Source of the DNA: Sulfurovum sp.
Lineage (GTDB): Bacteria; Campylobacterota; Campylobacteria; Campylobacterales; Sulfurovaceae
Direction of reading: 5' to 3'
Assembly (NCBI GenBank): GCA_024763175.1
Contig: JANTGA010000001.1
Span: 32,767 to 96,766, forward strand
Length of the DNA stretch: 64,000 nucleotides
In this document: positions 1 to 64,000 of the stretch, piece after piece
How positions within the stretch are numbered: the first letter of the stretch is position 1
Layout: each line of letters begins with the position of its first letter
Notes under the pieces: model-generated
Told to the model about the DNA's origin: nothing
Databases searched by the model: none
What the model saw: only the letters and a program-made list of their open reading frames with translations
Made by a program: the position numbers and the translations under genes

Positions 1-99
1 GGCCTGAGAGTTTCAGTTGATGATTTGGGCATCGAGGTGAACTTCTCTAAAGAGAGAGTCAAGGAACAATTAATTGATTTCATCATGAAATCACAATAA
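1..99 (+). CDS. atpH: ATP synthase F1 delta subunit, C-terminal end (partial, runs off window start)
   Basis: Frame 1 is open from base 1 to TAA at 97-99 (...[20 protein letters not shown]), 28 nt upstream of atpA. Identity rests on the canonical atpH-atpA-atpG-atpD-atpC order; only 32 aa are visible. Confidence 0.5.
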
Positions 100-127
100 A
101 CCGTGTAATCTAAAGAAAGGAGAAGAA

Positions 128-1642
128 GTGGCAGTTAAATTGAATGCAGATGAGATCAGCTCGATAATCAAAGAGAGAATTGAAAACTTTGATATTGATA
201 TAGATATCAGTGAGGTAGGAAAAGTAGTAGGTGTGGCAGACGGTATTACCGCTGTCTATGGTCTGAATAATGTCATGGCCGGCGAAGTTGTCGAATTTGA
301 GAATGGTACGAGAGGTTTGGTGCAAAATCTCGAAGAGGCAAGTGTTGGTGTAGCAGTACTCGGTACAATGGAGGGGATAAGAGAAGGGATGAGCGTGAAG
401 CGTCTTGGATCACTTCTCAAGGTTCCTGTCGGCGACAGTCTGCTTGGAAGAGTTATTGATTCACTCGGTGAACCTATCGACGGAAAAGGTGTCATTGAAG
501 CAGCAGAGGAAAGATTTGTTGAAGAAAAAGCACCAGGGATTATGGCGCGTAAATCAGTTCATGAGCCACTACAGACAGGAATCAAGGCAATTGATGCACT
601 GGTTCCGGTCGGTAGAGGACAGAGGGAGCTGATCATTGGTGATAGACAAACAGGTAAGACAACTTTGGCGATCGATACGATCATCAGTCAAAAAGGTCAG
701 GATGTTGTTTGTATCTACGTCGCAATCGGCCAGAAGCAATCAACGGTTGCTTCTATTGTGAAGAAACTTGAAGAGCATGGTGCGATGGAGTATACGATTA
801 TCGTCAATGCATCTGCCTCTGATTCTGCTTCATTGCAATTCCTCGCTCCATATACTGGCGTGACAATGGCTGAATACTTTAGAGATAATGGCAGACACGC
901 GGTAATCTTCTATGATGATCTTTCTAAGCATGCAGTTGCTTACAGAGAGATGTCATTGATCCTTAGAAGACCTCCAGGTCGTGAGGCATATCCAGGTGAT
1001 GTTTTCTATCTCCACTCAAGACTTCTTGAGAGGGCTGCAAAGCTCAATGATGATCTAGGTGCAGGTTCGATCACCGCATTCCCTATTATCGAGACACAGG
1101 CGGGTGATGTTTCGGCATACATTCCTACCAATGTTATCTCTATTACAGATGGTCAAATATTCCTTGAGACTGATCTTTTCAACTCTGGTATCAGACCAGC
1201 GATCAACGTAGGACTTTCCGTATCTCGTGTTGGTGGTGCTGCGCAGATCAAGGCAATGAAGCAGGTTGCCGGAACGTTAAGACTTGATCTTGCATCCTAC
1301 AGGGAGCTACAAGCATTTGCCCAATTTGCATCTGATCTTGATGAACATAGCAGAAACCAGCTTGAAAGAGGACAAAGAATGGTTGAAGTGCTGAAGCAGC
1401 CACCATACCAGCCACTTGCGATTGAGAGACAAGTCGTCAGCATCTTCGCCGGTACAAAAGGTTTCCTTGATGATATTGATGCGGGCAGTGTGACGAAATT
1501 TGAAGCAGAGTTGTATCCATTTATGGAAGCAAAATATTCCAATATTTTCGATGCAATCAGAGAGAGCAAAAAGATAGACAGTGAAACAGAAGCTGATCTT
1601 AAAAAAGCTCTTGAAGATTTTAAAACCTCGTTTGCAGGGTAA
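128..1642 (+). CDS. atpA: F0F1 ATP synthase alpha subunit
   Basis: 504 aa with Walker [10 protein letters not shown] and full-length alpha-subunit-like sequence ([21 protein letters not shown]...). GTG start is preceded by AAAGGAG. Confidence 0.97.
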
Positions 1643-1654
1643 AAAGGCTGTATA

Positions 1655-3960
<2,306 letters not shown>

Positions 3961-3975
3961 ATCTAAAGGATTTGT

Positions 3976-4362
3976 ATGAAATTAATGAAGCTTGAAATCG
4001 TTACCCCCAAAGGGGTTATTTATGACGGTGAAGCAAAACAGGTTACTTTGCCTGGATCAGAAGGTGAGTTCGGCGTATTGCCGGAGCATGCCACCTTGGT
4101 CTCTCTTTTGACGACTGGTATTGTGACGATAGAGATGCCTGACTCCAGCAAAATTGATGTCGCTATCAATTCAGGTTATGTCAAAGTAGACGAGTCAAAA
4201 GTTTCCTGTATCGTAGATGGAGCTGTAGCGCTTTCAGCAGGCGACACAGATATCTCCAAAAAGCTGGAAGAAGCGAGAGATCTTCTCAAGAGTGCAGAGA
4301 CATCCAGTACTGCAATCGCTGCTGCTGTCAGTAAAGTAGAACAGATAGGTAAATCTTTTTAA
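3976..4362 (+). CDS. atpC: F0F1 ATP synthase epsilon subunit
   Basis: 128 aa with a beta-sandwich N-terminus (LEIVTPKGVIYDGEAKQVTLPGSEGEFGVLPEH). Lies directly after atpD. Confidence 0.9.
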   Translation: MKLMKLEIVTPKGVIYDGEAKQVTLPGSEGEFGVLPEHATLVSLLTTGIVTIEMPDSSKIDVAINSGYVKVDESKVSCIVDGAVALSAGDTDISKKLEEARDLLKSAETSSTAIAAAVSKVEQIGKSF

Positions 4363-4363
4363 A

Positions 4364-4951
4364 TTGGGATTTTTTGGTTTTCTTCCTGATTATCTTGTGC
4401 AGAGCAGTGCAATAACACTCTTTGTATTGCTGCTGCTTTCTGCCTATTTTGTCACAACATTTTGGATTTTTTTTTATCGTTTTTCTCTTCTCAAGAGAAG
4501 AATCCGGATCGAAACGAAGTCGCTTAAACTACTCTACCTTGGCAGAAGTCAAACGGTATCCGATGATTCGCTTCTTTTTACCTACCTGCGAAGAGTATCA
4601 GTACCCAATAGGGCTATATTGAGTGCAGCATCGAGTGATACAATTCGGAACTCCACCAGAGGTTTGACACTTCTTTCTATCATTGCATCAACATCACCAT
4701 TTATTGGACTATTTGGAACAGTGGTGGGGATATTGGAAACTTTCAGCAGATTGGGCAGCCAGAAGAGTGCTTCGCTATCTGTTGTTGCTCCAGCTATTTC
4801 AGAGGCTTTGATTGCTACTGCGGCAGGGATATCTGTTGCTATTTTTGCTTACTCCTTTCATCTGATTACGAAAAGAAAAGCCTATGAACTGAGTTCTCTT
4901 TTGCAGTCTCAAATTGATGTTGTCCTCTCGTTGAACGATAGACAAGAGTAG
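4364..4951 (+). CDS. tolQ: MotA/TolQ/ExbB-family proton channel protein (TolQ-like)
   Basis: 195 aa with three hydrophobic segments and the conserved C-terminal region SPFIGLFGTVVGILETF...ISEALIATAAGI. First gene of a tolQRA-tolB-pal-ybgF order. The TTG start is uncertain. Confidence 0.8.
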   Translation: MGFFGFLPDYLVQSSAITLFVLLLLSAYFVTTFWIFFYRFSLLKRRIRIETKSLKLLYLGRSQTVSDDSLLFTYLRRVSVPNRAILSAASSDTIRNSTRGLTLLSIIASTSPFIGLFGTVVGILETFSRLGSQKSASLSVVAPAISEALIATAAGISVAIFAYSFHLITKRKAYELSSLLQSQIDVVLSLNDRQE

Positions 4952-4968
4952 ACGAAGAGCACATACAG

Positions 4969-5355
4969 ATGTTTGGCTGGGATGACGATCCGGATTTAAA
5001 TATTACACCACTTGTTGATGTAATGTTGGTTTTGATGGCAATTCTGATGATTACAGCACCGACAATCAATTTTGAAGAGCAGATAACACTCCCCAAGGGA
5101 TCTCAAAGCAAAGTGCTTAAAAAAATTAAGACACTGACTATCCGAATGGACAAAGATCAGACAATCTATTTGGGCAGAAATACGTATACACTGAATAATT
5201 TTGCAGATAATTTTGTGCTTCATTCGGAGGATTTTGACCTTGAGAGTGATGTCTTTATAAGAGCAGACCAGCGGCTGGCCTACAGGGATGTGATGTATCT
5301 GCTTAAAAGTGTCAAACATGTCGGATTTACCAAGGTCTCTTTGATCACTGAATAA
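4969..5355 (+). CDS. tolR: ExbD/TolR-family biopolymer transport protein
   Basis: 128 aa. N-terminal DLNITPLVDVMLVLMAILMI is a single TM segment with the conserved Asp. Confidence 0.85.
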   Translation: MFGWDDDPDLNITPLVDVMLVLMAILMITAPTINFEEQITLPKGSQSKVLKKIKTLTIRMDKDQTIYLGRNTYTLNNFADNFVLHSEDFDLESDVFIRADQRLAYRDVMYLLKSVKHVGFTKVSLITE

Positions 5356-6098
5356 TGGAACAATATTTTAAGATCATTAGTGGAATACTGGCATTTTTTG
5401 TCTATTTTGCTTTATTGGGACTGCTGTTTAACTATTTTAATCACCATACACACAAGAGAGCAATTCATTACGTTGAAAAGAATGATAAGAGGATTACTGT
5501 ATCACTTTCTGAACCGCTCGTCAAGCAGAATAAACAGGCAGAAACCACTAAGCAAAAACAAAAACCAAAGGTTATGGTGAAACCAAAACCAAGAATTGAA
5601 GAAAAGCCAAAGCCAAAACATGCAGCAAAACCAGTGAAGCCGATAAAGAAAAAAATAAAAAAGGTCACACACAAAAGTAGCAAGAGAGAGAAACCAAAAG
5701 CAAAGAGTATGCCAAAAAAAAAGATCAATGTGAATAATTTATTTAGTCAAATCAATGAAAAAAAGCCAAATAGAAAATATATCAAGCACTCCAATAAACA
5801 ATCACTAAAAGATGAAAGAGATAGAGACCATGGCATTGAAAATGCCTATTTTGCCAAGGTCGAGAAGGTACTTCAAGGTTGGCCTTCTCAGAGTGAATTC
5901 GCGGGACAAACAGTCAAGGTATGGCTCCGTATCAGCAGAGATGGAAGTTTCCGATTTAGACTCCTTTCCGCTTCTAATAATCAAGATTTCAACAGTGGGC
6001 TGATACAATACCTTCGACAGCTTCAAAGAATAGGATTTGATCCGCATCAAAATACCAAAGCATATGAGCTAAATGTCGAATTTATAGCCAAGGAGTAA
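5355..6098 (+). CDS. TonB-C/TolA-like energy-transducer protein
   Basis: 247 aa with an N-terminal TM anchor, a Lys/Pro-rich spacer (KPKPRIEEKPKPKHAAKPVKPIKKK) and a C-terminal TonB_C-like domain. TAATG overlap with tolR. Confidence 0.75.
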   Translation: MEQYFKIISGILAFFVYFALLGLLFNYFNHHTHKRAIHYVEKNDKRITVSLSEPLVKQNKQAETTKQKQKPKVMVKPKPRIEEKPKPKHAAKPVKPIKKKIKKVTHKSSKREKPKAKSMPKKKINVNNLFSQINEKKPNRKYIKHSNKQSLKDERDRDHGIENAYFAKVEKVLQGWPSQSEFAGQTVKVWLRISRDGSFRFRLLSASNNQDFNSGLIQYLRQLQRIGFDPHQNTKAYELNVEFIAKE

Positions 6099-6100
6099 CC

Positions 6101-7345
6101 ATGAGATATCTTTTAATGTTTATTGTAACACTTCAGCTTTTTGCTGTTGATGCGACATTGAAGATCGAAAAGGATGTTGAGCAGCGAGCAAGGATTTCAC
6201 TCGTAGATGGTTCTGGATCTTCATCAGGAATGAATGAAAAATTCTTTAATACACTGTTTTCGGACTTGAAGATCAGCGGACACTTTCTGCCGGATCATAC
6301 ACACCATCGCGGAAGTGTAGCCAACGGGACCATAGCGCCATCACTGAAGTCAAAAGATTATGTGTTGAAATACGCACTTTCGCAGAGTGGCGGACTCAAA
6401 GCAACCGTTAAACTTTTTAACGCTTCAGATGCATCACTGCTTGCCGTAAAAGATTATAGGATCGGATCTGCCAACAAGTATCCTTTTTTGGCACATAAAA
6501 TTATCAGTGATATCAATGCTGTGCTCAAGTATCCTGATATCAGCTGGCTGAACCGTTATGTTGTTTTTTCCCGATATACAACCGCCAAGAGAAGCGTCAT
6601 CATTTTAGCTGACTATACGATGCAGTATCAAAAGACTGTCATAAGAGGCGGATTGAACCTTTTTCCAAAATGGGCAGACTCCCAGCAAAAGAGTTTTTAT
6701 TATACCTCATTTAATGGTACGCTGCCAACACTCTATCGTCTCAATATCTATAATGGCTCAAAAACCAGGATAACGTCATCTCAGGGTATGCTGGTTTGTT
6801 CGGATGTGAGTCAAAATGGAAGCAGGATACTCTTGACGATGGCACCCAATGCACAACCTGATATTTATGAAATGAGTGTTGCATCGCGATCGCTTAGGCA
6901 GATTACCAATTTTGCGGGCATCGATGTGGGCGGAAAGTATCTCGGCGGTGAGCGAAGTATCGTTTTTGTTTCAAATCGTCTGGGATATGCTAACATTTTC
7001 AAAAAAGCCATAGGCGGCAGTGCAGTCTCGCAGCTGGTTTATCGAGGCAGAGACAATAATGCAGTTGATGCAAACGGAAACAAAGTACTCTATTCAAGCA
7101 GAGAGAGTCACAATAGTTTTGGGTTGAATGCGTTCAACCTCTATTTGATGAGTGCCAATGGCAGCGGCACACGACCACTGACGACTACCGGGGTCAATCA
7201 GTTTCCAAGATTTTCTGCAAACGGCAATGCTGTTTTGTATGTCAAACAGTATCAAAATAGAAGTTCTGTCGGATATATCAATCTTGCAAGTAAGCAAACC
7301 CTTCTCTTCCCCCTGGGCGGAAAAGTGCAATCAATTGATTGGTAA
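6101..7345 (+). CDS. tolB: Tol-Pal system beta-propeller protein TolB
   Basis: 414 aa with a signal peptide and repeated propeller-type segments (PDIYEM..., FPRFSANGNAVLYV). Lies between the tolA-like gene and pal. Confidence 0.85.
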   Translation: MRYLLMFIVTLQLFAVDATLKIEKDVEQRARISLVDGSGSSSGMNEKFFNTLFSDLKISGHFLPDHTHHRGSVANGTIAPSLKSKDYVLKYALSQSGGLKATVKLFNASDASLLAVKDYRIGSANKYPFLAHKIISDINAVLKYPDISWLNRYVVFSRYTTAKRSVIILADYTMQYQKTVIRGGLNLFPKWADSQQKSFYYTSFNGTLPTLYRLNIYNGSKTRITSSQGMLVCSDVSQNGSRILLTMAPNAQPDIYEMSVASRSLRQITNFAGIDVGGKYLGGERSIVFVSNRLGYANIFKKAIGGSAVSQLVYRGRDNNAVDANGNKVLYSSRESHNSFGLNAFNLYLMSANGSGTRPLTTTGVNQFPRFSANGNAVLYVKQYQNRSSVGYINLASKQTLLFPLGGKVQSIDW

Positions 7346-7366
7346 AATTAAGTTAAAGGATAGGTA

Positions 7367-7876
7367 ATGAAACTAAAAACAATACTTTTATTGGCAATAA
7401 TTGTCTTATTGACGAGTGGATGCAGCCAAAAGAAACCAAAACCAAACGGAAATGCGTCTGATGCCAATGGCATCGCAGCTGATACTGTTTCGATTGATGA
7501 AAGCGGCGTGAATGGCCAAAGTGGCTACAATGGAAGTTCAGATGGCATGAAGAGTGTCTATTTTGATTTTGGAAAGTATAATCTCTCCTATGATATGCAA
7601 AGCACAATAGCACTCAATGCAAGTGTACTCAGGCAGAAGCTGAAAGGCAGAAAAGTCAAACTGGAAGGTAATTGTGATGAATTTGGAACAGATGAGTACA
7701 ATTATGCACTTGGTCTCAAGAGAGCCAAAGCAGTTAAAGACAGTCTTCAAGCACAAGGTATCAATGCGGGTCAAATTGTACTGGTAAGTTTCGGTGAGAG
7801 CAATCCCCAGTGTTATGAGGCTACCGATGACTGTTATGCTCGCAATAGACGGGTTGATCTTCATTTGACGAGATAG
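7367..7876 (+). CDS. pal: Peptidoglycan-associated lipoprotein (OmpA-C family)
   Basis: 169 aa with lipobox LLTSGC and an OmpA_C-like region (VYFDFGKYNL..., NCDEFGTDEYNYALGLKRAKAV, RRVDL). Confidence 0.9.
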   Translation: MKLKTILLLAIIVLLTSGCSQKKPKPNGNASDANGIAADTVSIDESGVNGQSGYNGSSDGMKSVYFDFGKYNLSYDMQSTIALNASVLRQKLKGRKVKLEGNCDEFGTDEYNYALGLKRAKAVKDSLQAQGINAGQIVLVSFGESNPQCYEATDDCYARNRRVDLHLTR

Positions 7877-7878
7877 CA

Positions 7879-8709
7879 GTGAAAAAAAGAGTCGTAGGCG
7901 TATTTTTTTTAGCACTCGTTCTGAACTTTAATTTGGAGGCAGAGTCATCACTGTTTGGTCCCAGTAAGCGTGAACTTGCATTGAAAAAGATGAACGAGCA
8001 GAGTAGAAGTGAAATTGCTATTTTGTCACAGCGTGTGGATGACCTTAATGAAAGAGTTGATGGACTGACGACTATTATCGAAGGGCTCAATGCGACCGTC
8101 AGAGAGTTTCAGATGGCAAAAGAGAGTCAGCAGACCCAAATGATAAATCAAAACGATATCAGTTCGTGGAAGGTAAAGCTTGACAAATTGAGTCGTGAGT
8201 GTGTGACTCGCAATGAATTAAATATGCTTTCTGGACCACCCCGTAGTGATGGAAAGAAAAAATCCAACTATCTCGCAACAGGAAAAAAAGAAGCAGTGAC
8301 ATCTTATTCAATGCCAGGCAAAAGTAATACAGGCGTGCTGAAACAAAAAAGTAATGCTGCGCTTTATAGTGAGGGCGTCCGTCTATTTCAGAAGCATCAC
8401 TATAATGAAGCCGAAAAGCGATTCAGTCTGACCCAAAGCAAGGGATACAAGCCAGCCGCAAGCAATTACTATTTGGGAGAGATTGCCTACTACACGAAAC
8501 AATACAGTGATGCAGTCTTTTACTATAAAAAGAGTGCCGGACTCTATGATCAAGCCAGCTATATCGATACACTGTTACTTCATACGGCAATTTCTCTGGA
8601 GAGAACAGGGGACAAGTCTCAGGCCAGAGTCTTTTATCAGACGATTATTGATGGGTATCCCGGAAAAAAAAGTGCAACAATTGCAAAAAAGATGATACGC
8701 AAACTATAA
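7879..8709 (+). CDS. ybgF: Tol-Pal system protein YbgF/CpoB (TPR)
   Basis: 276 aa with a signal peptide, a coiled-coil N-domain and TPR-like C-terminal repeats (YYLGEIAYYTKQYSDAVFYYKK). Lies after pal. GTG start. Confidence 0.75.
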   Translation: MKKRVVGVFFLALVLNFNLEAESSLFGPSKRELALKKMNEQSRSEIAILSQRVDDLNERVDGLTTIIEGLNATVREFQMAKESQQTQMINQNDISSWKVKLDKLSRECVTRNELNMLSGPPRSDGKKKSNYLATGKKEAVTSYSMPGKSNTGVLKQKSNAALYSEGVRLFQKHHYNEAEKRFSLTQSKGYKPAASNYYLGEIAYYTKQYSDAVFYYKKSAGLYDQASYIDTLLLHTAISLERTGDKSQARVFYQTIIDGYPGKKSATIAKKMIRKL

Positions 8710-8779
8710 TGCAGTACTAAAGCAATGTGTGCTGGCTAATTGGTAAATACAAAAATTTTAAATAGTTAAAGGTGAGTTA

Positions 8780-9418
8780 TTGAAAAGATTAATGCTTGGT
8801 TTCTTGGCACTTTCCCTACTTCTGTTTGCCCGAGAACGAGAACTGGTTCCTGTTGCCAAAACGGTTTTTATGTATGTTGACAGACAAGGCCAAGAGAGGG
8901 AAGTCAATCTGCAGGGGAGAGACTTCATTCTCGTCTCGGTACGAGAAGAGGAGAGCGATGGCCGATTTTATGCAGTGGATAGAGATGGGACAGTTTGGCT
9001 AAGCGGTGGTATCTCTTCGGGAGAAGAGGTGGACTATACGCCTTCAGGGGTATGGAAGGTGCTGAAGAAAAAACGATTTTATACTTCTAAAAAATATCCT
9101 GAGCCTGACGGAAGCAACAACATGGACTACAGTCTCTTCTTTACCAGATGGGGCCATGCCCTTCATCAGGGAAGCATTGATTTTACTTCTCATGGCTGTA
9201 TCCACGTGGACAAGTCAAATATCCCGTCTTTGTTTAACTGGGCCTGGGTCGGAATGCCTGTACTGGTGACAAGACATCGATATATGCATTTCGCCAGACC
9301 TGACCTCAGGCGTATCTACAAAACTCCAAAAAGATATAAACGAAAAGGGCACAGTAGAGAGGAGAGGCGCAGAGAGCTCAAAAATGAAACGCTACAGGAG
9401 AAGATATTGAGAGAATAA
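8780..9418 (+). CDS. L,D-transpeptidase (YkuD-domain) protein
   Basis: 212 aa with a signal peptide and the catalytic motif ...HQGSIDFTSHGCIHV. Has an unusually basic C-terminal tail. TTG start; an ATG alternative is at 8792. Confidence 0.8.
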   Translation: MKRLMLGFLALSLLLFARERELVPVAKTVFMYVDRQGQEREVNLQGRDFILVSVREEESDGRFYAVDRDGTVWLSGGISSGEEVDYTPSGVWKVLKKKRFYTSKKYPEPDGSNNMDYSLFFTRWGHALHQGSIDFTSHGCIHVDKSNIPSLFNWAWVGMPVLVTRHRYMHFARPDLRRIYKTPKRYKRKGHSREERRRELKNETLQEKILRE

Positions 9419-9462
9419 GGTAAATAGTGTATACTATGAATACATTAACATAAAGGATTAAT

Positions 9463-10080
9463 ATGAAGAAGTTGACACTTTTATCGATTGTGGCTGCAGC
9501 AGTATTGTTTGTCGGATGTGGAGAAGAGACCAAAAAGGCTGCTGAGGAAGCGACCACGACAGCAGTAGCAGAGACCAAGGCAGCTGCAAGTTCTGCGGAG
9601 AGTACCACAAAAGAGGTTGCCGAGAAAACTGTAAAGGCAGTAAAGGAAGCCGGTGAATCTATCAGTGATGCAACTGATAAAGCCGTTGAAGCAACAAAAG
9701 AAGCAGCATCCAGCGCGGTAGACAGCGCCCAAAAGAGTGCAGCCGAAGCTGCAACTGCTGTGACGGATGCAGCTGACAGTGCCAAAAAGAGTGTCGCCGA
9801 AGCTGCAACTGCTGTGGCTGATGCAGCAGGAAGTAGTGCTGGAGCAGATGCTTTTAAAAAATGTGCAGGTTGTCATGGTGCAGATGGTCAAACAAAAGCA
9901 CTCGGAAAATCAGCTATCATTGCCGGCCAGCCCAAGGATGACTTGGTTGCCAAGATCGGTGAATATAAAGCAGGCACCCGTAATGTTTCCGGAATGGGAA
10001 CATTGATGAAGGGGCAGGTTGCTTCTATGAGTGACGAAGATATTGAGGTAGTTGCCACATATATCTCAACATTAAAATAA
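9463..10080 (+). CDS. Lipoprotein class I c-type cytochrome (c553-like) with Ala-rich tether
   Basis: 205 aa with lipobox LFVGCG, about 110 aa of Ala/Glu/Lys/Thr-rich low-complexity linker, then heme motif CAGCHG and a distal Met region (GMGTLMKG). Confidence 0.85.
   Translation: MKKLTLLSIVAAAVLFVGCGEETKKAAEEATTTAVAETKAAASSAESTTKEVAEKTVKAVKEAGESISDATDKAVEATKEAASSAVDSAQKSAAEAATAVTDAADSAKKSVAEAATAVADAAGSSAGADAFKKCAGCHGADGQTKALGKSAIIAGQPKDDLVAKIGEYKAGTRNVSGMGTLMKGQVASMSDEDIEVVATYISTLK
9721..9828 (+). repeat. 54-bp tandem duplication (2 copies) inside the cytochrome c linker
   Basis: Copy 9721-9774 encodes DSAQKSAAEAATAVTDAA and copy 9775-9828 encodes DSAKKSVAEAATAVADAA. The core gccgaagctgcaactgctgtg is identical in both. 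Confidence 0.85.
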
Positions 10081-10107
10081 ATTTTATAGAAGTAAAAAGG
10101 ATAATAA

Positions 10108-10569
10108 GTGGGAATGTTTAATTTTTTTACGGATGCAGGAAAAAAGCTACTGGGAAAAGGTGATGACGGTGAGGCGATCAAAAAAGAGATCGAGGATTCT
10201 TTTGCGGAGCTTCCGGTCCAGGGATTGGTTGTTGAAGTAGCAGATGATACAGTTACACTGGCAGGTGTGGCCAAAGACCTTCCGACAAGAGAGAAAGCAA
10301 TTCTTATTGCCGGAAATGTTGAGGGGATTACCAATGTCAATGCTGACCAGTTGGTAGCACCCGAAATTATTGAAGCGGCAAATACACGCGATATTGCAGA
10401 GCCGGTGTTTTATTCGATCAAAAAGGGAGACACACTTTGGGGAATTTCTACTGAATTTTACCAAGATGGTTCCAAGTATCCGTATATTGTCGAGGCAAAC
10501 CTCGAAGTTATCAAGGACGCTGACAAGATTTACCCTGGACAATCAATTCGAATTCCAGAATTGGCATAA
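10108..10569 (+). CDS. ygaU: BON + LysM domain protein (YgaU/Kbp-like)
   Basis: 153 aa. The N-terminus MGMFNFFTDAGKKLLG matches the E. coli YgaU N-terminus as I recall it. Has a BON-like middle (VTLAGVAKDLPTREKAILIAGNVEGITNV) and a C-terminal LysM (YSIKKGDTLWGIS...IYPGQSIRIP). Confidence 0.85.
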   Translation: MGMFNFFTDAGKKLLGKGDDGEAIKKEIEDSFAELPVQGLVVEVADDTVTLAGVAKDLPTREKAILIAGNVEGITNVNADQLVAPEIIEAANTRDIAEPVFYSIKKGDTLWGISTEFYQDGSKYPYIVEANLEVIKDADKIYPGQSIRIPELA

Positions 10570-10717
10570 GCGTACGCTGGGCCTTTTTTGGCTCGAGATT
10601 ACTGTTTGGCCTATAGAGCCAATGGAATTAGTTTAGTCTTATGTGATATTTGTTACAATAATAATGTAGTTACAATTTATTTAATGGTAGCTAACATCAT
10701 TTAATTTAGGAGGAACT

Positions 10718-10954
10718 ATGAAAAGATTTTTATTCGTTTCGGCTGTAGCAGCTACAGCACTGTTTGCCAACCCTGCAGCAGACGCAGCACAAAAAGCAGT
10801 TACCGATAAGGCTGTAGATGCAGCAAAAGAGGTCGTTGTTGAAAAAGCCACAGAGGTTGTCAAAGAAGCCATTGAAGTAAAAAGCGAAGCAAACGAAACA
10901 GCTGAAGCTGAACCAAAAGCCGCAGCTGAAGAAGCAGAAAAAGAAGCAAAATAG
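10718..10954 (+). CDS. Small secreted Ala/Glu/Lys-rich protein (hypothetical)
   Basis: 78 aa with a GGAGG RBS 6 nt upstream and signal peptide MKRFLFVSAVAATALFA. The mature part resembles the cytochrome c linker composition. No known domain. Confidence 0.55.
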   Translation: MKRFLFVSAVAATALFANPAADAAQKAVTDKAVDAAKEVVVEKATEVVKEAIEVKSEANETAEAEPKAAAEEAEKEAK

Positions 10955-11023
10955 ATCTTTTGATCAGGGCAGCAGGGGATATCCTTGACAGGTTTCATTC
11001 GGTTCCGAACAAATCACCCAGAC

Positions 11024-12040
11024 TTATCCCATCGGGTAAAGAATCTCCTGATGTACTTGATCGCATGCTCTCAGTATCTCATCACCCAAAGTCAAATCCA
11101 TCGCAGCCAGTGAGGCGTCCAGCTGTCCAGTCTTTGTAGCGCCGATAATAGTAGAGGCGACGAAGCCGAATTGCTTGGACCATGCGATAGCGAGTGTCAC
11201 AGGATGAATGCCGGCATCGGCAGCGATTTTAAGATACTTTTGTGCAGACGCTAAGGTTTTGTCATTCATAAAGCGTTCTGCCATCACCCGCTGTCTGGCA
11301 TTGGGTGATTTAAGATAGCCGGCGAAGCGTCCCTCGACTTCCCCGGCCTGATTGTATTTCCCGCTCAGGACACCGCCTGCGAGAGGAGAGTAGGGGAGCA
11401 GAGACATATGTTCCTTTTGGTAGACTGCGGCAAGTTCATCGAGATCACGCCGATTAAGAAGAGAGAAGTTGTTTTGCACTGATTCGAATCTCGCATAGCC
11501 TTTGTATTGTGACGTCATCAAGGCTTTGGTTGTACTGTAGGCACTGTCATTGGAGGTACCGATATAGCGCACTTTTCCACTGCTGACCAGACGATCAAAA
11601 GCCTCGAGGGATTCTTCGATTGGGACGACGGTATCGGGCCAGTGCATCTGATAGAGATCGATGTAGTCTGTTTTGAGCCGTCGCAAGCTCCCTTCTACAG
11701 CACGTTCGATATGGAAACGGTCTATTGCCGTCAAGCCGTGACGGATCGGCGGAACGAACCAGCCGCTTGCTGCGCCGGCTACCTTGGTTGCCAGGATGAT
11801 AGAGTCGCGTGGTTTTGTCTGGAGCCACTCGCCTACGATCTCCTCGGTGAGGCCAGCCAGTTTACTCTTGGGCGGTACGGGATAAAGCTCTGCCGTATCG
11901 AAGAAGTTGACCCCGTGTGCATACGCTTTATCCATGATGGCAAAAGCCTCTTTCTTGTCACATTGAGTTCCGAAAGTCATTGTCCCCATACAGATAGGTG
12001 AAACCCTCAGGCCTGATTGTCCTATGTAGCGATACTGCAT
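11024..12040 (-). CDS. NADP-dependent aldo/keto reductase (Tas/YajO-like)
   Basis: 338 aa. MQYRYIGQSGLRVSPICMGTMTFG, FFDTAELY and YIDLYQMHWPD are typical AKR signatures. Confidence 0.88.
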   Translation of the reverse strand: MQYRYIGQSGLRVSPICMGTMTFGTQCDKKEAFAIMDKAYAHGVNFFDTAELYPVPPKSKLAGLTEEIVGEWLQTKPRDSIILATKVAGAASGWFVPPIRHGLTAIDRFHIERAVEGSLRRLKTDYIDLYQMHWPDTVVPIEESLEAFDRLVSSGKVRYIGTSNDSAYSTTKALMTSQYKGYARFESVQNNFSLLNRRDLDELAAVYQKEHMSLLPYSPLAGGVLSGKYNQAGEVEGRFAGYLKSPNARQRVMAERFMNDKTLASAQKYLKIAADAGIHPVTLAIAWSKQFGFVASTIIGATKTGQLDASLAAMDLTLGDEILRACDQVHQEILYPMG

Positions 12041-12139
12041 ATTTCTCCTCCTTTTTTGGCTTTGATTATATCGGGATTTTGGATAAGGGGGCTTGAAGCT
12101 TGCTTAGATACAATAGCAAAATTTTAAAATGGAGTCATT

Positions 12140-12649
12140 ATGGCAATCGAAAAAGAAAATAGTGTTGTAGCTATCGAATATGAAGTAAAAGAAGCGGGTA
12201 CGACAGAAGTCGTTGATTCAAACAAAGGTGCTCAGCCACTGGAGTTCATCACAGGAAAAGGTCACATTATCCCAGGTTTGGAAAATGCTTTGGTTGGAAT
12301 GAACAAAGGTGAAAGCGGCGATATCAAAGTTGACGCAGCAGATGCCTACGGCGAGCTTAACCCCGAAGCGATCCAAACAATTCCAAAAGATCAATTTGAA
12401 GGAATCGACCTCAAAGAGGGTATGATGCTTTATGGACAGGGTGAAGGCGGACAGACTGTACAGGTTGTGGTCAAGTCATTTACAGATAATGATGTAACTA
12501 TCGATTACAACCACCCTCTGGCAGGAAAGAACTTGATGTTTACTGTCACAGTTTTGGACGAGAGAGAAGCAACATCTGATGAAGCAACAAGCGGTCAAGT
12601 TGGCGGTGCTCAAGAGCATTGTTCGGACGGAAGCTGCGGCTGCCACTAA
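12140..12649 (+). CDS. slyD: FKBP-type peptidyl-prolyl isomerase SlyD
   Basis: 169 aa with FKBP plus an IF insert (DYNHPLAGKNLMFTVTVLD) and a short Cys/His C-terminal tail (QEHCSDGSCGCH). Confidence 0.88.
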   Translation: MAIEKENSVVAIEYEVKEAGTTEVVDSNKGAQPLEFITGKGHIIPGLENALVGMNKGESGDIKVDAADAYGELNPEAIQTIPKDQFEGIDLKEGMMLYGQGEGGQTVQVVVKSFTDNDVTIDYNHPLAGKNLMFTVTVLDEREATSDEATSGQVGGAQEHCSDGSCGCH

Positions 12650-12686
12650 TCCCGGATTATCTTTCCAGGCAGTGTTGCTGCTCTTC

Positions 12687-12715
12687 TTGGAGAGATGCGC
12701 TATGCATCTCTCCAA
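12687..12715 (+). terminator. Strong stem-loop downstream of slyD
   Basis: TTGGAGAGATGC-gctat-GCATCTCTCCAA is a perfect 12-bp stem with a 5-nt loop. No clear T-tract follows, so it may be a terminator or a stability/regulatory hairpin. Confidence 0.45.
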
Positions 12716-12772
12716 TACCTCATCTCCAGTTCTCAGATCACTCCCCTTCTTTTAAAAATAAGGAAATAAACT

Positions 12773-14380
12773 ATGCTTGAAATCATTGTATTGACGATCT
12801 TCATTGCGATCATCTCCAACCTCTTTCTCAGTAGATTGCATATCCCTACGATCATAGGGTATATCGCAACGGGCGCCATTATTACCTATTTTATGAATCT
12901 GACCGATGCGTCTCAATCCAAAACACTGGAGATAGTGGCTGAGTTTGGGATTGTATTTTTGATGTTTACGATCGGTCTGGAGTTTTCGATCCACCATCTC
13001 GTAAAGATGCGCAAAGAGGTGTTTCTCTATGGGGGACTGCAAGTCGGTCTGAGTGCCGTGGTCTTCTATTTGGTTGGTCACTACTATTTTGGTGTAGAGC
13101 CAAAGGCATCGATTGTTATCGCGGCAGCATTGTCGCTCTCTTCGACTGCGATTGTACTGAAGATACTCAACAGTAACCGGGAGATCAACAAGGAGTATGG
13201 TAAACGCTCGCTGGGTATTTTGATTTTTCAGGATATTATGGTGATTCCTATTCTCTTGATGATTAGTATCTTTTCTGCAGAGAGTGTTTCACTGGGCTCG
13301 CTGTTACTGAAGACACTTTTTGATGCGGCGATACTGTTTGTTGTGCTGTGGGGGTTTGGGAGATATATTCTTGATCCTTTTTTGGGTGAAGTGGTCAAGA
13401 GCAATTCGGATGAAATATTTATCGGTTCCGTTCTCTTTTTGGTTATCGGTGCATCGACACTTGCACATGACCTTGGTTTTTCCTATTCGCTTGGTGCCTT
13501 TATTGCGGGGATGATTATCTCTGAGACACGTTACAAATACCAGGTTGAAGCAGACTTGATCCCATTCCGTGATCTCCTGTTGGGCATCTTTTTTATTACT
13601 GTAGGGATGCAGATCAATTTCTCTATCGTTGCTGAGTACTATATGACTATATTGGGGTTGCTGCTGCTCTTTACCGTCGTGAAGATGTCGATTATCTATC
13701 TGCTCTTGAGGTGGACGGCGGGGCAGCGTGTCGCATTGAAGACATCACTTGCACTTTTTCAGCTCGGTGAGTTCGGTCTTGTGGTTTTCGAGCTGGCAGG
13801 TTCTCACAGCCTGGTAGACCCCACGATTTCGCAAGTTTTGATCGTGACGATTATCCTCTCGATGATCTTGACACCTTTTGTACTGCGCAATCTCTCTTCG
13901 ATCGCTGATTTGATTCTGAAAGAGGAGGAGCCGACGTCCATTGAGAGCTATGGGGTGGATCGACTGAAGAACCATATCATTGTTCTAGGCTATGGACGTC
14001 TGGGACGCAAGATATGTGAGAAACTGGAAGCAGCCTCTATGCAGTATATTGCCATAGAGAGCAATATCTACAATGTCAAAGAGGCACAAAAGCAAGGGAA
14101 AAATGTCATTTTTGGTAATGCCGGCAAAAAGAGTATCCTTGAATCTGTCAATATTCACGAGGCCTCTACAGTGATCGTAGCATTGGACAACATGGAGAAA
14201 CTGCATTTGGTGTGTGACATACTGGAGAAAATGGCGCCCAGGGCTAAGATCGTCGCAAAAGTTAACCGTTTCAAAGAGAAAGACGCACTCATAGAGGAGT
14301 TTCCTCACTATGAGATCGTCGTAGGTACAGAGCAGGTGGCGAGAGGTATGTTCGAAGCATCCAAGGTTTGCAGGATTTAG
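12773..14380 (+). CDS. CPA2-family cation:proton antiporter with C-terminal RCK/TrkA-N domain (KefB/KefC-like)
   Basis: 535 aa with about 12 hydrophobic segments, followed by a Rossmann motif (IIVLGYGRLGRKI). Confidence 0.85.
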   Translation: MLEIIVLTIFIAIISNLFLSRLHIPTIIGYIATGAIITYFMNLTDASQSKTLEIVAEFGIVFLMFTIGLEFSIHHLVKMRKEVFLYGGLQVGLSAVVFYLVGHYYFGVEPKASIVIAAALSLSSTAIVLKILNSNREINKEYGKRSLGILIFQDIMVIPILLMISIFSAESVSLGSLLLKTLFDAAILFVVLWGFGRYILDPFLGEVVKSNSDEIFIGSVLFLVIGASTLAHDLGFSYSLGAFIAGMIISETRYKYQVEADLIPFRDLLLGIFFITVGMQINFSIVAEYYMTILGLLLLFTVVKMSIIYLLLRWTAGQRVALKTSLALFQLGEFGLVVFELAGSHSLVDPTISQVLIVTIILSMILTPFVLRNLSSIADLILKEEEPTSIESYGVDRLKNHIIVLGYGRLGRKICEKLEAASMQYIAIESNIYNVKEAQKQGKNVIFGNAGKKSILESVNIHEASTVIVALDNMEKLHLVCDILEKMAPRAKIVAKVNRFKEKDALIEEFPHYEIVVGTEQVARGMFEASKVCRI

Positions 14381-14544
14381 AAATCCGAGAGAGACTTATT
14401 CTTTGACCGTTTGAGATCTGGTCAGTTTCTGAGGCTACTTAAAAGCCCCCTTTCACCAACTATTAGATAGAATATTTCCATCAATTCGGACGATGCAGGG
14501 GATAGATTTTCTTGTGTCGTTCGGGATCAAATGAAGGAGTGTCA

Positions 14545-15483
14545 ATGTCAGTCAAGTGTGCATTTTTATTCCCGGGACAGGGTTCCCAGGCTGTTGGAAT
14601 GGGTCAGGATTTTTTTGAGAAGAGTGCAGTCGCCAGAGAGATGATCGAAGCAGCAGGAGATCGAACGGGGATCGATTTTGAGCGATTGCTTTTTACTGAA
14701 AATGAAGATTTGGAGAAGACGGAGTTTACGCAGCCGGCGATTTTGCTCGTCAGTGCGATCGCCCATCGACTCTTTGAAAATGAGATGGCGATCAGGCCGG
14801 TTTTTGCTTTGGGCCATTCGCTGGGAGAGTTTTCTGCTTTGGTCAGTGTCGGTGCACTTGATACCTTCGATGCAGTCGCACTGGTCAATCTCCGCGGCAA
14901 GTTGATGGCAGAGGCTTGTGAAGGTCAGGACGTAGGGATGATGGTTTCTCTGGGCTTGGGAGATGAAGTGGTCGAAGAGATCTGTACCACCCAGAGAGAG
15001 CAGGGGATGAGAGTCTGGCCTGTCAACTACAATGCAGAAGGACAGATCGTCATCGCCGGGATCAAGTCTGATCTTGTGAAACTCGAGCCGGTACTCAAAG
15101 AGGCCAAAGCGAGACGCGCCATGCTGCTCAACATGTCTGTCGCCAGCCACTGCCCACTACTCGAAAGTGCCACAGAGCCACTGGCAGAAAAACTCTCCGA
15201 GATGCTCAGAGACACATTCATCGCACCGGTGATCTCCAATGTCACGGCAGAAAAATACAGCACCAAAGCCGAAGCACTCGATCTGCTCCCCCGCCAGCTA
15301 ATCTCACCGGTACTTTATAAGCAATCGATCGCAAAGTTCGATGATGAGGTAGATTGTTATGTTGAATTTGGCCACGGAGGCGTACTCAAAGGCCTCAACA
15401 GACGCGCCACCAAGAAACCGCACTATGTCGTTTCAGATATGGCATCATTGCAGGAAGCAGTCTCGGAGATCGCTAAGCTATAG
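14545..15483 (+). CDS. fabD: Malonyl-CoA:ACP transacylase
   Basis: FLFPGQGSQAVGMG and the active-site GHSLGEFSAL are present. ATG 14545 follows AAGGAG; the ORF track starts upstream at TTG 14512, which lacks an RBS. Confidence 0.93.
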   Translation: MSVKCAFLFPGQGSQAVGMGQDFFEKSAVAREMIEAAGDRTGIDFERLLFTENEDLEKTEFTQPAILLVSAIAHRLFENEMAIRPVFALGHSLGEFSALVSVGALDTFDAVALVNLRGKLMAEACEGQDVGMMVSLGLGDEVVEEICTTQREQGMRVWPVNYNAEGQIVIAGIKSDLVKLEPVLKEAKARRAMLLNMSVASHCPLLESATEPLAEKLSEMLRDTFIAPVISNVTAEKYSTKAEALDLLPRQLISPVLYKQSIAKFDDEVDCYVEFGHGGVLKGLNRRATKKPHYVVSDMASLQEAVSEIAKL

Positions 15484-15516
15484 TCGTCCTGCCTAGATAC
15501 AAATGACTAAGCTTAT

Positions 15517-15556
15517 GCAGTTTTCCTTTTGGAAGGGAAAACTGCGAGGGTTTTTT
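15517..15556. terminator. Intrinsic terminator between convergent fabD and the island operon
   Basis: GCAGTTTTCC-(9 nt)-GGAAAACTGC forms a 10-bp stem at 15517-15545, followed by TTTTTT at 15551-15556 on the plus strand. It lies downstream of both convergent genes. Confidence 0.6.
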
Positions 15557-16582
15557 CTATAGACGAAGCTGAAGATTCAGTGTGACAAGATCAATCTCTT
15601 TATTGGTAAGCGGTGTATCTCCCTTTTCGTATTTTAAGCTCAGGCCAACATTGTCGTTAAGCCACCAGGTGCTTCCTATCTTAAGAATATCAGAATAACC
15701 ATCTAGATCCCCACTAAAGTCATACCAAATATTATAAGTACCGTATACCTCCCATGGAGAAGATTTTCCAAAAAGTTTGAATCTCAATTCCAGCGAAGTG
15801 GTTATGGCAAATATATTGTCGTGCTCTTGACGGTCAATATAAGCACTTTCGGAGAGAACTCGACTATATATGAGGCCGGGGATGATCCGCAATAAATATA
15901 CTATTCCTGTACTCTCCCTATTACTATTGTCCATCAAGCCATGCCAGCTACCGGTTTTGAATCGTTCTCCAAACATGACTGTCGGCTCGTATTTAAATTC
16001 AACATTGATCATTGCGCCCTCAAAGTCAAAATCTGTCATATAAGAAAGGGAGAAATAATAATCATCTCTCCATTGAGCCAATCCTTTGAGGTTTCCGGAT
16101 GAATCTCTCTCCCTACGTACTCTATGTGATATTGCATAATCAATAGGAAGATAAAAAGACAACTCTTCTGTGTTTGCCTGCCTGTTCCACTTTATTGTGG
16201 GGAGCAGTGCAAGTTTTGTATAGACAAATTTGTTCCAATCCTCAGAATCTCGTCTCGGCTGATATCTTTTACTGATTGGATAAATGAGGGCACCTTTTGA
16301 TTGCCATATTCCGGTATCTTCAATTCGGTCATTGGCATAACTGATAAAAGCTCCATCTACCTCTTTGAGGCCCTTATCCCAGTCTTCGTATTTCTCCCGG
16401 AGTCGTACCGGTCCAAATGTACTATTTGTATCCTTGGACACCTTTGTTTTATACGTCAACTTAGCTAACTTAGAAATAGTATTATTACTATCGGATTTAT
16501 TTTCATCTTTAGCATAAGTCAAAGAGGTAAAAAGAAATAGACATAGAAAAAATAAGAAAAATACAGGTTTTTTAGTTCTCAT
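15557..16582 (-). CDS. Hypothetical secreted beta-rich protein (possible outer-membrane protein)
   Basis: 341 aa with signal peptide MRTKKPVFFLFFLCLFLFTSLTYA|KD. Aromatic-rich with alternating patterns toward the C-terminus (VGLSLKYEKG, VTLNLQLRL). ATGA overlap with the upstream gene. No family recognised. Confidence 0.65.
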   Translation of the reverse strand: MRTKKPVFFLFFLCLFLFTSLTYAKDENKSDSNNTISKLAKLTYKTKVSKDTNSTFGPVRLREKYEDWDKGLKEVDGAFISYANDRIEDTGIWQSKGALIYPISKRYQPRRDSEDWNKFVYTKLALLPTIKWNRQANTEELSFYLPIDYAISHRVRRERDSSGNLKGLAQWRDDYYFSLSYMTDFDFEGAMINVEFKYEPTVMFGERFKTGSWHGLMDNSNRESTGIVYLLRIIPGLIYSRVLSESAYIDRQEHDNIFAITTSLELRFKLFGKSSPWEVYGTYNIWYDFSGDLDGYSDILKIGSTWWLNDNVGLSLKYEKGDTPLTNKEIDLVTLNLQLRL

Positions 16583-17280
16583 AGTCTAAACTCCTTATCA
16601 ATATACTTGTAAAAGATTCTGTTGGCAAGATCTTCTACTGTAGTAACATGTATTAAATCATTAATATCAGCAGTCGAATAATATCGTCCAAAAAAATCGT
16701 CACCATCAATCCAGCCCGCGAGCTCCTCATAGTCCTTTTCGCCATTAAAATATAGATCTTTTTTTAGATTGCTTGCAGGCTGGACATCCTTCAAAGCATA
16801 ACCCATGTAACAAGCAATCATTTTTCTCGTTATATCAAGCACCTGACTGTATGTAATTTTATGTTGAGGAAGTGTTGGCGTGCATTGTTCGCTTTTGTTG
16901 TGAACCCTGGAAATATTACTCTTTAGCAGATTATCTTTCTTTTCTATCTTATCTTTCCGACTATGTTTTTCCCATATTACCTCATAAAGATCCCGAATAG
17001 TATCAGCTTTCTCAAGGTCATCAGCATTGACGTCTACTTCAACATCCCTGAAAAAGACATTTTCTGTCAACCCTTTGAGACTCTTTTTCTCCTCTTTGCT
17101 GTACCCCAGATCATCTTCCAGCTTTTTCCCGACTGCGACATCATCCCAGTCCAATCCTCTATCGAAAGCGATCATATGCTTCGTTCTGTTCATTGCTTCC
17201 CTTTTCGTCATCTGGAAAGTTCCGTCTGCAGACCTGCTCAGTCGAAATGATATGACTCGGTCATTATTTTTGTTTAGCAT
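16579..17280 (-). CDS. Hypothetical protein with two tandem ACP-like/DUF1493-like helical modules
   Basis: 233 aa. The internal duplication is visible by eye (aa ~24-105 versus ~142-228), with an ACP-type pattern (DDLGYSKEEKKSL / KDLYFNGEKDYEEL; TIRDLYEVI / TVEDLANRI). RBS GGAGGAAAAG lies upstream. Confidence 0.65.
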   Translation of the reverse strand: MLNKNNDRVISFRLSRSADGTFQMTKREAMNRTKHMIAFDRGLDWDDVAVGKKLEDDLGYSKEEKKSLKGLTENVFFRDVEVDVNADDLEKADTIRDLYEVIWEKHSRKDKIEKKDNLLKSNISRVHNKSEQCTPTLPQHKITYSQVLDITRKMIACYMGYALKDVQPASNLKKDLYFNGEKDYEELAGWIDGDDFFGRYYSTADINDLIHVTTVEDLANRIFYKYIDKEFRL

Positions 17281-17358
17281 CTTTTCCTCCTGGAAAATAT
17301 TTTGCGATTATCTCCAGGTTTTACCTGGGGATGACTCCTTTGATTGATAAGAGTAAAT

Positions 17359-18537
17359 CTAAGGTAATTTTACCACTCTTATTTTTGGGCTCACACTTGA
17401 GTCGATCTTGTAGTCCATTTCAGAGAATGCTACCAGCGAATCTGATGAAATTACTTTTCCGTCTTTGTCTGCCAGGATGTAGGTAACGGTACCTCCTCCA
17501 ATATAGGCAGTATGACCGGAACTGAAAATCCGCTTCTCGGTGATAGCCTCACCGCCACTTGACGAGATCTCAAGATAAAGAAGATGCGTGATGACCATCT
17601 TTCTGATATGCTCTTGCACCATAGCCGAAACAATAAGGGGCTGACTCTGATCTTTTTCGGTAGTCATAATGGAGTCAATAAAAGCATCAAAAACCTTTAG
17701 AATATTTGTAGATTCTTTAATAGCCGATTCTCCCTCCTCCTCCTTTGACAGTAATTCCTTGCTCTCATCCAGCTCTTTTCTCTTCTGTATCAATTCCTCT
17801 AACTCTTTCAAAAGACTTGATTCGCTGACCATATTAAAATTGATGATGTGTACATTGTATTTGTCGCTGATCTTTCCCGCGACTATCGCAGCCATTGCGT
17901 CGCTGTCTAGCTTGAAATCTTGGCCCTTGATGCTATAGTCAACTTTAAAATATCCGACTATATCTGCTATGGCGCTAATGATACCTGATGCGGTAGAAAC
18001 TGCTTCGATAACTCTTTTTGTGCCCGTATTCTTGGCGGCTTCGACAACTCTTTTTTTGCCCGCACTCTCGGCGGTAGGTGTTACTTTTTTTTGTTCAGGC
18101 ATTGGTGGATTCTTTAATTTCTTGTTCTCTTTAATCTGCTTATCAAATATGCCCTGAAACAATGAAAACTGATTATTGATTTGCATCAAAGAAAAATCTT
18201 TCTCCGCAAAATTCAATTGATCCACTATGAGAATTCTACTCCCCGGAGGCAATTGTGATTTTTTGATTTGCTCCCCTGCTTTTTCGGCACTCGACTTCAT
18301 TGCATGGTAAGCTACCAATTCAGATAAATATCCAAACTTATCATCTGCGTCGATCGTGCCTTCCAGTGCTTTCGTGTCTCCTTTTGGAAGATTGATCTCT
18401 CTCGCTTCTTTTTTCGACTTGGCAATCTCCAGCTCAGCTTTTGCGGCAGCCTCTTTTTCTTGGGCTATTTTAGTTTCTTTCTTAAGTTCCTTTAGCTGAT
18501 CGTTTGAGTCATTTTTATCTTTTTTATCTCTACGCAT
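17359..18537 (-). CDS. Hypothetical charged coiled-coil protein, no recognisable domain
   Basis: 392 aa with no signal peptide, no Cys and no Trp. Lys/Glu-rich N-terminus (KELKKETKIAQEKEAAAKAELEIAKSKKEA). First gene of the three-gene minus-strand operon. Confidence 0.65.
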   Translation of the reverse strand: MRRDKKDKNDSNDQLKELKKETKIAQEKEAAAKAELEIAKSKKEAREINLPKGDTKALEGTIDADDKFGYLSELVAYHAMKSSAEKAGEQIKKSQLPPGSRILIVDQLNFAEKDFSLMQINNQFSLFQGIFDKQIKENKKLKNPPMPEQKKVTPTAESAGKKRVVEAAKNTGTKRVIEAVSTASGIISAIADIVGYFKVDYSIKGQDFKLDSDAMAAIVAGKISDKYNVHIINFNMVSESSLLKELEELIQKRKELDESKELLSKEEEGESAIKESTNILKVFDAFIDSIMTTEKDQSQPLIVSAMVQEHIRKMVITHLLYLEISSSGGEAITEKRIFSSGHTAYIGGGTVTYILADKDGKVISSDSLVAFSEMDYKIDSSVSPKIRVVKLP

Positions 18538-18779
18538 ACTATAAAGTCCTTTTTTTATTATAGCATCAGTTTAAAATAGAATCAAAGAGTATTGTGAGAA
18601 TAACTTGCTTTATTGGGATAAATTACTGTAAATGTTACACTTATATTTGACTCTTAAGAAATCAAGAGGTAATAATGAATACTAAATAGTCAATAGTAAT
18701 TGGGGATAAATTAAGTAATATTAATTTATACTATATAGTAATTAAATTTATGTAAATACTAATTCTAAAGGAGTCAAAT

Positions 18780-20360
18780 GTGAAACGATTAATAGTTTGT
18801 TGTGACGGTACGTGGAATAGTGCTGAGCAGGAGGATAATGGTGTCAGTGCACCTACTAATGTAGTCAAGATATACAATGCCATAGCCGATGTCGATAGTG
18901 AGGGGGTTCGGCAGGAGAAGTATTATCATCCTGGTGTCGGCGGTGAGGATATCGGCCCGGTTGACGCGGTATTGGGTGGTGCTGTGGGCTTGGGTCTGGG
19001 ACGGCATATTCGCAGTGCCTATCACTGGCTGGGTAGCAATTATGAAGAGGGCGATGAGATCTATCTGTTTGGTTTCAGCCGGGGTGCCTTTACGGTGAGA
19101 AGCCTGGGTGGAATGCTGAGTCGGGGACTGCTCGATCTGCGCTATATCCCTACCAAAAATACATGGTCCCGCGTCAAAAAGGCGTATGATGAAGGCTATC
19201 GTAACAAGGATGCGAGTCTGGACGACTGGGCAGATCCTGACTGGGCATTTTTTCATAACAGAGAAGAGATGCCTATCCATTTCATCGGTGTGTGGGATAC
19301 AGTGGGCGCCCTGGGTGTACCCGATGATCTGGAGATTTTCAATTTTTTTGACGATAAGAAAAAATGGCAATTTCACGATACCTCTCTGGGGGACAATGTC
19401 AAACATGCCCGCCATGCCATGGCTATCGATGAGATGCGTTCGTGTTTTTGCGTGACGCGCTGGGAAAATGCTATCCATCATCCAGATGCTGTGGAGCTCT
19501 GGTTTCCCGGTGTCCACTCAGATGTGGGCGGTGGCTATGCAGAGTGTGACCTCTCAAACGGCGCGTTGAAATGGATGATCGATGAGAGCAGCAGTGTGGG
19601 GCTGGGCTTTCGAGACACTGCAACGCAGACCATACAGGCCAATCCACTGGGAGTGATGCACAACTCCTACAGAGGGGCCTTTGCCAAACTTCGTTCCAGA
19701 CCTCGAAATATACCTGCACTCATACCCCAAAATCATCAGCAGTTTCACAAGAGTGCGATCATACGTCAAGAGGTTTCACCTATCGAGCATCCTCTCTATC
19801 ACCCTACCAAGCTATTGGAGATTGGGGAGTCAGTGACAGTCAATATCTACGCAGATACCCACTGGAACCCCACGCATATCTATCTGCAAAAGGGCCATAT
19901 TTACAGCTTTTCTGCCAAAGGAGAGTGGAAGGATTGGAGAGACAGCTGTGACTGGAGAGGTACAGAGGATGGGCATCCGAGCACCGGTGATGTGATGCGG
20001 GCCGCCTCTTCCTTTTTGGGCAGGTTCGAAAAACAGTTCAAAAAACTCACCGATAACCAATCGACAGATTTTCTCGGAACGAAACGTGTAGAAAATCTGA
20101 AGTGGTTTACGATGGTGGGTGCCATCACCAATGATGCAGGCAAGGTGGATGTAGTGGGCAATGACGGCAGTCCGGTACCGCATCAATATATCGACCTTAC
20201 TGAGTACAAAGAGAAGCCTTTGAAGATCTCGGTGACAGAATCTTCAAGGATTCCTGTCGGTCCGGGATATCTCTACTGCTTCCCCAATGACGTATGGAGC
20301 CTCTACGGCAACAACCACGGCAGCATACAGTTGACAGTCACACGTCTACCGTCATCGTAA
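18780..20360 (+). CDS. DUF2235 (Tle1-like alpha/beta hydrolase) fused to a C-terminal PA-IL/LecA-like lectin domain
   Basis: 526 aa with the DUF2235 motifs LIVCCDGTWN, YHPGVGG, GFSRGA (GxSxG), GVWDTVGALG, HAMAIDEMR and WFPGVHSDVGGGY. The C-terminal ~180 aa end in FPNDVWSLYGNNHGSIQLTV, which resembles the LecA C-terminus as I recall it. GTG start after AAAGGAG. Confidence 0.85.
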   Translation: MKRLIVCCDGTWNSAEQEDNGVSAPTNVVKIYNAIADVDSEGVRQEKYYHPGVGGEDIGPVDAVLGGAVGLGLGRHIRSAYHWLGSNYEEGDEIYLFGFSRGAFTVRSLGGMLSRGLLDLRYIPTKNTWSRVKKAYDEGYRNKDASLDDWADPDWAFFHNREEMPIHFIGVWDTVGALGVPDDLEIFNFFDDKKKWQFHDTSLGDNVKHARHAMAIDEMRSCFCVTRWENAIHHPDAVELWFPGVHSDVGGGYAECDLSNGALKWMIDESSSVGLGFRDTATQTIQANPLGVMHNSYRGAFAKLRSRPRNIPALIPQNHQQFHKSAIIRQEVSPIEHPLYHPTKLLEIGESVTVNIYADTHWNPTHIYLQKGHIYSFSAKGEWKDWRDSCDWRGTEDGHPSTGDVMRAASSFLGRFEKQFKKLTDNQSTDFLGTKRVENLKWFTMVGAITNDAGKVDVVGNDGSPVPHQYIDLTEYKEKPLKISVTESSRIPVGPGYLYCFPNDVWSLYGNNHGSIQLTVTRLPSS

Positions 20361-20383
20361 ACATAAGGCTCTTCATTCTGATT

Positions 20384-20392
20384 ATGCTATAA
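20384..20392 (+). promoter_or_regulatory. Extended -10 promoter element (TGcTATAAT) upstream of mtnN
   Basis: Exact TGnTATAAT 39 nt upstream of ATG 20431. Its position argues against the upstream TTG 20401 start. Confidence 0.4.
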
Positions 20393-20430
20393 TCCGATCT
20401 TTGAACCATATGCCCCAACAAAGGAAAAAG

Positions 20431-21123
20431 ATGAAAATAGCTATTATGGGTGCAATGCCCGAAGAGATCGAGCCGCTTCTCTTGCACGTTGAGAATGTAA
20501 CAAAAACAGAGTATGCCGCCAATACCTACTATGAAGCAGAATACAAAGGCAAAGAGCTAGTCATAGCCTACTCCAAGATCGGCAAAGTATTTGCAGCATT
20601 GACAGCGGCGACATTGATCGAAAAATTCGGGTGCGATCTTCTGCTCTTTTCCGGTGTAGCCGGGGCGATCGACCCAGATCTGGAGATCGGCGATCTGATC
20701 ATTGCGGATGGATTGTGTCAGCATGATCTGGATATCACAGCCTTCGGGCATCCGCATGGCTATGTGCCGGAGGGGGAAGTCTGTATCGCTACCGACAGCT
20801 ATCTGCGGGATGTTGCCAAAGGGGTCGCCGCCCGAAAGGGTATCGTACTCAAAGAGGGGATCATCGCGACAGGCGATCAGTTCGTCGCCAACGCGGAACG
20901 CAAAAGCTGGATTGCTAAAATATTTGATGCCCATGCCCTGGAGATGGAGGGGGCGAGTGTTGCCGTCGTCTGCAATGCGCTCGAAGTACCTTTCTTTATC
21001 CTGCGTGCGATCAGTGACAGCGCCGATATGGATGCAGGATTTGATTTTGATACTTTTCTGGAGAGTTCTGCCAAAGTGAGTGCGGACTTTATTTTGGATA
21101 TGGTAGAAGCGATTGAGAAGTGA
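20431..21123 (+). CDS. mtnN: 5'-methylthioadenosine/S-adenosylhomocysteine (aminodeoxyfutalosine) nucleosidase
   Basis: MKIAIMGAMPEEIEPL..., GVAGA and EMEGASVA motifs of the PNP_UDP_1 MTA/SAH nucleosidases. ATG 20431 follows AAAGGAAAAAG. Confidence 0.9.
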   Translation: MKIAIMGAMPEEIEPLLLHVENVTKTEYAANTYYEAEYKGKELVIAYSKIGKVFAALTAATLIEKFGCDLLLFSGVAGAIDPDLEIGDLIIADGLCQHDLDITAFGHPHGYVPEGEVCIATDSYLRDVAKGVAARKGIVLKEGIIATGDQFVANAERKSWIAKIFDAHALEMEGASVAVVCNALEVPFFILRAISDSADMDAGFDFDTFLESSAKVSADFILDMVEAIEK

Positions 21124-21904
21124 TACCAAACGAGTAAATCTCAGTAAGAAAATTCTCAAAATTACCGGTAAGACCAATGCCCAATTTCGTCTTATCGGAG
21201 AGGGTGATAAGGTACTTGTTGGATTGAGCGGCGGCAAAGATTCGTTGGCTTTGGTTCATACGCTCAAGTATATCCAGAGACATGCGCCGTTTGATTTTGA
21301 GTTTGAAGCGTGTACGGTACATTATGGCATGCCGGGTGAGGATTATACTTACCTCAAAAAGCACTGTGAGGAGCAGGGGATCCATCATACGGTTTATGAG
21401 ACGGGAATTTTTGATATTTCGCAGGATGCCATTCGTGAAAATAGCTCATTTTGTTCTTTTTTTTCCCGTATGCGGCGCGGCGCTCTTTATACTTATGCCC
21501 AAAAGGGAGGATTTACAAAGATCGCGCTTGGACATCATCTGGATGATGCAGTTGAGAGCTTTTTTATGAATATGTTTTACAACGGTACGATGCGTTCGAT
21601 GGCGCCGATCTACAAAACAGACAGAGGATTCCATGTGATCCGCCCACTGATACAGGTCAGAGAGCGCCAACTCAGAGCATTTGCCGATGAAAACAATCTG
21701 CATACGATCGGAGATGAGTCCTGTCCGGCAATGATGAAAAATGTCAAGTTGCCCCACGCGAGAGAAAAGACCAAGCAGTGGCTTGCCGAGATGGAGAGGG
21801 GACATGAAAACATTTTCAAGATGATCAATGCCTCTTTCAGGCATATCCACGAGGATACCTTCTTTGACCCTGATCGCTGGAAGCGGGATGATATCATTGA
21901 CTAA
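21113..21904 (+). CDS. PP-loop ATPase, TtcA-like tRNA thiolation protein
   Basis: 263 aa with PP-loop SGGKDS, a region FCSFFSRMRRGALY resembling TtcA CSLCSRLRRGILY, and KIALGHHLDD. TTG start overlaps the mtnN end. Confidence 0.8.
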   Translation: MRSDTKRVNLSKKILKITGKTNAQFRLIGEGDKVLVGLSGGKDSLALVHTLKYIQRHAPFDFEFEACTVHYGMPGEDYTYLKKHCEEQGIHHTVYETGIFDISQDAIRENSSFCSFFSRMRRGALYTYAQKGGFTKIALGHHLDDAVESFFMNMFYNGTMRSMAPIYKTDRGFHVIRPLIQVRERQLRAFADENNLHTIGDESCPAMMKNVKLPHAREKTKQWLAEMERGHENIFKMINASFRHIHEDTFFDPDRWKRDDIID

Positions 21905-21911
21905 AGACAAG

Positions 21912-22856
21912 ATGATTATTCTCAAAAAGAGCGGCAGGATCGATAAGGTATTGGCTGAAGCACTCTCTGTCAGTCGCAATCAGGTCGAAAAATTGATACG
22001 CGATGGTCTCGTTGGGGTCAATGGCAAATGCGTCAATAAAACCAGCCATAAACTTATTGAGGGTGACGAGGTGGCATATCGATTTAAAGAGGCAGAGAAG
22101 AGAGAAGCACAAGCGATCGATTTTGATGTAGAGATCCTCTATGAGGATGAGCAGATGATGGTCGTCAACAAGCCGAGTGGGCTGGTGGTGCATCCTGCGC
22201 CCAGCGTGAAGGAGCCGACGCTGGTGGATTGGCTGATCCATAAAGGAGTATCGCTCTCTACTGTTTCGGGAGAAGAGCGGCATGGTATCGTGCATCGCAT
22301 CGACAAGGAGACGACGGGTGCCCTGGTGATCGCCAAGACGAATGAAGCACATCAAAAGCTCAGTGAGCAGCTTCAGGATAAGAGTATGGGGCGCTACTAT
22401 CTGGCGATGATCGACTATCCACTCAAAGAAAATTGTATCGTAGAGAAGCCGATCGGCAGAAATCCAAAAAATCGTCTGAAAATGGATGTCGTTCCTCAGG
22501 GAAAAGCAGCCAAAACAGCTTTTGTGAAGCTGGCTGAAGGAAAAGGGAATATGGAGCTGATCATTGCCAAGCTTTTCACAGGAAGAACCCATCAGATCCG
22601 TGTCCATCTCCAGAGTCTCGGACGGCATATTCTTGGTGACGATTTATATGGATTTAAGAGCAAAAAAGATACAATCGCGAGAGTAAAATTGCATGCATAT
22701 CTGCTCTATCTGAATCATCCGTCAAGTGGTGAAAAAATGGAGTTTGTCGCCCCTCTATTTAATGATATGAAAATATTATTTTCCAAAAATTTTAATGAAG
22801 AAGAGATCAAAGAGAAGATTGATCCAGATCGCATTAACCGCTATTTTATAAGCTAA
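21912..22856 (+). CDS. rluD: 23S rRNA pseudouridine synthase, RluD family
   Basis: S4 domain (RIDKVLAEALSVSRNQVEKLI), catalytic HRIDKETTGALV, and TGRTHQIRVH. ATG 21912 was chosen because it lies just after the ttcA-like stop. Confidence 0.9.
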   Translation: MIILKKSGRIDKVLAEALSVSRNQVEKLIRDGLVGVNGKCVNKTSHKLIEGDEVAYRFKEAEKREAQAIDFDVEILYEDEQMMVVNKPSGLVVHPAPSVKEPTLVDWLIHKGVSLSTVSGEERHGIVHRIDKETTGALVIAKTNEAHQKLSEQLQDKSMGRYYLAMIDYPLKENCIVEKPIGRNPKNRLKMDVVPQGKAAKTAFVKLAEGKGNMELIIAKLFTGRTHQIRVHLQSLGRHILGDDLYGFKSKKDTIARVKLHAYLLYLNHPSSGEKMEFVAPLFNDMKILFSKNFNEEEIKEKIDPDRINRYFIS

Positions 22857-22890
22857 AAGATGATCAGTACAAAAAAGAGAAGAGAGAACG

Positions 22891-24063
22891 ATGCCACATA
22901 TCAAAGTCAAGCCGATCAGTCACAGTGTATGGGAGAGTATTGATCAGCTCACAGAGCTTGTGGTCTTCAGGGCTGACCCGCTCAACGGGACAGACTATCT
23001 GCTGGGCATCGAATATCAGGGAGAAGAGTTTCTCTTGCAGCGCAAGCGTGAAAAAGAGCTGGATATGCTCAAATATGACAAGGTGACCCGCCCCCTCAAG
23101 GTGAGCCTGATCAAAGAGGTACTGGCTCTGCTCGCCCTGGATCTGAAACTGGAGATCGTGAGCTCCAATATTGCGCAGTCAAGAGAGAAGCCGCCGCTGG
23201 CTTCACAGGCTTTCAAAAAGATCAAAGATTTTGAATCGATAGCGTATCCTTTTGAGACGATGGCGGTTGAGGTTGGCTTCGGGAGCGGGAGACATCTGCT
23301 CTATCAGGCGAAAAAGCATCCCGAAAGACTCCATATCGGTATCGAGATCCATACACCATCCGCACAGCAGGTACTGCGGCAGATCGAGCTGCAGGGCTTG
23401 AAAAATATCTGGGTGGTCAATTATGATGCCCGTCTTTTTCTGGAGATGCTGCCATCCAACAGCTGCGAAAAGATCTTTGTTCACTTCCCTGTACCCTGGG
23501 ACAAAAAGCCGCATCGCAGAGTGATTAGCCCCAGTTTTACAGAAGAGTCATTGCGGGTATTGGCTCGGGGGGGACGACTGGAGCTTCGCACAGACAGTGA
23601 AAAATACTTTTGGTATAGTATGGAACTCTTTTTTGCGCTTCCTCAAGCGGAAGTTTGCATCGAAAAGAATATCGATCCTACCGTGACGAGCAAGTATGAA
23701 GCACGATGGAAACGGCAGGAGAAAGATATCTATGAAGTCCAAGTGACTTCCCGGGAGCACTCTGAGGAAAAGTCACTTGAGATTGACTTCTCATTTTCGG
23801 ATTGTGGCTATCGGGCGGGGCTTGAAGATCGTCTGCCGCCCAAAGCCATTATCGAAGAGGGCTATTTTGTGCATTTTGAGAAGATATACAGGATAGGAGA
23901 GAGCAGACTGCTTCTTAAATGTGCTTTTGGGAGTTTTGACAGGCCTGAGCATAAATATATTTCGGTTGATAAAGAGATGTGCCGATATTATGCATCAACA
24001 CCGGTCAAAACAAGCGTCAACCAACAGGCACACCAGAAAATTGTGGAGTATTTACATGTCTAA
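22891..24063 (+). CDS. trmB: tRNA (guanine46-N7)-methyltransferase, long form
   Basis: 390 aa with the SAM-MTase core VEVGFGSGRHLL...IGIEIH...FPVPWDKKPHRRV, flanked by N- and C-terminal extensions. Confidence 0.85.
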   Translation: MPHIKVKPISHSVWESIDQLTELVVFRADPLNGTDYLLGIEYQGEEFLLQRKREKELDMLKYDKVTRPLKVSLIKEVLALLALDLKLEIVSSNIAQSREKPPLASQAFKKIKDFESIAYPFETMAVEVGFGSGRHLLYQAKKHPERLHIGIEIHTPSAQQVLRQIELQGLKNIWVVNYDARLFLEMLPSNSCEKIFVHFPVPWDKKPHRRVISPSFTEESLRVLARGGRLELRTDSEKYFWYSMELFFALPQAEVCIEKNIDPTVTSKYEARWKRQEKDIYEVQVTSREHSEEKSLEIDFSFSDCGYRAGLEDRLPPKAIIEEGYFVHFEKIYRIGESRLLLKCAFGSFDRPEHKYISVDKEMCRYYASTPVKTSVNQQAHQKIVEYLHV

Positions 24064-24730
24064 TAATTTCGTCATTGATGCATCAAATCTTACGTTGTCA
24101 TACGGGGATACTGAGATTATCAGAGATGCGAGTTTTTCTATCAAAAAAAGTGAATTTGTCTTCATAACAGGCCCCAGCGGCAGCGGCAAATCAACACTGC
24201 TGAAGTCGCTCTACGGGCAGCTCGATCCGACACAGGGTAGTTTGATCATCGGTGGCCTTGATATGAGGAGAATAGGAAGCAGGAAACTTCAGGATCTCAG
24301 GACACATTTGGGGATCATCTTTCAGGATTATAAATTGATCAATGAGTGGACCGTCAAAAAGAATGTTGTACTACCTCTGATGATCGCCGGGTACTCTGTC
24401 GATGTACAGGAAGCACAGTCAGAGCGGCTCCTGAAGCATGTTAAGCTTACCGACCTTAAGGATCGCTATCCCTTGGAGTTGAGCGGTGGTGAGCAGCAGC
24501 GCGTGGGTGTCGCACGTGCGTTGGCAAAAAATCCCTTTTTGATCCTGGCAGATGAGCCGACGGGAAATCTCGATGAATATTCCTCCAATGTCATCTGGGA
24601 TTTGATGGAAAATGCCTGTGAACAGCTCAAGACAACGGTCTTGGTCGTGACACACAAGATCCCCTCTACTTTCAGCAATCCCTATCGCCATTTTATCATT
24701 GAGAGCAAGGGTGTTTATGAAGTTCATTAA
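24056..24730 (+). CDS. ftsE: Cell-division ABC ATPase FtsE
   Basis: Walker A GPSGSGKST, signature LSGGEQQRV and Walker B LILADEPTGNLD. ATG 24056 overlaps the trmB stop. Confidence 0.9.
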   Translation: MSNNFVIDASNLTLSYGDTEIIRDASFSIKKSEFVFITGPSGSGKSTLLKSLYGQLDPTQGSLIIGGLDMRRIGSRKLQDLRTHLGIIFQDYKLINEWTVKKNVVLPLMIAGYSVDVQEAQSERLLKHVKLTDLKDRYPLELSGGEQQRVGVARALAKNPFLILADEPTGNLDEYSSNVIWDLMENACEQLKTTVLVVTHKIPSTFSNPYRHFIIESKGVYEVH

Positions 24731-25526
24731 ATATCACCTTACCTTTATTCTTCCGATGATGGCTATTCTTTTGGGTGTGGAGTTTTTTCTAGTCTTTGAT
24801 CGAACAACTGATAATTACGAAAAAAGACTCAAGGAAGGGTATTCGATGTTTGTGGTCACCAAAAAAGCATTGGACCTGGATGATTTTAGAAGCTTGAACA
24901 AGCATATTGACCGCAGTGAAGAGGTAGATAGAAATGTGCTTGCGGAGCAGATATCCAAGGGTATCAACCAGGAAGACAGCAGGGAGATACTCAAAGCGCT
25001 GCCTTATTTCTACAATGTGAAGCTGGATAGTTATATGCAGAGTTCGGCCCTCAGGACGATCAAAAAAGACTTGGAAAAAAGTGAGAATGTCAGGAGAGTA
25101 GAAACATTTGGGAGCAGCTATACAAGCAGCTACAAACTCTTCAGTTTTATCAAGTTTACGCTCAAGGCCTTTATCGGTTTTATGGGGTTGGTTAGTTTTT
25201 TTCTGATCGTCAAGCAGATGGAAATATGGAAATATGAACATAAGGAGCGCATGAAAGTGATGGAGATTTTCGGGGCTCCCATGATGCTGAGAAGCGGCGT
25301 GCTGTTTCGTGTAGCAATTATCGATGCGATCATATCAACATTTCTGACCAGTGCAATCTTTATGGCGTTGAAATATCAGTGGGCAAAGGAGAGCCATATT
25401 GATATCTTGATGCAGAAGAAAAGTCTTCTGTTTCAATCCAGTGACTTGGTTGTTTTGCTTGGAATATCCCTGCTGATTGTCATCATTTCTGTCTATTTTG
25501 TCGTTTTTGGCAGCAAGAAGGAGTAG
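24717..25526 (+). CDS. ftsX: FtsX-like permease
   Basis: About 269 aa with four TM segments and a large first periplasmic loop. Overlaps the ftsE stop. Confidence 0.75.
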   Translation: MKFIKYHLTFILPMMAILLGVEFFLVFDRTTDNYEKRLKEGYSMFVVTKKALDLDDFRSLNKHIDRSEEVDRNVLAEQISKGINQEDSREILKALPYFYNVKLDSYMQSSALRTIKKDLEKSENVRRVETFGSSYTSSYKLFSFIKFTLKAFIGFMGLVSFFLIVKQMEIWKYEHKERMKVMEIFGAPMMLRSGVLFRVAIIDAIISTFLTSAIFMALKYQWAKESHIDILMQKKSLLFQSSDLVVLLGISLLIVIISVYFVVFGSKKE

Positions 25527-25530
25527 CCTG

Positions 25531-26853
25531 ATGAAAAAGATCAGCATCCTTTTAGCGCTTCTTCTTTTGACACTATCAGTATTCTCTGCAGATTCAACTG
25601 TCAAAAAAATCAAGCTTTCTGAAAAAAATCTGAAGGCGAGAAAAAAGGAACAGAAAAAAACGAGTGAGCAGCTTGATAAGATCGCTAAAGAGATAAAAAA
25701 AGCCAAGCTTGAAAATCAGGTACTCAACCAAAAGTTGGAAGTGCTAAGTCAAAAATATAGCCAAAGCAGTGCAGATTATCAAGCATTGAAAAAAACTTTG
25801 ACTGGATATGACCACAATCTCAGTCGGATCAGTCAAAAGATCAAAGAAAAAAATCAAATATTTGTCGAGGTGCTTGCCAACCAGTCCAGTATTATCTATG
25901 CTATGAGTCAATCACATGAGCCTACCAGAGAATCGATCGTTATGAAAGAGGCTTATAGGCTTCTCAAAAAGCAAAATACCAAAGCGTTGGCAAAACTCAA
26001 AAAGCAGATCGATCAAAACAAGGCTCAAAAAAGAAAGATTTATACAAAAAGATCAAGTGTCAAAAAAAGAATCAATCAAATACAAAAACAGAGAAATGAG
26101 TATCAAAAACAGAGAGCGGCAAAGCAGAAGTTGACCAGCAGACTGGAAGCCAGTGAAGAGCAGTACAGAAAAAAACTGCAAAGAACGATGGACCAACAGA
26201 ACGCACTGCGTTCGACACTGGCAGATTTGAATATTCTCCGCAAAAAAGAGGTGGAAGAAGAGCGCAGGATTGCTGCAGAACAGAAGGCTGCCATGCTCGT
26301 TGAGAAAAAGAGAAAAAGAGAAGAGCGGGAGAGGCGCAGACGGGCCAGGGATGAAGCCAGAAAAAAGGGAGAAAAGGTTGTCTATACAGCCAAAGCCAAG
26401 CCAAGCAAGAGTCGCAAAAAAAGAAAGAAACTAGGCTCTTCATATAAAAAAAGTAAAATATATACCTATCATGGGACGAAGACGATATCGCCTATACAGG
26501 GAGCAAAAGTCGTAAAGGGCTTCGGTGCCTACATTGATCCCATTTATAAGATCAAGATATTTAATGAATCGATTACCCTGAAAGCTCCTGCACGTAATGC
26601 CAAAGTCCACAATATACTCAATGGAAAAGTGGTCTTTTCCGGTTCCAGTTCTATGCTGGGAAAAGTAGTCGTCGTGTCTCATAGTGGGAGGATGCACACG
26701 GTTTATGCCGGGCTATCGAAGATCGCACCCAATATACGAAAAGGAACCAGAATCAAGAAAGGATATGTGATCGGCAGGGTTTCACGTAAACTGATGTTTG
26801 AGGTGACAAAGAATTCAAAGCATATCAATCCCGTGAAACTGATAAAGCTCTAG
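25531..26853 (+). CDS. envC: M23-family peptidase / murein hydrolase activator (EnvC-like)
   Basis: Signal peptide, about 280 aa of Lys/Arg/Glu coiled coil, and a C-terminal LytM/M23 fold (GKVVFSGSSSMLGKVVVVSHSGRMHTVYAGL). Lies after ftsEX. Confidence 0.8.
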   Translation: MKKISILLALLLLTLSVFSADSTVKKIKLSEKNLKARKKEQKKTSEQLDKIAKEIKKAKLENQVLNQKLEVLSQKYSQSSADYQALKKTLTGYDHNLSRISQKIKEKNQIFVEVLANQSSIIYAMSQSHEPTRESIVMKEAYRLLKKQNTKALAKLKKQIDQNKAQKRKIYTKRSSVKKRINQIQKQRNEYQKQRAAKQKLTSRLEASEEQYRKKLQRTMDQQNALRSTLADLNILRKKEVEEERRIAAEQKAAMLVEKKRKREERERRRRARDEARKKGEKVVYTAKAKPSKSRKKRKKLGSSYKKSKIYTYHGTKTISPIQGAKVVKGFGAYIDPIYKIKIFNESITLKAPARNAKVHNILNGKVVFSGSSSMLGKVVVVSHSGRMHTVYAGLSKIAPNIRKGTRIKKGYVIGRVSRKLMFEVTKNSKHINPVKLIKL

Positions 26854-26897
26854 CCAAGTTTCGGCTTTAACCCTCTCTAAACCACTTTTGGATATAA

Positions 26898-27632
<735 letters not shown>

Positions 27633-27666
27633 TTATTATAGGGAAGCAGTCCCGAGAAGGAAAAAA

Positions 27667-27873
27667 ATGAGAGTAGAACAACTTACGGCCAAAGCATTGA
27701 AAAATGTAAATTTTGATCGATATCTTCTCGCAAGTGCGGTAGGAAAAAGAGCAGAAGAGCTTGCACGCGGTGCACAAGCTCTGGTTGATTATGAGCAGAA
27801 AAATCTTAAATATACTGATATCGCCCTTCTCGAAATCGCTGAAGGCAAATTATCGGTCAGCCTGGAGAGCTAA
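27667..27873 (+). CDS. rpoZ: DNA-directed RNA polymerase omega subunit
   Basis: 68 aa with NFDRYLLASAVGKRAEEL. Lies directly upstream of spoT. Confidence 0.8.
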   Translation: MRVEQLTAKALKNVNFDRYLLASAVGKRAEELARGAQALVDYEQKNLKYTDIALLEIAEGKLSVSLES

Positions 27874-27879
27874 ACTCCT

Positions 27880-30033
27880 TTGGATGCTTTTTTAGAAACG
27901 ATAAAAAGGATCCATACTGTCGAAGAGGCTAAAAGACTCCTTTTTGATACACATACCCCCCAGTCAAATAGTGTTCACAAAGCATTTGATCTTGCCCTGA
28001 AAGCCCATGAAGGGCAAAATCGTAAGAGTGGCGAACCCTATGTTATTCATCCTATTCTTGTTGCTGCTATTACCGCTTATGTCAGCAGAGATGAAACCAT
28101 GGTTGCGTCGGCACTGCTGCATGATGTCGTCGAAGATACCGACTATACGATTGAAGATATTGAGGAAATGTTTGAAGGCGATATCGCGCATATCGTCGGG
28201 GGATTGACCAAGATTGTAGAGATACGGGATGAAAAGCTGATCCCCTCAGGTTCCGGTGCCCGATTGGTCAATTCAGCACTGAGTTTCAGGAAGATGCTGA
28301 TCGCATCGATCAAAGATGTCCGTGTTTTGGTGATCAAACTCTGCGATAGGCTACACAACATGTTGACCCTTGATGCGCTTTCGTCATCCAAACAAAAACG
28401 AATCGCCGAAGAGACGCTGGTGGTCTATGCACCGATCGCGCACCGTCTTGGCATTTCGCGACTGAAAAACGCTCTGGAAGACCTCAGTTTTTACTATATT
28501 TATCCCGATGACTATGCGAAGATCGACAGTTATATCAAATCAAACAAACAAAATCTACAGTTCAAGCTCAATGCAATGATTCAAAAAGTGACAAAAGTAA
28601 TGCATACGGATGGTTTCCATCGGGATGATTTTGAAATTTTCGGTCGTGTCAAGCACTACTATTCAATCTATCTCAAAATGCATCGCAAAGGGATCACCAT
28701 CGAAGAGGTCCTCGATCTGCTGGCGATCCGCATCATCGTGGATGAGCCGATCCAGTGCTATCGTGTTTTGGGCTTGCTTCATCTCGGGTTTACGCCTCTG
28801 ATCTCCCGCTTCAAAGATTATGTGGCACTTCCCAAAGAGAATGGTTACCAAACAATCCATACTACTCTTTTTTGTGATAACGGTATCGTGGAATCACAGA
28901 TACGGACTGTGGAGATGCATAAGCTTGCAGAGTATGGTATCGCTGCCCATTGGAAATACAAAGAGGGAACTTCGCAGGTCCATCTAGACTGGCTTGAGGG
29001 GCTCAATTATCAGAGTGAATCAGTAGAAGAGTTCTATGAATTGGCCAAAAGCGATCTTTTCAGTGAAGATATTGCCGTTTTTTCACCCAAGGGAGATTAT
29101 TATACATTGCCCAAAAACTCTGTGGCATTGGATTTTGCCTATGCGATCCATTCTGAGATTGGAGAGATGGCAAGCAGTGCGCTGATCAACAAGCACAAGT
29201 CCTCACTCCTGACAATATTGAAAAATGGTGATATTGTCAATATTTTGACAGATGGTGAATCCAGATTGCACTGCTCCTGGATCGATACGGTCAAGACCTC
29301 TCGTGCCAAAGAGGCAATACGGAGCCGTTGTCGTGCCCGCATCAAAGAGTGCGATGAGCTGAGTGCCTATAATATCCTTGCGACACTGCTCGATCACGAT
29401 GTCCGGGGAATTGAACGGGTCATCGATGAGCTTGGGCTCTCTCAGAGCCTCCATAAGTTACCTAATCAATTAAATTATTACAAAGAAGTGATTCACAAGA
29501 TTGCTAACTATTTAGGCAAGAAGCAGGTGCGCTTCTGGCAGTTGATGAAGCGGGGCTACAAAAAACCCTACACGAAAGAGCTCGATCACTTCGTGTTTTA
29601 TGCGAACAAGCATTTTGACGGTGTAGAGTTTGATTATTGTTGCCATCCCAAAGTAGGGGACCAGATCGTAGCTTTTTATAAGGATAACAAGGCTATTATA
29701 CACCACAAATTGTGTCGTCAGGCCTACCGGAGTATCGTCAATCAAGAGCCGATGATCTACGTGACATGGAAGAACAGCAAGATGGCAAAGTACCGATTGA
29801 TCATTAGTCTTTACAACCGTAAAGGTGCACTGGCAGAGATCTTGGCCAAGCTTTCAAATATGGATCTGAATGTCACCAGTATCGAACTGGGAATCAAGGA
29901 CAGCGAGAGTGCCGAATATTGCCAAATCGAAGTAGAGAGTTCGGAAACTAAAAAGAATATTTTGCAGCAACGAATTTCACAAAAATTCAAACTGGTAGAG
30001 ATTATCAGTCTTGATGATGCATACAATCAATAA
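27880..30033 (+). CDS. spoT: Bifunctional (p)ppGpp synthetase/hydrolase (RelA/SpoT homologue)
   Basis: 717 aa with an HD domain (HPILVA...LHDVVEDT), a RelA_SpoT synthetase region (YQTIHTT), and TGS and ACT-like C-terminal domains. TTG start. Confidence 0.93.
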
Positions 30034-30047
30034 CGAGAGGTAGAAGA

Positions 30048-31247
30048 ATGATACAGCAGGCAATGGATGAGATCAGCAGGGGGACAGCAGAGATCATCGG
30101 GTTGGAACAGATCGAAAAACTGGTCAAACGCTATATAGATGAGGGCCAGGGCTACAAGGTCAAGGTAGGATTTGATCCTACAGCGGCTGATCTTCATCTG
30201 GGCCATACTGTCCTGCTCCAAAAGCTGGCCATCTTTCAAAAATATGGTGCCGAAGTGCAGCTGTTGATCGGTGACTTCACAGCGATGATTGGGGATCCGA
30301 CAGGTAAAAGCGAGACACGCAAAAGACTTGATCGGGAAACAGTACTGGAAAATGCAAAAAGCTACCAGGAACAAGTTTTTAAGATTCTTGATCCTGAAAA
30401 AACCTATGTCGTTTTCAATTCGAGCTGGCTTGAAGCACTGGGAGCGGATGGGATTATTGCCCTGACAACACTTTTCAGTGTAGCAAGAATGCTGGAGCGG
30501 GATGATTTTGAGAAGCGTTATAAAGCAGGACAAAATATTTCTATTTCTGAATTTCTCTACCCACTGCTTCAGGGCTATGACAGTGTCGAGTTGAAAAGTG
30601 ACATCGAAGTGGGAGGTACGGATCAGAAATTCAATCTTCTGATGGGTCGGCATCTGCAGCGATCTTATGACGTAGGCAAAGAGCAGGCGGTCCTGATGAT
30701 GCCGATCCTCGAAGGACTGGATGGCGTACAAAAGATGAGTAAGTCACTGAAAAACTTCATCGGTATCACTGAGCCTGCCAAGGAGATATATGCCAAGGTG
30801 CTTTCGATATCAGACGAACTGATGTGGCGTTATTATGAATTGCTCAGCACACACACTTTAGATGAGATAGCAGCGATGAGAGAAGCAGTATCAAGTGGTA
30901 CCCTTCACCCCAAGAAAGCCAAGGAGGAACTGGCCCTGGAGATCACCGCACGGTTTTATAATGAAGAGTCTGCTAAGATAGCAAAAAGGGAGTTCGATAA
31001 TATCTTTAAGGCAAATCAGCTGCCAAGTGATATCGAAACCTATGAGATAGAGAAGGGAAGTTGGATATGCAAAGCATTGGTAGATGTCAAAATCGAACCT
31101 TCGACATCGCAGGCAAGACGAGATATCAGGCAGGGTGCAGTGCGTATCGATCAGGAAAAGATTGCTGATGAGCAGTTGAAATTGGTAGAGGGTGAGTATA
31201 TCCTGCAGGTAGGAAAGAGAAAATTTGCAAGAGTGAAGGTGAAGTAG
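30048..31247 (+). CDS. tyrS: Tyrosyl-tRNA synthetase
   Basis: 399 aa with HLGH and KMSKS motifs and a C-terminal S4 domain. Confidence 0.95.
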
Positions 31248-32344
31248 TGGCATTTAAAGCGGTTAAGATTGGCAAATATACAATCGATATCCCTATTATA
31301 CAGGGAGGAATGGGCGTGGGTGTCTCCTGGGATCAGTTAGCTGGAACCGTAAGCAGCCAAGGAGCACTGGGCGTAATAAGCTCAGTGGGTACGGGAATTT
31401 ATCACAATCGTGATTATACGGAAAAGGTCATGAAAGAGGGGCGCCCATACGAAGCTGAGAACTTTTATTCAGCTAAAGTCTTAAAGATCATTTTTGACAA
31501 TGCACGCAAAATTTGTGGCGACAAGCCACTGGCCTGTAACGTACTTTATGCTTCTAGTGACTATAACCGAATCGTCAAAGATGCCTGTGAGGCGGGTGCA
31601 GATATGATCATTACTGGTGCAGGACTGCCACTGACGATGCCAGAAGCGACCAAAGAGTATCCAGATGTCGCTTTGATCCCGATCGTTTCGACAGCCAAAG
31701 CGCTTCGCATTATTTGCCGCCGCTGGAAAAAGACACACAACCGTCTACCCGATGCGGTGATTGTCGAAGGGCCACTGAGCGGAGGACATCAGGGTTTCAA
31801 GTATGATGAGTGTTTTCTGCCTGAGAATCAGCTCGAAGAGATCCTCCCACCCGTCGTGGAAGAGGCGAAGAATTGGGGAGATATACCGGTCATTGCTGCA
31901 GGCGGTATCTGGGATCATAGTGATATCGTCAAGATGATGGAGTTGGGTGCTTCTGCCGTGCAAATGGGAACACGCTTTATCGGAACAGTCGAATGTGATG
32001 CACATGAAAATTTCAAGCAGGTAATCCTCGATGCCAAAGAGGAGGATATCAAGCTGCTTAAGTCACCGGTAGGATATCCTGCACGCGGCGTCAAAACGCA
32101 TCTTCAGGAGATGATCGAGGAGAAGACTGCACCGAAAATTGCGTGTATTTCGAATTGTGTAGCACCATGTCATCGTGGTGTTGAAGCAAAAATAGTGGGA
32201 TACTGTATCGCTGACAGACTGAGTGACGCTTATGACGGCAATATTGAGTCCGGACTTTTCTTCACGGGAGCAAATGGTTATAGGCTCAAGGAGATCATTA
32301 CAGTCAAAGAACTTCTATATAAACTCATTCATGGTGAATCGTAA
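31247..32344 (+). CDS. Nitronate monooxygenase / FabK-like NAD(P)H-dependent flavin oxidoreductase
   Basis: 365 aa with PIIQGGMGVGVS, VIVEGPLSGGHQG and AAGGIWD, all typical of the NMO/2-nitropropane dioxygenase family. Confidence 0.85.
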   Translation: MAFKAVKIGKYTIDIPIIQGGMGVGVSWDQLAGTVSSQGALGVISSVGTGIYHNRDYTEKVMKEGRPYEAENFYSAKVLKIIFDNARKICGDKPLACNVLYASSDYNRIVKDACEAGADMIITGAGLPLTMPEATKEYPDVALIPIVSTAKALRIICRRWKKTHNRLPDAVIVEGPLSGGHQGFKYDECFLPENQLEEILPPVVEEAKNWGDIPVIAAGGIWDHSDIVKMMELGASAVQMGTRFIGTVECDAHENFKQVILDAKEEDIKLLKSPVGYPARGVKTHLQEMIEEKTAPKIACISNCVAPCHRGVEAKIVGYCIADRLSDAYDGNIESGLFFTGANGYRLKEIITVKELLYKLIHGES

Positions 32345-32350
32345 ACCATT

Positions 32351-33598
32351 GTGAAGCACTTTTCCATATGGCTATTGTGGGCAGTACTCTGTACCACACT
32401 TTTTTCAGCCAATAATACGCTCAAGAGCATAGAGATCAAACACCATGAACTCAACCTGCACTTCAGCGCCTGGCTGGATAGCAGTGACATCCACCACATG
32501 ACACTGGAAAATCCGCATAGACAAGTGATAGACATCAAAAATGCCCGTCTGTCAAATCGAAAAATTGCATCCGGTCTTTCTGCAAAGGGGGTTCGATCTT
32601 TTCGTGTTGCACAATACAAAAGGGATACGGTTCGAATTGTCATCGAGACAGAGAGCAGTTATCGTTGCAGAGGATATCAGCCTATGGCTTTACGTACTCT
32701 TTACAGGATCCCACTTCCCAAAAATGGAACGAGTAGATCCGAGATGAAAACGTATCCGAAAAAAGTCAAAAAGGTTCCTGCCAAGAGAGTGAGAAGGGCA
32801 CCAGAAGTGGCGGAAAAAGCTCCGCCAATCAGAGAAGATATAGAAGAAGAGCCCTCCGTTTTCTCCTCCTTTTTGACCCTGGGCTCCTCTGGTCCGAGAC
32901 GAAGTTATACAATAGTGGTTGATGCGGGACATGGCGGGCACGATAGCGGTGCCATCGGAGCAAAGCGTTATTATGAGAAGAGACTGGTACTCAAAATTGC
33001 AAAACGGGTTGAAAGGCAATTGAAAAAGAGGGGATTCAGGGTCAAGATGACACGATCTGCAGATCGCTTCGTTAAGCTGAGACATCGTACCCATTTTGCG
33101 AATCAAAAAAAGGCAGATATATTTGTCTCTATACATGCCAACGCCGTCGCAAATAGAAGAAGATTTGGGAAAGCGTATGGTGTAGAGACATACTTTTTGC
33201 AGTTGACAAGAAGTGCCAAAGCACAGAGAATTGCTGCAAAAGAGAATAGTGTTGTTCTTGACAAGAATGATCATCTCAGCAAAAATGTGATCCTGAAATC
33301 TGTTCTTTCCGGCCCCAAAATTGAACTTTCGCACAAGTTGGCTATTGATGTACAAAAGCAGATACTAAAGCATCTCAGGCAAAAATATAAAGGCGTCAGG
33401 AATGGTGGTGTTAAGCCAGCTCCTTTCTGGGTACTGGTCGGTGCACAGATGCCGTCAATCCTTGTAGAAGTAGGCTATATCACCAATCCGATCGAACGCC
33501 GACGACTCTATAACCCTGACTATCAGGAGCGCATTGCCAAAGGTATCGCTGATGGTGTCAGCAATTATCTTACCTTGAGAGAAAAAGAGTTCAATTAG
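32351..33598 (+). CDS. N-acetylmuramoyl-L-alanine amidase with N-terminal AMIN domain (AmiA/AmiC-like)
   Basis: 415 aa with a signal peptide, an AMIN-like N-domain and the Amidase_3 core (VVDAGHGGHDSGA...SIHANA...VEVGYITN). Confidence 0.88.
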   Translation: MKHFSIWLLWAVLCTTLFSANNTLKSIEIKHHELNLHFSAWLDSSDIHHMTLENPHRQVIDIKNARLSNRKIASGLSAKGVRSFRVAQYKRDTVRIVIETESSYRCRGYQPMALRTLYRIPLPKNGTSRSEMKTYPKKVKKVPAKRVRRAPEVAEKAPPIREDIEEEPSVFSSFLTLGSSGPRRSYTIVVDAGHGGHDSGAIGAKRYYEKRLVLKIAKRVERQLKKRGFRVKMTRSADRFVKLRHRTHFANQKKADIFVSIHANAVANRRRFGKAYGVETYFLQLTRSAKAQRIAAKENSVVLDKNDHLSKNVILKSVLSGPKIELSHKLAIDVQKQILKHLRQKYKGVRNGGVKPAPFWVLVGAQMPSILVEVGYITNPIERRRLYNPDYQERIAKGIADGVSNYLTLREKEFN

Positions 33599-33731
33599 CA
33601 GACAAGCACTTTCTGGCTGTACTGTTAAAATTAGTACCCCAATAGAAAAATTATATTAAAACTACTTATAGAAAAGTATAGTTAAAGCAAGTTCAATTTA
33701 TAATAGCGTATATTAATTTTAAAGGATAAGC

Positions 33732-34346
33732 ATGAGATTTTTAAAGGGTATACTGACGCTTATAGGGACGATTGTTGTGATCGGTTTTGCATACGCATAT
33801 GTTGCATTTGATCTTGGAGCACGCGCTAGTCAAATGGCAAAATTGGACCCTAAAGCTATGGGTCTTTATATGAATATGTTCGACAAAGTGTTGACAACTG
33901 GTGACCCTGCAAAAGGGATGATTATTAAAGAGAAGTTGATCATACCTGAAGGTATGACGAAAAAAGAAGCGATCCTTAATGCACTTGAGATTATGGATGA
34001 AGTGGGCGAAGAGCATGGTTTGGCAATGGTTGACACGAAGCTCATGTCCAGAGGTGAAAAAGATGACAAGGGCGTTTATCAGCCCTATGTAAGAATCAGA
34101 TCCTACTGCTCTCCTACGATTGCCAAAGTGTTTCTGGCGCACTCTCCTGAGTTTATAGGTTTTATGCCTTGCAGGCTGGGAATCGTAGAGAGTCCAAATG
34201 GTGAAGTCTGGATCTACACCATGAGTCTGGATCTTATGATCAATGGTGGACGAACACTTGAACCAGAGCTGTTGAAGCTTGCCAATGAGGTGAGAACCGG
34301 AATGTACAGCATGATGGAAAAAGCAGCCAAAGGCGAAGAGGACTGA
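33732..34346 (+). CDS. Membrane-anchored DUF302-domain protein
   Basis: 204 aa with an N-terminal TM helix and a DUF302-type region (EFIGFMPCRLGIVESPNGEVWIY). Confidence 0.7.
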   Translation: MRFLKGILTLIGTIVVIGFAYAYVAFDLGARASQMAKLDPKAMGLYMNMFDKVLTTGDPAKGMIIKEKLIIPEGMTKKEAILNALEIMDEVGEEHGLAMVDTKLMSRGEKDDKGVYQPYVRIRSYCSPTIAKVFLAHSPEFIGFMPCRLGIVESPNGEVWIYTMSLDLMINGGRTLEPELLKLANEVRTGMYSMMEKAAKGEED

Positions 34347-34354
34347 CACGCTGT

Positions 34355-34387
34355 CTGCTACTCCGGGCTCTCGTCCGGAAGTAGCAG
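34355..34387 (+). terminator. Stem-loop downstream of the DUF302 gene
   Basis: CTGCTACTCCGG-gctctcgt-CCGGAAGTAGCAG forms a 12-bp stem with one bulged A. No T-tract follows. Confidence 0.4.
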
Positions 34388-34570
34388 GGGCAACCCATAG
34401 ACAGTATTCATTCAGCAAGCAATAACATATTAAATCCTGCATTCCCGAAACACCTAACGATCCAAAACACTAAAACCCGCTGAACACACCATTTTACCGA
34501 TAAATCCAAGCGTTCGGGGATTACCTATGCGTATGAGTCTGTCTCATTCTTGGATAAGGAAAAGAAACAA

Positions 34571-34861
34571 TCACGTGCCAAACGAAAGCTGATTGGAAGA
34601 GTTGATGAAACTACGGGTGAAATCGTCCCCACTGATGGAGTCTGTGAGAAAAAGCTGTAGATAATTCTCTTCGTTGACACTGTTGTAAATAGCATTAAGA
34701 CTTTGGGCGAAAGGATGCTCATAGTCACGCAGTTTTGAACGGATCTTGCCAAATACCACCTGCGCACTCTGGCTCGATTCCTGATCCAGCAGTACCGAAA
34801 GGTGTTGATCGATAACATCTTTTTGATAGTAGGGATTGTAGAGGATGAGGAGATAGCGCAT
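34571..34861 (-). pseudogene. N-terminal fragment of an unidentified gene (truncated)
   Basis: 96 aa ORF (MRYLLILYNPYYQKDVIDQHLSVLL...) that ends abruptly. An overlapping ORF in another frame (34525-34818) and about 180 nt of non-coding DNA downstream suggest a truncated or frameshifted remnant. Confidence 0.35.
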
Positions 34862-34974
34862 CGGTAGCTCTATCCTTATTCACAGCTTTTGATATTATCC
34901 CGTAAAGTATCTGTCAGGCAGATAAAAAATATACCTTCTTGTACTTGGCTGTCAAACAGCCATCAAGCCAAAAA

Positions 34975-35003
34975 TTGACATTTTTATCATAAAACTGTAT
35001 AAT
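34975..35003 (+). promoter_or_regulatory. Consensus sigma70-type promoter of the toxin-antitoxin operon
   Basis: TTGACA (34975-34980), a 17-nt spacer, then TATAAT (34998-35003), 31 nt upstream of the antitoxin ATG. Followed by the inverted repeat ATATCC...GGATAA. Confidence 0.6.
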
Positions 35004-35033
35004 ATCCGTACAACACCCGTATAAGGATAAAAT

Positions 35034-35312
35034 ATGTTAGCAACAATGGATTTGAAAGATGCCCGTATAGAATTTAAAACATCTAAAGATATTAAGGCAC
35101 TATTGCAAGAAGCTGCAAACTCTTTAGGTATGGATCTGAGTTCTTTTCTTATTTCTACTGCAACCCAAAGAGCTAAAGATGTCATCAAAGAAGATAATAT
35201 GCTGATACTCTCGAAAGGGGAGTGGAAATATTTTGAAAGAAATATTGCTTCACCAAAAAAGCCTACAAAGGCGCTTAAAGAGTTGATGAATCTGGAAGGT
35301 TTTGATGACTAA
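35034..35312 (+). CDS. DUF1778 (TacA/AtaR-type RHH) antitoxin
   Basis: 92 aa. RIEFKTSKDIKALLQEAANSLGMDLSSFLISTATQRAKDVI is the typical DUF1778 ribbon-helix-helix. Overlaps the downstream GNAT gene. Confidence 0.85.
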   Translation: MLATMDLKDARIEFKTSKDIKALLQEAANSLGMDLSSFLISTATQRAKDVIKEDNMLILSKGEWKYFERNIASPKKPTKALKELMNLEGFDD

Positions 35313-35817
35313 GTATCGGCTTGTAAAATTTAATACTTCAGGCAGTTATAAAAGTATAAAAATATTTGATTGTAATAATGATATGATCAATACTTTCGTA
35401 CACAAATCCCTCAAAAAGCGTGTAAAAAAACATTTAAGTCAAGCCTATGTACTTCTGAGAGACGATACTTTTTCAGGCTTTTATACCTTAGATGCATTTT
35501 CTATAGCCAGAGATATATTTGAAACAGAGCATAAACCTTCTGCTCTTCCTCCTGTTGTTCCTGTGGTAAAATTAGGCATGTTGGCTGTAGATAAAAACCT
35601 TCAGGGGCAAGGCTTGGGAAAAAGACTGTTGCGTGATGCCATGTTAAAAGTAGCAGAAATTTCAGAACTTGCGGGCTGTGCAGGTATCTATCTTTTGGCA
35701 GAAAAAGATGCTGTTACATTTTATACATCATTAGGTTTTATTAAAATTAAAGAAGAGACTCCCTCTCCAATGTTTTTGAGTATAGAGCAAGTGCCTGACA
35801 CTTCAGAAGTTTCTTGA
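35305..35817 (+). CDS. GNAT-family acetyltransferase toxin (TacT/AtaT-type)
   Basis: About 170 aa with the acetyl-CoA motif QGQGLGKRLLRDAM. 8-nt overlap with the DUF1778 gene. Confidence 0.85.
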   Translation: MTKYRLVKFNTSGSYKSIKIFDCNNDMINTFVHKSLKKRVKKHLSQAYVLLRDDTFSGFYTLDAFSIARDIFETEHKPSALPPVVPVVKLGMLAVDKNLQGQGLGKRLLRDAMLKVAEISELAGCAGIYLLAEKDAVTFYTSLGFIKIKEETPSPMFLSIEQVPDTSEVS

Positions 35818-35870
35818 TATTGAACTTTTCTTTAGCCGCATCCCATTCAAATTTCATATTTTATTGTACC

Positions 35871-36281
35871 TTATTTTAATAAAAAAGGCTCAATCCACCC
35901 CCTCAAATACACATCCAGAAACCACCGATCTATTACTTCTCTATCTTCAGCCCCAATACCGCTATTGGAAACCCCTAGCGTCTGCACGATCCTGTTGCCT
36001 TTGATCTCTACAGCATACTTGAGGGTGTGCCGGACAAAAACACCATAGATCACTGTTCTCCTGTCTTTGATAGCATTGGTGTAACTGAAGATACAATTGT
36101 GCAGCTTTCTCGCCCACTCATCGAGCAGATGTTTGATACTCTTCTCCTGTAGGTTGTTGTGAATGTGATCGAGCATTTGCATCACGGTGGGATATTTTCT
36201 GCTTGATTTCTGTAAGCTCCTGAAATTACCCCAGAAAAAGAAGTATACGATAGTCAAAGATGGGGATCTTGGCAACAGCAC
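35871..36281 (-). CDS. Hypothetical protein; possibly a degenerate C-terminal remnant of a tyrosine recombinase
   Basis: The reading frame is open up to 36329 with no upstream ATG. The segment VFVRHTLKYAVEIKGNRIVQTLGVSNS loosely resembles integrase box II (LRHTFAT...IQELLGHSS), but the His and the final Tyr are not evident. Confidence 0.3.
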   Translation of the reverse strand: MLLPRSPSLTIVYFFFWGNFRSLQKSSRKYPTVMQMLDHIHNNLQEKSIKHLLDEWARKLHNCIFSYTNAIKDRRTVIYGVFVRHTLKYAVEIKGNRIVQTLGVSNSGIGAEDREVIDRWFLDVYLRGWIEPFLLK

Positions 36282-36500
36282 GCACAGACCATCCTCTAAC
36301 CCTGTGTTGCGATATTTTGTGGCATTGATCTATCTCTCATATATTATGTTTTTGTGAAGAGTTCATAACCCAACTTTGCCATCCAAACTGAACCTTGGCT
36401 TAAATACAACCTTTTTTACCCACTTTCACAGCACCTAACCCCGTAAATACGAGTATCAATTTAGATAGTCCTAATGTAGTGACCGAATTAACCTTAAGGC

Positions 36501-36529
36501 TTGACAATGGGTTTATATTGAGGTATAAT
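36501..36529 (+). promoter_or_regulatory. Consensus sigma70-type promoter of the transposase
   Basis: TTGACA (36501-36506), a 17-nt spacer, then TATAAT (36524-36529), 30 nt upstream of ATG 36559. Confidence 0.6.
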
Positions 36530-36558
36530 TATCACTAAACCAATACGAAGGCTCTTTA

Positions 36559-38448
36559 ATGTTTATTAGAAGAACCGTCTCTAAAAATAAAAAATACGAT
36601 ACTGAAAAATATTATACCTACAGACTGGTAGAATCATACAGAGTAGGCGACAAAGTAAGACAGAGAGTCCTGATCAATTTAGGTTCCGATTTCAATGTAG
36701 ATAAAGAGAAGTGGTCCATACTCTCAAATAGAATCGAAGATATCATAAAAAGAAGAGAATCGCTCTTTGAGACAGACAAAGAACTTGAATCGCTGGCACA
36801 GCAGTATGCACTGCAGCTGATATCGGTTAGTGGAGTAAAGAGCACGGAGACAAGCAGGGATGAGGCGTACCAAAGTATCGATGTCAACGCCATAGAACAG
36901 ATCAATCCCAGATCTATAGGATGTGAGCATATTGTCTATGAGACTATCAAAGAACTGCAGCTTGAAGCACGCTTTGCATCTCTTGGATTTACCACCACAC
37001 AGATCAACAGCGCCATAGGTATCCTCATTGCCAAAGCCTGTCATCCCGGCAGTGAAGCCAAAAGTATCGATTGGCTCAGATATACAAGTGGTGCAGGTGA
37101 ACTGTATGGGTGTGATTACAACACGCTATCAGATAACTCCCTCTATCGTATAGCGGATACTTTTCTTACGAATAAAGAAGCCATAGAACAGCACCTCCAT
37201 AACAGATCAAAGCAACTCTTTGACTATGATGAGGCTATTACACTGTATGATTTGACCAATACCTACTTTGAAGGGGATGCCAAAAAAATAGAAAAAGCAG
37301 CCAGGGGCAGAAGCAAGGAGAAGCGAAGTGATGCAAAGCTTGTGACATTGGCAGTCGTACTTGAGGGCAGCGGTTTTATCAAAAAAAGTACCATCTTTGA
37401 GGGCAATATCTCCGAACCCTCTACACTCAAAGAGATGATTGATACTTTGCGTGTGCCATCAAACAATACCGATCATACCCCTGGCAGCAACGACAAGCAC
37501 CCAACCCTCCCCGGCACCCGCAAAAGCTCTCTGGTGGTAATGGATGCCGGTATCGCTTCACAGGAGAATATAGACTATCTCAAAGAGAATGGTTATGACT
37601 ATCTGGTCGTCAGTAGAAAAAGGGAGAAACAGTTTGACCCGGTCAAAGCGGTGGAGGTAAAAACAGACAAGAAGGACAATGTCATCGTAAGAGCCCAAAG
37701 GGTTGAGATAAAAGATGAAGAGGATAATATAGAAGAGATAGAGTTATATTGTCACTCCAAACCAAGAGAACTCAAAGAAGATTCTATGCAGCAGAGAGCG
37801 CAAAGTAAATTCACCCGGGCACTGGATTATCTGGGTGAAGGGCTCGGCATACCAAGACGGACAAAAAACTACGAGAAGGTATTGCAAAAGGTAGGTGCAC
37901 TCAAAAGCGATTACGCCTCCATTGCCAAATACTATACCGTCACTGTTAAAAAAGATCCCGACTCATCCAATGCTCTATCGGTAAGTTACAAAGAGAAGAG
38001 AGGCACGGATGATAAGAGTGCGATGAATGGTGTCTATTGTCTGCGAACGAATAATACTACAATGGATGAGAAGAGTCTGTGGCGTACTTACACAACCCTG
38101 ACAGACCTGGAGGCAGTCTTTCGGACACTCAAAAGTGAACTGGGGCTTCGTCCCATCTATCATAGAACAGGACAAAGGGTAGATGGGCATTTGTTTATTA
38201 CCCTTATTGCCTACACCCTCATTCATACCATCAGATATAAACTTAGATCAAAAGGGATCAATGATAGCTGGAACACTATAAGAGAGAAACTCTCCACCCA
38301 AATCAGAACAACCACGGTCGCTAAGGTAAAAGACGGCAGGGTGCTGTATCTTAGAAAGAGTTCCCTTTTAGATGAGAGAGCAAAGGAGATAGTTGATGCA
38401 TTGGGACTATCTCACAGAGCAGGAGCGGTTACCAAAGTGTATCAATAA
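36559..38448 (+). CDS. IS1634-family DDE transposase
   Basis: 629 aa. The N-terminus MFIRRTVSKNKKYDTEKYYTYRLVESYRVGDKVRQRVLINLG is typical of IS1634 transposases. Candidate DDE context: LYDLTNTYFEG, VVMDAGIAS and YRTLTDLEAVFRTLKSELGLRPIYH. Confidence 0.85.
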   Translation: MFIRRTVSKNKKYDTEKYYTYRLVESYRVGDKVRQRVLINLGSDFNVDKEKWSILSNRIEDIIKRRESLFETDKELESLAQQYALQLISVSGVKSTETSRDEAYQSIDVNAIEQINPRSIGCEHIVYETIKELQLEARFASLGFTTTQINSAIGILIAKACHPGSEAKSIDWLRYTSGAGELYGCDYNTLSDNSLYRIADTFLTNKEAIEQHLHNRSKQLFDYDEAITLYDLTNTYFEGDAKKIEKAARGRSKEKRSDAKLVTLAVVLEGSGFIKKSTIFEGNISEPSTLKEMIDTLRVPSNNTDHTPGSNDKHPTLPGTRKSSLVVMDAGIASQENIDYLKENGYDYLVVSRKREKQFDPVKAVEVKTDKKDNVIVRAQRVEIKDEEDNIEEIELYCHSKPRELKEDSMQQRAQSKFTRALDYLGEGLGIPRRTKNYEKVLQKVGALKSDYASIAKYYTVTVKKDPDSSNALSVSYKEKRGTDDKSAMNGVYCLRTNNTTMDEKSLWRTYTTLTDLEAVFRTLKSELGLRPIYHRTGQRVDGHLFITLIAYTLIHTIRYKLRSKGINDSWNTIREKLSTQIRTTTVAKVKDGRVLYLRKSSLLDERAKEIVDALGLSHRAGAVTKVYQ

Positions 38449-38605
38449 TCAGAAGATGTAGTGCAGGTTGTTTTTTTAGAGGTGTTTCAAATAGCGGGAG
38501 GGTGGACTTTGGGGGGAAATGGATGGCAAAGTTAGGCTAAGTGTTTGGATAAAATGTTGTGGCGATAAAAGAGCCCCTTCCTGAAGGAGAGGCGCAGTGA
38601 GAAGA

Positions 38606-39127
38606 CTATGCTTTATAGTTTTTGATCGCTTTATCAAGGATCTCGGTAGCTGCGGCTTTGTCTTTGAATCCGGAGACTTTAACCCACTTGTTAGGCTCAA
38701 GCATTTTATAGGTTTCAAAAAAATTCTTGATACGGTTGAGCGTATGTTCGGGCACGTCACCAATATCTTTAATATCTTTATAGGTAGGATCTATCTTCTC
38801 TGTAGGAACTGCGATGAGCTTTTCGTCTCCACCGCTCTCATCCTCTGTCATCAAGACACCGACAAGACGACACTTGATAAATGACCCCGACTGCAGTGCA
38901 TAGTCGCAAAGGACCAGGATATCTGCCGGATCACCATCATCAGACAGTGTATTGGCTACAAATCCATAGTTTGCAGGGTAGTGTACAGCAGAGTAGAGGA
39001 CTCTGTCGACTTCAACTGCTCCAGATTCTTTGTCGATTTCAAATTTTATATTTGAGTTAAGCGGTACTTCAATGATCGCTTTGACTGCATCGGGGTTTTT
39101 GCCGTGGCCGATTTTGGTAATATCCAT
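38606..39127 (-). CDS. ppa: Inorganic pyrophosphatase (family I)
   Basis: 173 aa with IIEVPLNSNIKFEIDKESG, YPANYGFV and DGDPADILVL. ATG 39127 has a GGAGA RBS; the longer ORF starting at 39268 has an implausible N-terminus. Confidence 0.93.
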   Translation of the reverse strand: MDITKIGHGKNPDAVKAIIEVPLNSNIKFEIDKESGAVEVDRVLYSAVHYPANYGFVANTLSDDGDPADILVLCDYALQSGSFIKCRLVGVLMTEDESGGDEKLIAVPTEKIDPTYKDIKDIGDVPEHTLNRIKNFFETYKMLEPNKWVKVSGFKDKAAATEILDKAIKNYKA

Positions 39128-39259
39128 ATGATTTCTCCATAAAATAAGTATTTGCGAATAGTAACATAAAAAGGTTTGAAAAAAGCATTGTTGCCTACTG
39201 CTTTTCATTAATAGGACTTTTTTGGCTATAATAATACAAAAAAGAGAGAAAGGATTGGT

Positions 39260-40360
39260 GTGAGGCATATTTTATTGATAATAGTATTTGCTGTTTCATC
39301 CTGGGCTATGCCTCTGACTGACAAGTATCCCAGTTATAGTTATGTATTTGAAGAGTTCGATGTCGATCATGACTATATCTATAATAAATCTTTCACTGCA
39401 TTTCTTACAAAAAATGAAAAACGATACAAAAATTTTTATAAAAATTCCCTCAAGCGGGGCGGTCACCTGATCCCCACCTTTAAAAGCATGCTGATTCAAG
39501 ATGGTCTTTCTGACTTGTTTGTTTACATGTCGATGATAGAATCAGGCTTCAGTACCGATTGTGTCTCTTGTAAAAGCGCAGTGGGAATCTGGCAATTTAT
39601 GAAAGCAACCGCAAAGCAGTATGACTTGAGTGTCAACTCTGATTTTGACGAGCGACTTGATCCGATATTGGCTACCAGTGCAGCGATGAACTATATGCAT
39701 AAGCTCTATAAGGATTTTGGTAAGTGGTATCTGGTGATGATGGCATATAATTGCGGAGAAGGAAGGCTTGCGAGAGGAATCAAAAGAGCAGGTACCGACG
39801 ACCTGTCAGTCCTGATGCGGGAAAAGGCCAATTATATCCCCAAAGAGACCCGAAACTATGTCAAAAAGATTCTTATGGTTGCTATGGTGGGAGAGAATGT
39901 CTCATTGGGCTTTGACCGGATGGGCAATGCAGTTACACAGCTCTATGGAGAGAATATCGTACAGGTAGAAGTAGAGCCGGGTGAGAGCCTGGATAGAATC
40001 GCTGAGATCATCAAGATGAAGCCCAAAGATCTGTTGAAACTCAATCACCATTTCAAAAACGGAAAAGTACCGGTAAAGTTACCCTCGTATAAAATCAATA
40101 TACCCAATGACAAAGTGGTTGATTTTTACGCGATCTATATTTTACAGAAAGAGCTCAGAAAATACTCAAAAACACACTATCTTTCACACGTAGTCCGAAC
40201 AGGTGAAACACTGAAAAGGATTGCTGATAAATATCGTACAAGCATTGAAGAGATTCTTGTCTATAATCCCGTCAAAAAGAAGAAGATCAAGAAGGGAGAA
40301 GTACTGGTCATTCCTGTCACACAAAAGGTATTTGAAAAATTTTCCAAACAGAATGGCTGA
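39260..40360 (+). CDS. Lytic transglycosylase (SLT domain) with C-terminal LysM domains (MltD-like)
   Basis: 366 aa with a signal peptide, catalytic region MIESGFS...AVGIWQFM and two LysM-like modules (VEPGESLDRIAEI..., VVRTGETLKRIADKY...). Confidence 0.85.
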   Translation: MRHILLIIVFAVSSWAMPLTDKYPSYSYVFEEFDVDHDYIYNKSFTAFLTKNEKRYKNFYKNSLKRGGHLIPTFKSMLIQDGLSDLFVYMSMIESGFSTDCVSCKSAVGIWQFMKATAKQYDLSVNSDFDERLDPILATSAAMNYMHKLYKDFGKWYLVMMAYNCGEGRLARGIKRAGTDDLSVLMREKANYIPKETRNYVKKILMVAMVGENVSLGFDRMGNAVTQLYGENIVQVEVEPGESLDRIAEIIKMKPKDLLKLNHHFKNGKVPVKLPSYKINIPNDKVVDFYAIYILQKELRKYSKTHYLSHVVRTGETLKRIADKYRTSIEEILVYNPVKKKKIKKGEVLVIPVTQKVFEKFSKQNG

Positions 40361-40410
40361 TGTGCACACATCTTAATACAATAATGCAATGGGCAAGAAA
40401 GGGTTTTGGG

Positions 40411-41166
40411 ATGCTGAAACAACGAAAAATAACGCTAATTTTGTTAGTCTCCTTGATAGTGATGATAGGGCTTGCGGGATGTACTTCCAAAAAAAGATAT
40501 AAAAAAGGCACGCCAGCGACGATGCGAACCTATTGTGTTTATGGCAAAACGTATAAGCCTTCCTATGTAAGACTGGGGCAAAAGATGAGGGGTATATCCA
40601 GTTGGTATGGTCCCAATTTTCATGGCAAATCAACAAGCAATGGAGAACGATATAATATGCATGCACAGACCGCTGCACATAAAACGTGGCCGATGAACAC
40701 GATGGTCAGAGTCTCCAATCTTCAAAATGGAAAAAGCACGATCGTCCGGATCAACGATCGTGGACCATTTGTCAAGGGAAGGATTATTGACTGTAGTTAT
40801 GCTGCAGGCAAAAAAATTGGACTTGATCGTATGGGTATTGCCAAAGTCCAGATAGAAGTACTTGGTTTTGCCGGAAAGGTGCAGCCTCATGCTGCAGCAA
40901 GGAGATTGCCAAAAGCCAAACAGGTGGTTATGTTGACCAACTTTGGTATCCAGGTGGGTGCATTCAAACGCAAGGAAGGAGCCGAGATATACAGAGAAAG
41001 ATATTCACGATTGGATCCCAAATACAAGCCGATTGTGAAAAAAATGTATGATGAAGAGGGCGATACATTGTATCGTGTTTGGCTGATGGGCTTTGGATCA
41101 GAGGAAGAAGCCAGAGACTTTATGGCATGCAACAATTTACCGGGTGCCTTTATTGTCAGGAATTAA
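40411..41166 (+). CDS. rlpA: Septal ring lytic transglycosylase RlpA (DPBB + SPOR)
   Basis: Lipobox GLAGCT, DPBB region (SWYGPNFHGKSTSNGERYNM...AHKTWPMNTMVRVSNLQNGKSTIVRINDRGPF) and a C-terminal SPOR domain (IQVGAF...YRVWLMGF). Confidence 0.9.
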   Translation: MLKQRKITLILLVSLIVMIGLAGCTSKKRYKKGTPATMRTYCVYGKTYKPSYVRLGQKMRGISSWYGPNFHGKSTSNGERYNMHAQTAAHKTWPMNTMVRVSNLQNGKSTIVRINDRGPFVKGRIIDCSYAAGKKIGLDRMGIAKVQIEVLGFAGKVQPHAAARRLPKAKQVVMLTNFGIQVGAFKRKEGAEIYRERYSRLDPKYKPIVKKMYDEEGDTLYRVWLMGFGSEEEARDFMACNNLPGAFIVRN

Positions 41167-41178
41167 AATGGAGAAAAA

Positions 41179-41751
41179 ATGATTGAAACAGTGAGAGAAA
41201 CAAAGGAGACACAGATCAGTGTCAAACTGAATCTTTATGGTAAAGGTATAGCAAAAATCAATACGGGTGTGGGATTTTTTGATCATATGCTCGAAGCGTT
41301 CACCAAGCATGCACATATTGATATGGAGGTCGTATGCAAGGGTGATACCTTTATCGATGATCACCACAGTGTAGAGGACGTGGGTATCGTGATCGGACAG
41401 GCACTGAAAAAGGCCATCTATCCTGTACAGGAGATCGAGCGTTTCGGTAATGCGACAGTTGTGATGGATGAGGCAAGTGTGACATGTGATATCGATCTCT
41501 CGAACAGAGGATTTCTCGTCTTTGAGTTGCCGATAGAGGGAAAGGTGGGAGCATTTGATGTCGAACTGGTAGAGGAGTTTTTCAGAGCACTGGCTTTCAA
41601 TATGCCGTTGACATTGCATCTGATCTGCAGCAGAGGAAAAAATAAGCATCACATTATCGAAGCAGCCTTCAAGGCATTGGCAGTGTCGCTTCGCAGAGCA
41701 GCTACTCCCAATAAAAATGCCGGTATTCCCAGCACAAAAGGTGTCTTGTGA
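41179..41751 (+). CDS. hisB: Imidazoleglycerol-phosphate dehydratase
   Basis: 190 aa with TKETQISV, FFDHML, DDHHSVEDVGI and NKHHIIEAAFKA. Confidence 0.95.
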   Translation: MIETVRETKETQISVKLNLYGKGIAKINTGVGFFDHMLEAFTKHAHIDMEVVCKGDTFIDDHHSVEDVGIVIGQALKKAIYPVQEIERFGNATVVMDEASVTCDIDLSNRGFLVFELPIEGKVGAFDVELVEEFFRALAFNMPLTLHLICSRGKNKHHIIEAAFKALAVSLRRAATPNKNAGIPSTKGVL

Positions 41752-42245
41752 GTATCGAGCTGATTGTTCTGGATGTTGATGGTACGATGACAGACAGTCA
41801 TATCACATATAGTGAAAATGGCGATGAGATCAAGGCTTTCAATGTCAAGGATGGTTTGGCAATTGTCTCTTGGATGAGGCTGGGCAAGAAGGTGGCGATC
41901 ATTACCGGGCGAAGTTCAGAGATTGTAAAGAGACGGGCAAAAGAGCTGCATATAGAGCACTACTATCAAGGCTGTGATGATAAGCTGACAAAACTCGAAG
42001 AGCTGATCCGCTCCCTGGATATTTCGATGGAAAATGTAGCTGCTATCGGAGACGACTTGAATGACTACTGTATGCTTGAGGCAGCACAAATCTCCTTTGT
42101 GCCGCGTGATGCAAGTCCTTATGTGGATAGGGTCGCTACAGTTATCTTAACCCAAAACGGAGGGAGCGGCGCAGTGCGTGAAATGATAGAGTATCTGATA
42201 AAGAAAGAGGGACTTGAAGAGAAGTTTCTTAGTTTGTGGAGATAA
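41748..42245 (+). CDS. kdsC: KDO 8-phosphate phosphatase (HAD family)
   Basis: 165 aa with LDVDGTMTD, FNVKDG and IGDDLND. GTGA overlap with hisB; lies upstream of lptC/lptA. Confidence 0.85.
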   Translation: MSIELIVLDVDGTMTDSHITYSENGDEIKAFNVKDGLAIVSWMRLGKKVAIITGRSSEIVKRRAKELHIEHYYQGCDDKLTKLEELIRSLDISMENVAAIGDDLNDYCMLEAAQISFVPRDASPYVDRVATVILTQNGGSGAVREMIEYLIKKEGLEEKFLSLWR

Positions 42246-42248
42246 GCA

Positions 42249-42767
42249 ATGGGTAAATATTTCAAGATTGAGTGGATGGCTATCGTCATGATTTTGATAA
42301 TGCTGGGAGTTTCTTATCTGATCAAAGTCAAAAACGAAAAAGCAAAGCTGAATGCTTCCGCCAAAGAGCTTGAGATTTTTGACTCAGTTACCATTGAAAT
42401 CAATGCCACTGAGGTGGAGAGCAGGCTCTATGCAGATTACACCGTGAGAGAAAAAGGCGAACTGAAAATGAGAGAGATCACCTATATCGGTGCCTCCGCC
42501 AAAGAGCTGAAGTCAAAGTATGGCAGATTTATTGATGACAAGTTCTATCTGGATGACAATATTACACTGCTACAGGATAATGGCTATTATTATGAAGCAG
42601 ATCATGCGCTTTATGACAAGAGAAGTGAGCTTTTTTATGTGACAAGCCCCTTTGTGGCCTATACGAACGGAGGTAATATTATTCATGGCACTAACTTGAA
42701 GTATGATATCAACGAGGAAGTTGCTATAGCAGAAAATGTAGATGCAGTTTTTTATACCAAAGATTAA
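42249..42767 (+). CDS. lptC: LPS export protein LptC-like
   Basis: 172 aa with a single N-terminal TM anchor and a beta-rich periplasmic part. The call is mainly positional (kdsC-lptC-lptA). Confidence 0.6.
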   Translation: MGKYFKIEWMAIVMILIMLGVSYLIKVKNEKAKLNASAKELEIFDSVTIEINATEVESRLYADYTVREKGELKMREITYIGASAKELKSKYGRFIDDKFYLDDNITLLQDNGYYYEADHALYDKRSELFYVTSPFVAYTNGGNIIHGTNLKYDINEEVAIAENVDAVFYTKD

Positions 42768-42808
42768 GAGGCGGGCATCGTTCGATGGATGGAATCTTAT
42801 GCTTGAGA

Positions 42809-42817
42809 TGCTATAAT
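42809..42817 (+). promoter_or_regulatory. Extended -10 element (TGcTATAAT) upstream of lptA
   Basis: Exact TGnTATAAT in the 65-nt lptC-lptA gap, with the same ATGCTATAAT string as upstream of mtnN. Confidence 0.35.
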
Positions 42818-42832
42818 AACTAAAAAGTAGGT

Positions 42833-43297
42833 ATGTGTATGGAAAAAATAGTTCTTCTTTTGGTGTTGCCTTTTTTGCTCTATGCAGAAAAAGTTGAGGT
42901 CACATCCAAAAATTTTTATGCCAAAGATTCGGAAAAGCAGGCAGTTTTTATCGATGATGTACTGGTAAAACAAGATAAAAGCTGGATACACAGTGATAAG
43001 TTGATTGTCTATTTTGATGACAATAATGAAACCATACAGTATGATGCGATCGGGAAAGCAACTTTTGAAATATTCAGAGAAGAGAGTCACTACACAGGGA
43101 GCTCTGACAAGGTAAGCTACTATCCTAAAACCGGAAAATATCTCATGGCAGGTGACGCCATCGCACATGATATTATTAAAAATAGAGATATCAAAGGAAA
43201 TACAATTTTTGTCAATACGATAACGAATGAGGCCAACGTTAAAGGAAACAGTAAGAAGCCTATCAAATTTATCTTTGATACAGAGTCAAAAAAATGA
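42833..43297 (+). CDS. lptA: LPS transport periplasmic protein LptA (OstA_N)
   Basis: 154 aa with a signal peptide and an OstA-like beta-jellyroll pattern (VTSKNFYAKDSEKQAVFIDDVLV...SDKLIVYFD). The start may be ATG 42839. Confidence 0.75.
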   Translation: MCMEKIVLLLVLPFLLYAEKVEVTSKNFYAKDSEKQAVFIDDVLVKQDKSWIHSDKLIVYFDDNNETIQYDAIGKATFEIFREESHYTGSSDKVSYYPKTGKYLMAGDAIAHDIIKNRDIKGNTIFVNTITNEANVKGNSKKPIKFIFDTESKK

Positions 43298-43905
43298 GCC
43301 AACTGCGTGTCATCGATGCACGTTTTGTCAAATCTGCCCAGAGTATCCGTGACTCTTTGGATGACACAATGAGTGAAGTTGTGTTCCTGGGGCGGTCCAA
43401 TGTAGGCAAGAGTTCAACGATCAATGCACTGACAGAGCGGAAAGCGCTGGCAAAGAGCTCATCCACGCCGGGAAAAACGCAGCTGATCAATTTTTTTGAA
43501 ATAAAGTACCGATGGAGCGAAGAGGATTATACACTTCGCTATGTAGATCTTCCCGGATTTGGATATGCCAAAGTCTCCAAAACGCTCAAAGAGGTATGGC
43601 AGAAAAACCTGGTCGAATTTATACAAAACCGTATCTCTATCAGGCTTTTTATTCATTTGCGTGATGCCAGGCATCCTCAGGCGCAGATCGATGAAGATGT
43701 GAAGAACTATATTTCAGAGTTTATCAGGCCTGACCAGAGATATGTAACCGTTTTTACCAAGATTGACAAACTCAATCAAAAAGAACGCGCAAAGCTCAAA
43801 AGGGAATTTCCTGGAGCGATCACGCTATCCAATACCAAGCGGAGTGGCGCTCAAAGTGTGCATCGAGATATTTTTGAATCTATATTTGGTGAACGTGAAT
43901 GGTAA
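43294..43905 (+). CDS. engB: Ribosome-biogenesis GTPase EngB/YihA
   Basis: 203 aa with G1 GRSNVGKSS, G3 DLPGFG and G4 TKIDK. ATGA overlap with lptA. Confidence 0.9.
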   Translation: MSQLRVIDARFVKSAQSIRDSLDDTMSEVVFLGRSNVGKSSTINALTERKALAKSSSTPGKTQLINFFEIKYRWSEEDYTLRYVDLPGFGYAKVSKTLKEVWQKNLVEFIQNRISIRLFIHLRDARHPQAQIDEDVKNYISEFIRPDQRYVTVFTKIDKLNQKERAKLKREFPGAITLSNTKRSGAQSVHRDIFESIFGEREW

Positions 43906-44375
43906 GATTGGTAAAAGCCAGACTTGATGATATTCCTGCGATGCAGGAACTGGTGACAGAAGAAGTCAAGGAGGGTGTGATTCTTAAGCGTAGCAACGAT
44001 GAAGTCGCCACAAATATACGCTCTTATGTCTTGGCAAAAGAGGGGGAGGAGCTGCTTGGGTATTCAGCATTGCATATCCACTCTCCGCGTCTTGCAGAGA
44101 TCAGAAGCCTGATCGTTTCCCGGAAGCAGCGTGGCAAACAGATCGGCCGGAAGCTTGTGCAATCTATGCTGGATGAAGCAGTGCAACTGGGTGTCTCACA
44201 AGAAGTGTTGGTGCTGACATATCTTCCTGATTTTTTTATGAAGATGAATTTTCTTGAAATCAGCAAAGAGAGTATTCCTGAGCACAAGATTTGGACTGAC
44301 TGTATCAAATGTATTCACTTTCCAGTATGCAATGAGATCTCTATGGTCTACAAAATCAGCAGAAAAGCAGGATGA
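43899..44375 (+). CDS. GNAT-family N-acetyltransferase
   Basis: 158 aa with the acetyl-CoA motif RKQRGKQIGRKLV. 7-nt overlap with engB. Confidence 0.75.
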   Translation: MVRLVKARLDDIPAMQELVTEEVKEGVILKRSNDEVATNIRSYVLAKEGEELLGYSALHIHSPRLAEIRSLIVSRKQRGKQIGRKLVQSMLDEAVQLGVSQEVLVLTYLPDFFMKMNFLEISKESIPEHKIWTDCIKCIHFPVCNEISMVYKISRKAG

Positions 44376-44830
44376 AAAAAAATCGTACAAGTCCATTCTG
44401 GACAATGCTTTTTTGGTCGATCATTGTTTCTTTTATTATCTTCTATCCTATGCTGATTTCCATTTATGTCTTTTTGCCATTGATGATTGGATTTATGGGC
44501 TATGTATTGGTAGTCGGGATCGATAAATCAAGAGTCTCTTTTATTGTAATCGGTTTGATCTATCTCATTAATCTTGAGGCCAATCTCTCACTGCCGCTCT
44601 TTCTCTCTATTTCGGCTATTATACTTTTTTATCTCATGATCTATCCTCATCTTTTTGTGCTCAAGAAGTGCAAGTACTGCATTCCGCTTCTTTCGGTTAT
44701 TTTGATCGATTTGCTCTATTTGATTTTGCTTTTAGGATATGATTACATTTTTGAAACATCCAGTATTGTGATTGATCAGCTTCTTCTCTATTCTTTGATT
44801 GTAGATATTTTTATGGTGTTTTTATTGTGA
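44372..44830 (+). CDS. Hypothetical polytopic membrane protein (MreD-like position)
   Basis: 152 aa with 4-5 hydrophobic segments. ATGA and GTGA overlaps couple it to the GNAT gene and to mrdA. No motif recognised. Confidence 0.55.
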   Translation: MKKNRTSPFWTMLFWSIIVSFIIFYPMLISIYVFLPLMIGFMGYVLVVGIDKSRVSFIVIGLIYLINLEANLSLPLFLSISAIILFYLMIYPHLFVLKKCKYCIPLLSVILIDLLYLILLLGYDYIFETSSIVIDQLLLYSLIVDIFMVFLL

Positions 44831-46659
44831 GATATAAAATTATTTTTTTACTGTTTTTTCTGATTTGGGGGGCGATGATTGTAAGGCTCTATCATATCAG
44901 TATCAAGTCGACCTACTATTATCAGGAGCTTGCCAAAAAAAATATTGAGCGTAAACTCTATGTCAAACCTATCAGGGGTGAAATTATTGATATTGACGGA
45001 AAGCTGCTGGCTATGAATCGTATCGGTTTCTCTATTTCGATCAAGCCACACTTGGAGCAGGGCGGCAAACAGCTCAATCTTGTTGCCGATAAATTGGTGC
45101 ACACCTTTCCTGATCTGAACAAAACAATGATGCTTAAAGTCTATAAAAAGCATAGCTCAGCCTATAACCACAAATATATTAAGGTGGTTGATTTTGTGCG
45201 TTATCGTGATATGATGCGCGCTTATCCAGTCTTGAGTCTGGATCGGGATATCAGTATAGAGGCAGAAACCAAACGATACTATCCTTACGGTAGATATGCA
45301 GCACATATAGTAGGCTATACGGGCAGATCAAACAAAAAAGAGAATGCAAAAGATTTTACCGTAGACCAGATCGGTGTCATTGGCAAATCCGGTTTGGAAC
45401 GCTATTACAATGAAACGTTACAGGGTAAACTCGGATATACGATCAGCAAGGTGACGGCTACCAATCGCGAAATCGAAGTCCTTGAGTATAAAAAGCCCAA
45501 AGAGAATCAAAACCTGGTGCTCAATCTTGATATGGATTTGCAAATGATGATATACAATCGCATGAGCGAGATGGCAGGTGTCGTGATCGTCATGCGTACC
45601 AACGGAGAGATATTGGCTGCTGTCAGTACTCCGAGCTATGACCCCAATATGTTTGTAGGCGGTATCAGCAAAAAGGACTGGCGGACACTGCAGGAGGATC
45701 CAGAACATCCGTTTACCAATCGATTGATTCATGGAACCTATCCTCCCGGATCGACGATCAAAATGGGTGTCGCGATAGCTGACTCTCTTTCGCCAAAGGG
45801 CCATGTCTTCAATACCGAGTTTTGCAGAGGGTGGATTACGATTGGGAGGAGCAGACACAAATTCAGATGCTGGAAAAAACATGGGCATGGTACAGTTGGC
45901 TTGCGTAAGGCGATACGAGAGAGTTGTGATGTCTTTTTTTACAACAAGAGTTTGGAAATAGGGATTGATTCGATGGCAAAAACGCTCAAGTCACTTGGTC
46001 TGGGCGTTAAAACCGGTATAGATTTACCACGTGAATATCGTGGTGTGATTCCTGATAAAAGTTGGAAAATGAAGCGCTTTAAACAACAATGGTATATGGG
46101 CGAGACAGTGATATCAGCAATTGGTCAGGGGTATGATGCGGTGACACCGATGCAGCTTGCCCGCTATACCAATCTACTGGCTACCGGCAATCTCGTGACG
46201 CCACATTTTGCCAAAGTGATCAATGGCACTCCCGTCTTGCCCAATATCAAAAAAGTAGCACTTGATAAAAATGTCATGGACACGATTCATGCAGGGATGT
46301 ATGATGCTTGCAATACACTGCATGGGACAGCTTATACGCATTTGAGAAATCTACCGATTGTTGTTGCAGGCAAGACGGGAACGTCACAAGTGGTTTCTAT
46401 CGCACAAAATGTTGTGAATCGTGCCAAAGAGCACGACATGGAGTATTGGAAACGTTCTCATGCGCTTCTGACGACCTATGCGCCTTTCAATAAGCCAAAA
46501 TATATCGTGACAACACTGGTAGAGCATGGGGGGCATGGCGGTGGCACCAATGGCCCTGTTGTGGCAGATATCTATAAGTGGATGTATGCCAGAGGCTATT
46601 TTTCCGAAGACAAAAATACCACGCATCCGACTGACGACAATGCGACAAAGTCCCAATGA
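44827..46659 (+). CDS. mrdA: Penicillin-binding protein 2 (elongasome transpeptidase)
   Basis: 610 aa with an N-terminal TM anchor, a PBP dimerisation domain, and a transpeptidase domain with SxxK (GSTIK) and KTGT (GKTGTS). Confidence 0.92.
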   Translation: MRYKIIFLLFFLIWGAMIVRLYHISIKSTYYYQELAKKNIERKLYVKPIRGEIIDIDGKLLAMNRIGFSISIKPHLEQGGKQLNLVADKLVHTFPDLNKTMMLKVYKKHSSAYNHKYIKVVDFVRYRDMMRAYPVLSLDRDISIEAETKRYYPYGRYAAHIVGYTGRSNKKENAKDFTVDQIGVIGKSGLERYYNETLQGKLGYTISKVTATNREIEVLEYKKPKENQNLVLNLDMDLQMMIYNRMSEMAGVVIVMRTNGEILAAVSTPSYDPNMFVGGISKKDWRTLQEDPEHPFTNRLIHGTYPPGSTIKMGVAIADSLSPKGHVFNTEFCRGWITIGRSRHKFRCWKKHGHGTVGLRKAIRESCDVFFYNKSLEIGIDSMAKTLKSLGLGVKTGIDLPREYRGVIPDKSWKMKRFKQQWYMGETVISAIGQGYDAVTPMQLARYTNLLATGNLVTPHFAKVINGTPVLPNIKKVALDKNVMDTIHAGMYDACNTLHGTAYTHLRNLPIVVAGKTGTSQVVSIAQNVVNRAKEHDMEYWKRSHALLTTYAPFNKPKYIVTTLVEHGGHGGGTNGPVVADIYKWMYARGYFSEDKNTTHPTDDNATKSQ

Positions 46660-46674
46660 GCACATTGCAGCGCA

Positions 46675-47865
46675 TCAAGCCTTTTCTTCAAGTTCTGTGG
46701 GAAATCTCCCATAGAATCCTCCGTTTAGTTGTGTTTGAGCGATAAGGTATCGCCTGAACTTTTCAAACAATTCCCTCTCCGGCGGCCTGTTGTTTTCCCA
46801 GAAGTCATCCAGCCTCATATCTTTGCATGTGAGACCCTCTATATCATAGAGGGCTCTACCCAATGCGATGGTAGGGATATGATGATAGAGTGAAGAGATG
46901 CCCACAGTACTGTTGATTGTGATAGTGCCAATAGCATTTTTCAGACAAGTCGGGAGATGCAGGTCGTAGATGATCAAGACTCTCTCCCTGACTCCCAGCG
47001 CTTGTGCTAATGTTGTGATATCCTGTTTATAGTCTTTTCTGCCTCTATCGAGAGGATGATGTTTGATGACCAAATGTGTATTTTTTGGCGCAAAGTTGGC
47101 AAATGAATATATGACAGTCTCCACAAAGGCTTCGATCGTCGGAAATTTTGAATGTGCCCTGACTTGAAAATCATCTCTTGTTTGAAGCGGTACAAAATAG
47201 TATTTTTTCTTTTTACTCAAGAGTTTTTCGGACAGCGCTCTTTCTGTTATTTTGTATGTATATTTTCTGGCAATATTTCGTAGCCCGTAAAACATCTCAT
47301 CCAGCAGCCTAAGCCCCCGATGGTGCTGGTAATGTGGATATCTATGGCGCAGAAGAACTGAAAGCAGATAATAGGATGCAGCACTCCATCCCATTCGATA
47401 GTACCTGTTGTTGGCTGGTTGGATTATTCCTATTTTCAGTTTTGAAGTATCCAGCTGCTCATAAAAATGTCGATCTCTGGGTATCTGGCTGTAGTCATTC
47501 ACGCCATATCTCTCCATAGTGATAAAATCCGGACGAATATATCCCTCCTCGAAGACAACTACTTCCAGGCCCAGTTTTTTTGACAAATTGATGGCTGTCT
47601 TGTGGTAGTAGCGACAATCCCCATAGAGAAAAATTTTCTCTATGGCATTTCCCCTCAGGAATTGATACAGGAAGTCTTCCCATTCGCCCTGTGTGCCACG
47701 ATAGGGTGTGTAGTTGTCTTTATTGGAAAAAAAATAATCTCCAGCATTAAGTCCAATTCTGAAAGTTCTTGTGCCCCTCTTTCTGATCGCCATATCTACT
47801 TTTTTAAAAAAAGAGCCCATAGGGCCTTGTAGCAAAAGTACGCTTTCCCCCTTCAACATTCCCAT
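46675..47865 (-). CDS. kpsS: Capsule polysaccharide biosynthesis protein KpsS-like (Capsule_synth family, beta-Kdo transferase)
   Basis: LLLQGPMGSFF, GDCRYYH, FEEGYIRPDFIT, YYFVPLQTRDDFQV, VIKHHPLDRG and TINSTVG parallel E. coli KpsS as I recall it. The start was chosen at MGMLKG (47865); the ORF extends to 47937. Confidence 0.8.
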   Translation of the reverse strand: MGMLKGESVLLLQGPMGSFFKKVDMAIRKRGTRTFRIGLNAGDYFFSNKDNYTPYRGTQGEWEDFLYQFLRGNAIEKIFLYGDCRYYHKTAINLSKKLGLEVVVFEEGYIRPDFITMERYGVNDYSQIPRDRHFYEQLDTSKLKIGIIQPANNRYYRMGWSAASYYLLSVLLRHRYPHYQHHRGLRLLDEMFYGLRNIARKYTYKITERALSEKLLSKKKKYYFVPLQTRDDFQVRAHSKFPTIEAFVETVIYSFANFAPKNTHLVIKHHPLDRGRKDYKQDITTLAQALGVRERVLIIYDLHLPTCLKNAIGTITINSTVGISSLYHHIPTIALGRALYDIEGLTCKDMRLDDFWENNRPPERELFEKFRRYLIAQTQLNGGFYGRFPTELEEKA

Positions 47866-48051
47866 TTTGTCCACTTTGAATCCGATTTTTTTAAGCCACC
47901 ATTTTAGTGAAAAACTTATAAAATGGAGTAGATACATAGAAAACTTCGCACAATAAGCGTTCTGTTAACTTTTGATTTTAGAGTTTGAGATACTATCGTC
48001 AACAAAATCAACAATAGTAGTGATTGATCAAAAGGATAGGAGAAAATAACG

Positions 48052-49626
48052 ATGAAGCAGAAAAATATACTTTTGGCACTGGGTTTTGTCTTGGTGCAGT
48101 ACGGCGCGATCCATGCCAAAGCCACAACGGATTTAACCCAAATACGATCGGATGGAATAAACTATCTGAATACATTGCGTGCTCATGCAGGCATGATCAA
48201 GTTCTCTGCAGAACAGCACCTGGATACTTCGTCTTATAATCATGCGCATTATCAAATGCTAAATAATGCCATAGGACATGGTGAAACAAGCGGTAATGAT
48301 GGCTATACCGGTGCGTCTCCTGCGGAGAGAGCAGTTTATGCAGACTATCTGCATAAGACTGTCAATGAAAGTATCTCCAATGGCCAAGATACGGTCTATC
48401 AGTCTGTCGATGGTCTTATTGCTTCTATTTATCATCGATTCGGATTGCTTGGATTTGACTATGATGAGATAGGTATCGGTGCGGATTTTTCGGATAGCCA
48501 CGCCTATGGAAATGCCTATGTTTATGACATTGGTGTGTCGCAATTGAGAGTGTTGTGTGCGGGTGAATCATCCACAGCCGACCACTACTACTATAATGTT
48601 TGTGCAGATGATACATTCAGGATTGAATCATCACAATATGAAAATGCAATGGCAGAAAATGCCAATGCAAACCCTGCCTATGTTTTGTGGCCTTATAACG
48701 GGCAAAATGATTCGCTGCCTGTATTCTTTGAGGAAAATCCAGATCCTTTGCCTGATTGTAGTGTGAGCGGATACCCCGTAAGTATACAGTTCAATCCGAA
48801 AAAAAGTGGCAAAATAGCACTGAGCTCATTCAAAATTTATGATGAGGGAAGCAATAGTGAAATTACCAATACAACATTATTGGACAAGGATAGTGACCCA
48901 AATAGTATACTCAGCGAATATGAGTATGCCCTTTTTCCTCTGGATAGGCTCGCCTGGGGCGGTCAATACAGGGCAGAACTCTTTTATCAGGAAGATGGTA
49001 CTGACAAACAGATCGTTTGGAGATTTTCGACAAAATCAGCGCCTTACCCATACTATCAGGTCATCACCAAGGATAGTACATTTGATATTAAAAGCGGACA
49101 AACATACCTACTCTATCTTCCTCCCGAAAATTGTAGTGATACAATGGCTCAGTATAGCATAAGCTATAGCAGTGGTCTGACGCTCGAGTATGCGTTTTAT
49201 GACTACAATACGATCAAATTGACCGCTACGGGTACATCTGGTACTGTCAACGTCTCTCCAGACAATGGAAGAGATTTTTCACTGACGATTGCTGACAGTG
49301 ATACTGCCATCTATCCGGATGGAAGTCAAAACGGCAAACAAGCCTCCCGTGACTTCAACGGCGACGGAAAATCCGACATCCTCTTCAAGCAGGATAACGG
49401 AGCATATAATATCTGGCTGATGGATGAAAGCGGTAAAATCGGTACCACTTTTGTGATGGGTGATCGAGGCTGGATGGCAGAAGGTATCGGTGACTTCAAC
49501 GGCGACGGAAAATCCGACATCCTTTTCAAGCAGGATAATGGAGCATATAATATCTTTTTGATGGATGAAAGCGGTAAAATCGGTACCACTTTTGTGATGG
49601 GTGATCGAGGCTGGGTGGCGCAGTAG
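48052..49626 (+). CDS. Secreted CAP/SCP-domain protein with C-terminal FG-GAP/VCBS repeats
   Basis: 524 aa with a signal peptide and a CAP-like N-domain (YLNTLRAHAGM...HAHYQMLNNAIGHGE...). It has an unassigned middle region and ends with two 47-aa DFNGDGKSDILFKQDNGAYNI... repeats. Confidence 0.75.
   Translation: MKQKNILLALGFVLVQYGAIHAKATTDLTQIRSDGINYLNTLRAHAGMIKFSAEQHLDTSSYNHAHYQMLNNAIGHGETSGNDGYTGASPAERAVYADYLHKTVNESISNGQDTVYQSVDGLIASIYHRFGLLGFDYDEIGIGADFSDSHAYGNAYVYDIGVSQLRVLCAGESSTADHYYYNVCADDTFRIESSQYENAMAENANANPAYVLWPYNGQNDSLPVFFEENPDPLPDCSVSGYPVSIQFNPKKSGKIALSSFKIYDEGSNSEITNTTLLDKDSDPNSILSEYEYALFPLDRLAWGGQYRAELFYQEDGTDKQIVWRFSTKSAPYPYYQVITKDSTFDIKSGQTYLLYLPPENCSDTMAQYSISYSSGLTLEYAFYDYNTIKLTATGTSGTVNVSPDNGRDFSLTIADSDTAIYPDGSQNGKQASRDFNGDGKSDILFKQDNGAYNIWLMDESGKIGTTFVMGDRGWMAEGIGDFNGDGKSDILFKQDNGAYNIFLMDESGKIGTTFVMGDRGWVAQ
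49351..49626 (+). repeat. 141-bp tandem repeat (about 1.95 copies, about 96% identical)
   Basis: Copy 1 is 49351-49491 and copy 2 is 49492-49626. I counted about 5 mismatches in the first 120 nt. It encodes the two FG-GAP blades and runs into the stop codon. Confidence 0.9.
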
Positions 49627-49691
49627 GGTAGAGAGTTATTTGGGGACACGCCAAAGCGATCCTCTGGTAAGAAAGAAGTATGATGGATAGA

Positions 49692-50654
49692 TTAGGATAG
49701 CTGCATTGACACAATCGTATGATCGAGGAAGAGGGCCAGTACGATGAAGAGAGCGATGCCTGCAGGTTTGCTGTAGAGCTTGTTGGCAGTAATGAAGACC
49801 AGCATCAGTGTGGCGATGATCATCGTGCTGATATCGAAAAGATACGCATTGACATCCAGGTTCATCGGTTTGGTGAGTGCTGCAGCACCTAGAACGATCG
49901 TGGTATTAGCCAGATTGGAGCCGATGATATTGCCGATCGCCATATCGACCTTGCCTTTGAGTGAAGCAGAGATACTGACGACCAGTTCAGGCAGAGAGGT
50001 GCCCAGACTGATCATCACGATGCCAATGACCCACTCTGAGATACCAAAACTTCGGGCGATATCCGATGCACTCTCGATCGTGAAGTTTGCACCTGCGATG
50101 ATCAGGACCAGTCCCAGCATGATCAGCGGGAGTGATATGAGCCAGGAAAACCCGTGCTGATCGCCTTCCTGGAGCTCTTCCTCTATCTCTTCGATCTCTG
50201 CCGCGATGATTCCCCTGGCCTCCTTGAGCAAAAATATAATATAGGCTGCCATCAGGAGCAGGAGAAGTATCGCATCAAAACGTGAAATCGTACCGTCAAA
50301 GATCATCAGAAGAAAAATAAATACCGGAACAATGGCCCAAGTGCTATCCTTGGCAAAAAAGTCTCTATCGGGATTGAGTCTCCTGGAAATCAGAAAAATA
50401 GTACCCAAGACCAGTGTAATATTGAGAATATTGCTACCGATAACATTCGCAATGGCGATTTGGGATTTCCCTTCGGCACTTGCTGCAATACTGGCTGCCA
50501 TCTCAGGCAGACTGGTTCCCAGCGCGATCAGTGTTGCACCGATTGCAAATTCTGAGATATGAAAGCGCAATGCGATCCGTTCACTCTCTCTGACGAGCAG
50601 GTCTGCTCCCCATATCAGTGATGCCATAGCAATGACGAAGATGACAAAACTCAT
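49692..50654 (-). CDS. CaCA-family sodium/calcium exchanger (YrbG-like)
   Basis: 320 aa with two homologous halves, each carrying the alpha-repeat GTSLPE...ANVIGSN / GNIIGSN. Confidence 0.88.
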   Translation of the reverse strand: MSFVIFVIAMASLIWGADLLVRESERIALRFHISEFAIGATLIALGTSLPEMAASIAASAEGKSQIAIANVIGSNILNITLVLGTIFLISRRLNPDRDFFAKDSTWAIVPVFIFLLMIFDGTISRFDAILLLLLMAAYIIFLLKEARGIIAAEIEEIEEELQEGDQHGFSWLISLPLIMLGLVLIIAGANFTIESASDIARSFGISEWVIGIVMISLGTSLPELVVSISASLKGKVDMAIGNIIGSNLANTTIVLGAAALTKPMNLDVNAYLFDISTMIIATLMLVFITANKLYSKPAGIALFIVLALFLDHTIVSMQLS

Positions 50655-50657
50655 CGG

Positions 50658-51092
50658 CTACTCCTCCTCTTTTTCTGTACGGACGATCAAGCTTTTGGGC
50701 AGGTTGAATTGATGGATTATTCTCTTCTCTTCTGCTCTCATTTCTCCTTTGTCCGTCTCGTGATCATAGCCCAGAAGGTGCAATAGTCCATGGATAAAGA
50801 GCAGAATACTCTCTTCTTCTACTGTGTGTCCAAACTCTTTCGCTTTTTGGTTTATCATATCAGATGAGATGAGGATCGATCCCAAAGGGAACTTGTCGAT
50901 ATCACCCTCCAAAGGAAAGCTCAGCACATCGGTCGGGTGATTTTTGGATCGGTATTCAGAGTTGAGTTTCTGTATCGTAGGATTATCGCAAATGATCAAC
51001 TCTATCTCTCTCTTTGTGAGAGACCGGGCGATGGATTCGAATCTATCCAGAGGAATCAGAAAATCTGTCTGGTTATCTATGGTTATTTTCAT
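50658..51092 (-). CDS. ybeY: rRNA maturation endoribonuclease YbeY
   Basis: HGLLHLLGYDH zinc motif. Start chosen at MKITIDNQ (51092); the upstream part of the ORF looks non-coding. Confidence 0.9.
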   Translation of the reverse strand: MKITIDNQTDFLIPLDRFESIARSLTKREIELIICDNPTIQKLNSEYRSKNHPTDVLSFPLEGDIDKFPLGSILISSDMINQKAKEFGHTVEEESILLFIHGLLHLLGYDHETDKGEMRAEEKRIIHQFNLPKSLIVRTEKEEE

Positions 51093-51148
51093 GGGTGAAT
51101 TATAGCTAATATTGGTAAAATAAGAGAGCAAAATAAGAGAGGCAGCCA

Positions 51149-51826
51149 ATGAGTGAATCAAAAAAAGCAGTTTGTGTCATATCTGGAGGAATGGATAGTG
51201 CCTTGAGTGCCGCGCTTGCCAAAGAAGAGGGGTATGATATCATCGGTGTACACTTCAACTATGGGCAGCGCACGCAAAAGAAAGAGCTTGCCTGCTTCCG
51301 CAGGATCTCAGAGGATCTGGGCACGATCAAAGCATATGAGATCGATCTGGACTTCTTCGGGCAGATCGGTACCTCTGCACTGACAGACCCCTCCATCGCG
51401 GTGCCGACAGGAGGTATCGAAGAGGGTGTTCCCGTCACGTATGTCCCCTTTCGCAACGGTATCTTCCTCTCCATTGCAGCAGCGATCGGGGAAAAACATC
51501 AAGCCCAAGCCCTCTACATCGGTGTAGTAGAAGAGGATAGCAGCGGTTATCCTGATTGTCGTGAGAGCTATATCCGGGCGATGGAAAAAGCGATCGATCT
51601 GGGGACACGCGATGAGACAAAGCTGGAGATCAAAATGCCTCTGGTTGCACTCAAAAAAAGCCAAATCGTCCAAAAAGCACTCGAACTCTCCGTGCCCCTG
51701 GAGCATACCTGGAGCTGCTACCAGTCCGAAGATGATGCGTGCGGTGTCTGTGATAGCTGCCGGCTCCGACTAAAGGGTTTCGAGGAGGCGGGAGTGAAAG
51801 ATCCTATCGTTTACAGAGTGCTATAA
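51149..51826 (+). CDS. queC: 7-cyano-7-deazaguanine synthase
   Basis: 225 aa with PP-loop SGGMDS and the C-terminal Zn cluster CYQSEDDACGVCDSCRLR. Confidence 0.93.
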   Translation: MSESKKAVCVISGGMDSALSAALAKEEGYDIIGVHFNYGQRTQKKELACFRRISEDLGTIKAYEIDLDFFGQIGTSALTDPSIAVPTGGIEEGVPVTYVPFRNGIFLSIAAAIGEKHQAQALYIGVVEEDSSGYPDCRESYIRAMEKAIDLGTRDETKLEIKMPLVALKKSQIVQKALELSVPLEHTWSCYQSEDDACGVCDSCRLRLKGFEEAGVKDPIVYRVL

Positions 51827-51928
51827 CTTACTCTCTCGATTGTCATTATCAGCAAGTCTTGATTTGCCTTCCTGGCTTTCCGATATGACCATCATCTCAC
51901 AGGAAGTGAAAAAAAGATATACTGCCGG

Positions 51929-52282
51929 ATGGAATTAACAGATCAAAACTATGAAAAAATCATTAAAAATCAATCATCCCCCGTCTTTGTCGACTTCTAC
52001 TCTCCCACCTGCGGCCCCTGCCGGGTGCTGCTCGGCCTCATCGATGAGAGGCTTGAGGCCTATGCCAAAGAACGGGGTATTGTCGTAGCCAAATGTGATG
52101 TCTCGAGAAATCATAAACTTGCAGAGGCTTTCAAGGTTCGCTCGGTTCCCTTTACGATAGCGGTACTGCCGGACGGCAAGCTCAAATTTCCCGAGATGGG
52201 CCTCAAGGATGAAGCCTACTACTTCAGTATCATTGATAAGCTGGCAAAGAAGGGATCATTTTTCAGTAGATTGTTTTCATAA
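51929..52282 (+). CDS. Thioredoxin-family protein
   Basis: 117 aa with the CGPC active site (FYSPTCGPCRVL). No obvious RBS; see the leaderless finding. Confidence 0.75.
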   Translation: MELTDQNYEKIIKNQSSPVFVDFYSPTCGPCRVLLGLIDERLEAYAKERGIVVAKCDVSRNHKLAEAFKVRSVPFTIAVLPDGKLKFPEMGLKDEAYYFSIIDKLAKKGSFFSRLFS

Positions 52283-52297
52283 GAAAGAAGGATATTT

Positions 52298-53164
52298 ATG
52301 GTATTAAAATTAGGAATCCCCAAAGGAAGCCTGCAGGATTCAACGATCAAAATCTTCAAAGAAGCCGGCTATACGATTCGAGTCAGAGAGCGTAACTACT
52401 ATCCTTCTGTCGATGATCCCGAGCTGGAGTGTATGCTGATCCGTGCGCAGGAAATGGCGCGCTATGTGGAGGGGGGTGAGCTGGACTGCGGACTGACAGG
52501 TTTGGACTGGATCAAGGAAAACCGTGCCGATATTGTAGAAGTGTGTGAGCTGATCTACGCCAAGCAGAGCTTCAAACCTATCAAGTGGGTCTTGGCAGTC
52601 AAAGAGGATTCTTCTTATCAAAGTGTCAAAGACCTGGAAGGCAAAACGATCGCTACCGAAGTGGTCAATCTGACCCATGATTACCTGGCTTCTCATGGCG
52701 TGAAAGCCAATGTGGAATTTAGCTGGGGTACAACAGAGGTGAAGGTGCCCAAGCTGGCAGATGCAATCGTTGAGATTACCGAGACCGGATCATCGCTCAG
52801 AGCCAACAATCTCAAGATCATCGACACGGTACTGGAGACGACGACACGCTTCATCGCCAATAAAAAAGCTTATGAGGATCCGGAAAAAAGAGCCAAAATC
52901 GACAGGGTCATTATGATGCTCCAGTCAGTGATCGATGCCGTCCCCAAAGTCTGTCTGATGCTCAATGCACCACAAAATGAACTGGAGTCCATCCTCAGGG
53001 TGCTCCCGAGTGAGAACCCCACTGTTTCACATTTGGCAAAAGGTGACTGGGTGGATGTGATGGCAGTTTTGGATAAGCGAACACTGCGCGATGTTATCCC
53101 CCGACTCAAAGCCTATGGCGCCAAGTCGATTATAGAGATACCAGTGAGCAAGATTATCGACTAA
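52298..53164 (+). CDS. hisG: ATP phosphoribosyltransferase (long form)
   Basis: 288 aa with [10 protein letters not shown] and [13 protein letters not shown], plus the C-terminal regulatory domain. Confidence 0.92.
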
Positions 53165-53175
53165 CCAATCGTTTG

Positions 53176-53205
53176 CAGGATATCAGATCAGACGCTGATA
53201 TCCTG
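53176..53205. terminator. Bidirectional stem-loop between convergent hisG and ppk2
   Basis: CAGGATATCAG-atcagacg-CTGATATCCTG is a perfect 11-bp stem. Confidence 0.5.
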
Positions 53206-53218
53206 TGGCAGAAATGAG

Positions 53219-54157
53219 TCAGGACTCATCCGAAAGTTGATTCGAAACACTTTGGTCAAATTCTGCTATTTTTGTATCCGCTGAAGAGACTATCTTTTCA
53301 TCTGTATTCAAGTACTTCTGTTTGATTTTTTCCGGATAGTCGATTTGATTGAGGATATGCTTGATACTGTTGACGCGTGCCTTCTTTTTGTTATCTGAGT
53401 GAATAACGGTCCAAGGCGCACTCTCGGTATGTGAAGCCATAAACATTGAGTACTCTGCTATAGTATATTTGTCCCATACTTGCTGCGCAAATTTGTCTAT
53501 CGGTGAGAGTTTATACTGTTTGAGCGGATTGGTTTCACGTTCTTTGAAGCGTTTCGCCTGCTCTTTTTTCGAAACTGAAAAGTAGAACTTTATCAGGATA
53601 ATGCCACTATTGACCAGTCTTCTTTCAAAAAAAGGAACTTCGTGCAAAAATTCCTGATGCTCTTCTTGTGTGCAGAAGTTCATTACCGGCTCTACACCCG
53701 CACGGTTATACCAACTCCGATCAAAGAGGACGATCTCGCCCCCACTGGGGAGATGCTGTACGTAGCGCTGGAAATACCACTGTGTTTTCTCCACGTCAGA
53801 GGGTTTGTTCAGGGCGACGACTCGTGCACCACGGGGATTGAGATGCTCGGTGATGCGCTTGATAGTCCCACCTTTGCCTGCCGCGTCGCGACCTTCAAAG
53901 AGAATCAGTACTTTCATTCCCTTCTCTTTGACATGTCTTTGGAGCTTGAGCAGTTCGATTTGAAGTTTTTGAAGCTCTTTTTCATAGTCCAATACTTCTT
54001 GCTTGATCCAGATGGGAACACGCTTTTTCTTCTGTTCGCTGCGGCGCTCCTCCTCTTCAAAACGCTTGAGGCACTCCTCTTTGCGCTTCTGTACCTCCTC
54101 TTCCAGTGTTCCGCCTTCCTGTATCTCTGTCTCTACCATCTTACGTTTTGTTCCCAT
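53219..54157 (-). CDS. ppk2: Polyphosphate kinase 2 (PPK2)
   Basis: FEGRDAAGKGGTIKRI, NPRGARVVAL, QWYFQRY and FDRSWYNRAGVE. Carries a Glu/Lys-rich N-terminal extension of about 70 aa. Start ambiguous (ATG 54157; GTG 54211 in the ORF track). Confidence 0.9.
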   Translation of the reverse strand: MGTKRKMVETEIQEGGTLEEEVQKRKEECLKRFEEEERRSEQKKKRVPIWIKQEVLDYEKELQKLQIELLKLQRHVKEKGMKVLILFEGRDAAGKGGTIKRITEHLNPRGARVVALNKPSDVEKTQWYFQRYVQHLPSGGEIVLFDRSWYNRAGVEPVMNFCTQEEHQEFLHEVPFFERRLVNSGIILIKFYFSVSKKEQAKRFKERETNPLKQYKLSPIDKFAQQVWDKYTIAEYSMFMASHTESAPWTVIHSDNKKKARVNSIKHILNQIDYPEKIKQKYLNTDEKIVSSADTKIAEFDQSVSNQLSDES

Positions 54158-54266
54158 CTTTTTACAGCCTCGCTCTTTAACATTTGGTGATAGGACTTTA
54201 CTTCTATACACTCCATTTCATTATTGCAGATAATAGAATAGAGTTTGCTTATTTCAGAGAGAAAGG

Positions 54267-54725
54267 TCAATCCAAAAATTCAAAAAAAGCACGCTGTCCA
54301 AATTTCATCGCCAGCATTTTGGCGCTGGCACCCTTTTGATTGATGATTGTCTGATCTGCGCCCTTCTGGGCGAGTATTCTGCCAAATTCCGGTTTGGCAT
54401 CGATGATCGCTTCCATCATAGGGGTCCAGCCGACAGCATCAATATAGTCGATATCTGCTCCCTGGTCAATCAGATAGTTGAAAATATCCATTTGACCATA
54501 ACGGATCGCATTGTGCAGCAGCGAAGAGCCAAAATCACCCGATTCGCTGCTGTTGACACTGTAGTCTGCTTCGATAAATGCTTTGACCATGTCGAGGTCA
54601 CCTTTTTTGATAAAGTGTGCTACGACTTTGAAGGTATCTACATGATCACTAAATCCCGCCTTTTTCAATTCGGACTCTTTTGTATCCAGAAAGGGGTATT
54701 TTGCTATCAAATTACTTAAGTTCAT
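54267..54725 (-). CDS. Ankyrin-repeat protein
   Basis: About 152 aa with ANK repeats (SSLLHNAIRYGQMDIFNYLIDQGADIDYIDAVGWTPMMEAI...). ATG 54725 has an AAGGAA RBS; the ORF track starts at GTG 54770. Confidence 0.8.
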   Translation of the reverse strand: MNLSNLIAKYPFLDTKESELKKAGFSDHVDTFKVVAHFIKKGDLDMVKAFIEADYSVNSSESGDFGSSLLHNAIRYGQMDIFNYLIDQGADIDYIDAVGWTPMMEAIIDAKPEFGRILAQKGADQTIINQKGASAKMLAMKFGQRAFFEFLD

Positions 54726-54828
54726 TTCATATTCCTTTTTATTTGGCCCAGAATAGACTATAGCGTTCACCCAAGCCTAAATTATTTTTGAAATTATAGC
54801 ACTATTGGGGCAACAATCCAAGATCGTG

Positions 54829-56181
54829 TCAAAGCAACCCTTGCCAGAAGGTATAAGCGATCGTAACAATCAGGGCAATACCCAGAATATTAAACACCAG
54901 GCCATATGCTGCCATTGTACGGATCGAAACGACTCCTGAGCTCATCGCAATGGCATTGGGCGGGGTGGCGATAGGGAGCATAAAGGCATAGGAGGCACAG
55001 ACAGTCGCGACCATCATGATCAAAGTAGCATCAATACCGGTTTTTTGTGCCACCTCATAAAGGATAGGAAGCATGATGGAGATCAGCGCTGTGTTGCTGG
55101 TGATCTCTGTCGTGAAGGTTACGATTGTTGCGACGATCAGGACAAAGAGGATCAGCGGTATGCCCGAAAAGGCGACCAGATGTGAAGCGATCTCACTTGC
55201 CATCCCTGTCTTGGTAAAGGCTGTCGCGATGGAGAAGCCGGCGCCAAAAAGAAACATGATACGGTAAGGAATATTCTCCTTGTCTTCCATCCAGTTGAGG
55301 ATCGAAAAAGGCGGTGCAAAGAGGAGCAGTCCGGCAGAGAGGAGAATCACAGGTTCGCTCATACCCAGTCCGCTATAATAGGGCTTGATCGGTGCATTGA
55401 TCAGGAGGAGGAAGATCAGGCCAGAGATCACCCACAGGACTTTTTTTTGATTCCTGTCCAGAGGTGGAGTCGAAAGGTCTGTTTCAATCGCGTGATCTTT
55501 GAGTCCAAGACTCAGGATATACCCCACAATTGCAAACATGACGAAAACCAGCGGTGCCACCATCCCCATCCATTGCGCAAAAGGGATCGCTTTGAGTCCA
55601 AACTCTTCCATGATCCCCATCAAAATAAGGTTGGGCGGCGTCCCGATAGGTGTCAGTATCCCACCGATACTCGCACCATAGGCGATCCCCAGTGCCAGGC
55701 GCATCTTGATCTTAGTCTTGTCAGTCAGGAAGAGTGCGATAGGAAGGAGCAGCAGTGTGGTGGTGGTGTTGGAGAGTACCGAGCTGAGCAATCCCGAAGT
55801 GATGATCAGGGCAAAGATAATACCACGCACACTGCTGGGGAAAATTCCCAGCATTTTTGTTGCGATCCATTTGTGCAGTCCGGTTTTTTCGACTGCGATT
55901 GCGATCAGGAAGCCGCCCAGAAAGAGGTAAATGATGGGATGGGCATAGTTGACCGTCGTCTCCTTCGTCGTCAGGATACCCGCAGCCGGAAAGAGGACAA
56001 TGGGCAACAGCGATACCACAGCAAGAGGCAAGCCTTCATTGGTCCACAGTGCCACCATCAGAGCCACAAAGGCAACCATCAGTGACTGCTGAAGCGTAAA
56101 GAAAGTGATCATCAACCCAAAGGCAATACCGCCTACCGCAAGTGCCAATAAAATTTTTTTTGTTTGCTCTGCCATACTCAT
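54829..56181 (-). CDS. DASS/SLC13-family Na+-coupled di/tricarboxylate or anion symporter (SdcS/INDY-like)
   Basis: About 450 aa and polytopic, with LWTNEGLPLAVVSLLPIVLFPAAGIL and SNTTTTLLLLPIA, the hairpin (SNT) motifs of the family. Confidence 0.85.
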   Translation of the reverse strand: MSMAEQTKKILLALAVGGIAFGLMITFFTLQQSLMVAFVALMVALWTNEGLPLAVVSLLPIVLFPAAGILTTKETTVNYAHPIIYLFLGGFLIAIAVEKTGLHKWIATKMLGIFPSSVRGIIFALIITSGLLSSVLSNTTTTLLLLPIALFLTDKTKIKMRLALGIAYGASIGGILTPIGTPPNLILMGIMEEFGLKAIPFAQWMGMVAPLVFVMFAIVGYILSLGLKDHAIETDLSTPPLDRNQKKVLWVISGLIFLLLINAPIKPYYSGLGMSEPVILLSAGLLLFAPPFSILNWMEDKENIPYRIMFLFGAGFSIATAFTKTGMASEIASHLVAFSGIPLILFVLIVATIVTFTTEITSNTALISIMLPILYEVAQKTGIDATLIMMVATVCASYAFMLPIATPPNAIAMSSGVVSIRTMAAYGLVFNILGIALIVTIAYTFWQGLL

Positions 56182-56346
56182 CAATTTTGCCTTTCTTTGC
56201 TATTTGGTCTATTCTACTTTACTATTGTGCCCTCAAATGACTTAAAAGTTATACAGTATAGCCATATGAGAAATAATTTACTTATATTTCAAAATAAATT
56301 TAGATTTTTAGAGTATGATTGTTTACCTTAGTAGAAAGAAGTATAT

Positions 56347-57810
56347 ATGTCACACCATCCCCTCAAAACACACAAAGAGCACATTATGCAAATCGCAGTT
56401 TTTCTCTTTGGCGCTGTGATTTGGTTTATGCCGGTTCCTTCGGATCTGGAGGTATATGTCAGTATGATGCCTGCGTCCGATCTCATTTTCACGGCACAAA
56501 CCTCCTGGCACCTCTTTGCGATTTTTATCGCTGCTATTTTTGCCGTTATCCTCAATACAATGCCCATCTTTGCCTCTGCTATACTGGGTGTTTCTGTAGC
56601 TATTCTCACGGGGACACTGACAGCCGATCAGGCATTCAGCGGTTTTTCCGAAGATTGGATCCTGCTGATCATCGTAGCCTTTCTGATCGCCCGTGGCGTG
56701 ATCAAGTCGGGCTTGGGAAAACGGATCGCCTTCCTGATCATTCGACGGTTTGGAAAGACAAGTCTGGGTCTCTCCTACTCTGTCATCGCAGCAGATATGT
56801 TCATCGCTCCAGCCTTTCCGAGCAATACAGCACGATCGGGCGTACTATTCCCGATCGTCAACGCCTTGGCGGCAGACAGTGGCTCCAAAGTTTCGGATGG
56901 TACGCGTAGAAAACTGGGTTCTTATCTGATGATGTCTTCGATGGCGGGACTCACCATCTCCTCATCTCTCTGGCTCACTGCGATGGCGGCCAATCCCGCC
57001 GGTGCCAAAATGGCTAAAGATTTTGGTGTTGAGATCAGTTACAGTTCCTGGGCTCTTGCTGCTATTGCGCCTGTTTTGGTGCTCTTCTTTTTGCTGCCAT
57101 GGGTTATCTTGAAGGTCTATCCTCCGGAAGTCAAAGAGACTCCGGATGCACCCCAAATCGCCCAAAAAGCCTTGGATGGGATGGGCCCCGTACACAAAAA
57201 TGAAAAGATCATGGCTGCTGTTTTTGTCGGCATGGTGGGACTCTGGATCGCATCCTCTTTTGTTCCGGGCCTCAACAAAACGGCAGTTGCATTCCTGGGG
57301 CTTGCTATCTTGATGCTGACCCATATCTTCACCATGAAGGATCTTCGTGGCGAAGGACAGGCACTGGGGACACTGGTCTGGTTTGCCATCCTCTATGCGA
57401 TGAGTGTCTATCTCAACAAATTTGGCTTTATGGGATGGATGGGTGAAAATGTAGCCGTCATGATCGACGGGCTCTCCTGGCCGGTAGTCTATGTCGTGTT
57501 GACCCTGGCCTATGTTCTGATCCACTACTTCTTTGTCTCTCAGACAGCTCAGATGCTGGCACTCTTTTCGGTTTTTCTCGGAGTTGCCGTCGAGGCAGGT
57601 GTGCCGGCGGAGATGATGGCGCTGATGCTTCTTTTTGCGACCAATTTCAACGCAGTCATCACGCCGCAGGGCTCCTCTGCCAACGTGATCTATGTCGGTA
57701 GCGGTTATCTCGAAGCAGGGGAGATCTATCGGGTCGGCGGTATCGTGACGCTGGTCAATACCTTTGTGTTCCTGACAGTTGGTACTGCCTGGATGATGCT
57801 GATCTTGTAA
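56347..57810 (+). CDS. DASS-family dicarboxylate translocator, DiT1/SodiT1 (2-oxoglutarate/malate)-like / CitT-TtdT subgroup
   Basis: 487 aa. [76 protein letters not shown] closely parallels the plastid 2-OG/malate translocator sequence as I recall it. The start may be ATG 56386. Confidence 0.85.
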
Positions 57811-57823
57811 GAAACGATAACTC

Positions 57824-59305
57824 TCAGTGCTCGCAGAGAGATTTGCTGATCGCGTTGAGCCTGCTTGGTTTTTGCATCAGATACGTATCCACCGCTCTGG
57901 CACATTCGCGTCCTTCCGCGATCGCCCAGACGACCAGGGATTGGCCGCGACGCATATCACCGGCTGAGAAGATGCCCTTTCGGGACGTTTCATATCGCGT
58001 GTCGGTCTGGACGTTGCTTCGTTTGTCTGTTTGAAGTGCGAGTTCTTTGAGTACGCCGTTTTGTTCCGGCCCCAAAAAGCCCATCGCCAGCAAGACGAGA
58101 TCGGCTTTGAGTACAAATTCGCTGCCCGGAATCTCCTGGAATCCGCCCAATACTCCCGGAGATTTCTCCTCCCACTCGATCCTGACACAGTTGATCCCGC
58201 TGACGTGACCCTCTTCATTTTTGATAAAAGATTTTGAAAGGATGTTGAAATCCATTTCGCACCCTTCGGCCTGTGAAGTTGAGAGACGAAAGATCCTGGG
58301 GTAGAGCGGCCATGGCATCTGCTCTGTCCTCTCGTCGGGCGCCTTGGGGAGAAGCTCGATCTGGGTGATGGAAGCTGCCTGCTGCCTGACTGAAGTACCG
58401 ACACAGTCTGAGCCTGTATCGCCGCCGCCGATCACGACGACATGTTTATCTGTTGCCAGGATCTCTTCATCTTCTGCTATCGTGTCGCCTTCGATACGGC
58501 TGTTGTTTTGTCCGAGGAACTCCATCGCAAAATAGATCCCCTTGGCATCACGGTTGTCGATCGGTAAATCTCTTGGCAGCGTGGCGCCTCCTGCCAGGAT
58601 AAGCGCATCGAAGTTTTCTGCCAGTTCACCGGCCGAAAGATCCACACCGATATGAGCATTGGTGACAAATTCTATCCCTTCCTCTTTCATAAGGTCGACC
58701 CGGCGCTGGACGACAGCTTTTTTTTCGAGTTTGAAGTTGGGGATACCGTATCGCACCAGTCCACCGATCCTTTTGTCCCGCTCATAGACAGTGACGCGGT
58801 GGCCGGCTTTGTTGAGTTGGTTGGCTGCCGCCAGTCCGGCAGGTCCGGAGCCTACGATCGCTACTGTTTTTCCGCTGCGCTTTTTGGGCGGCCTGGGCTT
58901 CATCCATCCTTTTTGATATGCTTTTTCGATGATGGCAAGCTCAATATTTTTGATCGTAACGGGTTTTTCGTTGATTCCCAATACACAGGCTGTCTCACAG
59001 GTCGCCGGACAGACGCGTCCGGTAAATTCCGGAAAGTTATTGGTGCTCATCAGCGTTTTGAAGGCATCTTCCCATTCACCGCGATAGACTTGATCGTTGA
59101 ACTGCGGGATGATGTTGGCGATAGGGCAGCCGTAGTCACTGTGACAAAAGGGCACCCCGCAATCCATACATCTGGCAGACTGTTCTGCCAGTACCTCCTG
59201 GGAGGGTGCCTTGGCAAACTCATTGTAGTGCTTGATACGCTCCTGCACCGGAGCATATTCGGTATCTTGTCTGTCAAACTCTTTGAATCCTGTTATTTTT
59301 CCCAT
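57824..59305 (-). CDS. gltD: Glutamate synthase small (NADPH) subunit
   Basis: 493 aa with N-terminal Fe-S cysteines (CMDCGVPFC...CP), [10 protein letters not shown] and GGGDTGSDC. Confidence 0.95.
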
Positions 59306-59317
59306 GATCTGGCCCCC

Positions 59318-62300
59318 TTAAGCTGTAACATCTTGTTCGTCTTTGACCCGTGCGAGATGCGCCAAAACACGCTTGTAGTCTACCGGCATCACTTTTATAA
59401 AGTGTGAGCGGTTCGTATCCCAGTCATCCAAAAGGGCGCTGGCCTCTTTGCTGCCGGTGTATTGGAGATACTTGGCGACCATCCCTCTGACTTCATTTGC
59501 TTCTTCCTCTGACTCGATCCTGTCGAGATCGACCATACCGGTGTTGATGCGCTGCTTCAGGCTGTCGTTCACATCATAGATATAGGCGATACCCCCGCTC
59601 ATACCTGCGGCGAAGTTCTTGCCGATCTCACCGAGTATCACGACACGGCCGCCGGTCATATATTCGCAGCCATGGTCACCGATGGCGCCGACGACGACTC
59701 TGGCGCCGCTGTTTCGTACACAGAACCTCTCGCCCGCCAATCCGTAAATGTACGCCTCTCCGCCGGTCGCACCGTAGAAGGAGACATTGCCCAGGATGAC
59801 ATTACTATTGGCTTCGAACGTTGATGCTTCAGGCGGATAGAGGATCAGCTTGCCGCCGCAAAGACCCTTTCCGAAGTAATCATTGGCATCGCCTTCGAGT
59901 TCAAAGGTAATGCCGCTGTTGACAAACGCGCCGAAACTCTGGCCGCCGCTTCCGGTTGCTTTGAAGTGGATCGTATCATCAGGCAGCCCCTCTTCGCCAT
60001 ATTTTCGGGTCATCTCCGCCGAGAGGATCGTGCCGACGGTTCTGTTGATATTTCTGATCTGTATCTCCTCTCTGACGGGCAGGCCGCTGAGGAGGGCAGG
60101 GGCGGCCAGTTCGAGCAGCTTGTGATCCAGTGCTTCATCGATATGGTGATCTTGTTGGATCGTCTTGTGGCCGGAGTCACTGTTGCTGATCTGCATCCGA
60201 TAGAGCAGTTTGTCCAGTTTTAAGTGTTTGGCCTTCCAGTGAGTGACATGCTCTTTTGCTTTGAGTTTATCGGCGCGGCCGACCATTTCATTGATCGTTC
60301 TAAATCCAAGTTCCGCCATGATTTCACGCAGCTCCTGCGCCATAAATTTGACATAGTTGACGACATGCTCCGCTTTGCCCCTGTATTTTTTTCTCAGCTC
60401 GCCATCTTGTGTAGCGATACCGACGGGGCAGGTGTTGAGGTGGCATTTTCGCATCATCACACAGCCCTCGACGACCAGCGCACTGGTGGCGATCCCCCAC
60501 TCTTCAGCACCCAGGAGTGTCGCGATAGCCAGATCCCGTCCGGTACGCAGCTGCCCGTCTGTCTGGACGGTGATCCTTGATCTTAGGCCGTTTTTGACCA
60601 GTGTCTGATGCGTATCGGCCAGCCCCAGTTCCCAGGGGAGTCCGGCATGCTTGATGGAGGTTTGAGGCGAAGCGCCCGTACCGCCGTCATAACCCGAGAT
60701 CAGGACAACATCGGCATGGGCTTTGGCGACACCCGCAGCGATCGTACCGACACCCACTTCGGAGACCAGCTTGACATTGATGCGCGCATGGATATTGGCA
60801 TTTTTGAGATCGTGGATCAACTGTTTCAAATCCTCGATCGAGTAGATATCATGATGCGGGGGCGGGGAGATCAGTCCGACACCTGGAGTCGAATGTCTCG
60901 TCTTCCCGATGATCTCATCGACTTTGTGTCCGGGGAGCTGTCCCCCCTCGCCGGGCTTTGCGCCCTGTGCCATCTTGATCTGTATCTCCTGGGCATTGAC
61001 GAGATAGTTGGCTGTGACGCCGAAGCGACCTGAAGCGACCTGTTTGATCTTGGAGTTTTTCTCGGTACCAAACCTCGCAGCATCTTCCCCGCCTTCACCT
61101 GTATTGCTCTTGGCGCCGATGGAGTTCATCGCGATTGCCAGTGTCGTGTGCGCCTCTTCGGAGATGGAGCCATAGCTCATCGCACCGGTAGCAAAGCGCG
61201 TAATGATACTCTCTACGGACTCGACTTCGTCGATACTGATCGGATCTGCTTTGTCAAACTCCAGAAGACTTCTGAGAGTGAGATAGCGTTCATTGGGTTC
61301 ATTGATCAGTTTGGCGAACTGCTTGTATGTCTCATAGTCATTCCTTTTGCTCGACTGCTGGAGAAGGAAGATCGTTTCGGGCGAGAAGAGGTGGTTTTCG
61401 CCTCTTTGTCTATAAGCGTACTGCCCGCCGACACCGAGGTCATTGGCTTCGATGATCTCGTCGGGATAGGCGATTCTGTGGCAGAGCAGCGTCTCCTCTT
61501 CGAGTGTTTCGATCCCGATGCCGCCCAGTCTGGTAGCGGTACCCGTAAAGTACTGATCGACCAGCTCCTGGTTGAGTCCGACTGCTTCAAAGATCTGCGC
61601 GCCGGTGTAGGAGCGTATGGTGGAGATACCCATCTTGGACATGACCTTGAAGATACCTTTGCCGATCGCCTTGATATAGTTGCCGATCGCCTGCTCGTGC
61701 GAAATCTCTTCCCGGATCAGCGCGCGCTTGCGCATATCTTCGATCGTTTCAAATGCCAGATAGGGATTGACCGCATTGGCGCCATATCCGATCAGTGTGG
61801 CAAAATGGTGGATCTCCCTGGCTTCTCCGCTCTCTACGACAAGGCCGCAGTTGGTGCGGATGCCTTTTTTGACGAGGTGCTGGTGTACGGCGCTTGTAGC
61901 CAGCAGCGTAGGGATGGCTGCTTTGTGCTTGCCGGTACCGCGAGTGGAGAGGATGATCACCTGATATCCCTCTTTGACGGCTTGCTCCGCTTTGTCTATG
62001 AGGGTATCAAGTGCGCTTTGCAGCGCGCCTTTTTTGTCCGCATCAAAGAGGATTTTGATCGTTTTTGCTTTGAAGTTCAACTCACTGACTCCCCTGAGTT
62101 TTTCGAACTGTTCATTGGTCAGGACAGGGTGGGGGAGTTTGATAAATTTTCTCTTCTCGTCTGCTTCCTGGAAGAGATTTCCCTGCGGCCCGATATAAGC
62201 TGTCAGAGACATGACGGACTCTTCCCTGATCGGATCGATGGGGGGATTGGTGACCTGTGCAAAGAGCTGGTGAAAGTAGTTGTAGAGGTTGATGGACCGA

Positions 62301-63838
62301 TGGGAGAGTACCGAGAGTGCCGCATCGTTACCCATCGATCCTGTCGCTTCGTACGCTTCGTTGGCCATCGGTGTCAGGATCATCTTCATATCTTCCTGGG
62401 AATAGCCAAAACACTTTTGCCTCTCCAAAATCGTGGCATGATCGGGCTGTTTGACTTCGCAGTTCAGGGGCAGGTCATCGAGATTGATCTTTTGTGTGTC
62501 GACCCAGTCACCATATGGGTGTGCTGTCGAGATCTGCGCTTTGAGTTCCGCATCGCCGATGATCCTGCCCTCTTCGAGGTCTGCCAGGAACATTTTTCCG
62601 GGTTGCAGTCTGCCTTTGAGGACGATCTCTTCAGCAGGAAATTCCAATGCCCCCTGTTCGGATGCCATCACCAAAATATCATCTCTTGTCACGCAATAGC
62701 GTGAGGGCCGCAGGCCGTTTCTGTCCAGCGTCGCACCGATGATCTTGCCGTCGGTAAAGGCGATCGATGCCGGGCCGTCCCATGGCTCCATGAAGGTCGC
62801 ATGATACTCATAAAATGCCTTTCTCTCCTCATCCATCTCCTCATCCTTCCACGCCTCGGGAACCATCATCATCAACACATGCGGCAGTGAGCGTCCTGCC
62901 AGCGTGAGCAGTTCGACGACGTTATCGAGTATGGAGGAGTCAGATCCGCCGGATTCATTGATCAGGTAGGGGTAGATTTTGTCCAGTTCGTCCCTGGTGA
63001 AGAGTTTGGAGCGGAGCATGGACTCTCTGGCGCGCATCCAGTTGATATTGCCTCTGAGGGTATTGATCTCGCCGTTATGCGCCAGATACCTGAAGGGCTG
63101 CGCCAGAGGCCATGTCGGGAAAGTGTTGGTAGAAAATCGGCTATGCACCAGTGCGATGGCCGATTCAAAATCGGGATCATTCAGATCGGCGAAGTAGCCA
63201 GGAAGCTGGTCAGTGATCAATTGACCCTTATAAGAGAGTGTCTTGTAGGACATCGAAGGGATATAGAAGTATTCTGTACCTCTGAGAGGTGATCGTGAGA
63301 CCAGTGTTTGTGCGTGTTTTCGGATGACATAGAGTTTGCGCTCAAAGGCATCGGAGTCGATCGTCTCTGCTTTTTTGACAAAGACTTGATAGATAGAGGG
63401 CTCGACGGCTTTGACCCGTTCGCCCAATGCCCTGTTGTCTGTATCGACTCTCCGCCAGCCCAGGCACTCCTGCCCCATCTCTGTGATGCACTGGCTGACG
63501 ATCGCTTCGCATTCGGTATGTGCCTGGGGATCTCTGGGCAGAAAAACAACACCGACACCATAACTGCCAAACGCCGGCAGATCAATGCCTTGTTCTTTGG
63601 CTTTTTTGCGCATGAAGCGGTCGGGCATCTGTGTCAATATCCCGGCGCCGTCACCGGAATTTTTCTCGGCACCGACTGCTCCGCGATGCTCGAGGTTGGT
63701 CAGGAGCTCGATCCCCTTTTGGACGATATCATGGGATTTTTTGCCTTTTAGCTGAGCGACGAAACCAACGCCGCAAGCGTCATGCTCGAACTGCGGGTCA
63801 TAGAGGCCCTCTTTTTTGGGTAGATACTCTGGCTGCAT
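59318..63838 (-). CDS. gltB: Glutamate synthase large subunit
   Basis: 1506 aa with the N-terminal Ntn amidotransferase (HDACGVGFVA), central, FMN (GEGGE...) and GXGXG C-terminal domains. Confidence 0.97.
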   Translation of the reverse strand: MQPEYLPKKEGLYDPQFEHDACGVGFVAQLKGKKSHDIVQKGIELLTNLEHRGAVGAEKNSGDGAGILTQMPDRFMRKKAKEQGIDLPAFGSYGVGVVFLPRDPQAHTECEAIVSQCITEMGQECLGWRRVDTDNRALGERVKAVEPSIYQVFVKKAETIDSDAFERKLYVIRKHAQTLVSRSPLRGTEYFYIPSMSYKTLSYKGQLITDQLPGYFADLNDPDFESAIALVHSRFSTNTFPTWPLAQPFRYLAHNGEINTLRGNINWMRARESMLRSKLFTRDELDKIYPYLINESGGSDSSILDNVVELLTLAGRSLPHVLMMMVPEAWKDEEMDEERKAFYEYHATFMEPWDGPASIAFTDGKIIGATLDRNGLRPSRYCVTRDDILVMASEQGALEFPAEEIVLKGRLQPGKMFLADLEEGRIIGDAELKAQISTAHPYGDWVDTQKINLDDLPLNCEVKQPDHATILERQKCFGYSQEDMKMILTPMANEAYEATGSMGNDAALSVLSHRSINLYNYFHQLFAQVTNPPIDPIREESVMSLTAYIGPQGNLFQEADEKRKFIKLPHPVLTNEQFEKLRGVSELNFKAKTIKILFDADKKGALQSALDTLIDKAEQAVKEGYQVIILSTRGTGKHKAAIPTLLATSAVHQHLVKKGIRTNCGLVVESGEAREIHHFATLIGYGANAVNPYLAFETIEDMRKRALIREEISHEQAIGNYIKAIGKGIFKVMSKMGISTIRSYTGAQIFEAVGLNQELVDQYFTGTATRLGGIGIETLEEETLLCHRIAYPDEIIEANDLGVGGQYAYRQRGENHLFSPETIFLLQQSSKRNDYETYKQFAKLINEPNERYLTLRSLLEFDKADPISIDEVESVESIITRFATGAMSYGSISEEAHTTLAIAMNSIGAKSNTGEGGEDAARFGTEKNSKIKQVASGRFGVTANYLVNAQEIQIKMAQGAKPGEGGQLPGHKVDEIIGKTRHSTPGVGLISPPPHHDIYSIEDLKQLIHDLKNANIHARINVKLVSEVGVGTIAAGVAKAHADVVLISGYDGGTGASPQTSIKHAGLPWELGLADTHQTLVKNGLRSRITVQTDGQLRTGRDLAIATLLGAEEWGIATSALVVEGCVMMRKCHLNTCPVGIATQDGELRKKYRGKAEHVVNYVKFMAQELREIMAELGFRTINEMVGRADKLKAKEHVTHWKAKHLKLDKLLYRMQISNSDSGHKTIQQDHHIDEALDHKLLELAAPALLSGLPVREEIQIRNINRTVGTILSAEMTRKYGEEGLPDDTIHFKATGSGGQSFGAFVNSGITFELEGDANDYFGKGLCGGKLILYPPEASTFEANSNVILGNVSFYGATGGEAYIYGLAGERFCVRNSGARVVVGAIGDHGCEYMTGGRVVILGEIGKNFAAGMSGGIAYIYDVNDSLKQRINTGMVDLDRIESEEEANEVRGMVAKYLQYTGSKEASALLDDWDTNRSHFIKVMPVDYKRVLAHLARVKDEQDVTA

Positions 63839-64000
63839 ACAATAACTCTTTCGTTTTCAATTTAGCAATTGTACGGTATTTGAGATATATGACAAGATAT
63901 TTACGAAGCAGTTCCTCCCAAAACCCCCTGAGTGAGCCCTGGAGAAACAATTTTGGTATCAAAGATCACTTTTGGGAGCTCTTTTTTGTCAGGGTAAACG

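Follow-up and report, generated by a model that had tools for sequence, protein, structure and literature searches.

Three genes lie in tandem on the minus strand of the window, the whole 64-kb stretch of DNA that was analysed: p1 (17359..18537, 392 aa), p2 (16579..17280, 233 aa) and p3 (15557..16582, 341 aa), whose coordinates and lengths in the ORF list match exactly those given in the original prediction. A Pfam scan confirms the neighbours named there, i.e., fabD, a DUF2235/Tle1-like gene and an mtnN-type phosphorylase gene. The Tle1-like gene is divergent from the triad, from which it is separated by a 242-nt AT-rich intergenic region. Both junctions described earlier are present. The p2 stop and the p3 start share an ATGA overlap (16579..16582, minus strand), which implies translational coupling, and in homologues this junction is either the identical 4-nt overlap or a gap of 2-12 nt. 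The 78-nt p1-p2 spacer (17281..17358, minus strand) carries a small hairpin (CCAGG-TAAAA-CCTGG) and an AGGAGG ribosome-binding site (RBS) 7 nt ahead of the p2 ATG. Approximately 20 nt upstream of the p1 start, and followed by an AGGA RBS, is a promoter-like site (18557..18585, minus strand; TTGATT, 17 nt, TG-TATAAT) that agrees with the consensus at 10 of 12 positions and is a consensus match only. A GC-rich hairpin (15516..15546), with a T-run on the fabD side, is located between the convergent fabD and p3 genes and is likely a terminator common to both. With the promoter-like site, the strong RBSs, the ATGA overlap and the terminal hairpin, p1-p2-p3 forms an operon-like unit. No direct repeats that could serve as island boundaries were found flanking the block.

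The original prediction had read horizontal acquisition from a contrast of 27-37% G+C in these genes with 48-60% around them. This contrast was overstated: the G+C content is 40.7% for p1, 38.6% for p2, 38.4% for p3 and 39.4% for the whole block, whereas the three flanking genes have about 50% and the window averages 44.6%. The 3-kb block falls in the lowest 1.5% of the window. Taken gene by gene, the GC3 z-scores are just -0.5 to -1.3 (ranks 7, 11 and 18 of 53), all three genes are outside the ten most deviant of the window in codon usage, and ATP synthase subunits and other housekeeping genes in the window are as AT-rich as the triad. Because per-gene GC3 and codon usage are unremarkable, horizontal acquisition is not established from composition alone, and the case made for it is weak.

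None of the three proteins matches a curated family in Pfam, NCBIfam, PADLOC or PHROGs, so that their earlier description as unassignable is upheld. The family that includes p1 is large (2,040 clusters from bacteria and archaea, methanogens among the latter) and unnamed, and literature searches turned up no published name for it. The protein is charged (61 Lys + Arg, 62 Asp + Glu), devoid of Cys and Trp and starts with a long N-terminal helix, as had been noted. Its layout comprises an N-terminal coiled coil, an alpha/beta core, a disordered linker, a hydrophobic small-residue segment, a coiled-coil hairpin and three long beta-strands. The AF2 model has a mean pLDDT of 81.5 and a confident core. 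A Foldseek search with this confident model returned no match at E<=1e-3 in the PDB or BFVD; the best matches, to NTF2-like or cone-shaped folds, were weak (TM<=0.15) and are not trusted. A PDB sequence search with the full p1 profile gave coiled-coil noise only, and one with profiles of the two globular parts alone gave nothing. Two other candidate assignments were dropped. The invariant H318, S326/S327 and D114 had raised the idea of a Ser/His/Asp hydrolase, which was abandoned because H318 and S326 are on one predicted strand, 8 residues apart; the "THxxxxGG" motif is reminiscent of MACPF proteins, from which it differs in spacing, and Foldseek returned no MACPF match. The Pfam scan of the family covered the 20 longest or N-terminally extended of 139 members, and no EAD or Death-like domain was found in ten N-terminally extended homologues. 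No p1 relatives were found on sequenced plasmids, in phages or on IMG/VR contigs: tblastn returned nothing for p1 against plasmids or phages or for P0018 against plasmids, while P0188 matched plasmids through its nuclease domain only. A metagenome locus scan for p1 relatives yielded 3 loci only.

The inter-domain linker of p1 (about residues 143-198, encoded at 17944..18111, minus strand) is disordered in the AF2 model, with pLDDT below 50 for residues 151-198, and varies in length and sequence across the family alignment. Its coding region contains a 36-nt tandem direct repeat (18002..18073, 86% identity), which encodes a 12-aa duplication, KKRVVEAAKNTG/TKRVIEAVSTAS. The hydrophobic segment VIEAVSTASGIISAIADIVGYF (residues 176-197, encoded at 17947..18012, minus strand) is rich in Ala, Gly, Ser, Pro, Val, Ile and Leu and holds the most hydrophobic 19-mer of p1 (KD 1.67). 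The global hydrophobic maximum is found at the equivalent position in 92 of 117 family members (median KD 1.71), i.e., a conserved hydrophobic small-residue segment comes right after the disordered, variable linker. We consider the linker a candidate protease-accessible licensing site. The segment may be a membrane element; alternatively, it could be an element of the core that is misplaced in the AF2 model.

Two helical, ACP-like domains in tandem (residues 19-110 and 137-230), with a variable linker between them, make up the cytoplasmic protein p2. The duplication proposed earlier is borne out by hhalign of the two halves (probability 99.7%, E 1e-26), and the term "ACP-like" holds as a weak likeness of each half: both are helical stretches of about 90 aa whose weak similarity extends over the full ACP (PDB ACP 6lvt, E 8.8e-4). 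Unlike an acyl carrier protein, p2 has tandem domains, no conserved accepting Ser, no partner enzyme and a sub-threshold score against the NCBIfam ACP model (E 2e-3, 17.8 bits, below the 71-bit cutoff). In the HMMER alignment, the phosphopantetheine Ser of ACP aligns with Lys, Glu or Gly of p2, and a nearby Ser in "GYS", present in 6 of 9 homologues, is shifted from the DSL motif. An EAD-style adaptor pairing was rejected, as no ORF of the fetched loci other than p2 carries this domain, p1, the C11 protease and the CHAT protein included. Judged on its sequence, p2 is best read as an accessory part of the three-gene cassette and is very probably not a true carrier protein.

The third protein had been described as aromatic, beta-rich and equipped with a signal peptide, and each of these features was recovered. 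p3 starts with a Sec-type signal peptide, MRTKKPVFFLFFLCLFLFTSLTYA|KD (residues 1-24, encoded at 16511..16582, minus strand; cleavage after TYA), which lacks a lipobox, is conserved in homologues and is modelled by AF2 as a helix (5-25). Aromatic residues make up 14% of the protein, and the low-confidence AF2 model, built from 7 sequences (pLDDT 34.9), is all-beta with ~11-12 predicted strands. The beta-moment is about 2 sd over that of shuffled sequences. The Foldseek list is rich in outer-membrane proteins; every match has E>0.03 and TM<=0.24, and because the underlying model failed (pLDDT 35), the list can be taken as a hint only. An outer-membrane beta-barrel is a plausible fold for p3. 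It shares with such proteins the Sec signal peptide, an aromatic-rich mature part, the number of predicted strands and a C-terminus (..LVTLNLQLRL) of alternating hydrophobicity, but it has no OMP Pfam match, its Foldseek matches are non-significant and its last residue is Leu (Leu or Ile in homologues) instead of an aromatic one.

The p1-p2-p3 triad occurs in identical order and tightly spaced in at least five Campylobacterota lineages (the window with L006-7; L001-3; L028; L029-31; and the P0005/P0060 contig). Divergence runs in parallel across all three, with identities of 53-57% for p1, 46-48% for p2 and 49-51% for p3. In L001 the triad is found in another genomic context, with a DUF1353 gene and pyruvate kinase as neighbours. 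Because it recurs in at least five lineages and in different contexts, the triad is a real module, as the original prediction of a dedicated three-gene module had it; the tie to the adjoining DUF2235 lipase that was part of the same proposal did not survive, as this adjacency is not conserved. Adjacency to fabD is likewise missing in L001, L027 and L028. The p2-p3 pair has so far been seen only in Campylobacterota-type metagenomic contigs, and p1 occurs without p3 in archaea and Chloroflexota. In L027, p2-p3 come after a C11 (clostripain-like) protease, which is not p1-like, with a 1,228-aa CHAT + TCAD7 protein alongside. A rough NJ tree places the triad p1 clade as sister to the nSTAND2/EAD5-trypsin and M28-linked clade.

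The earlier statement that no motif points to a known defence type stands for the window, but not for homologues elsewhere. In L012, the p1 homologue is followed on the same strand by a caspase C14 and then by a NACHT + FGE-sulfatase NTPase; in L014, a caspase C14 comes directly after it with a 4-nt overlap. In L032-34, the homologue is flanked by an nSTAND2 NTPase on one side and an EAD5 protein on the other, and an EAD5-trypsin is convergent with them. An M28 peptidase is downstream in L008 and L010, a CAP12/Pycsar-type TIR gene precedes the homologue in L023, and STAND ATPases adjoin it in L004 and L025. Two homologues are fused to enzymes and have no signal peptide, one to astacin (P0161) and one to an Endonuclease_NS/NucA domain (P0188). 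A dockerin and a GDSL lipase with a TIG domain are also among the neighbours or fusion partners. A protease gene thus adjoins p1 in L008, L010, L012, L014 and L032, and is absent from the window. The archaeal loci L005 and L015 show a common, housekeeping-looking synteny. These ~20 loci, set against at least 2,000 clusters, are a sample and not a statistical enrichment.

We tentatively favour reading the block as a self-contained, mobile conflict-type (immune or programmed-death) cassette with p1 as the latent effector and p2-p3 as an accessory pair, although our confidence in it falls somewhat short of even. p1 would be a latent, oligomerising, membrane-targeting effector; its relatives in other bacteria are found in the effector position of immune operons built on proteases and STAND NTPases. 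Licensing would take place at the variable disordered linker, by proteolysis or otherwise, the conserved Ala/Gly/Ser/Val-rich segment would insert into the membrane, and the variable coiled coils would drive assembly. p2-p3 would be a tightly coupled pair that can be attached to p1 or to a C11 protease; since its partner changes, the pair is more likely to be the invariant component that regulates or senses, and p1 or C11 the output that can be swapped. Latent effectors licensed by an adjoining protease are established for gasdermins, Pepco, EACC1, MBL and alpha/beta-hydrolases (PMC12642450; PMC7159879). Because the window encodes no protease or sensor, we infer the mechanism only, including toxicity, membrane targeting, licensing by a protease or other means, and what p2 and p3 do. 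Several observations were counted against the cassette reading. Among the scanned ORFs of the 64-kb window, no protease, STAND NTPase, TIR or nuclease gene is near the triad, and PADLOC-DB 2.0 gives no match at E<=1 for p1, p2, p3 or the Tle1-like neighbour. About half of ~15 independent non-triad p1 loci have no conflict-type neighbour, and the absence of relatives from plasmids, phages and IMG/VR weighs in the same direction. M28 enzymes are exopeptidases, which would be odd as licensing proteases, and communication between a cytoplasmic p2 and an exported p3 is unaccounted for.

The neighbourhoods could also be explained by p1 being a non-killing coiled-coil scaffold, sensor or regulator, which we consider unlikely. 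It would form a superstructure that controls the attached enzyme (caspase, M28, astacin, trypsin, NucA or TIR), with an envelope-directed p2-p3 output in the triad. An invariant p1 with varying partner enzymes matches the usual arrangement of a constant sensor and swappable effectors, variable-length coiled coils are typical of scaffolds, and superstructure-forming coiled-coil and Band7-like components have been noted in conflict systems (Kaur et al.). However, the two most complete operons, L012 and L032, already have NACHT+FGE or nSTAND2+TPR/WD40 as sensor and switch and contain a protease as well, so that p1 is the only obvious terminal effector there; in L027, it is a protease and not a sensor that takes the place of p1 before p2-p3. 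The association with cytoplasmic STAND NTPases, EAD5, TIR, caspases and CHAT-TCAD7 is hard to square with an envelope, secretion or surface-structure module that has no link to immunity. One form of it would use p3 as a channel or anchor in the outer membrane and p2 as a chaperone, while p1 would be exported or play a structural, membrane-associated part. Such a module, quite improbable in our assessment, would agree with the Sec-dependent export of p3, the outer-membrane barrels that dominate the Foldseek list of its poor model, the TM-like segment of p1, the p1 partners from often-secreted families (astacin, NucA, M28, dockerin, GDSL lipase with TIG domain) and the many p1 genes that stand solo in housekeeping contexts. 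It is at odds with the lack of signal peptides on the astacin and NucA fusions and with the presence of p1 without p3 in archaea and Chloroflexota.

The immediate neighbours of the triad suggest two further explanations. The divergent adjacency across 242 nt and the p3 signal peptide, as in periplasmic Tli immunity proteins, would fit immunity, adaptor or chaperone genes for the Tle1-like phospholipase as a T6SS effector, comparable to Tle1-Tli1 pairs in that the gene encodes a Tle1-like catalytic domain. This is very improbable and largely refuted by the non-conserved adjacency (DUF1353 and pyruvate kinase in L001); furthermore, immunity genes are normally directly downstream on the effector's strand, which the triad is not, the G+C content differs (50% vs 39%), the scanned ORFs of the window include no T6SS genes, and p1 homologues occur in archaea and Chloroflexota. 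There is, finally, only a very slim chance that p2 truly carries acyl or peptidyl groups, in an operon making or transferring a lipid or small molecule with the help of fabD. The weak ACP similarity of both halves and the convergent fabD, a malonyl-CoA:ACP transacylase gene, speak for it; the non-conserved, shifted phosphopantetheine Ser, the 17.8-bit score, the lack of a synthase, PPTase or acyltransferase in the operon and the loss of fabD adjacency in other triad or p2-p3 loci speak against it.

Returning to the cassette reading, p1 homologues resemble the protease-licensed effectors (gasdermin, Pepco/Trypco, EACC1) in being immediately 5' of, or fused to, a sensor-linked protease (L012, L014, L032, P0161) and in being non-enzymatic by sequence. 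The hydrophobic segment resembles the small-residue-rich TM helix described for EACC1. In contrast, members of the p1 family are 390-670 aa long vs roughly 115-270 aa for these effectors (about 115 aa for EACC1 and Pepco (Trypco); PMC12642450), have a different predicted fold and no Pfam match to them, and the window cassette has no protease. p1 is outside the ten protease-associated families surveyed in the Evans et al. 2025 preprint (PMC12642450). For gasdermin in particular, there was no Pfam match at E<=1 and no entry among the Foldseek PDB matches of the confident model; unlike gasdermins with an N-terminal cysteine as palmitoylation site, p1 has no Cys. The p1 loci are also akin to STAND/EAD conflict systems: L032 combines nSTAND2, TPR/WD40, paired EAD5 and trypsin, L012 NACHT+FGE-sulfatase and caspase, and L027 CHAT+TCAD7, and many hosts of p1 loci are filamentous or aggregate-forming (Anaerolineae, Methanosarcinales). 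The triad of the window differs from these systems in having no hallmark NTPase, EAD or protease genes, and text searches of Kaur, Burroughs, Iyer and Aravind 2020 (PMC7159879) and 2021 gave no p1-, p2- or p3-like components.

A bolder proposal, to which we give a rather low probability, is that p1 founds a structurally unprecedented class of licensed membrane-attacking death effector and that the triad is an undescribed immune system without protease or NTPase. By analogy with class I viral fusion proteins, p1 would then stay primed until the disordered linker is cut or unmasked, which would expose the Ala/Gly-rich hydrophobic peptide; the coiled coils would drive assembly, and p2-p3 would couple an envelope component to a cytoplasmic output (p1, or the C11 protease in L027).

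Research on protease-gated death effectors, among them gasdermins, Pepco and EACC1, is moving fast and joins bacterial immunity to eukaryotic pyroptosis and apoptosis. The p1 family makes a credible starting point for finding a further kind of death effector; if it proves to be one, the group would gain both an effector class and a fold that are new. In the triad, p1 is joined to an exported, probably outer-membrane partner and to a non-carrier tandem ACP-like protein, a pair that also occurs with a C11 protease; this points to an unexplored route by which the envelope could be connected with suicide or defence inside the cell. The Campylobacterota cassette is a compact three-gene unit that is open to direct testing.

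The three genes under study are co-directional minus-strand ORFs at 17359-18537 (p1, 392 aa), 16579-17280 (p2, 233 aa) and 15557-16582 (p3, 341 aa); p1 and p2 are 78 nt apart, and p2 and p3 overlap by ATGA. The ORF calls of the window bear out the original prediction on each of these points. The neighbours are also those it had named: a convergent fabD, a divergent gene with a DUF2235/Tle1-like catalytic domain (18780-20360, plus strand), whose C-terminal ~250 aa have no Pfam match, and an mtnN-type phosphorylase. With an extended -10 promoter-like site (TTGATT, 17 nt, TG-TATAAT) ~20 nt upstream of p1, ribosome-binding sites ahead of p1 (AGGA) and p2 (AGGAGG), and a GC-rich hairpin between p3 and fabD, the block looks like an operon. 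The public cluster for p2, P0054, is only 204 aa long, so a gene caller took a downstream start. The AGGAGG lies 7 nt upstream of the 233-aa start and the additional N-terminus is conserved among homologues, which favours the longer form.

The strong AT-richness from which horizontal acquisition had been suggested was confirmed in part. The G+C content is 40.7, 38.6 and 38.4% for p1, p2 and p3, whereas the three flanking genes are at ~50% and the window as a whole at 44.6%, and the block is the window's most AT-rich 3 kb (lowest 1.5%). However, the size and significance of the contrast had been overstated: the GC3 z-scores of the genes taken singly are merely -0.5 to -1.3, no triad gene is among the ten most deviant in the window in codon usage, and the ATP synthase genes of the window are equally AT-rich. 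The 242-nt intergenic region shared by p1 and the DUF2235 gene (18538-18779) has a G+C content of just 22%. A second AT-rich patch lies at ~33.6-36 kb; there, GC3 reaches its minimum for the window (0.25) in a GNAT acetyltransferase gene (35302-35817), which adjoins a 629-aa DDE transposase (36559-38448).

Better evidence for mobility than composition comes from a unit that diverges together and changes its context. Among 5.8 billion proteins, p2 has 9 relatives and p3 has 7, and at every triad locus with readable flanks the two stand together directly behind p1. The triad at L001-3 encodes proteins of 437, 219 and 329 aa, again with a 4-nt overlap, those at L028 and L029-31 keep the gene order of the window, and the homologues P0005 and P0060 lie on one common contig. 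Identity to the window proteins drops in parallel (p1, 53-57%; p2, 46-48%; p3, 49-51%). At L001 the triad is flanked by a DUF1353 gene and pyruvate kinase, with a Cas9 locus ~3 kb away, and neither fabD nor DUF2235 is present beside it. The core of the original prediction, a dedicated and unassigned three-gene module, therefore holds, with order kept, identities falling in parallel and no curated-family matches; the lipase gene it had read as part of the module's context proved incidental, and by this comparison of gene order the Tle1-like neighbour is outside the unit. It is worth noting that the DUF1353 gene of L001 (7027-7575) matches the PHROG "tail assembly chaperone" and that its CRISPR locus (13997-17314; Cas2, Cas1, Cas9) is of type II, so that the setting of this triad resembles a defence island.

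None of the three proteins has a match at a useful threshold in Pfam, NCBIfam, PADLOC or PHROGs. p1 is strongly charged and contains neither Cys nor Trp. Its AlphaFold2 model, a confident one obtained from a 43-sequence alignment (mean pLDDT 81.5, pTM 0.67, 223 residues with pLDDT >=90), predicts a long N-terminal helix (residues 8-49), a conserved and partly low-confidence loop, LPKGxxKPLEGxITxDDKFGY, an alpha/beta core, a variable disordered linker (residues 151-198), a helical hairpin (residues 241-291) and three long strands, of 16-19 residues, that carry the invariant ITHLL...SSGGE...GG motifs. The hairpin differs widely in length across the family, with expansions up to ~200 aa in the homologues P0154 and P0173. 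Foldseek searches with this model against PDB and BFVD returned no match at E<=1e-3, and PDB sequence-profile searches with the whole protein and with its globular parts separately found no relatives. Directly behind the linker, and throughout the family, lies a hydrophobic segment of ~25 residues rich in Ala/Leu/Val/Gly/Ser/Pro/Ile/Thr, which AlphaFold is unable to place; it is the hydrophobicity maximum of the protein in 92 of 117 family members (median Kyte-Doolittle 1.71). Just ahead of it, a 36-nt tandem direct repeat (18002-18073, 86% identity) produces a 12-aa duplication, KKRVVEAAKNTG/TKRVIEAVSTAS, in the linker, which suggests that the linker is evolving rapidly.

The second protein is internally duplicated (hhalign probability 99.7%, E 1e-26). 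Both halves are weakly ACP-like, below the family threshold, and the Ser needed to carry phosphopantetheine is not conserved; p2 is ACP-like in fold, as predicted from its sequence, and no carrier protein. For p3, a Sec signal peptide with no lipobox, a 14% aromatic content and an all-beta prediction make an outer-membrane barrel plausible though unproven. Of the criteria for such a barrel it passes the signal-peptide test alone, and its AlphaFold2 model (pLDDT 35) is too poor for use, the Foldseek list drawn from it consisting mostly of outer-membrane barrels with zero significant matches. The homologues P0050 and P0052, and that at L027 (6345-6563), carry an extra ~90 aa past the signal peptide (..FAGSDGLLNEKELIEYLLVHD..) of EF-hand- or dockerin-like appearance.

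The p1 family is far larger than the triad. A word-indexed search yielded 46 relatives; an exhaustive profile search yielded 2,040 clusters (E<=1e-3), of which 436 reach E<=1e-30, with members in Anaerolineae and Methanosarcinales genomes. Pfam domains are absent from these relatives except in fusions: P0161 places an N-terminal astacin ahead of a full p1 module, and P0188 a C-terminal Endonuclease_NS (NucA) domain behind one, both without a signal peptide. Outside the triad clade, p1 homologues precede a caspase C14 gene followed by a 952-aa NACHT and FGE-sulfatase protein (L012), a caspase C14 gene with a 4-nt overlap (L014), or an M28 peptidase ~20 nt downstream (L008, L010). At L032-34 the order is a TPR/WD40 protein, an nSTAND2 NTPase, p1 and an EAD5 protein, with an EAD5-trypsin gene convergent. 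A CAP12/Pycsar-type TIR gene lies immediately upstream at L023, STAND ATPases adjoin p1 at L004 and L025, and a trypsin-like gene is nearby at L021. A conflict-type neighbour is missing at about half of the ~15 independent non-triad loci, among them the archaeal L005 (Methanomethylovorans) and L015 (Methanococcoides), whose common synteny is housekeeping in look (an IF-2B-like gene upstream, an HD-domain protein and a methyltransferase downstream). A class I/II aminotransferase lies downstream of p1 in L016, L017 and L019 and upstream in L020; adjacency at four loci in two arrangements may be coincidence. In two Anaerolineae genomes the p1 homologue is split into 2-4 ORF pieces (L018, 5966-7314; L019, 5944-7346), probably as a pseudogene or through sequencing frameshifts. 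In a rough NJ tree the triad p1 sequences form a single clade, whose sister group consists of the nSTAND2/EAD5-trypsin and M28-linked homologues.

Homologues of the p2-p3 pair lead in this direction too. At L027 a 440-aa clostripain-like C11 protease, not p1-like, precedes a homologue of p2 (44% identity) and the beginning of one of p3, the latter identified through the N-terminal extension common to P0050 and P0052. Divergently upstream of C11 is a 1,228-aa CHAT and TCAD7 protein that also has DUF7362/7379/7363 domains. This stretch of L027 (416-5655) may be a distinct system with the p2-p3 cassette in common. Because either p1 or the C11 protease can stand ahead of p2-p3, regulation or sensing more likely falls to the pair as the constant component, with p1 or C11 as an exchangeable output.

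NACHT/nSTAND NTPases, paired EADs, caspase/trypsin/CHAT proteases and TCAD domains are hallmarks of NTP-dependent conflict systems (Kaur et al., PMC7159879, PMC8195603). Protease-associated effectors include pore formers (gasdermins, Pepco/Trypco, EACC1) and zymogens (MBL, alpha/beta-hydrolases) (PMC12642450). By comparison, p1 lacks the fold, sequence match and Cys expected of a gasdermin, is of the wrong size for EACC1/Pepco and matches neither, and, PADLOC included, is in no named family by these tests. When the two papers from the Aravind laboratory (PMC7159879, PMC8195603) and the 2025 survey of ten protease-associated effector families (PMC12642450) were searched by text, no p1-, p2- or p3-like component came up; a name for the proteins may exist in other literature.

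Since the L012 and L032 operons already have components for sensing, switching and proteolysis, p1 is the obvious candidate for their terminal effector, and its hydrophobic segment fits a membrane target. Plausibly, p1 acts like a protease-associated latent effector, even though the defining protease and NTPase are missing from the window cassette. The protein would be kept latent until its licensing at the linker, which would fall to a protease at loci that encode one and to another trigger in the triad; it would then insert into the membrane and oligomerise. The succession of an accessible linker, an Ala/Gly-rich hydrophobic peptide and coiled coils that differ in length recalls the way in which class I viral fusion proteins are primed, and the small-residue-rich TM helix of EACC1, by analogy and not homology.

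The constant-plus-variable pattern would also agree with p1 as a scaffold or regulator of variable enzymes, but we consider this unlikely: complete operons already have sensors, and C11 can replace p1 ahead of p2-p3. That the triad is a non-immune envelope or secretion module draws on the predicted export of p3 and the secreted type of certain p1 partner families; it is rather improbable given that the STAND, EAD, TIR and caspase partners are cytoplasmic, the fusions leaderless and p1 homologues present in archaea. The gene neighbours of the window invite two further readings. A Tle1/T6SS accessory role is very improbable, as adjacency to the Tle1-like gene is not conserved, the composition of that gene is unlike the triad's, and no T6SS genes occur among the scanned window ORFs. 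A true carrier-protein pathway together with fabD we hardly credit, the p2 Ser and the fabD adjacency not being conserved and the enzymes being absent.

Assignment of the triad to conflict systems is, in our estimation, probable; the specific model of p1 as a latent membrane effector is offered tentatively, and the two taken together we regard as quite possible, stopping short of probable. The triad is a computational lead that we rate as solid within the limits of a small neighbourhood sample. Its relatives associate it with STAND/caspase-type conflict systems, to which it would add a family of effector-like proteins whose predicted fold is new and, putatively, a novel accessory pair, p2-p3.
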